Assembly: GCF_964204865.1 (NCBI RefSeq)
Contig: NC_135256.1
Location: forward strand, 11,842,001 to 11,906,000
DNA: 64,000 nucleotides
DNA from: Styela clava
Taxonomy: Eukaryota
Reading direction: 5' to 3'
Positions 1 to 64,000 of the stretch are shown here, in pieces. Position 1 is the first letter of the stretch, and every line of letters starts with the position of its first letter. The notes below the pieces were generated by a model, which was given only the letters and a program-made list of their open reading frames with translations, searched no databases and was not told the DNA's origin. The position numbers and the translations under genes are program-made.

Positions 1-1919
1 TTTAGAGACCAGGACTAGTCTATAACAAATTTTATTTTTCATGGTAACAAATTGGAACACGGAGCATGATATTTTGCGACCACTTTCATTATTAAATGTG
101 CAATGATTAAACCATGAAAATATTAATTTGTATTTCAGTCGTTTGCAAGTCGTAACTTAGTAAGCAATTACCGATATATGATCACTTTTTAATGTTCGCG
201 GTCACAACAAAGAACAAGTTGTTTGATAGCTCCCACGAGGCCGAAAACTAATTGCTACCCCGCGTGGTAAACTATACTCTCGCATGCAATAAACTGACGT
301 TTTGACAATTGCAATTTCGCGACTAATTAGTGACTCACGAAATTTAGACCAGCTAGTAGATTGGAAAAGAGTTAACGAGACTCCTGGCGACAACAAAAGT
401 TTGAAAAAAGGTTGAAGTCGGGATACTTGGAGACATTATTCTATCAATCTAACTTTAAATCGCAATACCCGCGTACGACGTCTTGTAAACAAGCACATTA
501 TCGAGTAATGTTGATATACTAGCCTGCTGAATCCTTTTTGTACTTGTTCATTAGTGAAATACCTTGATAAGTACATGGTACATTTGAGTCATAGCGTCAA
601 AATATAAACACTAAGCATGCCATACATGTCGTATTTTTGTAAACTTGAAGATAGCATGGTTTAGCTGAATCATCAAATATAATATATATATACATGATAT
701 TTTCAAAAATTTTCTGCCCATCGCGAATGATATCGCTAACATTAGGGTAATAGATTCCGATATTTGTTGCAAGGTTTATGTATATGTTCAAGTTGTAGTC
801 GCAAATGTATAGTAAAATACATAAAACGACTGATGACAACGTGTTCTTAACTTTTGTGGAAAGGCTGCAAATTTGACCTTGAATTGAGAAGTACGTCGCT
901 TTAAATTAAGTATACAAATAAAAACATCATATTATCGACCAGAATTATCTTATTAGACAATCACAATTAATGATGATATTATTACTCCAGCTTCATCTAT
1001 TTACACAAACTAATCTTGTTTAGCCACGCTCAGTAAACATTCATTATCATAGATATATCTCGCATTTTAGCTATCGGAATGAGGGTCAACGAATGAATGA
1101 TAATTTAATAATACTATGAACAGTTCGTGTAGCTGTCATGTTAACACCTCAAAACTATACAATTCAAACTTTAAATTGCAAATTTCTGTTAGATCATCCA
1201 AAAATGTTCGCAACATGTGGATGGGGAGTCGGTATGCATTTCAACACTCGGGAAAATAAAAGTTGAAACTATTTTGCCAGTTAACGTGACCTATACTGAA
1301 AAGTTATACTATTGGGGAAGCATCATTTTCCGTACTTTACATGCGAATGGGTTTTTGAATTTACAGAAAATTGATCGACGGTTTATTTATGATTTACTTC
1401 ACTTAGATTGTACACAAAATGCAGGTCTGACTAGAAAATTGGGTTATGTATTTTTTTGATGTAAGAGCCGGAGTTCGAATTTTGAGAGACAACGGAAAGC
1501 AGCTTTTTTTGAGTTAAACTTGTTGTTAACTTTACACGACTCGAACTAAACGTTCGATATATGTGTGTTAAATTAATTATATTTGCTCGGTCTTCAACGA
1601 AAAATGTTATGTTTGTTTCTATATGTTATTGTTGTATCCATTGGTTGCTGTATGCCTATTGCGAATGCCTAAGACAGGCGTGTTTATTTGATACTTGTTT
1701 ATATATACTGATACGGCAGTGCATTTGATATGATAGAATTTATTTTACTAGTTTTCTTTCTTTTATAGCGCGCGCAAGCAAACCAAGTTTGTTCATATAA
1801 TTTCAGCTAATGATCGGTTACGATATAGGCTTCTCCTTTCTTTTTGACTAAAACGTATATTCAAATACGTATAAAGTAAAGTTTCATATTTTAAAGGCAG
1901 GTCATAGACAATGACTGAA

Positions 1920-2000
1920 TTTATTGCTTATGAACAATATGTAACAAAAGCATCAAAGAAAATTCCACAGCTGAAAATGTGGCACAAACTTGAAGGCACG
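1920..2000 (-). promoter_or_regulatory. Hes 3'UTR: AATAAA poly(A) signal and miR-124 seed match
   Basis: The minus strand reads CGTGCCTT at 2000-1993, complementary to miR-124 nt 2-9, and AATAAA at 1925-1920. Confidence 0.55.
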
Positions 2001-2069
2001 AACACAAATCAGAATATATAAACATAAGAAAAACTGAAAAGAAGATAATAATAATAATTATATAAGGTT

Positions 2070-3334
2070 TTAGGAAGCAACTCCCCATGGTCGCCATAGA
2101 AAATCTTCTGATTTTGGACAAATATTGAAGGATTGAGTTGATGAAAATTCGATGGATGAACTGCAGGAGCTTTCAGGTGAAAAACTGCGATTTCCGTTGC
2201 TCATAGTACAAGCGTTCGATGACATCGAGGTCCAAACAGGACATTGGACAGGTGGACTTTCCGGGTTTGTATTATTTGGAGAAGGTACAACTTGACAGCT
2301 GTAGGCTTGCATGCTGTTTTCCACTGGTCGAAACCTGCATATTTCCAATTCGTCAAATGTTGAATCAGTGCCACTCGGAGATGGCGATTTTGACGACGCT
2401 GAAGAAATAGGTGATACTGGAATCGGTGAATATTTTCCCGGAATGTTGAATGGAATAGTCGGAACTGGTAGTGTCTTCTGTGGACCATAACGTCCTATGT
2501 TAGACGGTACTACCATATGCGATGCATTTACCATCGGTCTTCGATATGGTTCAAATCGGCTGTCTCTTCTATCTTTGAGTGGAGGATATCCTAAATATTC
2601 GCATTTCATTGCTGGCTTCTGATGACTTTGCGTAGACTGCCGATGGTAACCATTTGAGTCCGAAAAGAGTGTTCCTGTTAATAAACATATTAGAGTTTTA
2701 GCTTTATTTTGAAATTATAAGACTATGTTAAGCAGAAAGTAAATCCGAGATAGTTTCAGTATGAGATTGGAGTAAGAAAGATACCAGTTAGTCACATTCG
2801 ATTTTTCATAAAAGTTTCCAATAAAACCACTGGAAGAGTAATCACGCACAAAATTTTGTGAGCATCTAACAGAACTAATACTGGAGGAAATTCTTTATAA
2901 AAAAATCTTCGGATATTATAGGGCTGTCATGAACAAATGTTACTGGATCTTACCTTCTGAGTTTTCTGTTACAGTAGAGTGTTTCATGTTTCTGAGATAT
3001 CGAACCGTCATTTCGAGAATATCTGCTTTTTCTAATTTGTTCGGCCTAGATTCTTCACTGACAGATCTCAAGACGATACTTTTTAATTCTTCGAGACATT
3101 TGTTTATTCTTTCGCGTCTTTTCTTTTCCATAATGGGCTTGTTAGTCTGTGAAAATTAGCAAATTTCATGCATAAAAAATCATAAATCTTTAAAAAATTA
3201 ACTCACAATACGTGTGAATGACTATTTACTGTATATCATTTAATTATTACAAAATTCATAACTGTAACAACAAAAATTTAAAAATATACCTTGCGCCTAA
3301 GTTCTGCGCTTGTGAGTCTTCTTTCAGCTGGCAT
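2070..3334 (-). CDS. Hes: Hes/hairy-E(spl) family bHLH transcriptional repressor, 3 coding exons, 280 aa
   Basis: Exons (-) 3334-3290 (MPAERRLTSAELRRK), 3146-2954 (TNKPIMEKKRRERINKCLEELK...KLEKADILEMTVRYLR) and 2674-2070 (...FLWRPWGVAS*). All junctions are GT-AG and in phase (843 nt). The proline-containing basic region, KLEKADILE and WRPW are Hes hallmarks. The paralog cannot be assigned. Confidence 0.95.
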
Positions 3335-5312
3335 AGTGACGAATATAACTTATAATATCCAAATGATCTATTATATCCAGTTGTATTTGATGGTCTATTG
3401 AAAACGTTGCAAGTTGTTCCTTAGTAAGTTGATTGATAATAAATAAACCGATATGATTTGTAATCTTGACATAAAGAGTATATAAACTATTGGAGGTCCA
3501 AACCTTTTTCTCATTTAATGACCTCCTTTTTTCTGATTTCGAACGCGAGCACGTTCTCTCGACCTTATGCTGGATCTGCGCGTGTGCGTCGTTCGCTAAT
3601 AGCTTATCTGTTTCAAATTCGGCGATAAATGACGCGATTTATCTGTAATTAAAATAGCTAACAATTACATAAACGTGGACGCTGGACAAACATTACATTT
3701 GTAATGATAACAGATACTATTTTGTGTCAGCCTTCTTGATGATATTGTAACAAAAATCATTTGTTCAAAATTCATTGTTACCCTGGCAATTATTACGTGA
3801 TTGAAAATGAAAAGACTATTGTATAAACATTTGCGCTTGACCTTAGATATAGATATTTAATATTTTATATTAGGCAAAATATTATCGGCATAATTATTAG
3901 CAAACGCGGTGCAATCGACCGAAAAATTATTTTTGTCAATAATTACGTAAGAACAGAACATGGAGAACGACGACCTTATACATTAGGTAATATATAAAAT
4001 AAAATTTTATTCCAAACTAATTTGGAAGAGCAAGTTTCGATATTCTAGAATACAATTTTTTAAAAACGAATGAGATCAACGTACAAGTGCTCTAGATAAA
4101 AATTACGAAAGTTTAGAATATGAATGAGACATAGGTTACGTAATATTATGTAATTCTAATACATGTAAAGTTCGTTTGAGGACAATTTACGTTTCACAAT
4201 TCATTTAGGAAAAAAAACAGAAATTATATCATTATATGGCATCAATTCTCAAAAGAGCGTGCTCAGTGAAAGTTTATTTCAGAGAGTACTACACCTCGTA
4301 CAAAAATTCTTGGAAAAATTCTCATTTTCCAAACGAGACCCAAATATTCCTTTGATGAATTTGTTTTTAATAAAGGTGAAGGCAATCTCTGCACGAGCGC
4401 TAAATACAACCTTGAACCATTTTATAAAGCAATTGAAATTGAACTAGATATAATTACAGGTTGTCGAACCTTGTAGCATTGACTGATGGATGAAGCGAGT
4501 TGTGAATAGAGTTTGTGATAGTTAGTTGTAACGTAGACGCGCTTTGTAAATTACCTCATTAAGTTACAAATGAACTTCGCTATTGTTACAGTTTCACCGC
4601 GTAAGTTGAACAAAAGAAACACAATGTCTGAAGCCCAAACTCTGGCGCTTTGATTGTTATTGAGAGACAGTGTTTCATGTTGAATGTACTCACTATGATT
4701 GGAACCAAATATGAATTTTTGCTCACGTCAAACTACCTACCCTTGTGCTGATTTTCAAGCAATAAATGCAAGAACAAAAATATTTCCGGCCTCCACATTT
4801 TAACGAATATGCTGCGGGATAACTACACATGTTGCAACAATTATATTCAAATTTTAATTGTAAGCGAATTTTTCGGTATATGGTGAACTCGTGGGACAAT
4901 TCATAATTATCATCTTAATTGGATATGTAATTCAATAACGGAAGAATTGATGGAATAATAAGCGATTGTTTTAACAATAATTTGTTTATACTAAATGCGT
5001 GGAAACACCAACAACCATGGCGATTATTGCGACACGAAAATTTGAAGTAAATAATATGATGGTGCTGAAAACTGGAGTTACATTTGCAAAAGATACGTTT
5101 GAGCTTCAATCACAATTTTTTTAATATGATCACAAACGAGTCCGTATTACATATTTATCAACAGTCCCATGTTCAGAACAAATCGCCTGAGCTACATACT
5201 GACTGTGGAAATGTCTAGAATTTTGAAGTATTTTTTTTAAATTGGGGTTCGAATCATATGCTTTGGATTATGGTACAGATTGATAAAGTGAGCATATGCA
5301 AAAAAGGTTCCT

Positions 5313-5322
5313 TTCCCACGAG
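5313..5322 (-). promoter_or_regulatory. Su(H)/RBPJ site overlapping an N-box, about 2 kb upstream of Hes
   Basis: TTCCCACG (=CGTGGGAA) at 5313-5320 is a perfect CSL consensus and overlaps CACGAG at 5317-5322. Further class C/N-box sites lie at 3579-3584, 4888-4893 and 5892-5897. Confidence 0.5.
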
Positions 5323-8300
5323 AGAGATTCCAATACATGGATTTCATTCGAAAACTGATACTGTTAGAAACAAGTAAAGTAATATCATTAAAAATATTTT
5401 AATGTGCCGATCTCCGGCTGGATTATGTATATACTATAAATGCGATGACGTGTGCGACGACACGATCGTGTGCTTGTATATTGCAAAATGCTGGTGAATT
5501 GTTTTTTAAATGGCATTGGCGACCGACACGTATAAACAATTTAACAACCTGAGAGATGTTTATATCCCTGTCTGACTGATTAAACATTAAAAAACTTAAT
5601 AGAGTTGCATGGTTATATAATAAGAACTTCTATATCGGATGCTATAAAAGTCACGGTAGTATTCATTTTCCTTAAGACTATGATAATTTTCGAATGAATT
5701 TATGAATTTAGTATAAAATCACAAAACAAGGATGGTGTATTCCAATCGCAATAATTACCACTGCTCAAACTGCTGTGGCAGCATTAAGTCTAGACTGGGG
5801 TCAAACGCCAAATTTTCGGCGCCAAATATTTCCAGGTGTTTTATTGGATCATAATAGTCAGCTGCGCAACATGGTTTTTACCCACTTCTCTCGCGTGCTT
5901 CCTGAACACCTCATACAGACTTATTGGTGCCATGTTTTAACCTAACCCCTTTTGCGGGAAAATGTGTAAAGATATGCAAAGCTCCACGCTATTATTCAGT
6001 ATGTGCTTAATACAACGTGATGAATTGTCACACAGAACACGCTTAATTTTCTGTTAACATTCATTTGAGTCGCGTATTATTTCACACATTATGGGGTAAT
6101 TTGTTTCACAAAACACTCTGTAACCAACAACCACCGCCCTAGTATGAATCCTAGAATTCCACGTTATGCAAGAACATTTCTCTTAAAAGTTGTTATAATT
6201 GTTGGGATATAAACCATTAATCAAATGTCTTGTTGAAGAAAACAATGTCAAATAAGATATAATATTTACTCAATTATATCCACAACAATATATGATTGCA
6301 TTGAAAAACAATGCACTTGAATAATAACGATAGTATCAAGTGGTTAACACCAAGATTGGGAAATCACTTGATCGGATAATGTCGTGGATGGCACAACTTT
6401 TAAATGCGTTATTTTGGCGCCATTTCAAGTGATGTAAATAATATTGCATTATATGGCGGATGTAAACGCCTAATTTCTAATTACTGAAATGCAAACTTTT
6501 TAGAATTTGTGTAAAATCTATAAAACAAACATAGATAAAATATGTTGATAGGAAAAATATGTCTGCGTTTTTAGAACAATGTCGCAGTTTTTTCATTGTC
6601 CATGTGAATCCGATTAGAAATGATTAGAAATATTTTAATGTACTGTTAAATTATAAGAACAAGAGTTTGTACGGCCAGAAGTTCAAATCAAGTGAATTGA
6701 TATACACATAATAGAATATATATACATATTCATTATAATGGGATAGTCGAAGCTACATATGCACGAACACATGAAATTTAGTTATTTTTATTATTCAAAT
6801 CGAGTATGTTGTACATTTACGATTATGATGCTTGTCATGCGAATTAAAATTTTACACTTTCAAATTTAATTGATTTAAAACTAGTGGTAATGTTCTTGTT
6901 GACTAATTACCTCGCATGATACAGTATTAATAATAATATTAATTAGTTTCGTTGATAAGAAGTAAATTGTGCAAACAAATTAAATATCGCGCAAAATCTT
7001 CATTACAAAGTTGATATTTTATCTATTATCGTGTTAGTTTAGGCACAAATTCTTGTTCGTTGTTTTTCATTGCTTTTCGTATCTTGATTGACGAACTTAA
7101 TAACATAGAAAATGACCAAAAAACAAATAAAAATACTTGGTGGTAGTTGTCACAATATGCAATTAACTACCCTTATCTACTTTACTAGTTGTTTATACCT
7201 ACACCACCATCTCACCATAAGGATATAATACTTAATACTGCACTTCATTTATCAAAGAGGCAAACTTACTTGCGACCGACTTGTGGTTCTCGGCCTTAAT
7301 GTTTACTAAATTTGATACCATATTAAGGTGAATGTTTCGGATATTTTGTAATTGAATTAAAACTTACGTGTACTTTATAGATGACAAATTTTAAATGACA
7401 TCATTAGTTGTAAACACCGAACTAATTTTGCCAATTTGTTAACGATGGCTATTTCCTTTTCTACTAGAAGAACCAATTCACTTGACAAAAGAAGTCATTC
7501 TCAGGGCGCCTCTATGTCTACCCATAGACGTACGGTGTGCAGTTGACTGAGCTCAGTGTAAACAAAATGTTGGCGACCAAACGGTGTGAGATAAACAAGC
7601 ACGACATAATTACTCTGTTTACAGAGTCGTCAGTAAAGAAAATGTTGGTTGTATCGAATAAATTATTTGGAGTAATTAATGTGGCGCCTGATTTTGAATT
7701 AATCCCTTCCTATTTCATTGTTCATCTCCCTTCATCCCATTTCATTATGTCTGAAAATAGTTTCTCACAGATATGAACGTTCACCCAGCAGAAGTTTTTA
7801 CTAAAACAATTAAGTAGAATCTTGGAAATTATCAAGTATGTGAATGCAATACTTCGCGAAAAACAAAATGTTTTCAAGTGGTAATGAATGTGTTACAATG
7901 TGCGCAAAGAGCGGCCCGCGGGTGATGCCACTCGCACATGTTTTTCGCACTTCATTTAGAAATTGCATTTTTATTTATTTTGGGTATCGGCGCATGTTAA
8001 AAAAGCAAAGATTCATGCTTTACAATAAGGGACATTCTATACTTTCGGGGCAGTGACAATAATATAGGATGGCCCAAGAACGGAACCCTGGAACATATGG
8101 CATGGAATTCTCCGGTTTGTTGGGTGACCCTCCACCCAAAATGGATGGGTTTTTTTGCGCCTATTATGTTTCAACAAGTTTGCATAACCATTAAGCCAGA
8201 ATGAAATACGAAACCTAAAACAACTGGGATATAAAAAGGAATAGCACATGAAAATATAAAGCTAAATTTGTAGAACTCAAATCAGATATAGTTTGAAAAA

Positions 8301-8468
8301 AGAAACAAATTGATTTGCAGTTCAGACGACTAAACAAACAACAGCGTTAGCATGGTATTTATAGATAACTTCCTATTTCTCTAGCTTTCAATTAATTATA
8401 ATGTGATATTTTGGCCCCATTTACTTGAATCCCTTACAATTTGTACTTGACATTTATGTGGAACAATT

Positions 8469-10075
8469 TAGGCTTGCACGTAATTGACAAAAATCAATTC
8501 CGTAATTACGGCCAAATCAATTACGTAATGACCCCGTAATTGCGATATTTTTTTCACACATTTAAACCTATCATAACAACCAATTTAATCCACTTCTATT
8601 CCGAATGGGACATCGAAGTTTGGTTTTAATATTCCCGGCAGTACTACACGCCGGCGACAGATGTTAAAGATAAATATCAAGGAGTGAATTCAAAATAATT
8701 CTATTCTGATTTTTATCTTTTGTATTAGCTTTGATTTTTTTAACCACTTTATCACCAAATTTTATGCGATCAATTTTATCATTACCAACACTGGTAATAT
8801 ATTTAAGAAACGATAGTTCCCTTTTTAAAATCGTATTAACGTATTAATACGACTTTCGTATTAAATAAAAATTCCGGGTTGCTAATTTATTAATCAACTA
8901 CAAGCGTATTCTCTCGTTTGATTATACTTTCGCTTGCCTCGCGACGAAGACTTGTTATTTCACCGTTTTTTACAATATCCGACTTTATTACTTAGTTAGC
9001 ATTTTATAATAATTATTGATGCCGACTTATTGACGATATTCCGAATTCCATGCTCCATTTTACATTAAATCATTTCGCGGCCTAAAAGTTATAACATTAT
9101 TTGCGATAAATTTAGATCAAATATTAATTATTTGCGCATTATTTAAAATACCATACTTATATGACATGCCTTCTCCGAAAATACAAAGTTATCTCGCAAA
9201 ACAATGCATTCTGTGACATTTATTTTGCACTCATGAAAATATTAATTTATTTTTCTAACTCAAGTCGACAATCCTATTTGCCAAGATTGACACAAGTTTG
9301 GTCGAGTGCTGGTGGCATTCGAGTCGACGATAAATCAAAATAAGTTGCCGCATTTGGTAAAGACAGGTAATCATATTTGGCCGACATATTGCGAGGCATT
9401 GTGCAAAACATATTGAGCAATGCCAAGTCCGGACAGATATATAACGATAAAATCGGTAACAGAACATCAAGATTTTGTAATAGAAAATGGATCTCGCGCA
9501 GAATAAACACGGGAAATCCCGTCGTATTGTTGTTTCTCTGCCGTCTCAATCTCTTTACCGATGCCGAAAAGACTAAGTTGCGTTGGTTCATTACGCAATT
9601 TCTCTTCCGTCTTTATATTGCTGTTTGATAAGCGCGACATTAATTATCACGGCATTTACAAATAGTCCATGTTTTATAAGTTGATCTCTTACATTCTTTA
9701 GTCATTTCACCCGAAGAAGTTGAAACCAGGTGTGTTGACGTCCATCGGTCTCAACACAATTTTATTCCTTATCTACGGTTAATATGTACATTGGCCATCC
9801 TAGATAAGTTGATAATAGGTTAGTAAATGACGCGTTATGCCTTCCCCATCTGCCTAACAAGAGAGAGAAAAACGGCTGCGAATACCGGAACTCTAACTTC
9901 TTTTACTTAAACTTTAATTTTTTACAATCGACGAAATTGACTGCTCTGAAGAGAGCTCGTTTCAATCGCGAAAGCGCTCGACCAATAATTACGACTTTAC
10001 GTAATTCGTAACTTCGCTTCCGTAACTCGAAATAATTCCGTAATTCCGTAAGTCCGTAAATTACGTGCAAGCCTA
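8469..10075. mobile_element. Non-autonomous TIR DNA transposon (hAT-like), about 1.6 kb
   Basis: 17-bp perfect TIR: TAGGCTTGCACGTAATT (8469) and AATTACGTGCAAGCCTA (ends 10075). Many subterminal CGTAATT/TTACG motifs at both ends. Degenerate TSD TGGAACAA(TT)/TGGAACAT. No intact transposase ORF. Confidence 0.8.
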
Positions 10076-10242
10076 TGGAACATAAACTCAACCATCAAAC
10101 TCAAGTTTATCGCGTTTGCCTTATTATATCTATGTGGAGGTATGTGTGAGTGTGTGTGGATTAATTATTATTTTCAGGTAAGTGAACATATAGCATAAAT
10201 GATTGGTAAATGAATGGTATTTATAGCACAAATGGTTGTTAG

Positions 10243-10555
10243 ATGAATGTGATGTTACCGTATATTGCTATTTCGTAGACAGTCTCAGAACTGCCAGTCG
10301 TTCGTTCACCCTTCAGCTTCAACGCCCACGTGAATGAAGATGCGTTAAAAATCTCTATATGTTTTTATTCGTAAATTTCCACAACACACAGAATATAAAT
10401 TTTAATTTAATAATGACTGGGTGGAACCTGTTATGTTCTTAAAACTGATGTAATTTGATATCTACGAAAGTCTTTGTTCGAATTTTGGGAAAAATTTACT
10501 TTGTCATGATGATTTCAACATGAAACGGGGTACATTTAGGGGTTAGTTGCTATAA
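10243..10555 (+). repeat. ~310-bp direct repeat, copy 1 (copy 2 at ~11955-12267)
   Basis: ATGAATGTGATGTTACCG...CCCACGTGAATGAAGATGCG...GGTTAGTTGCTATAA occurs twice, 1.7 kb apart, and is nearly identical in its 3' part. Confidence 0.9.
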
Positions 10556-10887
10556 TATCTCCCCATCTTACTAACTGGAAGTTTAAAGATTTGGCACCCT
10601 CTAATAAATTGAAAATATATAGAAAAATACAATACACAATGCTAAAATTAATGATATATATAGGTCAAAAAAATATTTACATGTATATGATCTACAATGA
10701 GACGAGACATTGAAGTAAAGAAGAATTTATAGAAAGGGTAAAGGTTGTAAAGTAGAATTACAGAAGGATGGCGTATTTTTATTTTAAAAATTGTGGTTTG
10801 GACGGTTAAAACATATTTTCAATTTGATGTATTTCGCTACGCTAAAATACTCAACGCTCGCATCATCGCATTGTTACGATTTTGTAG

Positions 10888-10988
10888 ACCTAGTTGGTCA
10901 ATATATGCTTGTCCCATGTCGGGAAGAAAAAACGCGTTGCGACCTAGTTGGTCTATATATTTGTCCCATGTCGGGATGAAAAAACGCA
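10888..10988 (+). repeat. Two tandem ~53-bp units
   Basis: GACCTAGTTGGTC.ATATAT..TTGTCCCATGTCGGGA.GAAAAAACGC occurs twice. Confidence 0.8.
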
Positions 10989-11954
10989 TTTTTAAGTTTA
11001 TGCCATCTCAGAGCTTTTTTGAAAAAATAACGCTTTTGGATACAATTTTTGTTAAACGAGCTTATTATTTCACCGTTCTATATGGCGGCTTTGTAAATAA
11101 TTAAAAGTACGACTCGCTCGAATCTACTTTTAAGAAGCATTTTAATTCTAACGAAATCTATTTAATCGAAAAGAAATTCTAACCACAAATATTCAATAAT
11201 ATAAATCTCTTAAAAGGTATTTGAAATTAGATTATTCAAAGTTGTTACTATTAATTCATTTATAAAAATTGAAAACCGAATGAAACGCCATGTATATATA
11301 AGAAGAAAAAGAAGTACTTTACCTTAGTATTAGTGGAAGAATGAAAAATGTCTGTCTCAATGAGGAGAAAAACCTGCAAATCATGAAACAAATTGTAGAA
11401 TTACATGCTCCTGATCTGTATATCCATTAGGTACGCGCGACAATTCCTATCTCTATTATTCGGATTAGAGCGCGTAATTTACCGTAAAACAGTCCATATA
11501 GTTCATTGTTTTCAACAGTTCGTTTTTTGATTAGGTTTTTCACCTCGAACATATATCATGTTCTAAAAGAGTTCATTTCGATCGATGTTCAATACAGTCC
11601 ATATTCATGATTTTAACGTTTCCATAGTCCGTTACCATAGTTCAACTGTTTTCAATTGAGATTATTGTCGTTTCATAATGTTTTTGATTATTTCGGCTTG
11701 TCAGCAATTTGCTACTTCAATCGTTGTTCCAGGCAATTTGAATCTCCCCGACGTTCGTAAGTTGGTCGAATTTGATTTTCGCACGTATTATAGAGACGGT
11801 TTCTCGGCAATTGTTGAAAGCTTCTGCTTGGTCAGCTTTTTGGTTGATTCCGTCAAATTGTTGCTTGTCCTGGTTGTTGTCCGTTGATCTGGTCCGTTTC
11901 AGAAGGTTAATTCAGGTCGGTTTTGTCACCATTTATAGCATATATAATTGGTAA

Positions 11955-12267
11955 ATGAATGTGATGTTACCGTATATTGCTAATTTGTAGATTGTCTCTG
12001 ACTTGCAAGTCACCCGTTCACTTTTCAGGGTTCAACGCCCACGTGAATGAAGATGCGTTAAAAATCTCTATATGTTTTTATTCGTAAATTTCCACAACAC
12101 ACAGAATATAAATTTTAATTTAATAATGACTGAGTGGAACCTGTTATGTTCTTAAAACTGATGTAATTTGATATCTACGAAAGTCTTTGTTCGAATTTTG
12201 GGAAAAATTAACTTTGTCATGATGATTTCAACATGAAATGGGGTACATTTGGGGGTTAGTTGCTATA
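11955..12267 (+). repeat. ~310-bp direct repeat, copy 2
   Basis: Matches 10243-10555. Confidence 0.9.
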
Positions 12268-12881
12268 AACACACATCACTTCTTTTTGGCAGAACTTTTT
12301 AATTTAAATTCTGTACACTTCAAGCTTTACTTAAGATTTTGTTTGCTCTCTTAATTCTATAATTAGTTCTTATTTATTCGTTTCGTCAATTATTCCATCG
12401 CCTGTTATGCTAATTCCGTTAGTCGAATCAAACTTATACTATTACATTTATTACTATTACGCCCAGGGAAACGCTGTTCAAAATATTCGTTGTTTACTTA
12501 CGACATCTAACGGATGTATTTATTCCTCGGGCAGCTAGATACAAAATTTTTATATTCTACTTGAAAAATAATCTTTTGAACTGCATGTGTTGTAGTTGTC
12601 AAGCAAAATATTTATTTTAAAATGTGATAATTTTTTGTGCTGTGTAGAACATGATAAAATTTTATTTCTATTACGTCACAGAGTCAGAATTTGAAGCGTG
12701 GAACTTGAAATTTGCCACGGCATCGCCGCTTTTCAGGGGATTCCCCGTATTTCTTGCCACATCACTGAGCGCGCTGGCAATCCCTTTCAATTTTTCGCTG
12801 GAACTGGTTGTTTCTGAGTTAGGTCCGTTACAAGGTTTTGAACTTTTTGTCAATTTATTTTGAATTTTCTGTTTGGAAACG

Positions 12882-13790
12882 ATGTGGAAATGGTCACTAC
12901 TCTTCGGGGCGTTGTTCGCCACCCAATTTTTAGCTTTCAGCGGCGTCGCTTTGGCAGCTGAGGATCAAGACGAGGTAGAGGATGAGGGAGCTGTAGATGA
13001 CGAAGAAGATCAGCTTGATGATGAAGGCCAAGTGGAAGACGATGAAGCAGAAGTGGAAGACGATGAAGGAGAGGTGGAGGAAGATTCTGAATCAACTGAA
13101 ACTGATGTAGAAAAAGAAGATGAAATAGAAACCCTAACTGCCCATCCTGACACTTCTACAGCCGTTATCTTTTCAACAGGCGAAGAAGTGGAATTGGTGG
13201 CCGGAAAAATGTTTACTTCATACATTCACTTTGCAAACACTGGTTCAAGAAATTTTATCATGACCAGCGTCACTGGATCATTCAGGTACCCTCAAGATTA
13301 TTCATACGTCATCCAAAATTTCACTTCGTTACCGCTGAACAAAATGATTGACGGAGGCAAAGAAGGTTCTTTTGTTTACCAATTCTTAGCCGCAGAAATG
13401 GCTTCGGGTCGTCCATTTGGCTTAGTATTGAGCCTGAACTACAAAGACACGGAAGATAAACAATATCAAGACACTGTGTACAACAAAACAGTAACGGTTC
13501 AAGAGAATGAAGAAGGTGTCGATGCCGAGACATTTTTTATGTATGTGACATTAGCTGCTCTTCTTGGACTTGCACTGTTTGGCATATATCATGTCGTTGG
13601 TTCGAAGAGTAAGAGAGTGAAACGAGTAACAACCTCCGCTCCTGTTGAAATGGGCACTGGGGATGGCAATGTCGACTACAGTTGGATACCGCAAGATACA
13701 TTGAAATCTATGAACAAGGGATCTCCATCTCCTCGCAGATCTCCGAGAAAACGCACTAGCAAAAGAGCACCTGCAAATGAAGCAGAATAA
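12882..13790 (+). CDS. SSR1: Translocon-associated protein alpha (signal sequence receptor 1), intronless, 302 aa
   Basis: Signal peptide, acidic N-terminus, conserved GSFRYPQDYSYVIQNFT and GRPFGLVLSLNYKD, TM helix FFMYVTLAALLGLALFGIY, and cytosolic VEMGT...VDYSWIP. The first ATG is at 12882; the ORF-track start is a TTG. Confidence 0.97.
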   Translation: MWKWSLLFGALFATQFLAFSGVALAAEDQDEVEDEGAVDDEEDQLDDEGQVEDDEAEVEDDEGEVEEDSESTETDVEKEDEIETLTAHPDTSTAVIFSTGEEVELVAGKMFTSYIHFANTGSRNFIMTSVTGSFRYPQDYSYVIQNFTSLPLNKMIDGGKEGSFVYQFLAAEMASGRPFGLVLSLNYKDTEDKQYQDTVYNKTVTVQENEEGVDAETFFMYVTLAALLGLALFGIYHVVGSKSKRVKRVTTSAPVEMGTGDGNVDYSWIPQDTLKSMNKGSPSPRRSPRKRTSKRAPANEAE

Positions 13791-15528
13791 TTGAGATATC
13801 TTTATATAAACAATGAAAAAATAAAACTTGGGGAGTTGCTTGATAATGATCTAGCAATTTTCGCAATGGAAACAAATGTACTAACTTTTGATGAAATAAC
13901 TGAAAAGGAAAGAAATTTTTAATAATGGGGCCTTATCTTATTTGCAATGAAGCGATACGTTATGAAGCACAATTAAACATTTTTCTATAGTCCACACATT
14001 CGAAAATGTTGCCTATTGCCAGTCATGATTAGTTTTTTTTTCGTTTTGAACTTGAAATTTGAATGGCTTTTTATTATCCAAGTTTTAGATATAAAAAAGC
14101 TAGTTTAAAAATATATGTTTGCCAAATTCATTTTGAAGAATTTTAACTTATTCAAAGCTTGTAAAATAAGTATTGCAAAAATGAACCTATGAATTGCCAT
14201 ATTTATATCTAGTATTTGGCCGATGACACCTTTTTTTCCAAACATTATTGGGGACTTTAACTGGAACAAATTGATTGGAACTATCTATGAGGCATAATTT
14301 GCTGTAATATTCTCTAATTTATATGGAGTGCAAATATGCATGTGCAATGAAATATCAGTTGAATTTATCCTAAATCTGAAGCCTTCTAGTAATATTAAAG
14401 CAGTGTGAAAATGATGCATGTTTCTAGATTTATTCAAGCCTCTTACTTATTTTTGACAATGGCTTTAAATCCTTGGGTGGCTTAATAAGTAAAAATTCCA
14501 TCATAGCATAGTTTAGATGAAGCTTATGTACCGTAATTTTTCTGTGACCTCTGACTTCGCTCTGTTGTAATATTATTCATGGACAAAATATTGAAGTTTC
14601 ATAAAATAGAATTTATTAAATTTTTTCGCCAAGTTTTCCCATCATTGTTAAGCATAGATAATTATTGGCAAATTGACATTTTTAGCGAATGGCATGCTAT
14701 TCTTTGTTATAATATATTAGAATTTATTTGGTTTTTGTCTTATATGAAAAAAAAATATAGAAATATATAATGCCCGACACTGAATGAATACAATAGTGGT
14801 CAGTCATATACTTTTAGTGTAGATGCTCATCAACAATTGAACAATGACAGTTAATTGCTTTTCAGTGTAATTTTTCATAATTTTTTGTGAATTATTGATA
14901 ATCTTTTCAATTAGGTGAATGAAGCTGGTGTACTGCATTATTTTATAATTACGGTTAGGACGTGTTTCTAATTATTGAATATTTGCTAAAGTTTATTACA
15001 ATTCTCATAGCAATGACCTTGGTTGTATTTCAATGATTTCTTATTCAATGTGGTGTAAATTAGTCGTTAGAAGTTTGTGAAGCACATATAATATTGTTGC
15101 ATACATTATCATTTCAAATTTCCAATTGGCCACTTATGCAGCGAATTACCGTACTATTCATTTTGGGTATTGCTTTTGTGATATTTGATGCAAATGGTAA
15201 TCTTGCTGCACAAACTATTTATTGAAAATGTCAATTTTGTTTATTTGTCTCGAAAGTTATACAAACCACTGATTATATTCTGTTTGAATTTGGTTGTAAA
15301 TCATTGATATCCCTAGACAAATTTCAATTTAATCATAGTAATTGCATTTTTTCTTTGGGTTCATGAAAACTTTATTTCTCGATTCTATGTATTATCTGAT
15401 GATTTGTCAATGCTATGTTTGCTCGGAAATAATATGGTTTCGATTTATTTGAATGATTTATCATGACTGCTTTCCTTGTTTCCAGATTCTTTTATACGTA
15501 TGGTCCAAACAAAATATTCAAATAATAA

Positions 15529-15921
15529 ATGGCAAATAATTTAATAAAAGTTATTGTTGCTGGAGTGCAAGTTGTTGGAAGAGCGTTCACGAGGGCAATA
15601 AGGAAAGAATTTGCCGCTAGTCAGCAGGCAGCTGAAAAGGCAGGAGGGGGTGAAAAAGGGACTAAATCCGCTGTCGCGACGGGATTCCATGGAATATCAT
15701 TAGACGAAGCGAAAAAAATATTAAACATTGACAATATACAGGACTCTGAAAATGTTATAAAAAGTTATGACCATTTGATGAAAGTGAACGATAAATCAGA
15801 GGGTGGTTCTTTTTATCTTCAATCTAAAGTATTTCGGGCAAAAGAACGGATAGATGCTGAACTTGGCCATGAAAATGAAACTAAATCTGAACCAAAATCA
15901 GACTCTGAAACAAAAACGTGA
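15529..15921 (+). CDS. PAM16: Mitochondrial import motor subunit Pam16/Tim16 (Magmas), intronless CDS, 130 aa
   Basis: GVQVVGRAFTRAIRKEF, GISLDEAKKILNI and VNDKSEGGSFYLQSKVFRAKERID match the Pam16 J-like domain. A splice acceptor TTTCCTTGTTTCCAG ends at 15485. Confidence 0.97.
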   Translation: MANNLIKVIVAGVQVVGRAFTRAIRKEFAASQQAAEKAGGGEKGTKSAVATGFHGISLDEAKKILNIDNIQDSENVIKSYDHLMKVNDKSEGGSFYLQSKVFRAKERIDAELGHENETKSEPKSDSETKT

Positions 15922-16352
15922 CAGCACTACATAAAGTTTGATTTTCTACATTTTGTGTTTTGTTATTTATACGCCATACCACATTTAGTTTGATAACTAT
16001 ATGGCCATGCATAATTACTAATTTGTTATTGGGGCACATGTTCTTGTCTGCTAAGTAAGAGTAGTAGCGGAGATGAGCTTTCATTTGTCATCTATTCAAT
16101 GAGCGACTGCATTATGCTTCATGATTAAATTGCCATTTGTTATTTCCTTCTGTCGATTTTGAAACAAACTAACAATCACTAGATACAATAACTCAATTAT
16201 TTGTTGTTAGCATGTAATTTTTGTGTTTTCATTTTTTGAAAGGATTGCCATTGGTATTACACTAGTATTGTGTGCTATTTGTGAATATCTGTGCCTGATT
16301 TTTTAACTCTCCCTTCTTGTCATATAAACCTTTCATAGTTTTTCTTGATACA

Positions 16353-19300
16353 ATGGATACTTCAACCGACCAAGATCAGGAAAATAGTATAAAATTCATT
16401 CGAAAACTCAGGAAAAAACTTCGTCAAATTGAACGATTAGAAAAGACGCAGAGAGAACTGACTGATGAGGAAAAAATTAAGGTGCAATTTTTGGTTCATT
16501 TTGAAATATGTCTTTGTTGCTTATTCAGAAAACAAGAAGCAGGTGTAAATTGTGCAGTATGTACAATTCTGTTCATATTGGAACTCATATCTGTTAGTAA
16601 TTCTATTTTGTAGATGAAAAATTAAAAATAGTCATTTATAAATGTATGCTTGTAAGTCTTAATAAATAACAAATTGTATAAATGAAGGCATTAGATAATA
16701 TAAAACAAAGCTGTAACTTAACAACAATTTTTTTCTGAAAAAAATTCAATTACAGTTTATAATTTTATTGAGATGTCCAGGAATCGTAATCAGATAAGAA
16801 CAGTAGCCTACTATTTAGCTATCCTATGCTCACAAGGCACAATGATTGTTGCCACTCAATTTACCCTCATAAATATAATTTATTTAGAGTCTATAATTTT
16901 ATTACAAGCAATCAGTGCTGTGATATCAATTGTGTTTCCGTCTTTGGCGTACTGTTATACCAATCTTTCATTCAAGCCTTTATGCATTGACAACTTCTTA
17001 ATGTGTTAAAGAAATTCCTAAATTTGGGACATAAAAAGTTTTATTTTTTTGTTGTTGTTCAATTCAGCTCTCTTGCAAGCATGACATAAGATCTAAGCTT
17101 CAACTGATTCTTTCAACAATAAATGAACTGAATATATCATTCGAATCAAATAATCACGAGAATGAAGATGAAGATGATCATGATGTGATAATCAATCATG
17201 AAAAGGATGAACCTCAACCTGAGGTTAAAAGGTTAGCTTTTGAATCTAATACATCACTAATCCTTACTCATATGCTGTTCCCTTTTAGATGACTATTCAC
17301 ATATAAGAAATCATATGGCCAACAACGGCCTCCCGTCCGGTTCCCAGTCCATGTCGTGTGCGAGATTAGTTGGCTATTTATTTTTTTCCGATGCATTGAC
17401 TTGATGGTGGAGGAAGCCGTACCTACAGCAAGGAGAAGTTCAGCAATCCTCTCACACATAATTATACCCTACAGCAGGGCTACTCAACTATTTTTGCTAA
17501 AGGTTCATATACAAAACTTGAAAATTCCTGGGGTCCGGTCTGGCCAGAAAATGTTTTAATACTGTCCAAACTAAGTTTTAGTGACTCTATCTTCTCAGTT
17601 TGAAAGTTGAGAAAATTGTGGAAAACTGAGTGGTCGCAAAATTTTTCCCCCTTTTTTACTTATCTAAAGTTAAATGGAGACAATCCTCAAAAAAAAAATC
17701 ACACACGTTCCGAATCGAATACTTGAAAGGTTCAGATTCGGACCGCGGTCCGCCATGCCTTGCCCTACAAGATTTGAACCGTGATCATGGGTGCGGAGGC
17801 AAGCGTGTGCCACACCGCCAAGCCACTGGATACTACTCTCTCAAATTGAATGAAATTAAATGACGTATTTTGTATCTTCTGAAAGTCATTGTACAGATCA
17901 GAAACCTCAAAAGGAGTTTAAGGAGTATTGCCATCATACACACAGGATCTTGCAAACTTTCATGTGCAATTGTTCAGTAATCAGTGAAAATCATCAACAG
18001 ATTCAAAACTGTAATAGTGCTTTATTTTGTCTATAACATGTTTGTTTCGTGGATCCACTATAGACAGTATTAATGTATTATATTAAGAATATAATATTTG
18101 TAATTCATGAGAATTTCATATGTTTTACACATTTTCATTACATATTTAAGAATAGAAATGAGTTTTATATTCCATTCTCGACACAACTTTTCGTGTCAGT
18201 CAGTCCATCTGATGAAAACACATCCTGATTGTAACTAGTTAAAAAAATCCTTATTATTTTTATGGGTTAGCTCAGTGGTCGGCAACCACCGAACCGCGGT
18301 CCATCACCGGCCCGCGGTCCATCACCGGCCCGCGGTCCATCTCCGGTCCACAGAAAGATGACACAAAAACGAACAATGTCCCAATAACACCTCTAAAACC
18401 ATCTAACAACCACAGACCCCATGATTGGAATTTTCAAGTGATAGTGATTTGAAAAGCGTATTTGCGATATATACCCTGATAGTCTTTTTGTCAATACTCT
18501 TTGATACCCAAAGATTGCAAGTAAGGCTTTACAAGCATTGTTACCTTTTTTATCTTGAGTTTTCAATATTGACAACTACGAAAACAAAATACTGAAGTAG
18601 GATGGACGTAAGAAACGCATTATCTGTATCATTGTCGACCATATCTCCAAATTGGAAACAGTTAATAGCCAGTTAACAAATGCGTATCTCACAATGAATA
18701 GCATTATCATTGTTTTCAAAGATATTTTCAATATAAATTGTCTAACGCATCTAATTTACTACATAAGCTTAGTTCGTTTCTGTTCGTTCGTGCTAAAATT
18801 TTGGTCAGGCTCCACGGCCAGTCACTTGAAAAAGGTTGCCGACCACCTGGTTAGCTTACATTTATCATTGTACATATCTAACCATCTAATCCAGGCATGC
18901 AATTTTTAGGTGTGGTGAACTGGTGACGAAATTTTATTTTTTGCCATATTGAAAAATAAGTTGTTATAAATTAATTTCAGTGTTAGTCAACCAATAATCA
19001 GTGTTGACAATGAAAAATCAGAAAAAGTGATATTGGAAGAAGCAGCACCTCCAGAACAAAATAAAAATGAAGCAAAGGTAGAAAAGGAAAGCTTTGATAA
19101 GGGAAAAAAAGGTTACTACTAATATATATTGCTGGAATTGAAAATTTATTTACAAGTAGCCAGTACTTTTATTTATCCATTTGCTGAAAAAATCATTGGA
19201 TGCTGTGGAATCATTTTATAATGCTTGAATATATGGGGCAAAATTTTTTACCCATTTGTAATGAATGTAGTTGATTTCGCTTATCTTTCTAAACTATTTC

Positions 19301-22300
19301 ATGCGTTCCAGATCTCCATATAATTTTGTTTTGGGGAAATATGAAACTGATAGATTTAGAATCAAATTTGAAAAATTTTGTAGCTTGGCTATATAACAAG
19401 ATAAGTTACTCAGGTATATTTTTTGTTAAGTTCTATTAAGGAAAATTATTCTTTCCAAGTCTGAGTGAATTTCTAATCCATATAGGGCTACAGTTTTTGA
19501 ATTCGTACATCCACACCTTCAAGAATTTCAGAAATAGGAGTCACACAACATATCGCTCTATTAATAAAAACCAACTCTTATAGATGTAATTTTTGTCAAT
19601 TTCTAGTTCAAAATGTGAGATCTTGTCTAAGAAGATTCTGGAGGAACTCGACATTTGAAGTAACAGAGTTGAAAGGTCATAATGACTCAGTAAATTGTGT
19701 TGACGCAATGGATAACTGGATTGTAAGTGGTAGGTAAGTGAACTTCCTATAATTTTTTTTAATTTCGTGGTAATAATTTGGTTCCTTCCATAATCTTTTC
19801 CCAGATAAAAAAATGGAATGTTTATAAGTTTCTAAATATTTTTTCGTTTGATATTATTACGGTACCTTCGTTTTTTCAGTCGTGATACATCATTGAAATT
19901 ATGGGATTCAACTTCAGGAAAAATATTAAGAAGTATGGGAGGTCATACTGGGCAAGTTACTGCTGTCAAAATACTCACAATTCACGAAACAGATGAGCTT
20001 CGTAAGTACCCTGTGCAAAATATAGAAATTGTGTAGTACGTCACTCCTAGAGACCGATGAGACCAGTGATCTTGTGATGCAGTATTTCAACCTGCACACC
20101 GACACAGGCAAATTAGGCATTGATAAAATGTAATTCACTGACTTAAATAACTCTACTCATTAAGAAATGCTCGAGATTTTAAAAATCTAATATTATACCG
20201 TATCGTTCTATCTTCTATCTAAATTTTTTCTTTTAGAATTGATTTAATTTCCACTTAAAGTGAGGTAGTTTTTTTACTTCTCTTTGATTTAGGGCTATAG
20301 TTTGCATAGAAAGGAAATGAACTTCAAATTAATCTTCTTTTGACTTTGATTGAGTCGGTGTGTGATGGCTGAAATAGTCCAGCGGTTATTAAACTTTTAT
20401 ACTCCATGATCCATCTTATAAAAATGTCTAGTTTTTCTTTCAACACGATCCCATCAGTCATTTTATACACCATGTTTAATGAGAAGTAAGCAATAGCAAA
20501 AGAATATGTCCATTTTACAGTCACCTAATTAAACAAATATAAGGCAAACCTTTGCTCGTGGCCCCCAAAGAACCGCTTTGTGTATGAGAATGAGCTTGAG
20601 GGCTGAATTTGAGAAACTCTAACCTAGACTTAACCTAGACTGATTTGATATGTTTAACCCATGTTGTCATTGAAAATAAAGCATTTGATAAGTTGGCAGT
20701 ATGCCATTAGTCACAAGCACTGGGATTTAATATTTATCGCGAGGAAGAAGAAAGTACATAAGACGGCTTAATCATATGGCTTACCAGGGCCTCTCGTCAG
20801 GTTACCTGTCCATGTTGGGTATGGGATTAGTTAAGGAGTTCATTTTCATGTGTATGGACTACTTGAGTTTATTCTATGATGTAGTATGTGTTCTACAAAA
20901 TATGACGGATTCTTTTTATCTCACATTCAGGAAGAAGCATTGATCGATCAACAATAGAAATATTTGCTGATATCGATGAAAAACAGAGTAAAGATGAAAA
21001 GATAGTTATCAGTGGATCAACTGATTGCTCGATTCGATTATGGCTTCTTCCACAAGGATTATTTATTAAATCAATTTATAACTACAATCCTGTTTCTACA
21101 ATTCTATATATGCCAGAAAAAAATTGCGTAGTTGTAGGTATATAATTATGTTTATACTAATAGTAGTGACAAGGCTTACCTAGATATTAATAAGAATCAA
21201 CAGATATTGGTAGTACAGTATTGTGATGGGATAAAATGCAATAAAATAAATGAGACACTCATCAGTGAATTTGAATATGTGGCAATATAGAATACTTTCA
21301 AAATATGTGACATACACTGTTATAATCTGTACTTATAGCCTCACATTGGTTACTGTCAAGGGGGCCTATAACTGTATAAATAATAAATTAGCTGCTTATG
21401 CTTTTGTCTGCCTTTTTAATGTTCAGGACTGTAAATCTTTTTTGTCTTGCTTGGGCTGCATCTTGTATTCTTGTGGGAGTTTAAACATTTACCCTTGAAT
21501 AAATGACATGCTTTTATGATAGGATCATCCAGTGGAAACCTGACTGTCTACAATATTTGTTCGAACTTACAAGTTTATTCTTCAACAATTCATAAAAATC
21601 GAATCACTAAAATAAAGGTATGGTATGTTATGTTTTTTACATGACGAAAATAAACGTCATTTTGGTTGTGTTCTGAATTTTTTCCCCCAGGTTTCTTTCT
21701 ACTATGTCAGTAAAACTTGTTTTGCCTTTTTCTATTTTCTCCTACAAGTTGTTGGATATTCAGAAATTATTTTTCCACTCGGTTCCATTTCAGTTCGACA
21801 TTGCCTACCTAATTTATTACACCTCGTTCGAAACATGGGATTCGAACCCGAAGGAGGGATGAGTGATCACGTAATTGAGATAATATATTGTTTATTTTTA
21901 TGGAACTATAATTATGAGAATTTTTATTTTCAAATTTTGCCTTCGTTTCCAATTAGAAAAAGGGTGCATTCATACTTATTTATACATATAATTTCAGTGT
22001 AATGGCAATCACCTGTTCACATCTTGTGATGATGGAAGTTTGAAAGTCTGGAAAATTGAAGTGGTAGATGCAGAGCCTACACAGACAAAACGGTCGAAAT
22101 TTGATGATCTGGACTTCAATATAAAATCTGATGAATTTGACATCACTTTGAAATATTCATTCGATAATCATGATTCCTATATTTGTGATAGATCTATTCA
22201 TTCTTTCCTAGTTCATGACAATTTGCTTTATTTCGGAGATGATGGTTCTAATATTAAAGTTTGGAATCCAAGATCAGGTAATAAATCATTAAAAGTAGGC

Positions 22301-24303
22301 GGTACATACCGATCTATACTACACATAGGCATCGAGAAAGAGGCAGTAGTTAGAAACATGCTACTCCGGTTACTAAAAATATTTTTATAATGTAGGATTT
22401 GACAAAGCATTAGCAAATTATGTTATGAAGAAACAGAAGGAACCCACCAATGTTATTTATCTTCTCATTTGCGTAATCATTTATCATATTGTATTCAATT
22501 AGACATTTATTATATAATTATATCCATTTTTATATTCACACTTCACAGCACAGGGTTTCAAAAATGTTCTGCTGTACTTGTCACTCTTGTTCGGCTAAAG
22601 TACTACCTGAGGACATAAATTGAATCTGACTTCATAAGCTTTCATGATCATGGTCTTCTTCCAAAGACTCTCAGCATTTGTGGTCTCCTGCTCTTTTATA
22701 AAATACCTGCCGAGTTTTTTGAAACCCAGCGTTAAGCATTTGCCATACAATAGGCAACTACTCCAATTCAGAACAGTGGGGCAGGGCATACATTTTTGAG
22801 ATACCGTTCACAACATTGATATTTGAAATGTTATGTTTCCTTTTTGTGGCAATTGAGGTAGTGGATGGCAGCACTAAATGAAAATCAGAATCTATTTTTA
22901 GATTTAAGTCTGGAAGTATTTTCATGATTTTTACCCTTATCCTTTTTTAAATTTTGCATCAATTTAGATGTTCTGTCGAAACTTCGAAATCACAAAACAA
23001 ATGTTCCTGGTATTACAGATGCTATTTGTGTATTGAATAACGATGTATTAATATCTACCAGTTATGATCTAGATTCTGGACATGGATCATTGAATAGTAA
23101 GAAGTTTCTTTCTATCTTGTCTTCATGTTGTGAAATTATCATTTGAATAAAAACTGTATTGTTACATCTGAAACTCTATGCTTATAATATGATGGCTTGG
23201 GTTTTCATATTTATCGCTTGAGAGAGCCACCAATGAAACAACTTGGTATACCATGGCCTTTTGTTCGGTTACCATATTGGGTATTGGAATAGACATCCTG
23301 TTATTTGTTCCCAATTTATGGACCTGATGCTGGAGTAAACCAGTGCCGCCAGCCCGAGGGTTGTGTAACTTGACCCACAATGACAATGAGTCCAGCAATA
23401 TGGTCGTACACAAATTCACCACATGATTTTAATTTGCGAACATATGCAGGGTAATCTGACATACAATGGCAAGCGTGTCCAAATGCTTAGTACGGTGAGG
23501 CAACTGCCAATGTGGTACAAATTCATTTGTAAAAGTTTTCTAGAACATGTTTCTTATTATTTTTAGTTCGTTCCTTACATCCTGAATGCAATGGGGCTTA
23601 CATTGGATCTTTCAATCATGAAAACATTGCACGATTGTCTACGTTCATCTCAAATTTTACTGGTGATATCAAATACCTTGTCACAGGAGGTGAAAAATTA
23701 TTACTCTGGAAGTTCTATGAACCTGGAAAGTGAGTATTAGGATGTGTAGTAATTGCTTTCATAGCAACATCTAGGATTACTGACCATCTTAATGTCCATG
23801 TAAGCATTTTGTGTGGATCTCAGCAGATTCTATTCATGTTCCAGGGTTGGCTGGAAAGTTTCCCTGCAACACAACACCTTACATAATCTGATTGAAACAA
23901 TTTCGAATTCGTCAAATTTGACAATTCTCTGAACGCATACGATTCATTACAGGGTGTTTTCATGTTGATAAATTGCGTCCATGCTATAATTTTTAGGCAA
24001 TTGGAAAGTGTTGGCAGTGATGAAAATGCATCTTCTATAAAAATCCGCGGACAAAATATTACAGAATTGACAAAACCAGCAACAGATTCAGATGTTCTGT
24101 CTGAAGACGAGAGCAGTGGTGGAGAAGATGAAGGAAAATGGTTCTGGCAATGGTCTAAACCCAAAACAGACAAGTCTAGGAAATTGAGTGACAGTAATCA
24201 AAGTGATACACACTCAGAAAGTGATGCTTCAAGACATTGGAAAGATGAAACAACAATGAATGTTAGCTCGTATTCATTTTGGGACTGGTGCTCTGTTGTT
24301 TGA
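16353..24303 (+). CDS. WD40-repeat protein (FBXW7/beta-TrCP-like propeller, no F-box), 11 exons, 617 aa, ending in CSVV
   Basis: Exons 16353-16481, 17068-17231, 18981-19111, 19607-19733, 19880-20001, 20931-21137, 21523-21617, 21998-22277, 22968-23096, 23567-23729 and 23997-24303. All are GT-AG and phase-consistent (1854 nt). WD motifs: LKGHNDSVNC..IVSGSRDTSLKLWD, GGHTGQVTAV, VISGSTDCSIRLW, TSCDDGSLKVW, GDDGSNIKVW. Confidence 0.88.
17295..17469 (-). mobile_element. SINE-like interspersed repeat fragment (intronic)
   Basis: The reverse complement matches 41676-41910 (GATAATTATGTG...ACGGCTTCCTCCACCATCAAGTC...CCGGACG). Confidence 0.7.
18273..18848. mobile_element. hAT-type MITE in WD40 intron 2
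   Basis: TIR CAGTGGTCGGCAACC / GGTTGCCGACCAC, 8-bp TSD GGTTAGCT (18265-18272 and 18849-18856), and internal tandem CCGCGGTCCATCACCGGC repeats. Confidence 0.85.
20730..20835 (-). mobile_element. SINE-like repeat 3' fragment (intronic)
   Basis: The reverse complement resembles the 3' half of 41800-41910. Confidence 0.55.
23195..23510 (-). mobile_element. Degenerate SINE-like copy (intronic)
   Basis: Diverged similarity to the same family (ATATTTATC..., CGGTTACCA, TTATTTGTT, GGAC.TGATG.TGGAG). Confidence 0.4.
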
Positions 24304-24861
24304 AGAAGTTTTGTGAACAAATGACTTCACCGAGTAGTGGTTATTCTCTTTCATATATCGATGTTGTTGATTGTTGCTATTTGACTGCAATAAAAATTTA
24401 TCTTTTTTTAGTATCAAAATCAAAACTATCTTTGAACTTTTTGAACACTCGGAAAGATGTTTTTGGATTTATACTGCCATCAGTAATGAATCTTATTTAA
24501 TCATAATTAAGCTATCAATTTGTTGCAAACATATATAAACATACAGGGCTCAAATTTTTTATTATTTTGTTTTTTGTCTTAATCCTTTATTTTCAAAAAT
24601 CTTCATTTATGTTAAATTTATGATGGGTATTAAATTTGACAAAAGCATGAATTGGTGGCATTTCTCCCACTGTGGCATCACATATTTTCGTTACCTATCA
24701 CTGAGCCATCGTTATTCTTGTAATTTTGTACATGGTTTTTGATATGAGAGCTTATATACGAGTGTAAAACCATTTCTATCTATGATACTGAAGTTTGACA
24801 ATTACACTATTACATCTCCTCTATGGTGACATTCAAAATAGTTTGTGAAATTAATTTTCTT

Positions 24862-27210
24862 ATAAATATGAATTGCACTGTATATACACTCTTATGCCAT
24901 TGTTCTTGTGCTATCGTTGAAGAATAAGATTAAAAAAAGCCCTCGAGTCCTTCTAAGGCGTGGCATCGCAACATGTAATGTCCAATATGACAACAAGAAC
25001 AAATGGTGCCATCAAGGGTATATATATGTTGAATTGACTGTGGATACGTGTCGGGGTGCCATCTCCATGATCACCTATTCATACCAGGGTCTGGCATGTT
25101 TTCACGAGAGTCGTTTTGCAAACTTTTCACAACACTGATTTGCGCCATCTTTGTTTCTATAATTTTGTACATGATTTTTGAAATGCGAGTTTATATATGG
25201 GCGTAAAACACTTTTGTTTCTCCTATAGTTCAAAGTATGCCATATAAAATAGTTTTTGCTTTCAATTTCCGAATAAATAAACTAAGAATTGCACTGTATA
25301 TACACTCTTATGCATTGTTCTCGTGCCATCGTTGAAAATCAAGAGAAAATAGTTTTTTTTTGTTTGTTTCACAAGCCCTCGGCGCCCTTGTAATTATTTT
25401 TTTTTTGTGATAATGTTCATATTCTCTTTAAGTCCGTGGGCAATGGGCATCGAACCTATAATATAACGCTCGACTAAAAAACGTCTCGCCGCAAATTACC
25501 ACCCGCTTTAAAAGTAAGAACAAATGAATGGTGCCATCGAGTAAATGTACTTATTGGAATCGCCGTGGGTAAGTGTCGCGTTATCATCACCACGGTCGCC
25601 TATCCAAACCAGGGTCCTGGGGTCGAGGTTGGCATGTTTTCACGTGAGTCGTATTCACATTTCAAGCACGCATTTTGTGAGGGTTGATCAATGTCGCAGT
25701 GAGAATAAAAATATCGAACACTCTATGACTCTGCTTTTTGTATTACAAAATGGTAGATATCGCCTAGTGGGGAGACACCCATTTTATCGGGACAAAGTTT
25801 CTTGATATCCCACAAAGCAAGAAAGTTAAATGCATGGTGTTTCCTCGCCATGAATTCCTTGCGCAAATATGAATTTGCAAGAATGTGGTATAGGGGAATA
25901 AACCCTATCTGCGTGTCCGCACTTCCGTGTTATTGAATTGATGCAAAATGTTCGTATACTGGAAAGTTTCACAATCCAAATACAGATATATTGAAATACA
26001 CTTAAACTTAACGCAGATGTTGTGATGAAACCAAATTTCTAACTAACAAAGAACGAATGCTTGGGCGTGGGAAAATATCATAAAAGGTTTGAATTAGATC
26101 AGGGTGGTCCAAGGTTTTCGGCTCCGAGGGCCACAAAATTATATTTGCATTGTTCGCGGGCCACAATAGCGTCAACAAATAGGTAAACAAGGCAATACAA
26201 AACAAACACTATCGCTCAACTTCGCTAGTTGCCCCATACAGCCATACGACTAGTCTATTCAGTAACATTAGTGATGTAATTCTGGTTAATTTTATGACGA
26301 AACAATACCAAATACGATTTTTTGATTACTCTCCGACTGCGACGGGGGCCACAAATAATGAGGCTGTGGGCCTGGGTTTGGACCACCCTGAATTAGATCA
26401 ACAACCTTGTTTCAGGCAAATAACATGCACTATTAACAATACGTGGTGAAGAATATTAAAATATCGTACACAGTAACTATCCTACTGTCCTCATGTACTC
26501 GCTACAGTGGGATGCAGTTGATTATTCTTGAACTTTGCGGAAATGAAACCGTGCTAAAATACGCTTTACGTTTTAGATCGATTTCATTTAAAATTCTCGT
26601 TCAGAATATTATCATCAAGACCGAAATACCAGGTCCACATGGCACCCATAAGCATCCATTTTTATCCCGCCGATTTATATCTATGTCTCCGTTCGCACGA
26701 GTCGTCGTCAAGGATGGTGTTTATTTGCGTTCCAAGTTGTTCTTGCAGATTGCTAAAAAGATTTGTAAGATAAGCTCGTCATAATATTTTCACGCAACTC
26801 ACCTTGTGACGATTTGTTTTTTATACAGTAGGTATTTATAAAATGCTGCGCTCAAGTCTGTTAAAGCTCAACTCAAATTTTATCAGATGAATGTCGAAAC
26901 GCATAAAAGGGAAATATTACGAGACAGGCACATTTTTGCAATTGTTATAAATATGAATTGCACTGTATATACACTCTTATGCCATTGTTCTTGTGCTATC
27001 GTTTAAGAATAAGATAAAAAAAAAGCCCTCGCGTCCTTCTAAGGCGTTGCATCGCAACACGTAATGTCCAATATGACAACAAGAACAAATGGTGCCATCA
27101 AGGGTATATATATGTTGGATTGACTGTGGTTACGTGTCGGGGTGCCATCTTCATGATCACCTATTCATACCAGGGTCTGGCATGTTTTCACGAGAGTCGT
27201 TTTGCAAAAT
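24862..27210 (+). repeat. Three dispersed copies of a ~260-bp unit
   Basis: GAATTGCACTGTATATACACTCTTATGC...GGTGCCATC...GGCATGTTTTCACG at ~24862-25122 and ~26947-27209 (near-identical) and ~25286-25655 (diverged, with insertions). Confidence 0.85.
26100..26390. mobile_element. hAT-type MITE, 291 bp
   Basis: Perfect TIR CAGGGTGGTCCAA / TTGGACCACCCTG and perfect 8-bp TSD AATTAGAT (26092-26099 and 26391-26398). Confidence 0.92.
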
Positions 27211-28030
27211 GATCAGTTTTTGGATTAAACATGGTAGATACTGTGAATTACATACGTTTTACGAATGTGAGGTTTTCAGGACTGATGGATTTAATTCAAT
27301 TGAAAAATGCCCTGTCATAATCACGTTTCTGCGTGAGGTATGTCGCGCTATAATGATGTCACAGCCTGCGTCATACATATAAATTTAAATCCGGATTACT
27401 TACTCTAGGATTATTTACTCTTAATGAAATAACAATTTTTTTATGTTTTCCTCAAAACCGATAAAATGACTTTCTTTACAATTTTGTTATTAGCGTGAAG
27501 GTATGCTATTGCCTGGCGCATTGTGCAAAATCAGAACGCAATGATTGCATTCTTAGAAGTGCATTTTTATTGTATAGATAGGGCGACTGACACAGGTATA
27601 ACAAAAACGAAATTGGCAAATTTCACGCCGATATAAGTTCAATAATTGATGACGAATATAACGTCATGTATATCATTTCCGAGTAAAAGCTATTGATTAG
27701 TTTACAGTGTGCGGTTTCAAGAACCTGGCCTCGAGTAAATTGACTCATTAGCTTTGAGATTAGCAGATTTGCCAGCGTTAATTTAACCTCAATACGTAAT
27801 ACCCGGAGGACAATAAAATTCAGCAATCTAATAATGGGAAATGTATGTACACATATAGTTTCACGTGAAACGTGAAAGTACTTGATAGTAAGATATTCAA
27901 AGTAGCAAGCAGGGTGTCAGAGGAATAGCAGTCCGACCTTAATTTCTTAAGCCCGAGCCCATATAAAAGAAATTTATTTAGAAGCTACAATTATTCGGGA
28001 GCTCATTTATATTGCACAAGTTAGTTAGAG

Positions 28031-28165
28031 TATATAAATGACCCAGGTCAAGTGTCAATCATCGTCGGGCCACTGAGTGAAATTTTGACTTCTGCAGGTT
28101 GAGATGTTGTAACTTGTTGTTTGATTTGAATTATAAAACCGAGTTGTCCCTTTTTCTGATCAGGT
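28031..28165 (+). promoter_or_regulatory. Putative TATA box and non-coding first exon of the kinase gene
   Basis: TATATAAA at 28031 and donor CAG|GTAATG at 28163/28164. A strong acceptor TTTTTTTTTCAG lies at 29022, 26 nt before the ATG. Confidence 0.4.
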
Positions 28166-29048
28166 AATGTTTCCTCTATTTAGTTCGTACACAAACGTTT
28201 AATGCCTGCAATGCATCATGGCGATACGAATCTTAAGTAAGTATGAACCCTAAATCATTATGTGGAATTTTGCACGCTGAATCAAATTCTTGTTGTGCAT
28301 TATTCCATATTTAGTTTCAACTAATGTTGGAGAAATTACTTCTTACACTCGAGATATCTACCGAGACACGATATGAATTATTCGGCTAGCATTTGATATT
28401 CCTTGAGGAGTTGGCCTAGTGAGAAAGTAGGCTCATTTCATATGTCGTAGGGTAAAGTCAGTATAGACGACTGTGTGTTAATTTCACAAAATTGCACGGA
28501 AAGGCAAATAGAAAGATATCATGTATCACAATATCGCGTCTGTAATTTTGCATATAAAAATTTGACCGTCAGTGTTCTACGCATTGTTAAACTTACCGAT
28601 CGCTGCACGATGCATTTACAATGGTCGTCGTGGGGATGTACTACTTCATTGATCCAATATTTAATCATATTCCAATATCTCTATAATTTATTTTGGCAGA
28701 AATATTCATTGAAAAGCTAATAAGTGCAAATTTTCATGTGAGCAAGTTTTGCTATGGTAAATAGTAACTAAACAGGCTTAAATCTGTGTGATCGCAAATT
28801 TATATGCATGTACTTAATTCTACGTTAATAAATACGATCGAAGCCAGATAACATTTTTATCCGAGTTCGTCTGTGTTTAGGTTTTATTAGATTAAGAGAG
28901 TAAACGAGACGTCACCTGTTGCCTCGAAGAATATTTTTGAAATATTTTCATACGCCGTTCGTACCAGACGACAAATGTTTGATATTATCTTTTGATTCAA
29001 CTCTAAAACATTTTTTTTTCAGGTGCTCAAAGCAAATTGGTCGTAAAA

Positions 29049-32000
29049 ATGCTATCGATATTACATAAATTAATTATTTTGGTTGGGATGACTAGTGCTA
29101 TCATTTTATGCCTGCTTGGGTCTTCCGTAAATTTGGTCAAGAGAGAAGAAGCAAAGCATAGAATTTTACGTGAAGCAGCAATAAAGAAAGAAGACAGTTT
29201 TGATCAAAAGTATTTATCTCCGTATACTCAGGTTATAACGAGTCCCACTGTTCTTAAAACAACAAAACTAGTGCAGATATCTCATCCAACTACCTCAAGG
29301 AAAATGAATACTGAACAACAGGATTACTTTCTTAAAGACGTGAATGAAGACACGATGAGAACATTTAACATAGGATGTAATGAATTACGAAAATTACTGG
29401 ATGAAGCTAAAAAAGAATTTTCGAAAACTTACAGGTAAACATTTTGATCTATCTTCATTTTAACAAATTTGGATACTGATATTATTTATCCAACTTCAAT
29501 GGGGTCATTTCTTGACATATGTATAGGACTTGACTTTTTATTTTTAATTATTGTTCAGATACTTTTACCTCTCAATTAAACACACGTACATATTAATTAA
29601 ACACTTCGAGTTTAGAATACGAAAGCTATTTGAATAAGAAAACTGTTGAATTATACCTTTCAAGTCAACTAATCTCATTTATTTCTTTAAGAACGGAGAA
29701 TAAATACGGCAACAGAGGAATTTATTTTGCAAAAACAATGAATAACGGTCCGATTGTCTTAAAAATTGCAACAATTCAAAATCAGTCGGATGCAATAGAA
29801 ATTTACAGGTATAAGAAAGGATCTAATGACACAGCTAAAATGTGATTTTAATGCTTGTCCATTATGGGAATAAAACTGAACACTCCAGAGTAAAAGGGCA
29901 GCAATGGTACAGAATAATTTTGTATGCACGGATCCAACAGTTACCTAACTAGATTACATCATTCTTAATAGTTTTATTATGTGTACATTAACAAGTTTTG
30001 AATATATCGTCATCTTTATTTAGATATAACTCGGCGCTGAGAGAGATAAGGCTTTTGCAAGATTTACAAGAATTCGGATTTGCAGGTTCACCCCAGGTTT
30101 GGGGCAGTTGTGTGTCTTCAAATCATGTCATATATGCTGTGACACGTTTTGTTGATTCTGAACCACTGTGTGCAGGAAATGGTACAGACATGAGTTGTGC
30201 TATGGCACAAAATGTCGTTCAGAAAATAAAGATATCGCAATCTCCAGGAACAGCTGCTTTAAAATTTTTAGAAAAGGTATGAAATTCAGGTATTTAATTG
30301 AATTTTACACCTAATTGTGTTCGAATTTTACGAAATTGACAATGAAAAATGCATTAGATATTCATTGCGATATGTTTGACAGGTCAATGACTCGATGCAT
30401 TCAATGATCAATAAACCATAATACCCAGATAGTTGTGAAAAAAAGTTGCGATTCACTGATTTGAAATGCGGTTGGCGTTGAATTGAAACGTTAGAAGTTC
30501 TTATTTCATATTTATTTTAGTAACTTTTCATGTTGAGCGCTTGGGCAATGGAGAGAAGTGTGCGTCTTGTGAACGGCGGACCCAATTTAATTAATGAACT
30601 GAAATTGGTTATTGCGTAAAATGCTTGCTATATTTACAGGCTACCTGTTTCTTCTCTCAGTTTGAAAAATATCGTATATTAATGGAAGATTTTTCAGGAT
30701 CAAATTTTCATATTTCTCCAAAAACTCTCGATTTTTATCTCGTTGATGCCGATTCATTAATTTTCTATGAAAATGTCCCTTTATTATCCAGGTTTGTGCA
30801 ATGATGTTACCACATTATTTTTTAATTCAATTTAAATATCCTACCGGATATCTCCATATTTGTTTACCTCTGATATATAAAATAGCATTACTGTATTCAT
30901 TTATTGCGAAATCTGCTTAAGCGTGATACGCACATACTGAGCCTAACCTCACAAAAAGTTTTAAGAGATTCACTCTCAAAGATTCAAAATCCAAAACAAT
31001 AAAACAGAAATGTTTTGAGTAATTGAGTAAAAATCTTTGAGTTTAAAAAAACGAATGTAGTACAAAACTTAAGTAGTTGAACTCGCCGTCAAAAAGTCAA
31101 TTAAATAATATGCTATTACCGACATCTGATATTTATTCATTATACGAAATTGATATCTACAATAATTAGCATATATCTGACGTCAGCTTCTGTCCAATTA
31201 TTGAAAAAGAGGTTTATGGATTATTGCAACTCTATTACATATTAGATTAAAACGAAAACATTGCCCGATTTATTCATTCAATTAATATTATAAAATGTGA
31301 ATCGCAGATGAAGCCGCGTTTTTGTTGCAAAGTATCAACAGCAAAGTATCTAAAAACCAACTAGATTAAGTTTATTGATGATACATTACAACTATTTTGG
31401 TTGTCAGTGTTACTTGATTTTAAAATAAAATGCAGTAATTCTCACAAACAGTTTTAAAAATTGATACTTTCAGCTCAATAAAATAATAACATTATTATTT
31501 CCAAAACTTCATTTCCCAAATATCGCAGAACTGATATAATTATAAGTATTATATTTAAAAAGCCTGATAATAAGCTAATTTTGGCAAAATATTTACAAGA
31601 AGTAATACGTGATAATAATGTCTATTACAGAATGTCTTGTCACAAAGATTCAGACTGCCCAAAACCCTCAGGCAACTTATGGCCATCACACGCACTCAAT
31701 AGAAAAATATATTACGGCTGTGGAGAAATGTACGGAATTTGTCGTAATAATACATGCCAGTAAGTGGAAAGTTTTGGTGGTAATTTTAAGATTATCGAAG
31801 TCGCGGTTAATTTGAAACGAAAATTATGGGAGTGTTCAAGAAATAGTCACATTGTTTGTACTCAAAATTTACGAGGAAAAAAGGAAATTAATCCATACTT
31901 GAAACGACCAATGTTCATGAGTCATGACATTCTCTTAGGTCTTAAAAATTACATGAGAATTTGCCTATTAAAATAAATTATTGCAAATATTCCATTGTGA

Positions 32001-32251
32001 TTTCTTTGTGAAGCTAATGTTTCCCCGTTTTTTTCATCACAAGGGGTATTGGATCTGAACTTCATACATGTGGCGTTGGTAGATGGTTGGTTACAGCTGT
32101 CAGAAGCTTCATTCCAGTTGAAGTTTACAATGAATATCGTAAATTAAAAGAATGTATGAGCGAAAGTAACCCACTCCGAAGATGCAGTGCCCATTATTCA
32201 TGCTCTGCAGCTAAGTTTATACTGAATAAATACATTACGCGGGCAGATTGA
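29049..32251 (+). CDS. PKDCC/VLK-like (POMK/DIPK-related) secretory-pathway kinase, 6 coding exons, 414 aa
   Basis: Exons 29049-29434, 29692-29808, 30024-30276, 30640-30791, 31631-31759 and 32044-32251 (1245 nt, in phase). N-terminal signal anchor, IGCNEL, IVLK, LREIRLL, VWGSC, catalytic-loop EDFSGSNF, LVDAD and C-x4-DC...C-x4-CQG insert parallel PKDCC motifs (LGCAAL, VALK, KEMVLL, LYGYC, LDFRPRQF, TDLD). Confidence 0.8.
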
Positions 32252-32899
32252 ATTTGATATAACACTCAATCTTCAATTCGAAGCAGAAGTCTCCTAATCT
32301 TAGAAATAGGAGCTGGATGTCAAGCTTTGATCTACTTCAAATCTGTACAAGGCAACATCAACGATATATAATATGTAGCAAGTGGCAATATTTGAATGTA
32401 ATCTGTCATTATACTTTAGACGGTTTCTAGCTGAATGGTGAACCCCATTTATAGATTGCGTTCAGAAGTGTACTCAATTGGAAGATGACCGTTTGAAAGG
32501 AAAAAATGCGGAACTTTTAATCCTTCTGTTTACAATACTATAACTTGCTATTTTAAAATTTTTGAAAATATTTTTTCAATGAATATGCACACAATAAATA
32601 TTAAAATTTCTCACTCTTTCTCTTTTTTTGTGATAATTTACTGATGCATTTCTTGACATTGATGACTAAATTATAAAGTGTAAAATATTATTCACCTTAA
32701 ATCCTGCATTGCCCAAATACTCAAGTCCAGCATGAGAATTATGTGTATATTTTGAAGGCTGCAATGATAGATTTACATATAAGCACGAGAGACTAAAACA
32801 GAGATTAAATATCATAAAACCCAGAAGTATTTAGTCGTTTCAGTTTTCAGGTCTATTTTTATTTACATCTAACAACTAGTCTGATGAAGCTTGTACTGG

Positions 32900-35080
32900 T
32901 ATTTCTATTCACTTCCAAGCATGACTATATTCATCTTAACCATTATCGGAGATAACTTTTTACAATGCCTAATCAAAAGGAGGTCAACTGTGATGTAGCA
33001 ATTGAAATTTGGACAGCTGTTTGAACATCTTGGGACAAAATGGTGACGAATGAGACATATTGCACGCGAAATCTCGCTTCGAATAAGCAATAGAAAATTT
33101 GCAATGAAAAAGTATCACCAGGAAAACATCTAATGATCCATAAGCTAATTTGAACAAAATGGCAAAGTCATTTTAGCTCAAATCTATGTTGCACACCATA
33201 ACTAATAAAACACTAACTAATAACTATAGATAGGTTTAGTATCTAATATGAAATCATCATTTTTTACGTAATAAGTTTTCTTGCACTACACAATAGTTTT
33301 TAAACTTCTAATTCTTGGCTGAATATGATACCAAGATTAGATCATGACTGATTATATGTTTCATCATCTGCCACTAATGCCATTTCATCAAAATTCAATG
33401 CAAATGTTCGCAGAACATTGCAACTGATGGTAAAATCAGAAGCAAGCCCAAGCCTGGTGAAACAATGGTACCGGCATTCGTGGAAGTCACGTATCCTTTC
33501 AGCGACAAAGTCCTGATATTTACCTTCCCATTTTGTAGCTTTTCTACCGCAGTGAGTTTTGCTTTATCTCTTCCTGAAAGATATTGGCTGATTAATTTTC
33601 TACCCTAAATTTAGGTATACCTGAGAGAAGGGTTTATCGAAGTATTTTTCACTCTCCAGCCTGACTATATTTACAATAACCATTATCGAAGACAACGTTT
33701 TACAATCCCTCATCAAAAGGAGGTCAACTGTGACGCAACAGTTAAAATTTAAACAGCTGCTGGAACATTTTGGGACAAAATGGTGACCAGTTGGACAGTT
33801 TGAACGCGAAACTCGCCAAGATACTCTTTGAATGGATGTTTCCCCGATCATCGATTTCTTTGTTTATTTCTGTAACAATGACTAATCAGCAAAAAGTAAA
33901 CGATGACGTAACAAGGGCCATTTTTGCAGCCGCTCAGACACTTCGTTCGCTCAGACAGATATACAAGCATGGTTGTAAATATTGCCTAATTTTCGTGGTT
34001 TTGTGTGTTCTTTGTCAGATTTCAGTTGTGTGTCCAAAAATTAGTTGTAAATGAAGTGATCTAATTGCCCTTATGTCTTACGAGATTTAATTTAGTTGCA
34101 GTGATAGACAAAATAGTCCCAGAAAAGCTGCGATAAACTATGCTATCGCTATCCGTACCTGTCAGCGGTATATCTGGTTGTATATTTTATTAGAAATGAT
34201 GGTTTTGATCAAGTAACTCAGTTTGTGAGTGCCAACTCTCTAAAACACTCGAAGAATAAGCATCCAAAATTTGCAATAGTAAAAGGTGAGTTTTTCTGAG
34301 GTCAAGGGTCGGAGAAACATCCATGAGCAATAAAAATTTCGCAATGACGAACTATCGAGATCAATCACCGGGCAAAAATGTAATCCATCTCTATGAGGTG
34401 AAAAACGTGAAAAATAAAGGGAAGATTTGGATAGTAAATAGTCTGAGTTTCAAAAGATATAGCACGTTTAAACGTACTTTTATATAATTATAGACTAGAT
34501 TTAAATATAACCTAATAACTTTTGAAATGACAACAAACATTTGATAGTTGGTTTTTAATATTCTTTAAAAATGAGGTACAATGATATAGAAAAAAAGGTT
34601 GCAAAGCTAACTTGAACAGAATGGAAAACTCATATAGCTAGAGAGAATCATATAATGAGCAAACTTGGACTAGTAAATCTCTTTCATACATTCGAGATAT
34701 TAGCTCAAATGAAATCATGAATTTTAACGTGATATGTTTTTCTTGCATTACGCAATAGTTTATAAACCACTAATTCATGGCTGATTATGATACCAAGAAT
34801 TAGATCATGACTGATTATATGTTCCATCATCTCTGCCAATAATGCCATTTCATTAAAATTTTAATGCAAATGTTCGAGGAACAATGCAACTGATGGTAAA
34901 ATCAGAATAAAGCCCAAGCCTGGTGCTGCAGTGGTACCGGCATCCGTAAAATATCCGCATCCTTTTGGCGACAAAGTTCCGATATTTATCCTTCCATTTT
35001 GTAGTTTTTCTAACGCAATAGGACATGCTTTGCCTCTTCCTAAAAAAATATTGGCGGATTACTTTTCTACCCTAAATTTA
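32900..35080. repeat. Local tandem duplication covering the last exon, 3'UTR and downstream flank of the SOD-repeat gene
   Basis: ~32900-33060 matches ~33640-33810, and ~33250-33612 matches ~34710-35080. Confidence 0.85.
33395..33573 (-). other. Duplicated copy of the terminal coding exon of the SOD-repeat gene (intact frame)
   Basis: Acceptor CTTTCAG, same phase and same 179-nt length as 35039-34861. Encodes GRDKAKLTAVEKLQNGKVNIRTLSLKGYVTSTNAGTIVSPGLGLLLILPSVAMFCEHLH*. Confidence 0.75.
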
Positions 35081-38000
35081 GATACATCTCGAAGTATTAT
35101 ATATAATTGTAACATATCAGAAAAAATCCGATATCCTAATATCTTTGTTTTTTATATTCGGCTGAATAATAATCCACTCTTGAGAATATATGGACTATTT
35201 TACAATGTGACAGAGAGGATTTTGAACGAAAATAATTTACGAATACGAAAGTAACTGGATCATCAAAAATATGACAATGTTATTAACGACATAGCAAGAC
35301 ACTAATACCACAACATACTTTCATAACCTTGCTAGTTTATAATCAACTAGCAAATAAATTTGAAGATATTATCTTCAACTATATGAATATTTATGCTAAT
35401 GCATTGCAAAAGAAACTTTTACCGAAAACAAGAAACGTCATATTTGTGCATCCTTTAGTTATCATATCCAATCTCTCAGCCGTGTGAATTTTTGATAACG
35501 GTACTCCCAATTCCTTTGACATTATAATTCTTGCATCAACTCTGAAATAATCAATATCTGCTATTTTCGTGCGTTTTTAATATTTATGTGAACGTAAATG
35601 TAAAAGTAGTAATCCAATTTAAAATTTTATTCGAACAAAAAATGAGTAACAAGATTGTATAAAGAGAGAATTTCATTCAACTCACAAATCTTTCAGATTC
35701 AGAAATTCAGGAAACTTCACTGGAATATTTACTATCTGTGCTCTTGTCATTCGCGTGTTCAGAATAATGTTAGCACAAGCCCGCCTAATTTTTGATTTAA
35801 AGCCTCCATGGACGTTGACAGAATGACCAATCACTGAAAAAAACAGAATTTATGTAGTATTATATATATATATATAAAGTTTTGTCCTATATATAAAGTC
35901 AAGCGACAGTGGGAACTGAATCAATGTTTTATTTAATGTATTATGTAACATGGAGGTTTCCGTGGACTCGTTAATGCGCTCTTGGTGCGCTTATAAAATG
36001 TTAGAAACTTTTTAATATAGGCTCTCGATATCACCTGTATAAGGTCCAACTACTGGAAGAAGAGGAACATTATAATATTTGATGACATTTTTTCCAACAC
36101 TTGTCAAAGTTGTCTTCGTACTAATGTCGCCGATCTCGCAATAATCAGGAGTGTTTCCGGAACAATAGGTTGTATAGTTGAGCTAAACATATGAAAAAAT
36201 ACAGAATCAAAAATCCCTTCCGTAAAATACTGAGTTCATATTTGTCAGCTGAAAAACCGTGATAACTGATAAGCATTCACAAAAATGAATACAAATATTT
36301 ATAAAAATTGAATCAAATCATAGTCACAACAGTGGTTATTAAGTCAAACTAAACTACCAAGTTACCCCATAAATACAGAAACTGTATGAAAACCTTCTTT
36401 TTCTATTGTTAAATAATAATGGTACATTACAATTTATTTACTCATAACGTTACAAGGGTGATCTTTATTCGTCGGTTCAGAATTTTGATATACAGCGATG
36501 TTGGAAAAAAATGCGACTAATAGCGATAAAACAGCGTTACCAGAAACAACAAAAAACAATGAACTGAAGATCTAATATCACCTGTTTTGTAATTCCAAAT
36601 GGTGCAAAATGCTTGTTGACAGAAGAACAAGATATGTTTGCTATTGGATCATGCTCAACATGCCACATGTGGTTTATAGTCTGAAATAAAGGGCCCAATA
36701 TGAGCATGATGTGCAAAAGAATGTGACATTTATTTCCTTTCTGTAAAAGTGTTATTTTTTTGATGCATTTTCACAATTTCGTTCCGTGCAGGGATATGAT
36801 ATGACCCCCCCCCCCAAGACTCTCAAACTCTTAAAGGGTCCGCTATCTGGTATGGCCTAACTTAAACCCATGCTACCAAATTTGCCGATTAAATCCTACC
36901 CCGCTCTAGTCACAAACTGTCTGGAATTCGTATTCCGCCATGGATAATTAACGCGTTTTTTATTGATCCCTTTTGTAAGCCCAATAAATATATTCGGGCT
37001 CAGATCGGATTGTACATATTTCTTACGACTGCACAAAAATATTATTCTCAATTCTATTTCTACGCAGCAAATACAAAAATCGAAATACGACTTACTGTGG
37101 TGTCGTTTGCAGGATGCTTCAATCTGACCATCACATTTGTCACTGGAAAACCATCCTGACTTGATGTTACTTTTTGTTTCTGAATAAAACTTTTTTATGT
37201 CAACCCATGTGACGAATGGCGTATGGAACGAATTATTTACCATGCCTTTTATTGGAATAAATTAGGCATAGGTATAGGCCCATTCATCCATCGCCACCTG
37301 GATGAGTTTCCTCCGTAAGGGGGCTGGCATATAGGCCGTGTTCTATCAAAGAATGCAAATAATATCTAAATTATATTAAAAGTAAGGAGGAAAATGATAA
37401 GGTTGATAAACATTACATCCCAGTTTAGTTAACCGTTTCGGTTCATTTGAAATTGGAAGTTCCGCACGCCTTAGTCGTGGAAAGATTTTGAAATTTGTAT
37501 TTTTACACACCATTCTAACAATTCCTTCGTAAACTCCTTTAAATACGGCATCTGCATATATATATTCGTCTTCAACTTCGCTTTCATCTGTTTTTGCTTT
37601 TCCCTCCTTTTTGCCATCTTTAGAGAATAATAGAATACGAATTTCAATTTTCAATAAAGGAAGTATCTAACGCTGAACAAAATTTTTTTCGAAATTTGAT
37701 AGTATTCCCTAAAAGTGTCAGAAAATATTTACATTCCAAAATTTCGTAAAATTACTTTTCTCGAATAAGATGCGATTTCGCAATTGTTGTAGTAAATTAT
37801 AAATTTTGGTATCCATCGAAAATAAATATTGAGTATATATCATGAATACGAGATAAATATAACATTAAAACGTCAAAAAATAGTAAATGCATTGAACAAA
37901 TATTTCGTTGGTACTGGGGAGATACACATTCCTACCATTATTGGCGCATGTCTTTCTAGAATCAGCCTTTTGAAGGATCTGGCCATCTATAGTGCAACCG

Positions 38001-41000
38001 ACTGGAGACAGGGCACCAATGCTTCGCTTTCCATTTTGTAATTGGAGGAGAATTTTTTCGTCATAAGTTCCATAGCCTATAGTAAATGTTAAAAATAGTA
38101 CGTCTGATATTGCTGCAAAATTAATGAAATTATCGATAATATTAGTAAATCGCACGTCTATAAATTTTATACCTCGGACAATAAATCAGTTAGAATACTT
38201 TTCGATTCCGAGTTGCTATATGAAACAAGTTTTCATAAGTTTACCTCTAACTCGTAGATGTAACTCGTTACATCTCGTAGCGCAAGTTCCCAATCGACAT
38301 ACAATGATTAGTTCCTCTTGCCTGTTGTCCAAATGGAGTGGATTGATTCTATGACGTCACAAATGAGTCTACTTTGTCGTATGTACTAACTACGGTATTT
38401 AGTATTAACTTGTCTCATGGTAATCGTTAATTATGTTGTTTATTGTGTTTTTATTTATTTATTTTGACATTCTATACCTAAATAAATTGGAGTACAGTTT
38501 TTATATTTCGTGATACAGTCAAAAATTAGTACAGTTGTGATTTCATATTTCTATTGTATGTAATGATAGTTTGAAATATTAACTCATTATAATAGAATTA
38601 GGGAAAAAAATAATCACCGAAGACGAGAAACTTTATGGTTGTGCAATTGGTTCCTGTATCGTAAAGTCCGCCAGCGGTTTGGATTTTTGAAACTGCGAGT
38701 CCAAGTTCTTCTGCAATTCTTATTCGTGCCTCTCGACTAAAATAAGGAATATTTTTCAATCCAAAAGACATTATGACCAAACAAACGCTTTTGTGACCAA
38801 ATAATAGCCATAAGTAATTCATGACATTACTCATCGCTACGATTAAATCTACTTTAATTAATTTAATTAACTTTAATTAATTATACACTAAAACTTTGTT
38901 GCCGGAATGGAACGCCATAGCTTACAATATTCGGGGTATACGTAATCTGAAACATAATTTGATGTGATGAAAAACTCAATATATATATATGTCAATATAA
39001 CTTTGACTGCCTCATCTTACTTTGGAATACCCACAAAATTTCAAAAATCAATTTTTATTCTAATTAATTTTATGTCCTAACGAGTTAATCTCGTCCGACG
39101 TACTGTATATTTATAAGTTAAAACAGGATTATTACGTAATAAACAAAAACATACACTGTTTTGATGTCCAATACTGGTTGCGATATTTTTACGTTCACTG
39201 AGATGACCCTGGCAGGAGTCATTCTTGTATTTAACGCAATATTCCCACAAGCTTGCCGCACTTTTGATTTGTAGCCTCCGTGTATATTAACAGAATGACC
39301 GATTACTGAAAAAATATGGACGATTATTTGTCTCTTGTGAAAGAATTTGTAGTTAAGCCACACTACCAAATTCTATTGATACTATAAAATAAGTCTTGAG
39401 ATATTTTGATAAATATCGTTTCGTAGAGGAATTGCTCAGTTTTTGAGATGACTTATATATATATATATATGCGGACGAGTAAGACAGTGATGTTACATTC
39501 TATATGAGAGTTGCGCGACACTGAAAGTTGTAACCATGGTAAATGTACGGTTGTCGTACATTTTATTTATTTACATTTTTTTGATACGTACCCGTCCATG
39601 GACCGACGACTGGCAGCATTGGCACATTGTACCAGTTGACGACATCTTTTCCAATACTTGTCAAAGTAGTTTTAGTGCTTATATCGCCAATCTCGCAATA
39701 GTCTGGGGAAACACCGGAACAATAGGTTGTATAATTGGGCTAAAATTTGTGAAAATAAAATTATATATTTTGTGTATATTTTTCTTTATAGTAATAGTAG
39801 CGATAGTAATAAGAATCTCTTTGATTGTTTATTTGTCACCCTGCGACCAATGCAGACCCTTTTGCGGATGGTCCCATCAGCATTGATGCATCTGAAGGTT
39901 AGGACAAAGGGCATGATGGTGTGGCAAGCTTATTACGGTATGCGAAAATTCCTGGTCGGTTAATCTCTTCCTGACACTGATTTGTTACCGATATGCTTAA
40001 GGCATTTACATCAACTTCTTTTTTCCAAGGAAATGAATTTCAGACATGACGAAGTGAATAAGCATAATAGAAATTGTACACCATCCGTACACACCTGCTT
40101 TGTGATACCGAAAGGAGCGAAATGTTTGTTAACAGCATCACAATCTACTCCTGTTATTGGATCATGTTCAACATGCCACATGTGATTTGGAGTCTGGGAA
40201 AGAAATGAAATATTTTTAGGCTGTACCGTATTTTGCCTTCAGCTTAAGAACGCCATTTATTTATAAATATTAATATATAATTCTCTAATTCAAATCTCAG
40301 AGCTGTAAAAACAATCCTTCTCGACTTATTTAAAAATTGAAACCAAATATGCCTTCTGGGTTTTCGAATAATTTTTTAATAGTTGTAAACTTTATTTTTT
40401 TTGGTACGAAATCGAGACTTCAATAATAGCTGGTTAGGAGTTGAGAAAAATATATCATCATTTATATACCTATTTTGAGCTGCCACACAGATAGATTTTT
40501 AGTTACTTCATTCGATTATGGTTTGAAGATATGGTTATATATTAGATAGGATATTCTACATGGCTATATATCAAAAAACTGACTTACTTAATCGGTAATA
40601 ACACAAACCTAGAGTTATTAGAGTGCACATGACCCAATACGATATATTTAAAACAGCGATCAGGTTTTGTCTGAAGTTTCGGAGAAACATGCAAGTTGCA
40701 GTGCAATAAAAGACTTCAACATAAGCAATTAGTCTACAATTAAATATAGTAATATCACAATAAATATTTTTTGTTTTACCGAAGAATCATTTGCTCTGTG
40801 TTTGACTCGAACCATCACTGTTGTGGTTGGAGCTCCACTGTCATCGTCACTAACACGTTGAATCTGAAAATACATTCTCCTACACATTATGGCATTTCTT
40901 TAAAGAGCACGGACACTTGCATTACGATTTCGTCTCAAGTATTTACTAATGGAACTTTCACGCTTGTCTCTATCGTGCTGAGAGGGAGCCAGTTACAATA

Positions 41001-42019
41001 TAAAATCGAAGCTCAACACATATATAGAACTTTTTAAATATATATATAACAATATTCTTAAACGCATACCATTCGTACTATTCCAACATAGACTCCTCGA
41101 AAAACTGCATCCGCCACAACAACATCTTCACCAAATTGTTCAACATTGTCTAATTCAAAATCTGTCGCGCCTCCCATCATTGCCCCTGGAAAGAGTTTGA
41201 GTTTTATTGCCAAAATGTTGCAAATAAAATCCGGCAATTCTTTAATTAAGCCAGATACGGCAAGTATTGAAGGGCGTACACAAGATTAGTTTATCATACC
41301 AACAATCATACGCAAAGTAATTAATTCGGGTTAATCAAGTTAACATTTTCGTATCGTTGATGTTTAGTGCCAGCGAACTTAATTGCCAAACAACTATTGA
41401 TTATCCTTTATCCTCACAGTGATGTCGTTCGTTTAACAGTCGTCAGTATGGTACATTGATGACTGCAACCGTTTGTCATTAATAGGGATGAATACAAAAA
41501 TGATCACTATTCGAACAAAACAATATATCTACCAATATCCCAAGCTAAAACTACTACTAATATTAATATCGATACAAACTTAATTTACAGTAATTTCTAA
41601 TAATATTTAACTGCGTACGCAAAAGCAAGTGAAGAAATTTACCAGTTTTTTTTATATGTCGGCGGTGTTACGCTGGGATAATTATGTGCGAAACGATTGC
41701 TGGAGTCCTCGCCGCTGTAGGGTGGTGGTTCACGTAACCGCTGGTCGGTTACGGCTTCCTCCACCATCAAGTCCATGCATCTGAAACAAATAAATGGCTA
41801 ACTAACCCCATACCCGACATGAACTGGTAACCGGACGAGAGCCCGTGGTTCACCGTATGCTTATGTCGTCTTATCAGCTTCCCTCTTCCTCGGGATAAAT
41901 ATGTAAATCTCCTCTTTATGAACATTGTGTCTAATATCAACGTAATGTACTTTTTTCATACCTGCTAAGCTTCGAGCACACAAGACAATGCACACAAATT
42001 GAATCCATCTGTACCTCAT
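34861..42019 (-). CDS. Secreted, probably GPI-anchored Cu-only-SOD-repeat-like (CSRP-related) protein with two SOD-fold units, 15 exons, 599 aa
   Basis: Exons (-) 42019-41962, 41185-41070, 40863-40780, 40193-40095, 39739-39592, 39305-39155, 38736-38618, 38076-37936, 37617-37511, 37179-37096, 36680-36582, 36182-36035, 35833-35686, 35541-35423 and 35039-34861. All are GT-AG and in phase (1800 nt). Signal peptide MRYRWIQFVCIVLCARSLA. Each unit reads ADAVFxGVYxGIVRM..NHMWHVEHDP..C..VNKHFAPFG..YCEIGDISTK..LPVVGP..VIGHSVN[IV]HGG..RxAC[GA]NI. Hydrophobic C-terminal tail. Confidence 0.88.
41676..41910 (+). mobile_element. SINE-like interspersed repeat in intron 1 of the SOD-repeat gene
   Basis: Related copies at 17295, 20730, 23195, 50898 and 58680. 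No TIRs; shared 3' end GATAAATATG(T)AAATC. Confidence 0.7.
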
Positions 42020-43484
42020 TTTGAAGGAATTGAAATGCTTGTACTAAAATAGAATTTCTAAAGTATACCAACAAAAGCGGGCACACTGAAACTCGATATA
42101 GTAAATTATATTATGCAAAGTTGACAATATTCTAGTTAGATAAGTTACCATTGAGATAAAGTCTTGAAAAGCTTTGGTAATTTGCTAAACTGAAGATTAG
42201 TAATAAACTGACCGTCAGCAGGCTAGGTCGCAACCATTTTCGCAATCCATGCGAACGAATTTAAGAAACTTAGCCCAACACATTACGTTTATTCTTGTTT
42301 CCGTTGATATTTGTTACATTCATTATATATTATCGTATACCCAAACAGGTGTTTTTTTGAGTTGGTATTCTTTATTTATTTATTTTATTTATTAAAGTGG
42401 ACTACTTGGTGCCATTGGTAATAGAGTAGATGTCGCCAGGCGACAAAAATACTGGCTCGCGTGGTTGCTATGTAGCAAGCCGTTTCGCGTGGTAAATTAT
42501 CTATTGTTTTGATGTCATCCAAACGGTTTTGATTAGTTGGAATCGATTTAATTTCAATTAGTTTGAATTATACAGAAGTTAACTCAAAAGTATCTTGGCA
42601 ATCGGGATGACGAGGTTCTGAGTTTGTTTTTCTTACGGAACTTCATATTAAACTCGATATAAAAAAAGAAGAGCAAAAAAAGTGAATTACCAATATACAC
42701 CATTTGCAAAATTGTAAACACTAAAAAAAACGCCCTAAATCAAATTGCGTCTAGATATTGCGATTGAATATTTGACTGATACTAAGTGGTCCTATGTTGT
42801 ATTTACAGCAGTACACTTTGGAAGACATCGAGAACAACATGTACCAAATAGAATATAAATTATTTAAACAATGAAGTAGCCATACTAATAGAGGTACATC
42901 TATTTATTGTTAAATATTCTGTTTATTTTGAAAAATGCTATTCAACGATTGTATGCTGGAAAATCCTGACTATATATTCAGTATTATTTAATGTATATCT
43001 GCATTTAATATAGTTTTTTATATATTTAACTGCTCTTAACCAAATGAAATACACACTATTTAAACAATGGAACGGTCGTTCAACCAATGCGGAAGACTAC
43101 TTCTCGTTACCATATTAGGAAAAGTTGAAACAAAAAGATACGATTGTGTTTCCAGTTTTTTTTTCAAAAGAATCAGGCCCTTAGTCGCTATTTATGTACG
43201 TCCATTAATTTTAATTTTTTTGTATTTATAAAATTTCTGAAAAGGCATTCATTGTATGCTGAAACATCTCGGTCAGATATTTAGTATCATTTTATATATG
43301 CTTTCGTAGTGATACATGGCTTTGGCGCTATAATACGTTGTGGTGGACTAAAAGTGATTTATTACAATAAATAGGCTTGGATAATATGTTACTGTAACTT
43401 ATTGTTCTTGGGATGTCAGAACAACAACGAAGTCAAATGCCATATTCTCAATTAGTAAAACACGAATGTTGTTTTTGTTGTTAG

Positions 43485-43570
43485 ATTCTTGTTGTTGTTG
43501 TTGTGTAAAAAATCACTTTCCTCTTCAACCACTGGACCAATTGCTTTGAAATATCCAGTGATTAAAGATT
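43485..43570 (+). repeat. Fragment of the repeat family also at 57945-58176
   Basis: AAAAATCACTTTCCTCTTC..ACTGGACCAATTGCTTTGAAAT..CAGTG.TTAAAGAT is shared with 58001-58062. Both copies are preceded by (TTG)n-like tracts. Confidence 0.65.
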
Positions 43571-45235
43571 ATTGTTGTTGCTAGAGGGTTCTACATGTTC
43601 TTATTATTTGATATTTCATTCAAAATTCTATTCACGGGAACAACGTTTTTATTCCGCCAAGCGTGGCAGCGACCTCGGTCAAGACTGTCCTCCATTTTGA
43701 TTTTGCGAACTTGTTCGACGAGAAAATCGGAAGTTTCTTTTAATAATAGTTACGGTAGGCAACCCGGGGTCTGGTGTGGTTTACTACCACAAGTACTACA
43801 CAAGTAACGTATAGCAATGACGTATTTTTTAGATGACGTCAAGGCTGACATATATATTCAAAAATTATTCCGTCACGCACATTATCATAGAATTATTACC
43901 TAAAATATATAAACTGATCCTGTACTAAACAACGCCCCTGCATCGAGATGCACGTTGGAGGAATCTGCATAATTTGATTTTGAACACATATCGTCACGCT
44001 AATAACCGAAATGCGTAGGTCATTTTTAGCAGTTTTGAGAAAAACGTAAAAAAAACTTCCTAATGATATTGTTATGCCATTAGAAGTCAATAATTTGCCA
44101 TGGTTAAATTTTTTGATTCAAATTAATTTGTATGACGCAGTTATGTGACGTCATAATGGCGCACTGGGACTTGTGTCTGTCTTGGCGACATACGCAATTT
44201 TGCAACTTGACTATAAGCACCAGTCCTGAAATGTAAACATTTCAAAAACGAATGTAATTCTTAGTATCTACAATGTCTAATCCCCGAAAATAGCTAATCT
44301 GTTTTAATTACATTATTTTTTATGTTTAAAAATATATATATTTCATCAATATCTCACGCTCTGCACACCAACCGAAATAATACTGAGATTAAATATAAAG
44401 AATAAAACAGCAATGCACCCTATATGGAAGCCAACCAAGGTGAATTGGACTCCGACTGTGACTATCACGTCTTACTATACTGTAGTATAAATTCAAATTT
44501 ATAAGCGCTAAGCTAAAAATACTTCGCCGAGGTTATTTTGCCTAAGTGACGTCACAATAGTCATACGGTAACAATGATAATTCATTATGACGAAACAATC
44601 ATACAAAATCTCCAGTTTTTCTGGGTTTCTGAATTCTTAAAATGAAATCTGAGTTAACAGACAGGTGCGCAGCATTACATAAATACCTATTTGAAAAAAA
44701 AACTCAAAACCGCCAAATATGACTTAGGCAATTCGGTTATTAGCCTGACGATATTCATAGTTATATCAGAACTGGCCGTTTGAAATCACAAAGAGTGATA
44801 TATATTTCGATTGGGATTTAGATCTCAACATGAACCTATACTCTCAGTTCCTCTAACTCTGTGTTCAATTTACTGACTGTCTTCCGGATAGATTTCAAGT
44901 AACTTACTGTCAGATTCGGGTTGTCACAAATTAAGTGAACTTTTTGAAAAATCTTCACGTTGCGCATAAAACAGCAATGTGGCACTGTCCAGTCAAGCAT
45001 CCGCAACGTTTCTTGCTAGCCAATCGATCGTTTTTTGAAGAAATGGGCGCGCTATGATGAGTACCTGAAAAGTAAATCAAAATTAAAAGTGTGTACTCAT
45101 TTTTGAGACACCCTGTATATATGCACAAAAAAAATTAAAAATACCACTCTATTTTAGTGAGAGCACTGTCCTTGCTTTTTTCCATTCAGAAATTGGCTGC
45201 GATGAATCACCCTTAAAAGAAATAAAACGCAAATA

Positions 45236-45676
45236 CCTTATTTCCCGGCGAATAAGTCTACCCGGCGACTAAGACGAGGCCCGTTTTTGGGCCTGAAAAT
45301 GGGTTTTTGCATATGACCGGCCATTAAGTCGGAGTAGTAAAATCGCATCAACATCGGAATCTTAAATTACCATGCAATGCTTTTTGAGCGGTCGCCGCGT
45401 TTGCGCATTGGCTAAAAAAATCTATAATGACTTCATCACAGCATTGAAATTCCAGATTCACGGCGCGAGAATGTCGATTTATTTAAACTGACCTGATGAG
45501 TACGTGGGAGATGCTATCGCCGAAGGGATTTTATTGTCCGGATTCAATAATAGGGCGACACCAAAAAAATGAAAATGATCATACTCGCCCAATAAGACGA
45601 CCCCCCCCCCCCCAAAAAAAAAAACCCGGCCAAAAATTTGGGTCTAGAAAAGCGGCTTATTCGCCGGGAAATACGG
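45236..45676. mobile_element. Tc1/mariner (pogo-like) MITE, 441 bp
   Basis: TIR CC(T/G)TATTTCCCGGCGAATAAG / CTTATTCGCCGGGAAATACGG, flanked by TA on both sides. Confidence 0.88.
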
Positions 45677-46013
45677 TACCTGTATGTGAGTGAACAATGA
45701 TGACGTGAAAAAATGATGAAAATAAATGGTAATGACGAAATGGGTTAAACACAGCAAATATAACCGCGTATTTCGCACAGGTTGTGTGGTACATGGAAGA
45801 TCATTATAAGGGCTGTAGGGGTGGTTAAAGCGACAAGCTGCATATTCCACCATTTTCTCTTCTCTCCTCTTTTTCTAGCGTCACCTAGTCATGTGATTCC
45901 CAATAACCAATGGAAAGGCGTCTCAATTTCGTGGTTTTCTCGGTTCTCTTTGTTTCTTTATTACATCCAAACTTTTTCCCTGCCACGTCAAGATTTGCCT
46001 GCTCCCACGCGGT

Positions 46014-48600
46014 CTTTTCGAATTTGACGCCGCAAGGTGAGCACTGATTTTGTTTTCGTGATTTTTTTAAGTTTAATGGTTTGTGTACATATTTTTGTCG
46101 CTAATCTGCCTATATTTCAACGCTTGTATTACGTTACTGTTATTTTCTAAGATTTTACAGCTTACTAATGCAACTAAACTAAACTTAGGTCTACTATATT
46201 TGATTTAAATATCTACAAAGTGGCACCGAGATTACCAATTCTGTATTGGTGAGGTGAATCTAAATCGGAGGATGCTATGTAGATAAACTCATTTTTTCAG
46301 TTAGGCCATAGCATAGTACTAAATGGTTCTTGGAATTCAAAAATTGAACCAAAGACGAAGACGTAAACTAATGGAAGCGACTGAGAACAAGAAAATGCTC
46401 AATTGAAATTAAGTAAGAAACCCAAAGTGTATTTAAATTAAGCTTTGAATAGATTTCTAAATCTACCAATTACCCCATTTTAGCTTGTCTTGGATTTTAT
46501 TTAGTCTATATATTGCATCTTGGCTATGTTATATATTTCAGATCGTGTTTATGCAAACTGACTGAATGTAAACAAGCTGTAAATGTTGACATCAGGTACT
46601 GCTGAAGCGGAACGGAACCTACAGTTACTAAATATTCATAAAATTAGGGATTTCAGTTAGGTCATAACATAGCAATATATCTGATATTGAAGAAAGTCTT
46701 TGTGTGGAGTCCATGACCCCGGGGAAGATGTGACTGTGCAAAGATGTTTGTACCATTTTATAAATAAGTTCTACTCCGAAGTGGAAATGTTGAAGGAAAG
46801 GGGGAAAAAAAGATCTAAACGAAGTGTTAATGCGATGGTTAATGCGAGTCGGAGACTCTCGAAAGTATGGTTGAAGGGATGCGATCAAGGATTAATAAGG
46901 TAACTGTTAATATATCCCTTAACTTAAAAGAACTTTCAATTACATATGAAGGCTGCATACTACTGGGCACATACTTTGAGCAGCGTACTATTGTTGCATT
47001 CAAATTTACATTTTCAATAAATTCCGTTGTATGCGATTTTATACATAAACTAACCCAACTACAATTAACAAATGATTTGGATTTCTTTGCTTTCTTCTGT
47101 TTTCTTACATGCGATCCATAATTTTTTTTAGTCGTATTTTTTACTAAGCAGTTAGAATATAATTAGGCCTATGATTCGGGTTGGAATCGGATCACAACTT
47201 TGGAATTGTTCGAGTGAAAACGAAAACAAGAGTACAAGAGATACAATGCAGCATAATGTTTTAATTATGGCTGTTGGCGAAGACCTGAGGTGATTTGAGT
47301 CGTTCATATGAATGTAATGATTGGACTCATAATTAATTAATCTGGCAGTCGGGCGTAACTCCGTCAGTTGTTCGACTTGTGATTGGCGACTGGACTTGGC
47401 CACAACAGGGCTTAGTGCAGTATGTGATACTTATATGATTAGATAAAACGACATGTTTTGATTCTGTCAGACACTGTATTGTGTCTTTACATATTTCTAA
47501 ATACTAGGATTGCGATTTTATAAGATTGCATGGTTTTACTAGAATCTAGGCGCTGAACAACAAGTATATATTTATATAAGTATAAACAAATACGTGTTTT
47601 GAATAATCTGACAGTTTTGCATGTTAGCTAAATTTGGTTTCGATCGTATTTACGCAAACTAAGACGGGATGTTTTGAACTAAAAAATGTTGGCATCGGGA
47701 TCTGCCGTAGCAAATGTGGTCCGACATCTATTTAGTTATAGTATAAAATATATAGTATATTATAGTTGTTTCATTCTTTGTAACTATCGTATATCGTAAA
47801 ACCGATATACTTGTAACTTTTTCACCAACCATTGAGTTTATTTTTTTTGACGAACGTAAAAAGTGAAAGGGAAATGAAAGCGTAAACATGATATTGAGTT
47901 ATAGATGGCCGTGCGGCGTCTGACAGTTATAGGTGAGGGAAGATAAGTTTTTGTCATACCAGGTTTAGAAATTTTACCAATTACGGTTTGGCGTATTAAA
48001 TCGGAAAGTGTTAATTTGTTATCGTGTTATTAAAGTAATTACCTATAGTCTATTTCACTGCTTGAATCTAATATTCAGTTCGAAACTACCTGTTAAATAT
48101 TTCGATTGATTCAAGAAATCTTCTGGATTTTACATAATAATCACCAACAATTTATATGAGTATTATTCATCAATTTCCTTTTTTTTGCAGGACTGAATGT
48201 GCAGATAAGAAAAAAACGTCATCGCACAGCTAGACCACATTTCTCAGAACAACATAACTGAAAGTAAGTCCTTATCAACACAAAATAAATCTTTTAGCTT
48301 TAACTAGATAATTTGTTTGCACCAATAATAGAATCGGTCATTTTTCTGTCTAACTTGCAATTATTAGCCTCGCGAAGTATAAAAATGTGCTCCGTATTTT
48401 AACATTAGATAGCTGAGCAGACCGGACCCACTTTATTCTGTACCATATATGCTATCTTTACTGTTGGGCATTCCAAATTATTTAGGCGCATGCATAACAA
48501 ATCCAACTAATCCTCGATTGCTTTCAGGTATTTATCTACAAAGAAAAATGAAGTACATCTATGAAGAACATTGAACGAAACGTCGTGAGGAAAAATTGTT
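46014..48600 (+). ncRNA. Candidate spliced non-coding transcript (possible small-RNA host gene)
   Basis: A chain of same-strand splice signals: donor AAG|GTGAGC 46036, exons ~46301-46412, 46542-46595, ~46657-46899 and 48191-48263, acceptor 48527. No ORF could be joined across them. Pyrimidine start CTTTTC at ~46014. Confidence 0.35.
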
Positions 48601-48690
48601 GTCAAAATTCCTGCTATTTTGAATCAACTATTGTCGCACTCGCATAGTTCACATTATTTTTTAGTGATACTCTGCGCATTCACATATATT

Positions 48691-48993
48691 CAGTGTTTCT
48701 CAGTCGGTGGGGCGCGCCTCGCAATGGGGGTGTACACTTTATTTTGGGGGTAGAGGCGAGCTAATTTAGAAAATAAATAATTGTTGTATTTGATCCTGCC
48801 TGCCTTATTTCATATAGTCACTTTTCTTTATTGTTCAAAGATTGCAATTCCATCCACATATTTTTAACTTTTATCCTAATTTCGCCTCAACTTGTTAGTC
48901 GTAGCTTATTGTTAGCAAGTTATTTGAGGTTGGGTGTGATAATGACAAATTCTAAAAAAAAATGGCGCGGCTTAAAAAGTTTGAGAACCACTG
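48691..48993. mobile_element. Degenerate hAT-type MITE
   Basis: TIR CAGTGTTTCTCA / TGAGAACCACTG; the TSD is only partly conserved (CATATATT/AATAAATG). Confidence 0.65.
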
Positions 48994-49700
48994 AATAAAT
49001 GGATCATTTTAGTAATACATTGCGAATCGAGATGGAGAAGTCCGTCATCTTGATTTTAAAATCTACTAAAGGCCTATCGAGATTTATATTGGTCTTCCGG
49101 CCTGTCTATTGTTTTACATGTGCGTCGATTTTTTTTCTCCTAATTAAGAGTTGGCGATACTGAAATGAATAGGCCTACAGAAAATCAGATTTATGGTAGC
49201 AGTGTGTGCCGATTAAAGTCTATCACGAGGAAAACGGCGAAGGTGAATTCCACACGAATTGAATTAGCTCGTATAATGCATACAAGTGAATATTAATTAT
49301 TTCTAAAATAGATAGCACTTAAAACCGCAAGTTTCCCGAGAGTACATCAAAATTTCAAACTCCATTTCAAAAGCTTTTATCAGTGATTTTGCCACCAAAA
49401 TTTAAATAAGCTGCAGATATAAATAACTCAACGCGGCTCCTACCTCGACCGCGTGAATAATGTACTGTTTCTGTTGTCTTGATATATATATCATTTTTTA
49501 AATTTTGCTTGACGTTGTGAAATGTTTTCAAGTCGATCTTTTTTCAAGATGACCTTGAATGTGATTTCGTTTCTTGGCGAAACAATAAAATATTCTCGAA
49601 ATCATTACATTCATACATTACATTCCGGGCAGGAAAAGTTTGAATCTGAGCGGAGGTTACAGGGCAGCCGGGCCCGTGATCCAGGAAAAATCATCGTCGC

Positions 49701-50429
49701 TATGTTCGGGTATGTATGGCCCGACGATAATAGCAGAATTTTCGACAAAATATATATCCCTGGCCACACTTGATCGATGATAATTTTTCGGATTTGGATT
49801 TTTGCCCTTTTTATTTGATAATTGAAGCCTTTACTTCTTTTCATGACGTCACCTCCACCTCTCCTTTCCACATTATGCAATCGATATATTTCAAAATACT
49901 GCATTGGATTCGAACTTTGGTCTTAAATTTTGCTCGATGTGCACCTAACCACTACACCACGATGATGTTGTTTTAACACTAATACTTATCTTTCAAGAGA
50001 CGTGATGAAGACTCTGAAATGAGGTTGATTACCCCTTTGAGAAATCAATATTAGAGTTAAATCCTATGAAAATCAACACTGTTGTGGTGTAGTGGTTAGG
50101 TTCACATCGAGTTAAACTTCAAGTCCAAGTCCATTGAAGTCTTTTAAAAAATACGATACGAACTCTTATCTGATATTACGGAAATGAAAGTGACGTCACG
50201 GAGGGATACAGAACACTCAATATTGACAATTAATTATCTGATAAAATGGATGGCCAAAATCGACAAAAATCCAAGGGGTAACCCCTGAAAATATCAAAAT
50301 CATCATCGATCAAGTGCGGCCGAGTATAATTATTCGGGCGAATTTCATTTATCATTGACCAAGTGTGGCCATAGATAATTTTTGTCAAAAATTACTTTAT
50401 CATCGTCCGGCCATACATATCCGAACATA
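49701..50429. mobile_element. Foldback/MITE-like long imperfect palindrome, about 730 bp
   Basis: Outer ends TATGTTCGG.TATGTATGGCC / GGCCATACATATCCGAACATA. Inner arms CTCGATGTG.ACCTAACCACTACACCAC / GTGGTGTAGTGGTTAGGTTCACATCGAG. TA at both termini. Confidence 0.8.
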
Positions 50430-50897
50430 ATAATTTAATATGACTTTCTACAATTTAAAATTGTTCATTTCACTGTGTCCGATTAAGTCTCACTAAAGCT
50501 TTATCTGATCGCATATTTTACTGAAATTACATCTAGCCTTGGTAGCATCGTTAACTTTCATTGGGTGCTCTCAACCCCCTGTGCAATTTTCATCAAGTGA
50601 TGAGATTTGGGCAAATTAGTTAGTGTCAGGGGACTCTTAATTAATTTTTTAGTCGCAAATTTAAACTAACCATTTCGAAGCATTAGAAGCTTTTACCAAT
50701 TAAGATCGGTAAGCTCAATTTTAGTGCAAATCCGAAACAGTAATTTCAATAAATTTGGAACATTATTGGGAACTGTGTTGAGCCGAAATATTCGATGGCG
50801 CAGCTTATTTTTAGCACCAAATTGAATCTTTCATCTCATATTATTTCAATTTTTAATTAAGCAAATTAAGGTTTGACACCCAATTTATCAGTGAATG

Positions 50898-51190
50898 GTG
50901 ACCGCTGGTCGGTTATGGCTTCCTCAACCATCAAGTTCGTGCATTTGAAACCAAGTCCGTACATCCGAAACAAATAACTGGCTTAGTAGTTCTATACTCG
51001 ATATGAAATGGTAGCCGAAAGAGAGGCCGTGGTTTGTTATGGCTTCCTTTGCCACCAATTCCTTGCATCTGAAACCAAGTCTATACATTCGAAACAAATG
51101 GACGAAACTGGACGAAAGGCCGGGGTTCGTCATGTGATTAAGTTGTCACATTGGCGTACCTCTTACCCCAAGATAAATATGAAATCCTAA
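50898..51190 (+). mobile_element. SINE-like copy with internal duplications (also at 58680-58972)
   Basis: ACCGCTGGTCGGTTATGGCTTCCTC..CCATCAAGT.. matches 41736 onward. The TATGGCTTCCT..GCAT.TGAAACCAAGTC.TACAT.CGAAACAAAT segment occurs twice. Confidence 0.7.
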
Positions 51191-51769
51191 TAAAAATTCC
51201 AAATAGTCCTTTATCCTTATGCAAGATTTTGGTAGGCAAGATAATGTCAAATTTTCAAGTCATCTATAATTCGCTGGTCTGATTTACATAACTCATAGCA
51301 CTCAGATCAAAGTTTCGGAACTTTTCGACAGTCGAATTTGTTTTTCATTCTGTTAAACAAATTTGTTACTTAAGCGTTTTAGCAGGGTTAACGCCCTATT
51401 TCAGATCAATCTGAAGTACAGTGATATATATAGTCATTTCACATTTGCGGGAACTTGTTAATTCAGGCAAATATCGTTTTTGGCCAAATTTATTCTATGT
51501 GTCAATTCAAACTAGCCGTTTCATATTATTGGAAAAGGATTTTCAAGTCAATTGATATGGATTCGGTAATTAAGCTGGATCAGTCGAATTAAGTTATGCA
51601 TTGGCAAATATTATTGAATATAACTAATGCTCATCTTTTGTAATATCTGAAAATATGAAAACAGTGTTAGTTGACAAAATGATAGTACTTTATATAGGAG
51701 CAAATTTTCGAGTAAATGATTACTAAAATAACACACAAAACAACAAATATGTGAGGAATAAAGTGCCGT

Positions 51770-52035
51770 ACATTTGTTTGCACGGCACTGCATATAGATG
51801 CATTGCATTTGAATGCACGGCTATATGGTTTTTGTCTCAAACACAATAACCATAAAAACAAAATTAATGTCTTGCATTTGATTGCACGACAGTAGGGTGT
51901 ATATAAACATGATATAGGACTAAGTATGTACATAATAAATGTCTTGCATTTTACCGCACGATATCACCTTGTATGTGAACACGATGGAAAACTAAGCCGA
52001 ATATGACAAATGCTTTGCATTCTATTGCACGGCAA
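51770..52035 (+). repeat. Degenerate minisatellite, five units with a CATT(N5)GCACG core (also at +7782)
   Basis: Cores CATTTGTTTGCACG, CATTTGAATGCACG, CATTTGATTGCACG, CATTTTACCGCACG and CATTCTATTGCACG, spaced 30-75 bp apart. Confidence 0.65.
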
Positions 52036-55000
52036 TGTATAGACAATTTTTTACATGGGTCTGTCGCTAAGACATTGAACCATGAAAAAATATAAACTAT
52101 GTACAAGTGTAACAAATATAGCGTAGTAGATTAGAAGAGAACGAGTTTCAATTGCCAGACAAGATGTCTGGAACCGTTACATGATTCATTCTCCTACTGC
52201 GTCCCTATCACCGTGAAAAAGTAAATTATCAAACCCAGCTTGAAGTCACAAGAGAGGACAACAAGTGAGAGTGATAATAACTTATCACCCTACTTCCTAT
52301 CTATCCCTAACTAAGTACTAACCATTCGGCCGTCCCAACCACCCATCTCAACATTCCAGCGACATGCAATTTTTAACCCTAGTTTAACAAAGTCTATTCA
52401 GCGCCAACCTGGTCTAATATTGCAATGATCGAAACGTTCCCTACATATTCTAACCTGCCTTATTAACCAAAACTGTATTTATCATGTGCGCGGGCGATTT
52501 CACTCCGCTACGTTGAGTGAATTCTGGCTAAATGGTGCAAGCACCAGGGGTTTAGGCTATCTAGATCGGAACGCGGGCGTTGGCTCCCCCTGCAATCATA
52601 AACACGAACCCAAATATTGCAATTTATGAGTTTGTTTATGACTACCGTACCAAACTCTTGATATATCCTGAAAGCTGACCGGCCTAACAAACCCCAAGTT
52701 GCTGGAGAACCTAAGGCAACATCTAGGAGGCATAGTAGACGACTTTGTTTTGGCGCACAGTTGATCGAATCCTAATATTTAATTTCAATAATGAAATTAA
52801 ATTTCAGTTTTACATCATCTTTTGTCATGGTTCATGGGTCTAATTGCATAAGAGTACAATTGTGTGCGTCACAATGTCAAGTCATCAACTACTACTTGCC
52901 CTAGTCTAACTACCTTACCAGAAGCGTTGTGCTACTGGGCTTGGTAATATTGAAACTGGGTTCAACGTACAGAAAAACCCGTTCAATATTAAAACAAGAC
53001 TTCACCTCCTTGAGCGCAATAGTGGCCAATGGTTTTCAAATAAATCTGAATATAAAATAAACCAAACATACGATTCAGAAAACAATTTTTGTAGTCAAGT
53101 TTAGAATTTATGGCCATTTATTGCACCAAAGAGGAATTGTGGTACTATTGTGTTACTTTTCGATGTCCTTCGTCTGCTTCGTCCCACAATTTGCGGGCAC
53201 CCTGTACTAGGGCACAACATGCAAGGGGGAAAAGCCCAAGTCTCATCTAAATATGTGCTCCATGAAACCGATTTAATTTAGGAGACTTTGAAGCTTAATC
53301 CCCGGAGTTATGAATAAACCCTATCGCCCTATCTAACTAAACAATACATAATTCAGTGCAGTGTTAAGCCTAACCGAAACCCTTCTTTATTTAATTCGGC
53401 CGGTCGAATTTTGAGGAGCAAATTTTGTTTAATTCTGAAGATATCACATCGCTAATTACAATTATAGGAAGGTTTTCGGCATTAATAAAAGAAAAACATG
53501 GTTAGTTTGCCCTATTTCACATAATTTCAGAAATTTATACTCATTTATACAAGCATTATGTACACGCCCATAAAGAGCGGATTATCATCAGAAAAAAAAT
53601 TGATATTTCAAATGTACCATTATAAACACTCCTAATAACTGCCAATAAAACCGCTATAGTCTAGATTCGTCTGTCCAAACCTAATATCCATCTAGCGAAG
53701 CGAAGAATCCTATCTTCCATCTTCGCGCCCTTTGCACTTCGCCCGATGGCTCTAATTCTACATCAAGAAGTGTTCGTATAACAAACATAAACGACAAGCG
53801 AAACGATACGTTCAGTAGACCTGGGTTAAAAAACAAGAGAACACTAAGTATGATATTCTGATATGTTATAGCAATTTATATCTACTTTTTTTTCAGGGTA
53901 GAATCCAAGCTAATCCGACAACAGCTCTATATATGAAACGTTGTGCTTGGCCTAGCAAGGCTCAAAAAATAACGAAAAAGGCCAATTATGAAATTTAGTG
54001 ACTCATTATTTCTTATTAATTGGGTGTTTCTTAAATCCGTGTTCTGAAAAATAGTCTAGAAGCACCAAATTCTAAACAATTATTATCTCGGCATTTTAAA
54101 ATCTTTTTTACTGCATTGAATGAATGATTATTTATCACAGTTGATTGATGTCCTAGTCGGTCTTCTCAAACACTAGAACATCAGGAAATTTTCTTCTCCT
54201 GTTAATGACAATAAAACAATCATGTTATTTTTCATTTAAATACATTGCATTTAAAAAAAATTTATTTAATCCGACTTTGGCAGACTTTGATAATAGATTT
54301 TTGACCAAATATTAACAGCTTAAGCAGACAGTGAGTAAAGTTATCTATAGTTTCAACAATTACCTTTTTGAAATTAATAATATATTTGAGATCTTCCGAG
54401 CATGCGTCAGCCCATGATGACGTCAGCTTGCATGAGAGAAGTTGAAATTCAGTTCTCACACCCGCCGCGCAAAATTGAATCTTTGTCGGTTTCTGTTAAA
54501 CATTTAAGAAACTTTTTACAACAGTTATCATTATTCATGAATTACTACTTTGCTTATGGTGAAATAGCAGATGCCAAATTGAAGTTATTTCGGATTCAAA
54601 CGTGGGATAAAATAACTCAAGTATTTTGCAATACAACTTTGGTAATATATATTTGTAATATTTTCTTATTTCATCAAAGGACGGTGAAACCAATAATATG
54701 ATATCTATATCAGAACCCGGACTGCACAGCTAGCTAGTGCATTTGAAATGGAAATTTTAAAGTACATGGACTTGGTGTGAAACTATCTCCGACCTACATC
54801 CACCTGAACTACCTTGTACGAACGCGGCGTTATCAGCAAAGCTACAGGAAAGAGTAACTAGCACCTCGGAATTCCACCTTTCGAGTTCAGGCCGAGTAAT
54901 GGTGATCTGGCTTGTATTCCTAACGAGTATCACGATGTGCATGCCTTAGTATAACTTAAAATAAATCTATGGACAATATATAGTACTTACCCGAAAGTTC

Positions 55001-57924
55001 TTTGACCAATGCGAACAAGACGAATGCGTTATCTTTGCAACATGCAAGGTATTTATTTATATACCGTATATTAAACTGAAACAATAAAATAAGTTGATAA
55101 TTATCACACTTGAACAATTGGAACATGAGATAAACCCCACAAGATACAGGATTTAAACGGGTGCGAGATCATAATCCCCCCCCCCCCCAAACAAGACTTT
55201 GGAAGTAGAAAATGGGATTTTCACCTACATTGTTAAATAAATAACGCGTTCTCTTAAAACCCATCTATAAAGGCTTTGTCGTAGAGCCATTTATCACTTT
55301 GAAGACGGTTCTTCCTCCATAACTTTTGATTATATTAAATAATATATTATCTTGAATTACATGCATACGACTGCCCCGGAATCGCCATGTAAACAAAACA
55401 CAAACGCAGCTTCTGGGCAACCTGACAACACACGCGCGGCAAACTGACTGACGTAACTCCTGTCGAGTCGGCAATGGTTACCTCAGTAATTATTACCCAA
55501 AGCAATTTTTAGAATATTCGGTCCTACAACCAACGCAAAATTTGTCTCAGAAGCAGAAAAGCAACAAATATTTTGTTGAGTATGGGTAAAAATCCTTACA
55601 AGGAAAATTACGTGCACTATCTGTTTTTTATTTGTTGTGGTGCTCTTATCATTTATTATCATTTCATGCTCTCAAATTATCTTCAACTTTCCTTTTTGTG
55701 GATTAAGTCCTCGAAAATGTCTGCTGCATAATATTATACATTGAATTCGATGTGTAATAATGATGCCATAATTTATTGTTTCTGACACACTTGTGGGAAC
55801 TTCGTGATTCGTTTCGCTTTTTATCCAACACAACACAAATATCAGATATCAGCCCAACACAAATATCAGCCGTTCTATTCGGATGACTGGAATTATTTAC
55901 TGGGTTTGACAGAAGGTGACCTTTAGTCGAGTCTATCTTGTCTCCCAAACACCAGCAGTGACGCCCGTGAGTGGAGAACCGTTTATACGAGCAAAGAATG
56001 ATCGTACAATTGCAATTTAAGTTTATACGAAGGATAATTGATTAATACGATCGCCTTGAAAGGTAAGTTATTTATATCCCTTGAGGTGATATCGTAGACA
56101 ACACAATATAATGACACTCATCGAGACCCAGCTGCAAACAAATATATTCCAATAAACACAGATTCCTAAGAAACGAACACTTCCAGGTCCGATCTCTGAA
56201 ACCTTAACATTACCCTGTGCATTGTATATATTATAACAATATTCACAATTTGTAAGAACTCAATTTTACGATTGAAATTTATAATTCATTTGCAACGCAT
56301 AGAAAGAACAAAAAGAAATAACAACAGAACCATACATGCACACAGTTGATATCCTGTACCAAAAACTATTTATCATTATAATTAAATAATTCTCGTGATG
56401 GCCAGTAGTTTGATATTCTTTAACGTTACCATAAGTGTCAATTTGGCCTACTCTGGGAAGAAGAGATAGATATACATGGTGGGCAAAAAACAAAATTCAT
56501 GAATTTCCAAATTATTTCCACGAAAATGAAGAAATTTTATTCAATACTTATGTTTGTGTGTTATTGTACCCCAAAATTATAATATGTTCGAAATAACTGG
56601 ATTCTGTTTTTTGTATTTTGTTTATCGTAACTCAAATATGTGGCATGATAAAACGATTAATTTGCTCAAACAAAGTATTAAAAACCATGCTTGCATTTAT
56701 GAAAACTGTTAGAAGCGAAGGAATGTTGTAAAAAATATAAAATCTATTTTTGAAGACATTCGATTTGACAATACGTTAAATTCCCTATTGCTCATTTTAA
56801 AAACATATATATACTATTTTTGAAATGCAATTTTACTAAATACAAAAATTATTGAAATCAAAAACATTCCGACAAAGCACATTTAAATCAGTCCTCAACA
56901 GCGTATTGGAAATGCGTGCATGAAATGACGATTTCGTCAATCACCAAAATGGGCCGCTGTAAATACTACTTCACATTTACAGAACATGGGGGCCTTCAGA
57001 TACCTTCTTTTGCTTGCAGTAGGTTTCTCTTCGTTCGTGACATGTCTTGGAATGGGTATAACAAAAATTGGAAAAGAAATACTGGACTCCACCCAATCAG
57101 GTTGTTGACACTTGATATTGCTCCGATATGTGGTAATTAGCAGGGATCTGTGAAAAAATAGAAACCTCAGATCTTGCACCATGTGCATAGACGAGATCGA
57201 GTTGGTGAATCCGGGGCGTATAATTTTTATTATTGGCATATTTTATTTATTTACAAATGCAATTCTCGAACTTTTTTCATAATGTTTTCAATATTTAAAA
57301 CGTGAAATATTTTATTCATCGACTAAAAGTTTTGTCAGGATATGAAGACAAAGTTAACCTCGCTATAGCACTATTTGATGACGGGACAACAACCCTGGTA
57401 ATGTTGGAAGGCGTCAATTTGATTACCGCAGATATATATAGTTTTGTGACTTAAAAGTGCGACTTTGTGTTTATATTTAAATGACTATTTAAAATTCATT
57501 TTTCATAGATGAAATATCATAAATCTTCTGAAAGCGTTGGAAAAGGCAAACATTTGTGATATGCTCTGTGTATTTCTCAGTTTTAAATATATAACACGTT
57601 CGGATCAATTTGTTTCGATTTGTCTACCTTCACGTTGCATTTTGAGTATTTTTTGACATGGAAGATTATTTCCAGCACCAAACACAGGACATCTCCCTTG
57701 TACGAAAGACTGAATATTAAAAAAAACGCTATTCTCTGTGATAAATATTGCTAAATGGTTCTAATCCATCGGAAAATAAAGCGAGGTCATACACTTTAAA
57801 ATGTGTAGTACTAACATGAATATCCGTTTACATTCATATATGTCAAATAAACTATTTGCTATTATTAACAATTTCCCGCAAATGAATTGTTTGTTATGCA
57901 CTGAAAAGTTATTGGACACGTTTA

Positions 57925-58177
57925 TTGGACAGGTTTAGTGGCCATAACGATCGTTTCAAAATTTTGTTGTTATTGTTATTTTCTTTCGTCATTATCCTTA
58001 AAAAATCGCTTTTCTCTTCGAATACTGGACCAATTGCTTTGAAATTTTCAGTGGTTAAAGATAAGGCTATTACTTTCTCCAGAAGGCTATTACTTTTTTT
58101 TCTCGCTATGACGTCATCAAAATTATTGCCATTGGGTGGCGCTACGTGTCCATATATTTGAGCATAGCTCTCTTGTT
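57925..58177. mobile_element. Probable non-autonomous Helentron/DINE-1-like element
   Basis: Ends in GAGCATAGCTCTCTTGT followed by TT, has an internal (TTG/TTA)n tract and shares its core with 43485-43570. The class assignment is inference. Confidence 0.4.
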
Positions 58178-58466
58178 TATACAAGTAACATCATTTATGT
58201 AAACATCCAAGGCGATATATAAGAGGGGTCCGGCTTAGTGACGACATAGGCTAAAACATTTGGTGGTCTGAATTAGGTGGACGAATTAAGCGGACAAAAA
58301 TTTTATATCTGTTATCGAGAGGATTGTGTTGTCTCTTTTTCTCCGTAGTTGTCAACGACTCTCGCGCTCCCCGAGCACGTATTTAAAAGCAATGATACGG
58401 ACACAGGAACGACGTCCGCTTAAGTACTGCAATTATGGCAGGTCCGTTTAACTACCGTAATAGAGT

Positions 58467-58485
58467 TATATATATATATATATAT
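58467..58485. repeat. (TA)n microsatellite
   Basis: TATATATATATATATATAT. Confidence 0.9.
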
Positions 58486-58581
58486 GTACATGGTTGACCG
58501 TGTATATACGAGTTGTTCATCCTATAGTATTTCACCCACGAAGGAGTCCTGAATGAGGATTCATAGAAACAATTATTTTTA

Positions 58582-61500
58582 GCAGCTTATTTTTAGCACC
58601 AAATTGAATCTTTCATCTCATATTATTTCAATTTTTAATTAAGCAAATTAAGGTTTGACACCCAATTTATCAGTGAATGGTGACCGCTGGTCGGTTATGG
58701 CTTCCTCAACCATCAAGTTCGTGCATTTGAAACCAAGTCCGTACATCCGAAACAAATAACTGGCTTAGTAGTTCTATACTCGATATGAAATGGTAGCCGA
58801 AAGAGAGGCCGTGGTTTGTTATGGCTTCCTTTGCCACCAATTCCTTGCATCTGAAACCAAGTCTATACATTCGAAACAAATGGACGAAACTGGACGAAAG
58901 GCCGGGGTTCGTCATGTGATTAAGTTGTCACATTGGCGTACCTCTTACCCCAAGATAAATATGAAATCCTAATAAAAATTCCAAATAGTCCTTTATCCTT
59001 ATGCAAGATTTTGGTAGGCAAGATAATGTCAAATTTTCAAGTCATCTATAATTCGCTGGTCTGATTTACATAACTCATAGCACTCAGATCAAAGTTTCGG
59101 AACTTTTCGACAGTCGAATTTGTTTTTCATTCTGTTAAACAAATTTGTTACTTAAGCGTTTTAGCAGGGTTAACGCCCTATTTCAGATCAATCTGAAGTA
59201 CAGTGATATATATAGTCATTTCACATTTGCGGGAACTTGTTAATTCAGGCAAATATCGTTTTTGGCCAAATTTATTCTATGTGTCAATTCAAACTAGCCG
59301 TTTCATATTATTGGAAAAGGATTTTCAAGTCAATTGATATGGATTCGGTAATTAAGCTGGATCAGTCGAATTAAGTTATGCATTGGCAAATATTATTGAA
59401 TATAACTAATGCTCATCTTTTGTAATATCTGAAAATATGAAAACAGTGTTAGTTGACAAAATGATAGTACTTTATATAGGAGCAAATTTTCGAGTAAATG
59501 ATTACTAAAATAACACACAAAACAACAAATATGTGAGGAATAAAGTGCCGTACATTTGTTTGCACGGCACTGCATATAGATGCATTGCATTTGAATGCAC
59601 GGCTATATGGTTTTTGTCTCAAACACAATAACCATAAAAACAAAATTAATGTCTTGCATTTGATTGCACGACAGTAGGGTGTATATAAACATGATATAGG
59701 ACTAAGTATGTACATAATAAATGTCTTGCATTTTACCGCACGATATCACCTTGTATGTGAACACGATGGAAAACTAAGCCGAATATGACAAATGCTTTGC
59801 ATTCTATTGCACGGCAATGTATAGACAATTTTTTACATGGGTCTGTCGCTAAGACATTGAACCATGAAAAAATATAAACTATGTACAAGTGTAACAAATA
59901 TAGCGTAGTAGATTAGAAGAGAACGAGTTTCAATTGCCAGACAAGATGTCTGGAACCGTTACATGATTCATTCTCCTACTGCGTCCCTATCACCGTGAAA
60001 AAGTAAATTATCAAACCCAGCTTGAAGTCACAAGAGAGGACAACAAGTGAGAGTGATAATAACTTATCACCCTACTTCCTATCTATCCCTAACTAAGTAC
60101 TAACCATTCGGCCGTCCCAACCACCCATCTCAACATTCCAGCGACATGCAATTTTTAACCCTAGTTTAACAAAGTCTATTCAGCGCCAACCTGGTCTAAT
60201 ATTGCAATGATCGAAACGTTCCCTACATATTCTAACCTGCCTTATTAACCAAAACTGTATTTATCATGTGCGCGGGCGATTTCACTCCGCTACGTTGAGT
60301 GAATTCTGGCTAAATGGTGCAAGCACCAGGGGTTTAGGCTATCTAGATCGGAACGCGGGCGTTGGCTCCCCCTGCAATCATAAACACGAACCCAAATATT
60401 GCAATTTATGAGTTTGTTTATGACTACCGTACCAAACTCTTGATATATCCTGAAAGCTGACCGGCCTAACAAACCCCAAGTTGCTGGAGAACCTAAGGCA
60501 ACATCTAGGAGGCATAGTAGACGACTTTGTTTTGGCGCACAGTTGATCGAATCCTAATATTTAATTTCAATAATGAAATTAAATTTCAGTTTTACATCAT
60601 CTTTTGTCATGGTTCATGGGTCTAATTGCATAAGAGTACAATTGTGTGCGTCACAATGTCAAGTCATCAACTACTACTTGCCCTAGTCTAACTACCTTAC
60701 CAGAAGCGTTGTGCTACTGGGCTTGGTAATATTGAAACTGGGTTCAACGTACAGAAAAACCCGTTCAATATTAAAACAAGACTTCACCTCCTTGAGCGCA
60801 ATAGTGGCCAATGGTTTTCAAATAAATCTGAATATAAAATAAACCAAACATACGATTCAGAAAACAATTTTTGTAGTCAAGTTTAGAATTTATGGCCATT
60901 TATTGCACCAAAGAGGAATTGTGGTACTATTGTGTTACTTTTCGATGTCCTTCGTCTGCTTCGTCCCACAATTTGCGGGCACCCTGTACTAGGGCACAAC
61001 ATGCAAGGGGGAAAAGCCCAAGTCTCATCTAAATATGTGCTCCATGAAACCGATTTAATTTAGGAGACTTTGAAGCTTAATCCCCGGAGTTATGAATAAA
61101 CCCTATCGCCCTATCTAACTAAACAATACATAATTCAGTGCAGTGTTAAGCCTAACCGAAACCCTTCTTTATTTAATTCGGCCGGTCGAATTTTGAGGAG
61201 CAAATTTTGTTTAATTCTGAAGATATCACATCGCTAATTACAATTATAGGAAGGTTTTCGGCATTAATAAAAGAAAAACATGGTTAGTTTGCCCTATTTC
61301 ACATAATTTCAGAAATTTATACTCATTTATACAAGCATTATGTACACGCCCATAAAGAGCGGATTATCATCAGAAAAAAAATTGATATTTCAAATGTACC
61401 ATTATAAACACTCCTAATAACTGCCAATAAAACCGCTATAGTCTAGATTCGTCTGTCCAAACCTAATATCCATCTAGCGAAGCGAAGAATCCTATCTTCC

Positions 61501-64000
61501 ATCTTCGCGCCCTTTGCACTTCGCCCGATGGCTCTAATTCTACATCAAGAAGTGTTCGTATAACAAACATAAACGACAAGCGAAACGATACGTTCAGTAG
61601 ACCTGGGTTAAAAAACAAGAGAACACTAAGTATGATATTCTGATATGTTATAGCAATTTATATCTACTTTTTTTTCAGGGTAGAATCCAAGCTAATCCGA
61701 CAACAGCTCTATATATGAAACGTTGTGCTTGGCCTAGCAAGGCTCAAAAAATAACGAAAAAGGCCAATTATGAAATTTAGTGACTCATTATTTCTTATTA
61801 ATTGGGTGTTTCTTAAATCCGTGTTCTGAAAAATAGTCTAGAAGCACCAAATTCTAAACAATTATTATCTCGGCATTTTAAAATCTTTTTTACTGCATTG
61901 AATGAATGATTATTTATCACAGTTGATTGATGTCCTAGTCGGTCTTCTCAAACACTAGAACATCAGGAAATTTTCTTCTCCTGTTAATGACAATAAAACA
62001 ATCATGTTATTTTTCATTTAAATACATTGCATTTAAAAAAAATTTATTTAATCCGACTTTGGCAGACTTTGATAATAGATTTTTGACCAAATATTAACAG
62101 CTTAAGCAGACAGTGAGTAAAGTTATCTATAGTTTCAACAATTACCTTTTTGAAATTAATAATATATTTGAGATCTTCCGAGCATGCGTCAGCCCATGAT
62201 GACGTCAGCTTGCATGAGAGAAGTTGAAATTCAGTTCTCACACCCGCCGCGCAAAATTGAATCTTTGTCGGTTTCTGTTAAACATTTAAGAAACTTTTTA
62301 CAACAGTTATCATTATTCATGAATTACTACTTTGCTTATGGTGAAATAGCAGATGCCAAATTGAAGTTATTTCGGATTCAAACGTGGGATAAAATAACTC
62401 AAGTATTTTGCAATACAACTTTGGTAATATATATTTGTAATATTTTCTTATTTCATCAAAGGACGGTGAAACCAATAATATGATATCTATATCAGAACCC
62501 GGACTGCACAGCTAGCTAGTGCATTTGAAATGGAAATTTTAAAGTACATGGACTTGGTGTGAAACTATCTCCGACCTACATCCACCTGAACTACCTTGTA
62601 CGAACGCGGCGTTATCAGCAAAGCTACAGGAAAGAGTAACTAGCACCTCGGAATTCCACCTTTCGAGTTCAGGCCGAGTAATGGTGATCTGGCTTGTATT
62701 CCTAACGAGTATCACGATGTGCATGCCTTAGTATAACTTAAAATAAATCTATGGACAATATATAGTACTTACCCGAAAGTTCTTTGACCAATGCGAACAA
62801 GACGAATGCGTTATCTTTGCAACATGCAAGGTATTTATTTATATACCGTATATTAAACTGAAACAATAAAATAAGTTGATAATTATCACACTTGAACAAT
62901 TGGAACATGAGATAAACCCCACAAGATACAGGATTTAAACGGGTGCGAGATCATAATCCCCCCCCCCCCCAAACAAGACTTTGGAAGTAGAAAATGGGAT
63001 TTTCACCTACATTGTTAAATAAATAACGCGTTCTCTTAAAACCCATCTATAAAGGCTTTGTCGTAGAGCCATTTATCACTTTGAAGACGGTTCTTCCTCC
63101 ATAACTTTTGATTATATTAAATAATATATTATCTTGAATTACATGCATACGACTGCCCCGGAATCGCCATGTAAACAAAACACAAACGCAGCTTCTGGGC
63201 AACCTGACAACACACGCGCGGCAAACTGACTGACGTAACTCCTGTCGAGTCGGCAATGGTTACCTCAGTAATTATTACCCAAAGCAATTTTTAGAATATT
63301 CGGTCCTACAACCAACGCAAAATTTGTCTCAGAAGCAGAAAAGCAACAAATATTTTGTTGAGTATGGGTAAAAATCCTTACAAGGAAAATTACGTGCACT
63401 ATCTGTTTTTTATTTGTTGTGGTGCTCTTATCATTTATTATCATTTCATGCTCTCAAATTATCTTCAACTTTCCTTTTTGTGGATTAAGTCCTCGAAAAT
63501 GTCTGCTGCATAATATTATACATTGAATTCGATGTGTAATAATGATGCCATAATTTATTGTTTCTGACACACTTGTGGGAACTTCGTGATTCGTTTCGCT
63601 TTTTATCCAACACAACACAAATATCAGATATCAGCCCAACACAAATATCAGCCGTTCTATTCGGATGACTGGAATTATTTACTGGGTTTGACAGAAGGTG
63701 ACCTTTAGTCGAGTCTATCTTGTCTCCCAAACACCAGCAGTGACGCCCGTGAGTGGAGAACCGTTTATACGAGCAAAGAATGATCGTACAATTGCAATTT
63801 AAGTTTATACGAAGGATAATTGATTAATACGATCGCCTTGAAAGGTAAGTTATTTATATCCCTTGAGGTGATATCGTAGACAACACAATATAATGACACT
63901 CATCGAGACCCAGCTGCAAACAAATATATTCCAATAAACACAGATTCCTAAGAAACGAACACTTCCAGGTCCGATCTCTGAAACCTTAACATTACCCTGT
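58582..64000 (+). repeat. Large duplication, copy 2 (truncated by the window end)
   Basis: Begins GCAGCTTATTTTTAGCACC as at 50800; no differences noticed by eye. Confidence 0.97.

What the first reader, a model, noticed from the sequence alone, without database searches (positions are those of the whole stretch)
34861..42019. Hidden 599-aa surface protein with two Cu-only-SOD folds in which the copper motif HxH is rewired to H-V-E-H
Seen: 15 small exons splice into signal peptide + 2x SOD-like domain + hydrophobic tail. Established: Cu-only SODs (fungal SOD5 type and animal CSRP repeats) lack the Zn site and electrostatic loop, carry CE-x-GD, and bind Cu with four His including an HxH pair. 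Both repeats here keep the first His (WH), the KHF His, the SVN[IV]H His, CEIGD, the R-x-A-C arginine and the short His-to-Arg spacing. However, the usual WHVHE reads WHVEH in both repeats, with different Glu codons (GAA/GAG), which suggests the Glu is under selection. Inference: a 3-His/1-Glu (or shifted-His) site may bind another metal (Fe, Mn, Zn, possibly V in an ascidian) or have a non-dismutase function. This is the best candidate for an undescribed system in the window.
Basis: partly seen in the sequence, partly recalled or inferred. Interest (0 to 1): 0.85.

Follow-up and report, generated by a model that had tools for sequence, protein, structure and literature searches.

The report
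Sea-squirt SOD-like protein, altered copper site
This is an already annotated but uncharacterised gene of the sea squirt Styela clava for a probable cell-surface protein with two copper-only-SOD-like domains, in both of which one of the four copper-holding histidines is replaced by glutamate; it is a real, conserved and unusual variant of a known family, and its chemistry is still untested.

Summary
The minus strand carries a cleanly spliced gene. My 16-exon model (42019..33395) translates exactly to RefSeq XP_039251375.2, "uncharacterized protein LOC120328880 isoform X2" of Styela clava (633 aa), so the gene is annotated, not hidden.

Both SOD-like domains are real:
- A CSRP-repeat HMM built without this family scores them at 95-100 bits.
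- AlphaFold2 models match Candida SOD5 best (Z 15.7; TM 0.65-0.69).

Gapless alignments to SOD1 and to canonical CSRP repeats put Glu at the second copper-ligand position (SOD1 His48), followed by His. The other three His, the E/D pair, the Arg and the disulfide are all kept.

Among 500 CSRP repeats outside the family, none has this state. Of these, 380 keep all four His; nearly all the rest have lost several ligands together.

The two cassettes are anciently duplicated (synonymous sites saturated, dN/dS about 0.1). A third copy, in a 300-aa homologue from another organism, also has the motif.

Function is inferred only. I favour a retained but chemically altered metal site. A copper-free pseudo-enzyme (CCS domain II precedent) is the main rival. 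No RNA-read or metal-geometry test could be run. Verdict: new variant of a known kind, moderate interest.

The parts
41962..42019 (-). Exon 1: start codon and signal peptide (aa 1-20)
   Evidence: AF2 shows an N-terminal helix at 5-19.
41070..41185 (-). Exon 2: cassette 1, first beta strands of SOD-like barrel 1
40780..40863 (-). Exon 3: cassette 1
40095..40193 (-). Exon 4: cassette 1. Carries N-H-M-W-H-V-E-H-D-P (His93 40175-40173, Glu95 40169-40167, His96 40166-40164), disulfide Cys104 and the bridging-His equivalent His110.
39592..39739 (-). Exon 5: cassette 1. Carries C-E-I-G-D (Glu135, Asp138, the E110/D113 signature of Cu-only SODs).
39155..39305 (-). Exon 6: cassette 1. Carries S-V-N-I-H (His177), Arg185 and Cys188, then the start of the accessory domain.
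38618..38736 (-). Exon 7: cassette 1 accessory alpha/beta domain (helix plus two strands)
37936..38076 (-). Exon 8: end of accessory domain 1
37511..37617 (-). Exon 9: Lys/Glu-rich disordered linker, then the start of SOD-like barrel 2
   Evidence: pLDDT is under 50 at aa 287-321.
37096..37179 (-). Exon 10: cassette 2
36582..36680 (-). Exon 11: cassette 2. Second N-H-M-W-H-V-E-H-D-P (His376 36662-36660, Glu378 36656-36654, His379 36653-36651).
36035..36182 (-). Exon 12: cassette 2, C-E-I-G-D (Glu418, Asp421)
35686..35833 (-). Exon 13: cassette 2. Carries S-V-N-V-H (His460), Arg468 and Cys471. Its donor GT overlaps the in-frame stop.
35423..35541 (-). Exon 14: cassette 2 accessory domain
34938..35039 (-). 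Exon 15 as spliced in RefSeq isoform X2.
33395..33573 (-).

Best explanation
SHOWN (confidence about 0.95):
- The locus is Styela clava LOC120328880.
- It encodes a signal peptide, two copies of a cassette and a hydrophobic GPI-type tail. Each cassette is a B-type CSRP/Cu-only-SOD-like beta-barrel of about 160 aa followed by a beta-alpha-beta-beta-alpha domain of about 80 aa.
- The cassette duplication is ancient and both copies are under strong purifying selection.
- In both barrels, and in a third copy in another organism, the residue at the second Cu-ligand position (SOD1 His48, SOD5 His77) is Glu, followed by His.
- Every other element of the Cu-only SOD active site is kept: three His, Glu110/Asp113, the catalytic Arg, the disulfide, no Zn ligands and a short loop VII.

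INFERRED (the mechanism I commit to):
- The site is still a working metal site, not a relic.
- Glu95/Glu378 lies in the same beta-strand register as His93/His376, so it faces the metal. This gives a 3-His + carboxylate centre, most simply for Cu taken up outside the cell.
- A carboxylate ligand would favour Cu(II) and lower the redox potential. I therefore expect an extracellular, membrane-tethered protein whose dismutase activity is altered, probably much reduced, and which acts as a metal-binding or redox module distinct from the canonical CSRP that Styela also has.
For: Identity:
- The 16-exon model equals XP_039251375.2 exactly.

SOD/CSRP kinship:
- The exon-5 HMMER search finds multi-repeat Sod_Cu proteins next after the family.
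- BLAST to a teleost cusr gives 8e-19.
- A CSRP-repeat HMM built without the family scores 95.2 and 100.5 bits.
- AF2 plus Foldseek and VIA put SOD5 at the top: E 1e-6, TM 0.65-0.69, Z 15.7.
- All 30 Atlas feature hits carry Sod_Cu.

Ligand assignment:
- Gapless alignments put W-H-V-E-H against F-H-V-H-Q and F-H-I-H-E of solved SODs, and against W-H-I-H-V of cusr.
- DSSP places W-H-V-E in one strand and the following His in coil.

Not decay:
- Of 500 repeats outside the family, 380 keep all four His and nearly all the rest have lost several ligands, usually with the Arg as well. Position 48 is His in 380 of 380 repeats that keep the other three His.
- The family keeps all 11 other signature residues in 3 of 3 distinct domains.
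- R1 versus R2: pS 0.71 (saturated), pN 0.185, dN/dS about 0.09.
- Invariant columns are enriched within 3 residues of the site: 35/44 against 66/119, Fisher p 0.006.
- The tree shows a long stem (2.26) and short tips (0.11-0.30), the pattern of change followed by constraint.
- The same genome keeps a canonical CSRP with normal H-x-H repeats.
Against: - No metal, activity or expression data exist.
- I could not read model coordinates, so the side-chain direction of Glu versus His is inferred from strand register only.
- Published precedents go the other way. Human CCS domain II keeps three Cu His plus an Asp and binds no Cu until D200H is introduced (PMC13017621, section 5). SOD1 H48Q is reported to lose Cu binding and activity (PMC4881462).
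- CCS domain II also shows that a SOD-like site can stay conserved without binding Cu.
- The repeat census is dominated by closely related teleost proteins.
- AF2 confidence is moderate (mean pLDDT 65-70) and the alignment is shallow (18-19 rows).
Confidence: 0.45

Rival explanations
1. Copper-free pseudo-enzyme. Loss of the His48-equivalent abolishes Cu binding. The barrels then serve as structural, recognition or chaperone-like extracellular modules, as in CCS domain II, oyster dominin, the Cu-less N-terminal CSRP repeats, and arthropod and tardigrade CSRPs.
For: - CCS domain II with 3 His + Asp binds no Cu (PMC13017621, section 5).
- SOD1 H48Q loses Cu and activity (PMC4881462).
- Cu-less CSRP repeats and whole Cu-less CSRPs are expressed and fold normally (PMC13017621, sections 8-9).
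- Styela has a separate canonical CSRP that could cover SOD activity.
Against: - Known Cu-less CSRP repeats in my census lose several ligands and usually the Arg as well. Here all other site residues, including Arg and Glu110/Asp113, are invariant in three domains that are 67-72% identical.
- Conservation is concentrated around the site.
Confidence: 0.3
2. Ordinary Cu-only SOD with a shifted ligand. His96/His379, at the start of loop IV, swings in as the fourth His. Glu becomes a second-sphere or solvent residue, and the domains are normal 4-His Cu sites with SOD activity.
For: - The His immediately follows the strand end and lies in coil, so it has some freedom.
- The Glu-His pair is invariant together.
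- All other catalytic elements are intact.
Against: - An i+3 residue normally faces the other side of a strand.
- The W...P spacing is identical to canonical repeats, so there is no register shift.
- None of 380 intact repeats uses this solution.
Confidence: 0.2
3. Annotation or assembly artefact, or a decaying pseudogene.
For: - No read-level RNA evidence was obtained.
- Pfam Sod_Cu does not reach its threshold.
Against: - 16 exons with intact splice sites and open frame.
- dN/dS about 0.1 between the cassettes.
- Two assemblies or alleles differ at 18 positions plus a 6-residue splice difference, and none of these touches the site.
- A 300-aa homologue is encoded without interruption on a 1557-nt Logan contig, which is most simply a transcript.
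Confidence: 0.03

Closest known systems
[quoted passage not shown]
   Same: - The barrel type is the same. It belongs to the 'N-H-x-W-H' B-type repeat with an extra Cys pair.
- E110/D113 signature, no Zn site, short loop VII and the disulfide are all present.
- Signal peptide and GPI-type tail are present.
- There is weak positional similarity between the accessory domain and the tail that follows the last repeat of fish cusr.
   Different: - Only two SOD-like domains instead of 4-12.
- The domains are separated by about 125 aa (an extra alpha/beta domain plus a disordered linker) instead of linkers of 5-9 aa.
- The second Cu His is Glu in every domain.
- A very long stem branch.
- Pfam Sod_Cu is below threshold.
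- The CSRP listed for Styela clava in the 2026 review is another gene, LOC120336197.
Candida albicans SOD5 (fungal Cu-only SOD; PDB 4n3t)
   Same: - Best structural match for both models.
- Extracellular and GPI-anchored.
- Glu110/Asp113, no Zn, truncated electrostatic loop.
   Different: - SOD5 is a single domain with four His (H75, H77, H93, H153). Here the H77 equivalent is Glu.
- Sequence identity is 22-24%.
Human CCS domain II
   Same: A SOD-fold domain that keeps three of the four Cu His and has a carboxylate (Asp200) in place of the fourth. It is conserved although it is not a dismutase (PMC13017621).
   Different: - The replaced ligand is the His120 equivalent, not His48.
- CCS keeps the Zn site and loop VII.
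- CCS is intracellular and docks to SOD1.
- CCS is not a close relative of this protein.
SOD1 His48 mutants (H48Q ALS variant; yeast H48Q, H48C and H48F structures 1f1a, 1b4t, 1jk9)
   Same: Substitution at exactly the same ligand position. These structures appear among the fold matches.
   Different: They are disease or laboratory mutants with impaired Cu binding. They are not naturally fixed, have no adjacent compensating His and keep the Zn site.
Oyster dominin and Cu-less CSRP repeats (arthropods, tardigrades, N-terminal repeats, last repeat of fish cusr)
   Same: Extracellular SOD-fold domains without a canonical Cu site.
   Different: They have lost most or all ligands, and usually the Arg. 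This family has lost only one ligand.

Membership tests
Cu/Zn-SOD superfamily fold | Eight-stranded Greek-key beta-barrel matching solved SODs | tested here: met
   - AF2 of P0002 and P0012.
- Foldseek: SOD5 E 1e-6, TM 0.65-0.69.
- VIA Z 15.7 to 4n3t, and 14 chains with Z of 8 or more in the representative set; the fourteen top rows, Z 10.1 to 15.7, are all SODs, SOD-like proteins or CCS.
Pfam Sod_Cu (PF00080) | Score at or above the gathering threshold (28.9 bits) | tested here: not met
   - 18.7 bits, E 0.0025, for P0002.
- No hit for the near-identical isoform X1 (P0001; P0012 itself, the window's product, was not scanned) or for single exons.
CSRP-type Cu-only SOD repeat | Significant match to a profile of CSRP repeats built without the query family | tested here: met
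   35 repeats from six CSRPs give 95.2 and 100.5 bits for the two domains and 103 bits for P0002.
Cu-only SOD / CSRP | Four His Cu ligands (SOD1 H46, H48, H63, H120) | tested here: not met
   The H48 position is Glu in both domains and in P0002.
Cu-only SOD / CSRP | Glu110/Asp113 signature in place of the Zn ligands, no Zn His, and a truncated loop VII (short His-to-Arg spacing) | tested here: met
   - C-E-I-G-D is present.
- There is no His between the bridging His and this motif.
- His177 to Arg185 is 8 residues.
Cu-only SOD / CSRP | Conserved intramolecular disulfide (C57-C146 equivalents) and catalytic Arg | tested here: met
   Cys104/Cys188 and Cys387/Cys471, with Arg185/Arg468. These are invariant columns. 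The disulfide bond itself was not tested.
CSRP | 4-12 tandem SOD-like repeats joined by linkers of 5-9 residues | tested here: not met
   There are two SOD-like domains (aa 36-197 and 319-481), separated by an alpha/beta domain and a disordered stretch.
Cu-only SOD / CSRP | Extracellular location: signal peptide plus GPI anchor or secretion | tested here: inconclusive
   - An N-terminal hydrophobic helix and a C-terminal hydrophobic helix at 614-632 after small residues (N-A-G).
- Seven N-x-S/T sequons.
- No signal-peptide or GPI predictor was available.
Cu-only SOD / CSRP | Binds Cu and disproportionates superoxide | not testable with these tools
   Needs protein chemistry.
SEA / ferredoxin-like juxtamembrane domain (accessory domain) | beta-alpha-beta-beta-alpha-beta sandwich matching solved SEA domains well above background | tested here: inconclusive
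   - VIA Z 5.2-5.5 to MUC16 SEA, the Gpr126 region, IA-2, ACT-like domains and ribosomal S6, which is within the background range.
- No Pfam or Atlas hit.
- hhalign to the fish cusr tail: P 0.003, probability 11%.

The most novel reading that the evidence does not exclude
The family carries a naturally selected 3-His + 1-Glu (or His-shifted) metal centre in the Cu-only SOD fold that is catalytically competent. It would have different chemistry from dismutation at diffusion-limited rates: a different redox potential, a different substrate, or a metal other than Cu. That would make it a new functional class of SOD-fold metalloprotein, found so far only in Styela clava and in one unidentified organism.
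Probability: 0.25. Interest if true: 0.75.

Novelty: new variant of a known kind. Interest (0 to 1): 0.55.

Why it matters
CSRPs are a recently recognised and poorly understood family of extracellular SOD-like proteins. What is known so far is that oyster CSRP has SOD activity and frog CSRP is needed for tail regeneration. An open question in that field is whether repeats without a canonical Cu site do anything.

In my sample, repeats were nearly always either fully intact or broadly degenerate. This Styela family is a third state: exactly one ligand changed to a carboxylate, a His placed next to it, and everything else held fixed by selection in three domain lineages. It amounts to a natural experiment on the His48 position. 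In SOD1 that position is an ALS mutation site, and in CCS a His-to-Asp change at another ligand marks the difference between chaperone and enzyme.

A small, expressible single domain (about 160 aa) would show whether the SOD fold can host a 3-His/1-carboxylate centre and what that does to metal choice and redox chemistry. If the domain turns out to be metal-free, the find is simply one more pseudo-SOD, with an unusual two-cassette architecture.

Tried and rejected
- **Single exons against Pfam and PDB.** Pfam gave no hits. The W-H-V-E-H exon alone against PDB sequences gave only chance hits. Exons are too short, so this is not evidence against SOD kinship.
- **Read laying.** They lie in the intron between exons 7 and 8. 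The whole window was read only inside local scripts.
- **The look-up of sequencing runs.** Nine runs guessed to be RNA, from three studies, hold 7-11% of the words of 39100-41300. That share is of the order of the exon content but does not prove expression.
- **The search for homologous proteins.** P0002 found only itself. P0001 found only itself and one teleost cusr. The family is narrow in these databases, but absence from other tunicates cannot be claimed.
- **Accessory domain.**
  - No Pfam hit and no Atlas hit.
  - An HMM of 99 fish cusr tails does not hit it.
  - hhalign is weak.
  - tblastn finds no such tail at the canonical Styela CSRP locus.
  - I therefore give its homology to the cusr tail only as a tentative lead.
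- **The 'H-x-H-H' intermediate idea.** His at position 49 occurs only in an A-type fish repeat, so I dropped it.
- **Vanadium or another metal.** Nothing here tests it.
- **Joined splice model.** I did not type it or send it to any search or fold tool. It was built only inside scripts, to check the frame and compare it with database proteins. After it proved identical to P0012, that database record was used instead.
- **Complex prediction.** Not used, because no protein-protein claim is made.
Full report
**1. What is in the sequence**

Three-frame translation of the minus strand between 42300 and 34500 shows a series of short open segments. They recur twice and carry W-H-V-E-H, K-H-F-A-P, C-E-I-G-D and S-V-N-[IV]-H-G-G. 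Every candidate exon is bounded by a polypyrimidine-AG acceptor and a GT donor. Homologous exons of the two copies use homologous splice positions and the same phases.

An HMMER pass over 1.84 billion representative proteins, using the 49-aa exon that carries C-E-I-G-D (by reference), returned two family members:
- P0001, 639 aa, 90% identical.
- P0002, 300 aa, 75% identical.

Cluster look-up names P0001 and its relatives as "uncharacterized protein LOC120328880" isoforms X1 and X2 of Styela clava.

My 16-exon model (42019..33395) translates to exactly the 633 residues of P0012, which is XP_039251375.2. The window is Styela clava contig C8:11842001-11906000. So the gene is real and already annotated, but uncharacterised.

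Exon 15 and exon 16, with their flanks, are 83% identical over 387 nt. This is a recent duplication of the terminal exon, and both copies end in the same kind of hydrophobic tail. The 599-aa end therefore remains possible as an alternative.

The joined model was never typed or sent to a search or fold tool. It was built only inside scripts, and the identical database record P0012 was used from then on.

**2. Is it an SOD-like protein?**

Single exons are too short for Pfam or PDB searches. Pfam Sod_Cu stays below threshold even for whole proteins: 18.7 bits for P0002 and nothing for P0001. All other tests agree that it is SOD-like:
- phmmer of P0002 against PDB sequences finds only Cu/Zn SODs, at E about 3e-3.
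- After the family itself and one low-complexity protein (P0003), the next hits of the exon search include proteins with 4-10 Sod_Cu repeats. These include the mussel Sinanodonta woodiana and the 12-repeat Capsaspora protein.
- P0001 aligns over 81% of its length with a teleost cusr/CSRP, at 8e-19.
- A profile of 35 CSRP repeats built without any Styela-family sequence scores the two domains of the window's protein at 95.2 and 100.5 bits.
- AlphaFold2 models were made for P0002 (mean pLDDT 69.6) and for the window's protein P0012 (64.7, with barrels mostly 75-89). They show two eight-stranded barrels at aa 41-193 and 324-476.
- Foldseek ranks Candida albicans SOD5, the prototype Cu-only SOD, first for P0002 and fourth to eighth for P0012, after a tethered SOD1 dimer that covers both domains (E 1e-6 to 9e-5, target TM 0.64-0.70). 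VIA-align gives Z 15.7 to SOD5, and the fourteen top rows, with Z 10.1 to 15.7, are all SOD, SOD-like or CCS chains.
- Language-model look-alikes are all Sod_Cu clusters.

**3. The altered copper site**

Three independent gapless alignments put W-H-V-E-H-D-P opposite the canonical motif:
- F-H-V-H-Q and F-H-I-H-E in solved SOD1s.
- W-H-I-H-V-Y-P in fish cusr.
- The profile consensus w-h-V-h-e-l-p.

The Trp and Pro anchors keep the same spacing, so there is no indel. The second Cu ligand (SOD1 His48, SOD5 His77) is Glu, and the next residue is His.

Aligned to the profile, the signature positions read H-H-V-E-H-C-H-E-D-H-R-C in both domains of both Styela alleles and in P0002. The positions are H43, H46, x47, H48, x49, C57, H63, E110, D113, H120, R143 and C146.

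The 500 repeats outside the family are mostly teleost, with mussel, Capsaspora and two unnamed proteins added. Their states were:
- 380 keep all four His.
- Nearly all the others have lost several ligands, usually with the Arg.
- One is H-H-H-Q.
- None has Glu at position 48.
- Position 48 is His in 380 of 380 repeats that keep the other three His.

A degenerate DNA pattern for W-H-V-E-H-D-P occurs only at these two places in the 377-Mb genome.

The same genome has a canonical multi-repeat CSRP at C2:6.013-6.024 Mb, with G-Y-H-V-H, N-W-H-V-H-V-Y-P and G-Y-H-I-H-E. It is probably LOC120336197, the Styela entry in Table S1 of Peterson and Culotta 2026. That identification is inferred and was not checked by sequence.

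**4. Selection and history**

- Between the two cassettes, synonymous sites are saturated (pS 0.71-0.78). pN is 0.185 in the SOD domain, giving dN/dS of about 0.09. pN is 0.40 in the accessory part.
- The three distinct SOD-like domains (R1, R2, P0002) are 67-72% identical to one another and roughly equidistant.
- Invariant columns are enriched within three residues of the site residues: 35/44 against 66/119, Fisher p 0.006. Columns are not independent.
- In a quick maximum-likelihood tree of 42 repeats, CSRP repeats split into two types (SH-aLRT 99). The family is a clade (100) inside the 'N-H-x-W-H' type, on a very long stem (2.26) with short tips of 0.11-0.30. The careful tree search did not finish.
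- The two Styela alleles or assemblies differ at 18 positions plus a 6-residue splice difference, and none is at the site.
- P0002 is not encoded in the Styela clava genome.

**5. The rest of the protein**

- Each barrel is followed by a beta-alpha-beta-beta-alpha unit of about 80 aa, at aa 201-272 and 484-554.
- Its best structural matches are at Z of about 5: MUC16 SEA, the SEA region of Gpr126, the IA-2 ectodomain, an ACT-like domain and ribosomal S6. That is a ferredoxin-like or SEA-like arrangement at background level.
- BLAST extends the colinear alignment into the tail that follows the last repeat of fish cusr. However, a fish-tail HMM does not hit the domain and hhalign gives only P 0.003 with probability 11%. 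A derivation of the cassette from 'last CSRP repeat plus tail' is therefore a lead, not a result.
- Other features: an N-terminal hydrophobic helix, a Lys/Glu-rich disordered linker (aa 287-321), seven N-glycosylation sequons, and a C-terminal hydrophobic helix after N-A-G...S-P-G. These fit a secreted, GPI-anchored protein like SOD5 and the CSRPs. This is inspection only.

**6. How it most likely works**

Shown: the fold, the kinship, the single-ligand substitution and the constraint on it.

Inferred:
- DSSP puts W-H-V-E in one strand and the following His in coil. Alternate strand residues face the same side, so Glu95/Glu378 should point where His48 points in SOD1. That would give a 3-His + carboxylate site.
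- I favour a retained, chemically altered metal site (0.45).
- The main rival is a copper-free pseudo-enzyme (0.30), and it has real precedent. Human CCS domain II keeps three Cu His plus Asp200 and binds no Cu until D200H is introduced (PMC13017621). SOD1 H48Q is reported to lose Cu binding and activity (PMC4881462).
- A shifted-His, otherwise normal Cu-only SOD is the third reading (0.20).
- An artefact or pseudogene is very unlikely (0.03).

**7. What could not be done**

- The runs guessed to be RNA hold 7-11% of the words of a 2.2-kb stretch whose exons make up about 20% of the words. This is suggestive only.
- Model coordinates cannot be read with these tools, so the Glu-versus-His geometry was not measured.
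- No paper in the searchable library mentions this locus. The CSRP papers I read do not describe a Glu at this ligand position.

**8. Verdict**

The finding is real and well delimited, but it is not hidden, and its size and 3' end need correction. It is a new variant of a known kind: a CSRP-derived, two-cassette surface protein with a conserved His-to-Glu change at one copper ligand. Interest is moderate (0.55). It would be higher if the site proves to be a working 3-His/1-carboxylate centre. The scan's note s1-817712, on the 7-exon cassette duplication on this same stretch, agrees with what I found.

Noticed in passing
window 35100-34600 and 33640-33140 (minus strand): The terminal exon and its flanks are duplicated (83% identity over 387 nt). 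Exon 15 still carries its own hydrophobic tail and stop. RefSeq splices from an internal donor (34938 for X2; a GC donor about 18 nt further on for X1) to exon 16. Alternative 3' ends are therefore possible.
   Followed up: partly
G000:C2:6013440-6023816 (loci L010, L011): A canonical multi-repeat CSRP gene of Styela clava with normal H-x-H motifs (G-Y-H-V-H, N-W-H-V-H-V-Y-P, G-Y-H-I-H-E) and C-E-L-G-D / Y-E-[IV]-G-D. It is probably LOC120336197, listed in Table S1 of PMC13017621.
   Followed up: partly
G000:C1:19866611-19869318, G000:C14:20671389-20672235 and G000:C2:12375934-12376074: Other Sod_Cu loci in the genome. There are two neighbouring genes on C1 (one apparently intronless), one on C14 with an in-frame TAG or intron inside the match, and a weak hit on C2.
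   Followed up: no
CSRP proteins P0004, P0008-P0010, P0014, P0110: CSRP repeats fall into two types that tend to alternate along the proteins, separated by a branch with SH-aLRT 99. One type has G-Y-H-V-H. The other has N-H-x-W-H-V-H and an extra Cys pair. This suggests a two-repeat unit of amplification. In teleost cusr the last repeat has lost all Cu ligands and the Arg.
   Followed up: partly
Nothing was examined there, and no letters of it were sent to search tools afterwards.
   Followed up: no
protein P0003: A 592-aa low-complexity tandem-repeat protein scored E 1e-15 against the C-E-I-G-D exon through nine repeated short matches (..I-N-C-G-D-I-I-N..). I take this for a compositional false positive.
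   Followed up: no
protein P0002: The single-cassette homologue ends in a Gly-rich stretch without a hydrophobic tail. It may be secreted rather than anchored, or the 1557-nt contig may be incomplete.
   Followed up: no
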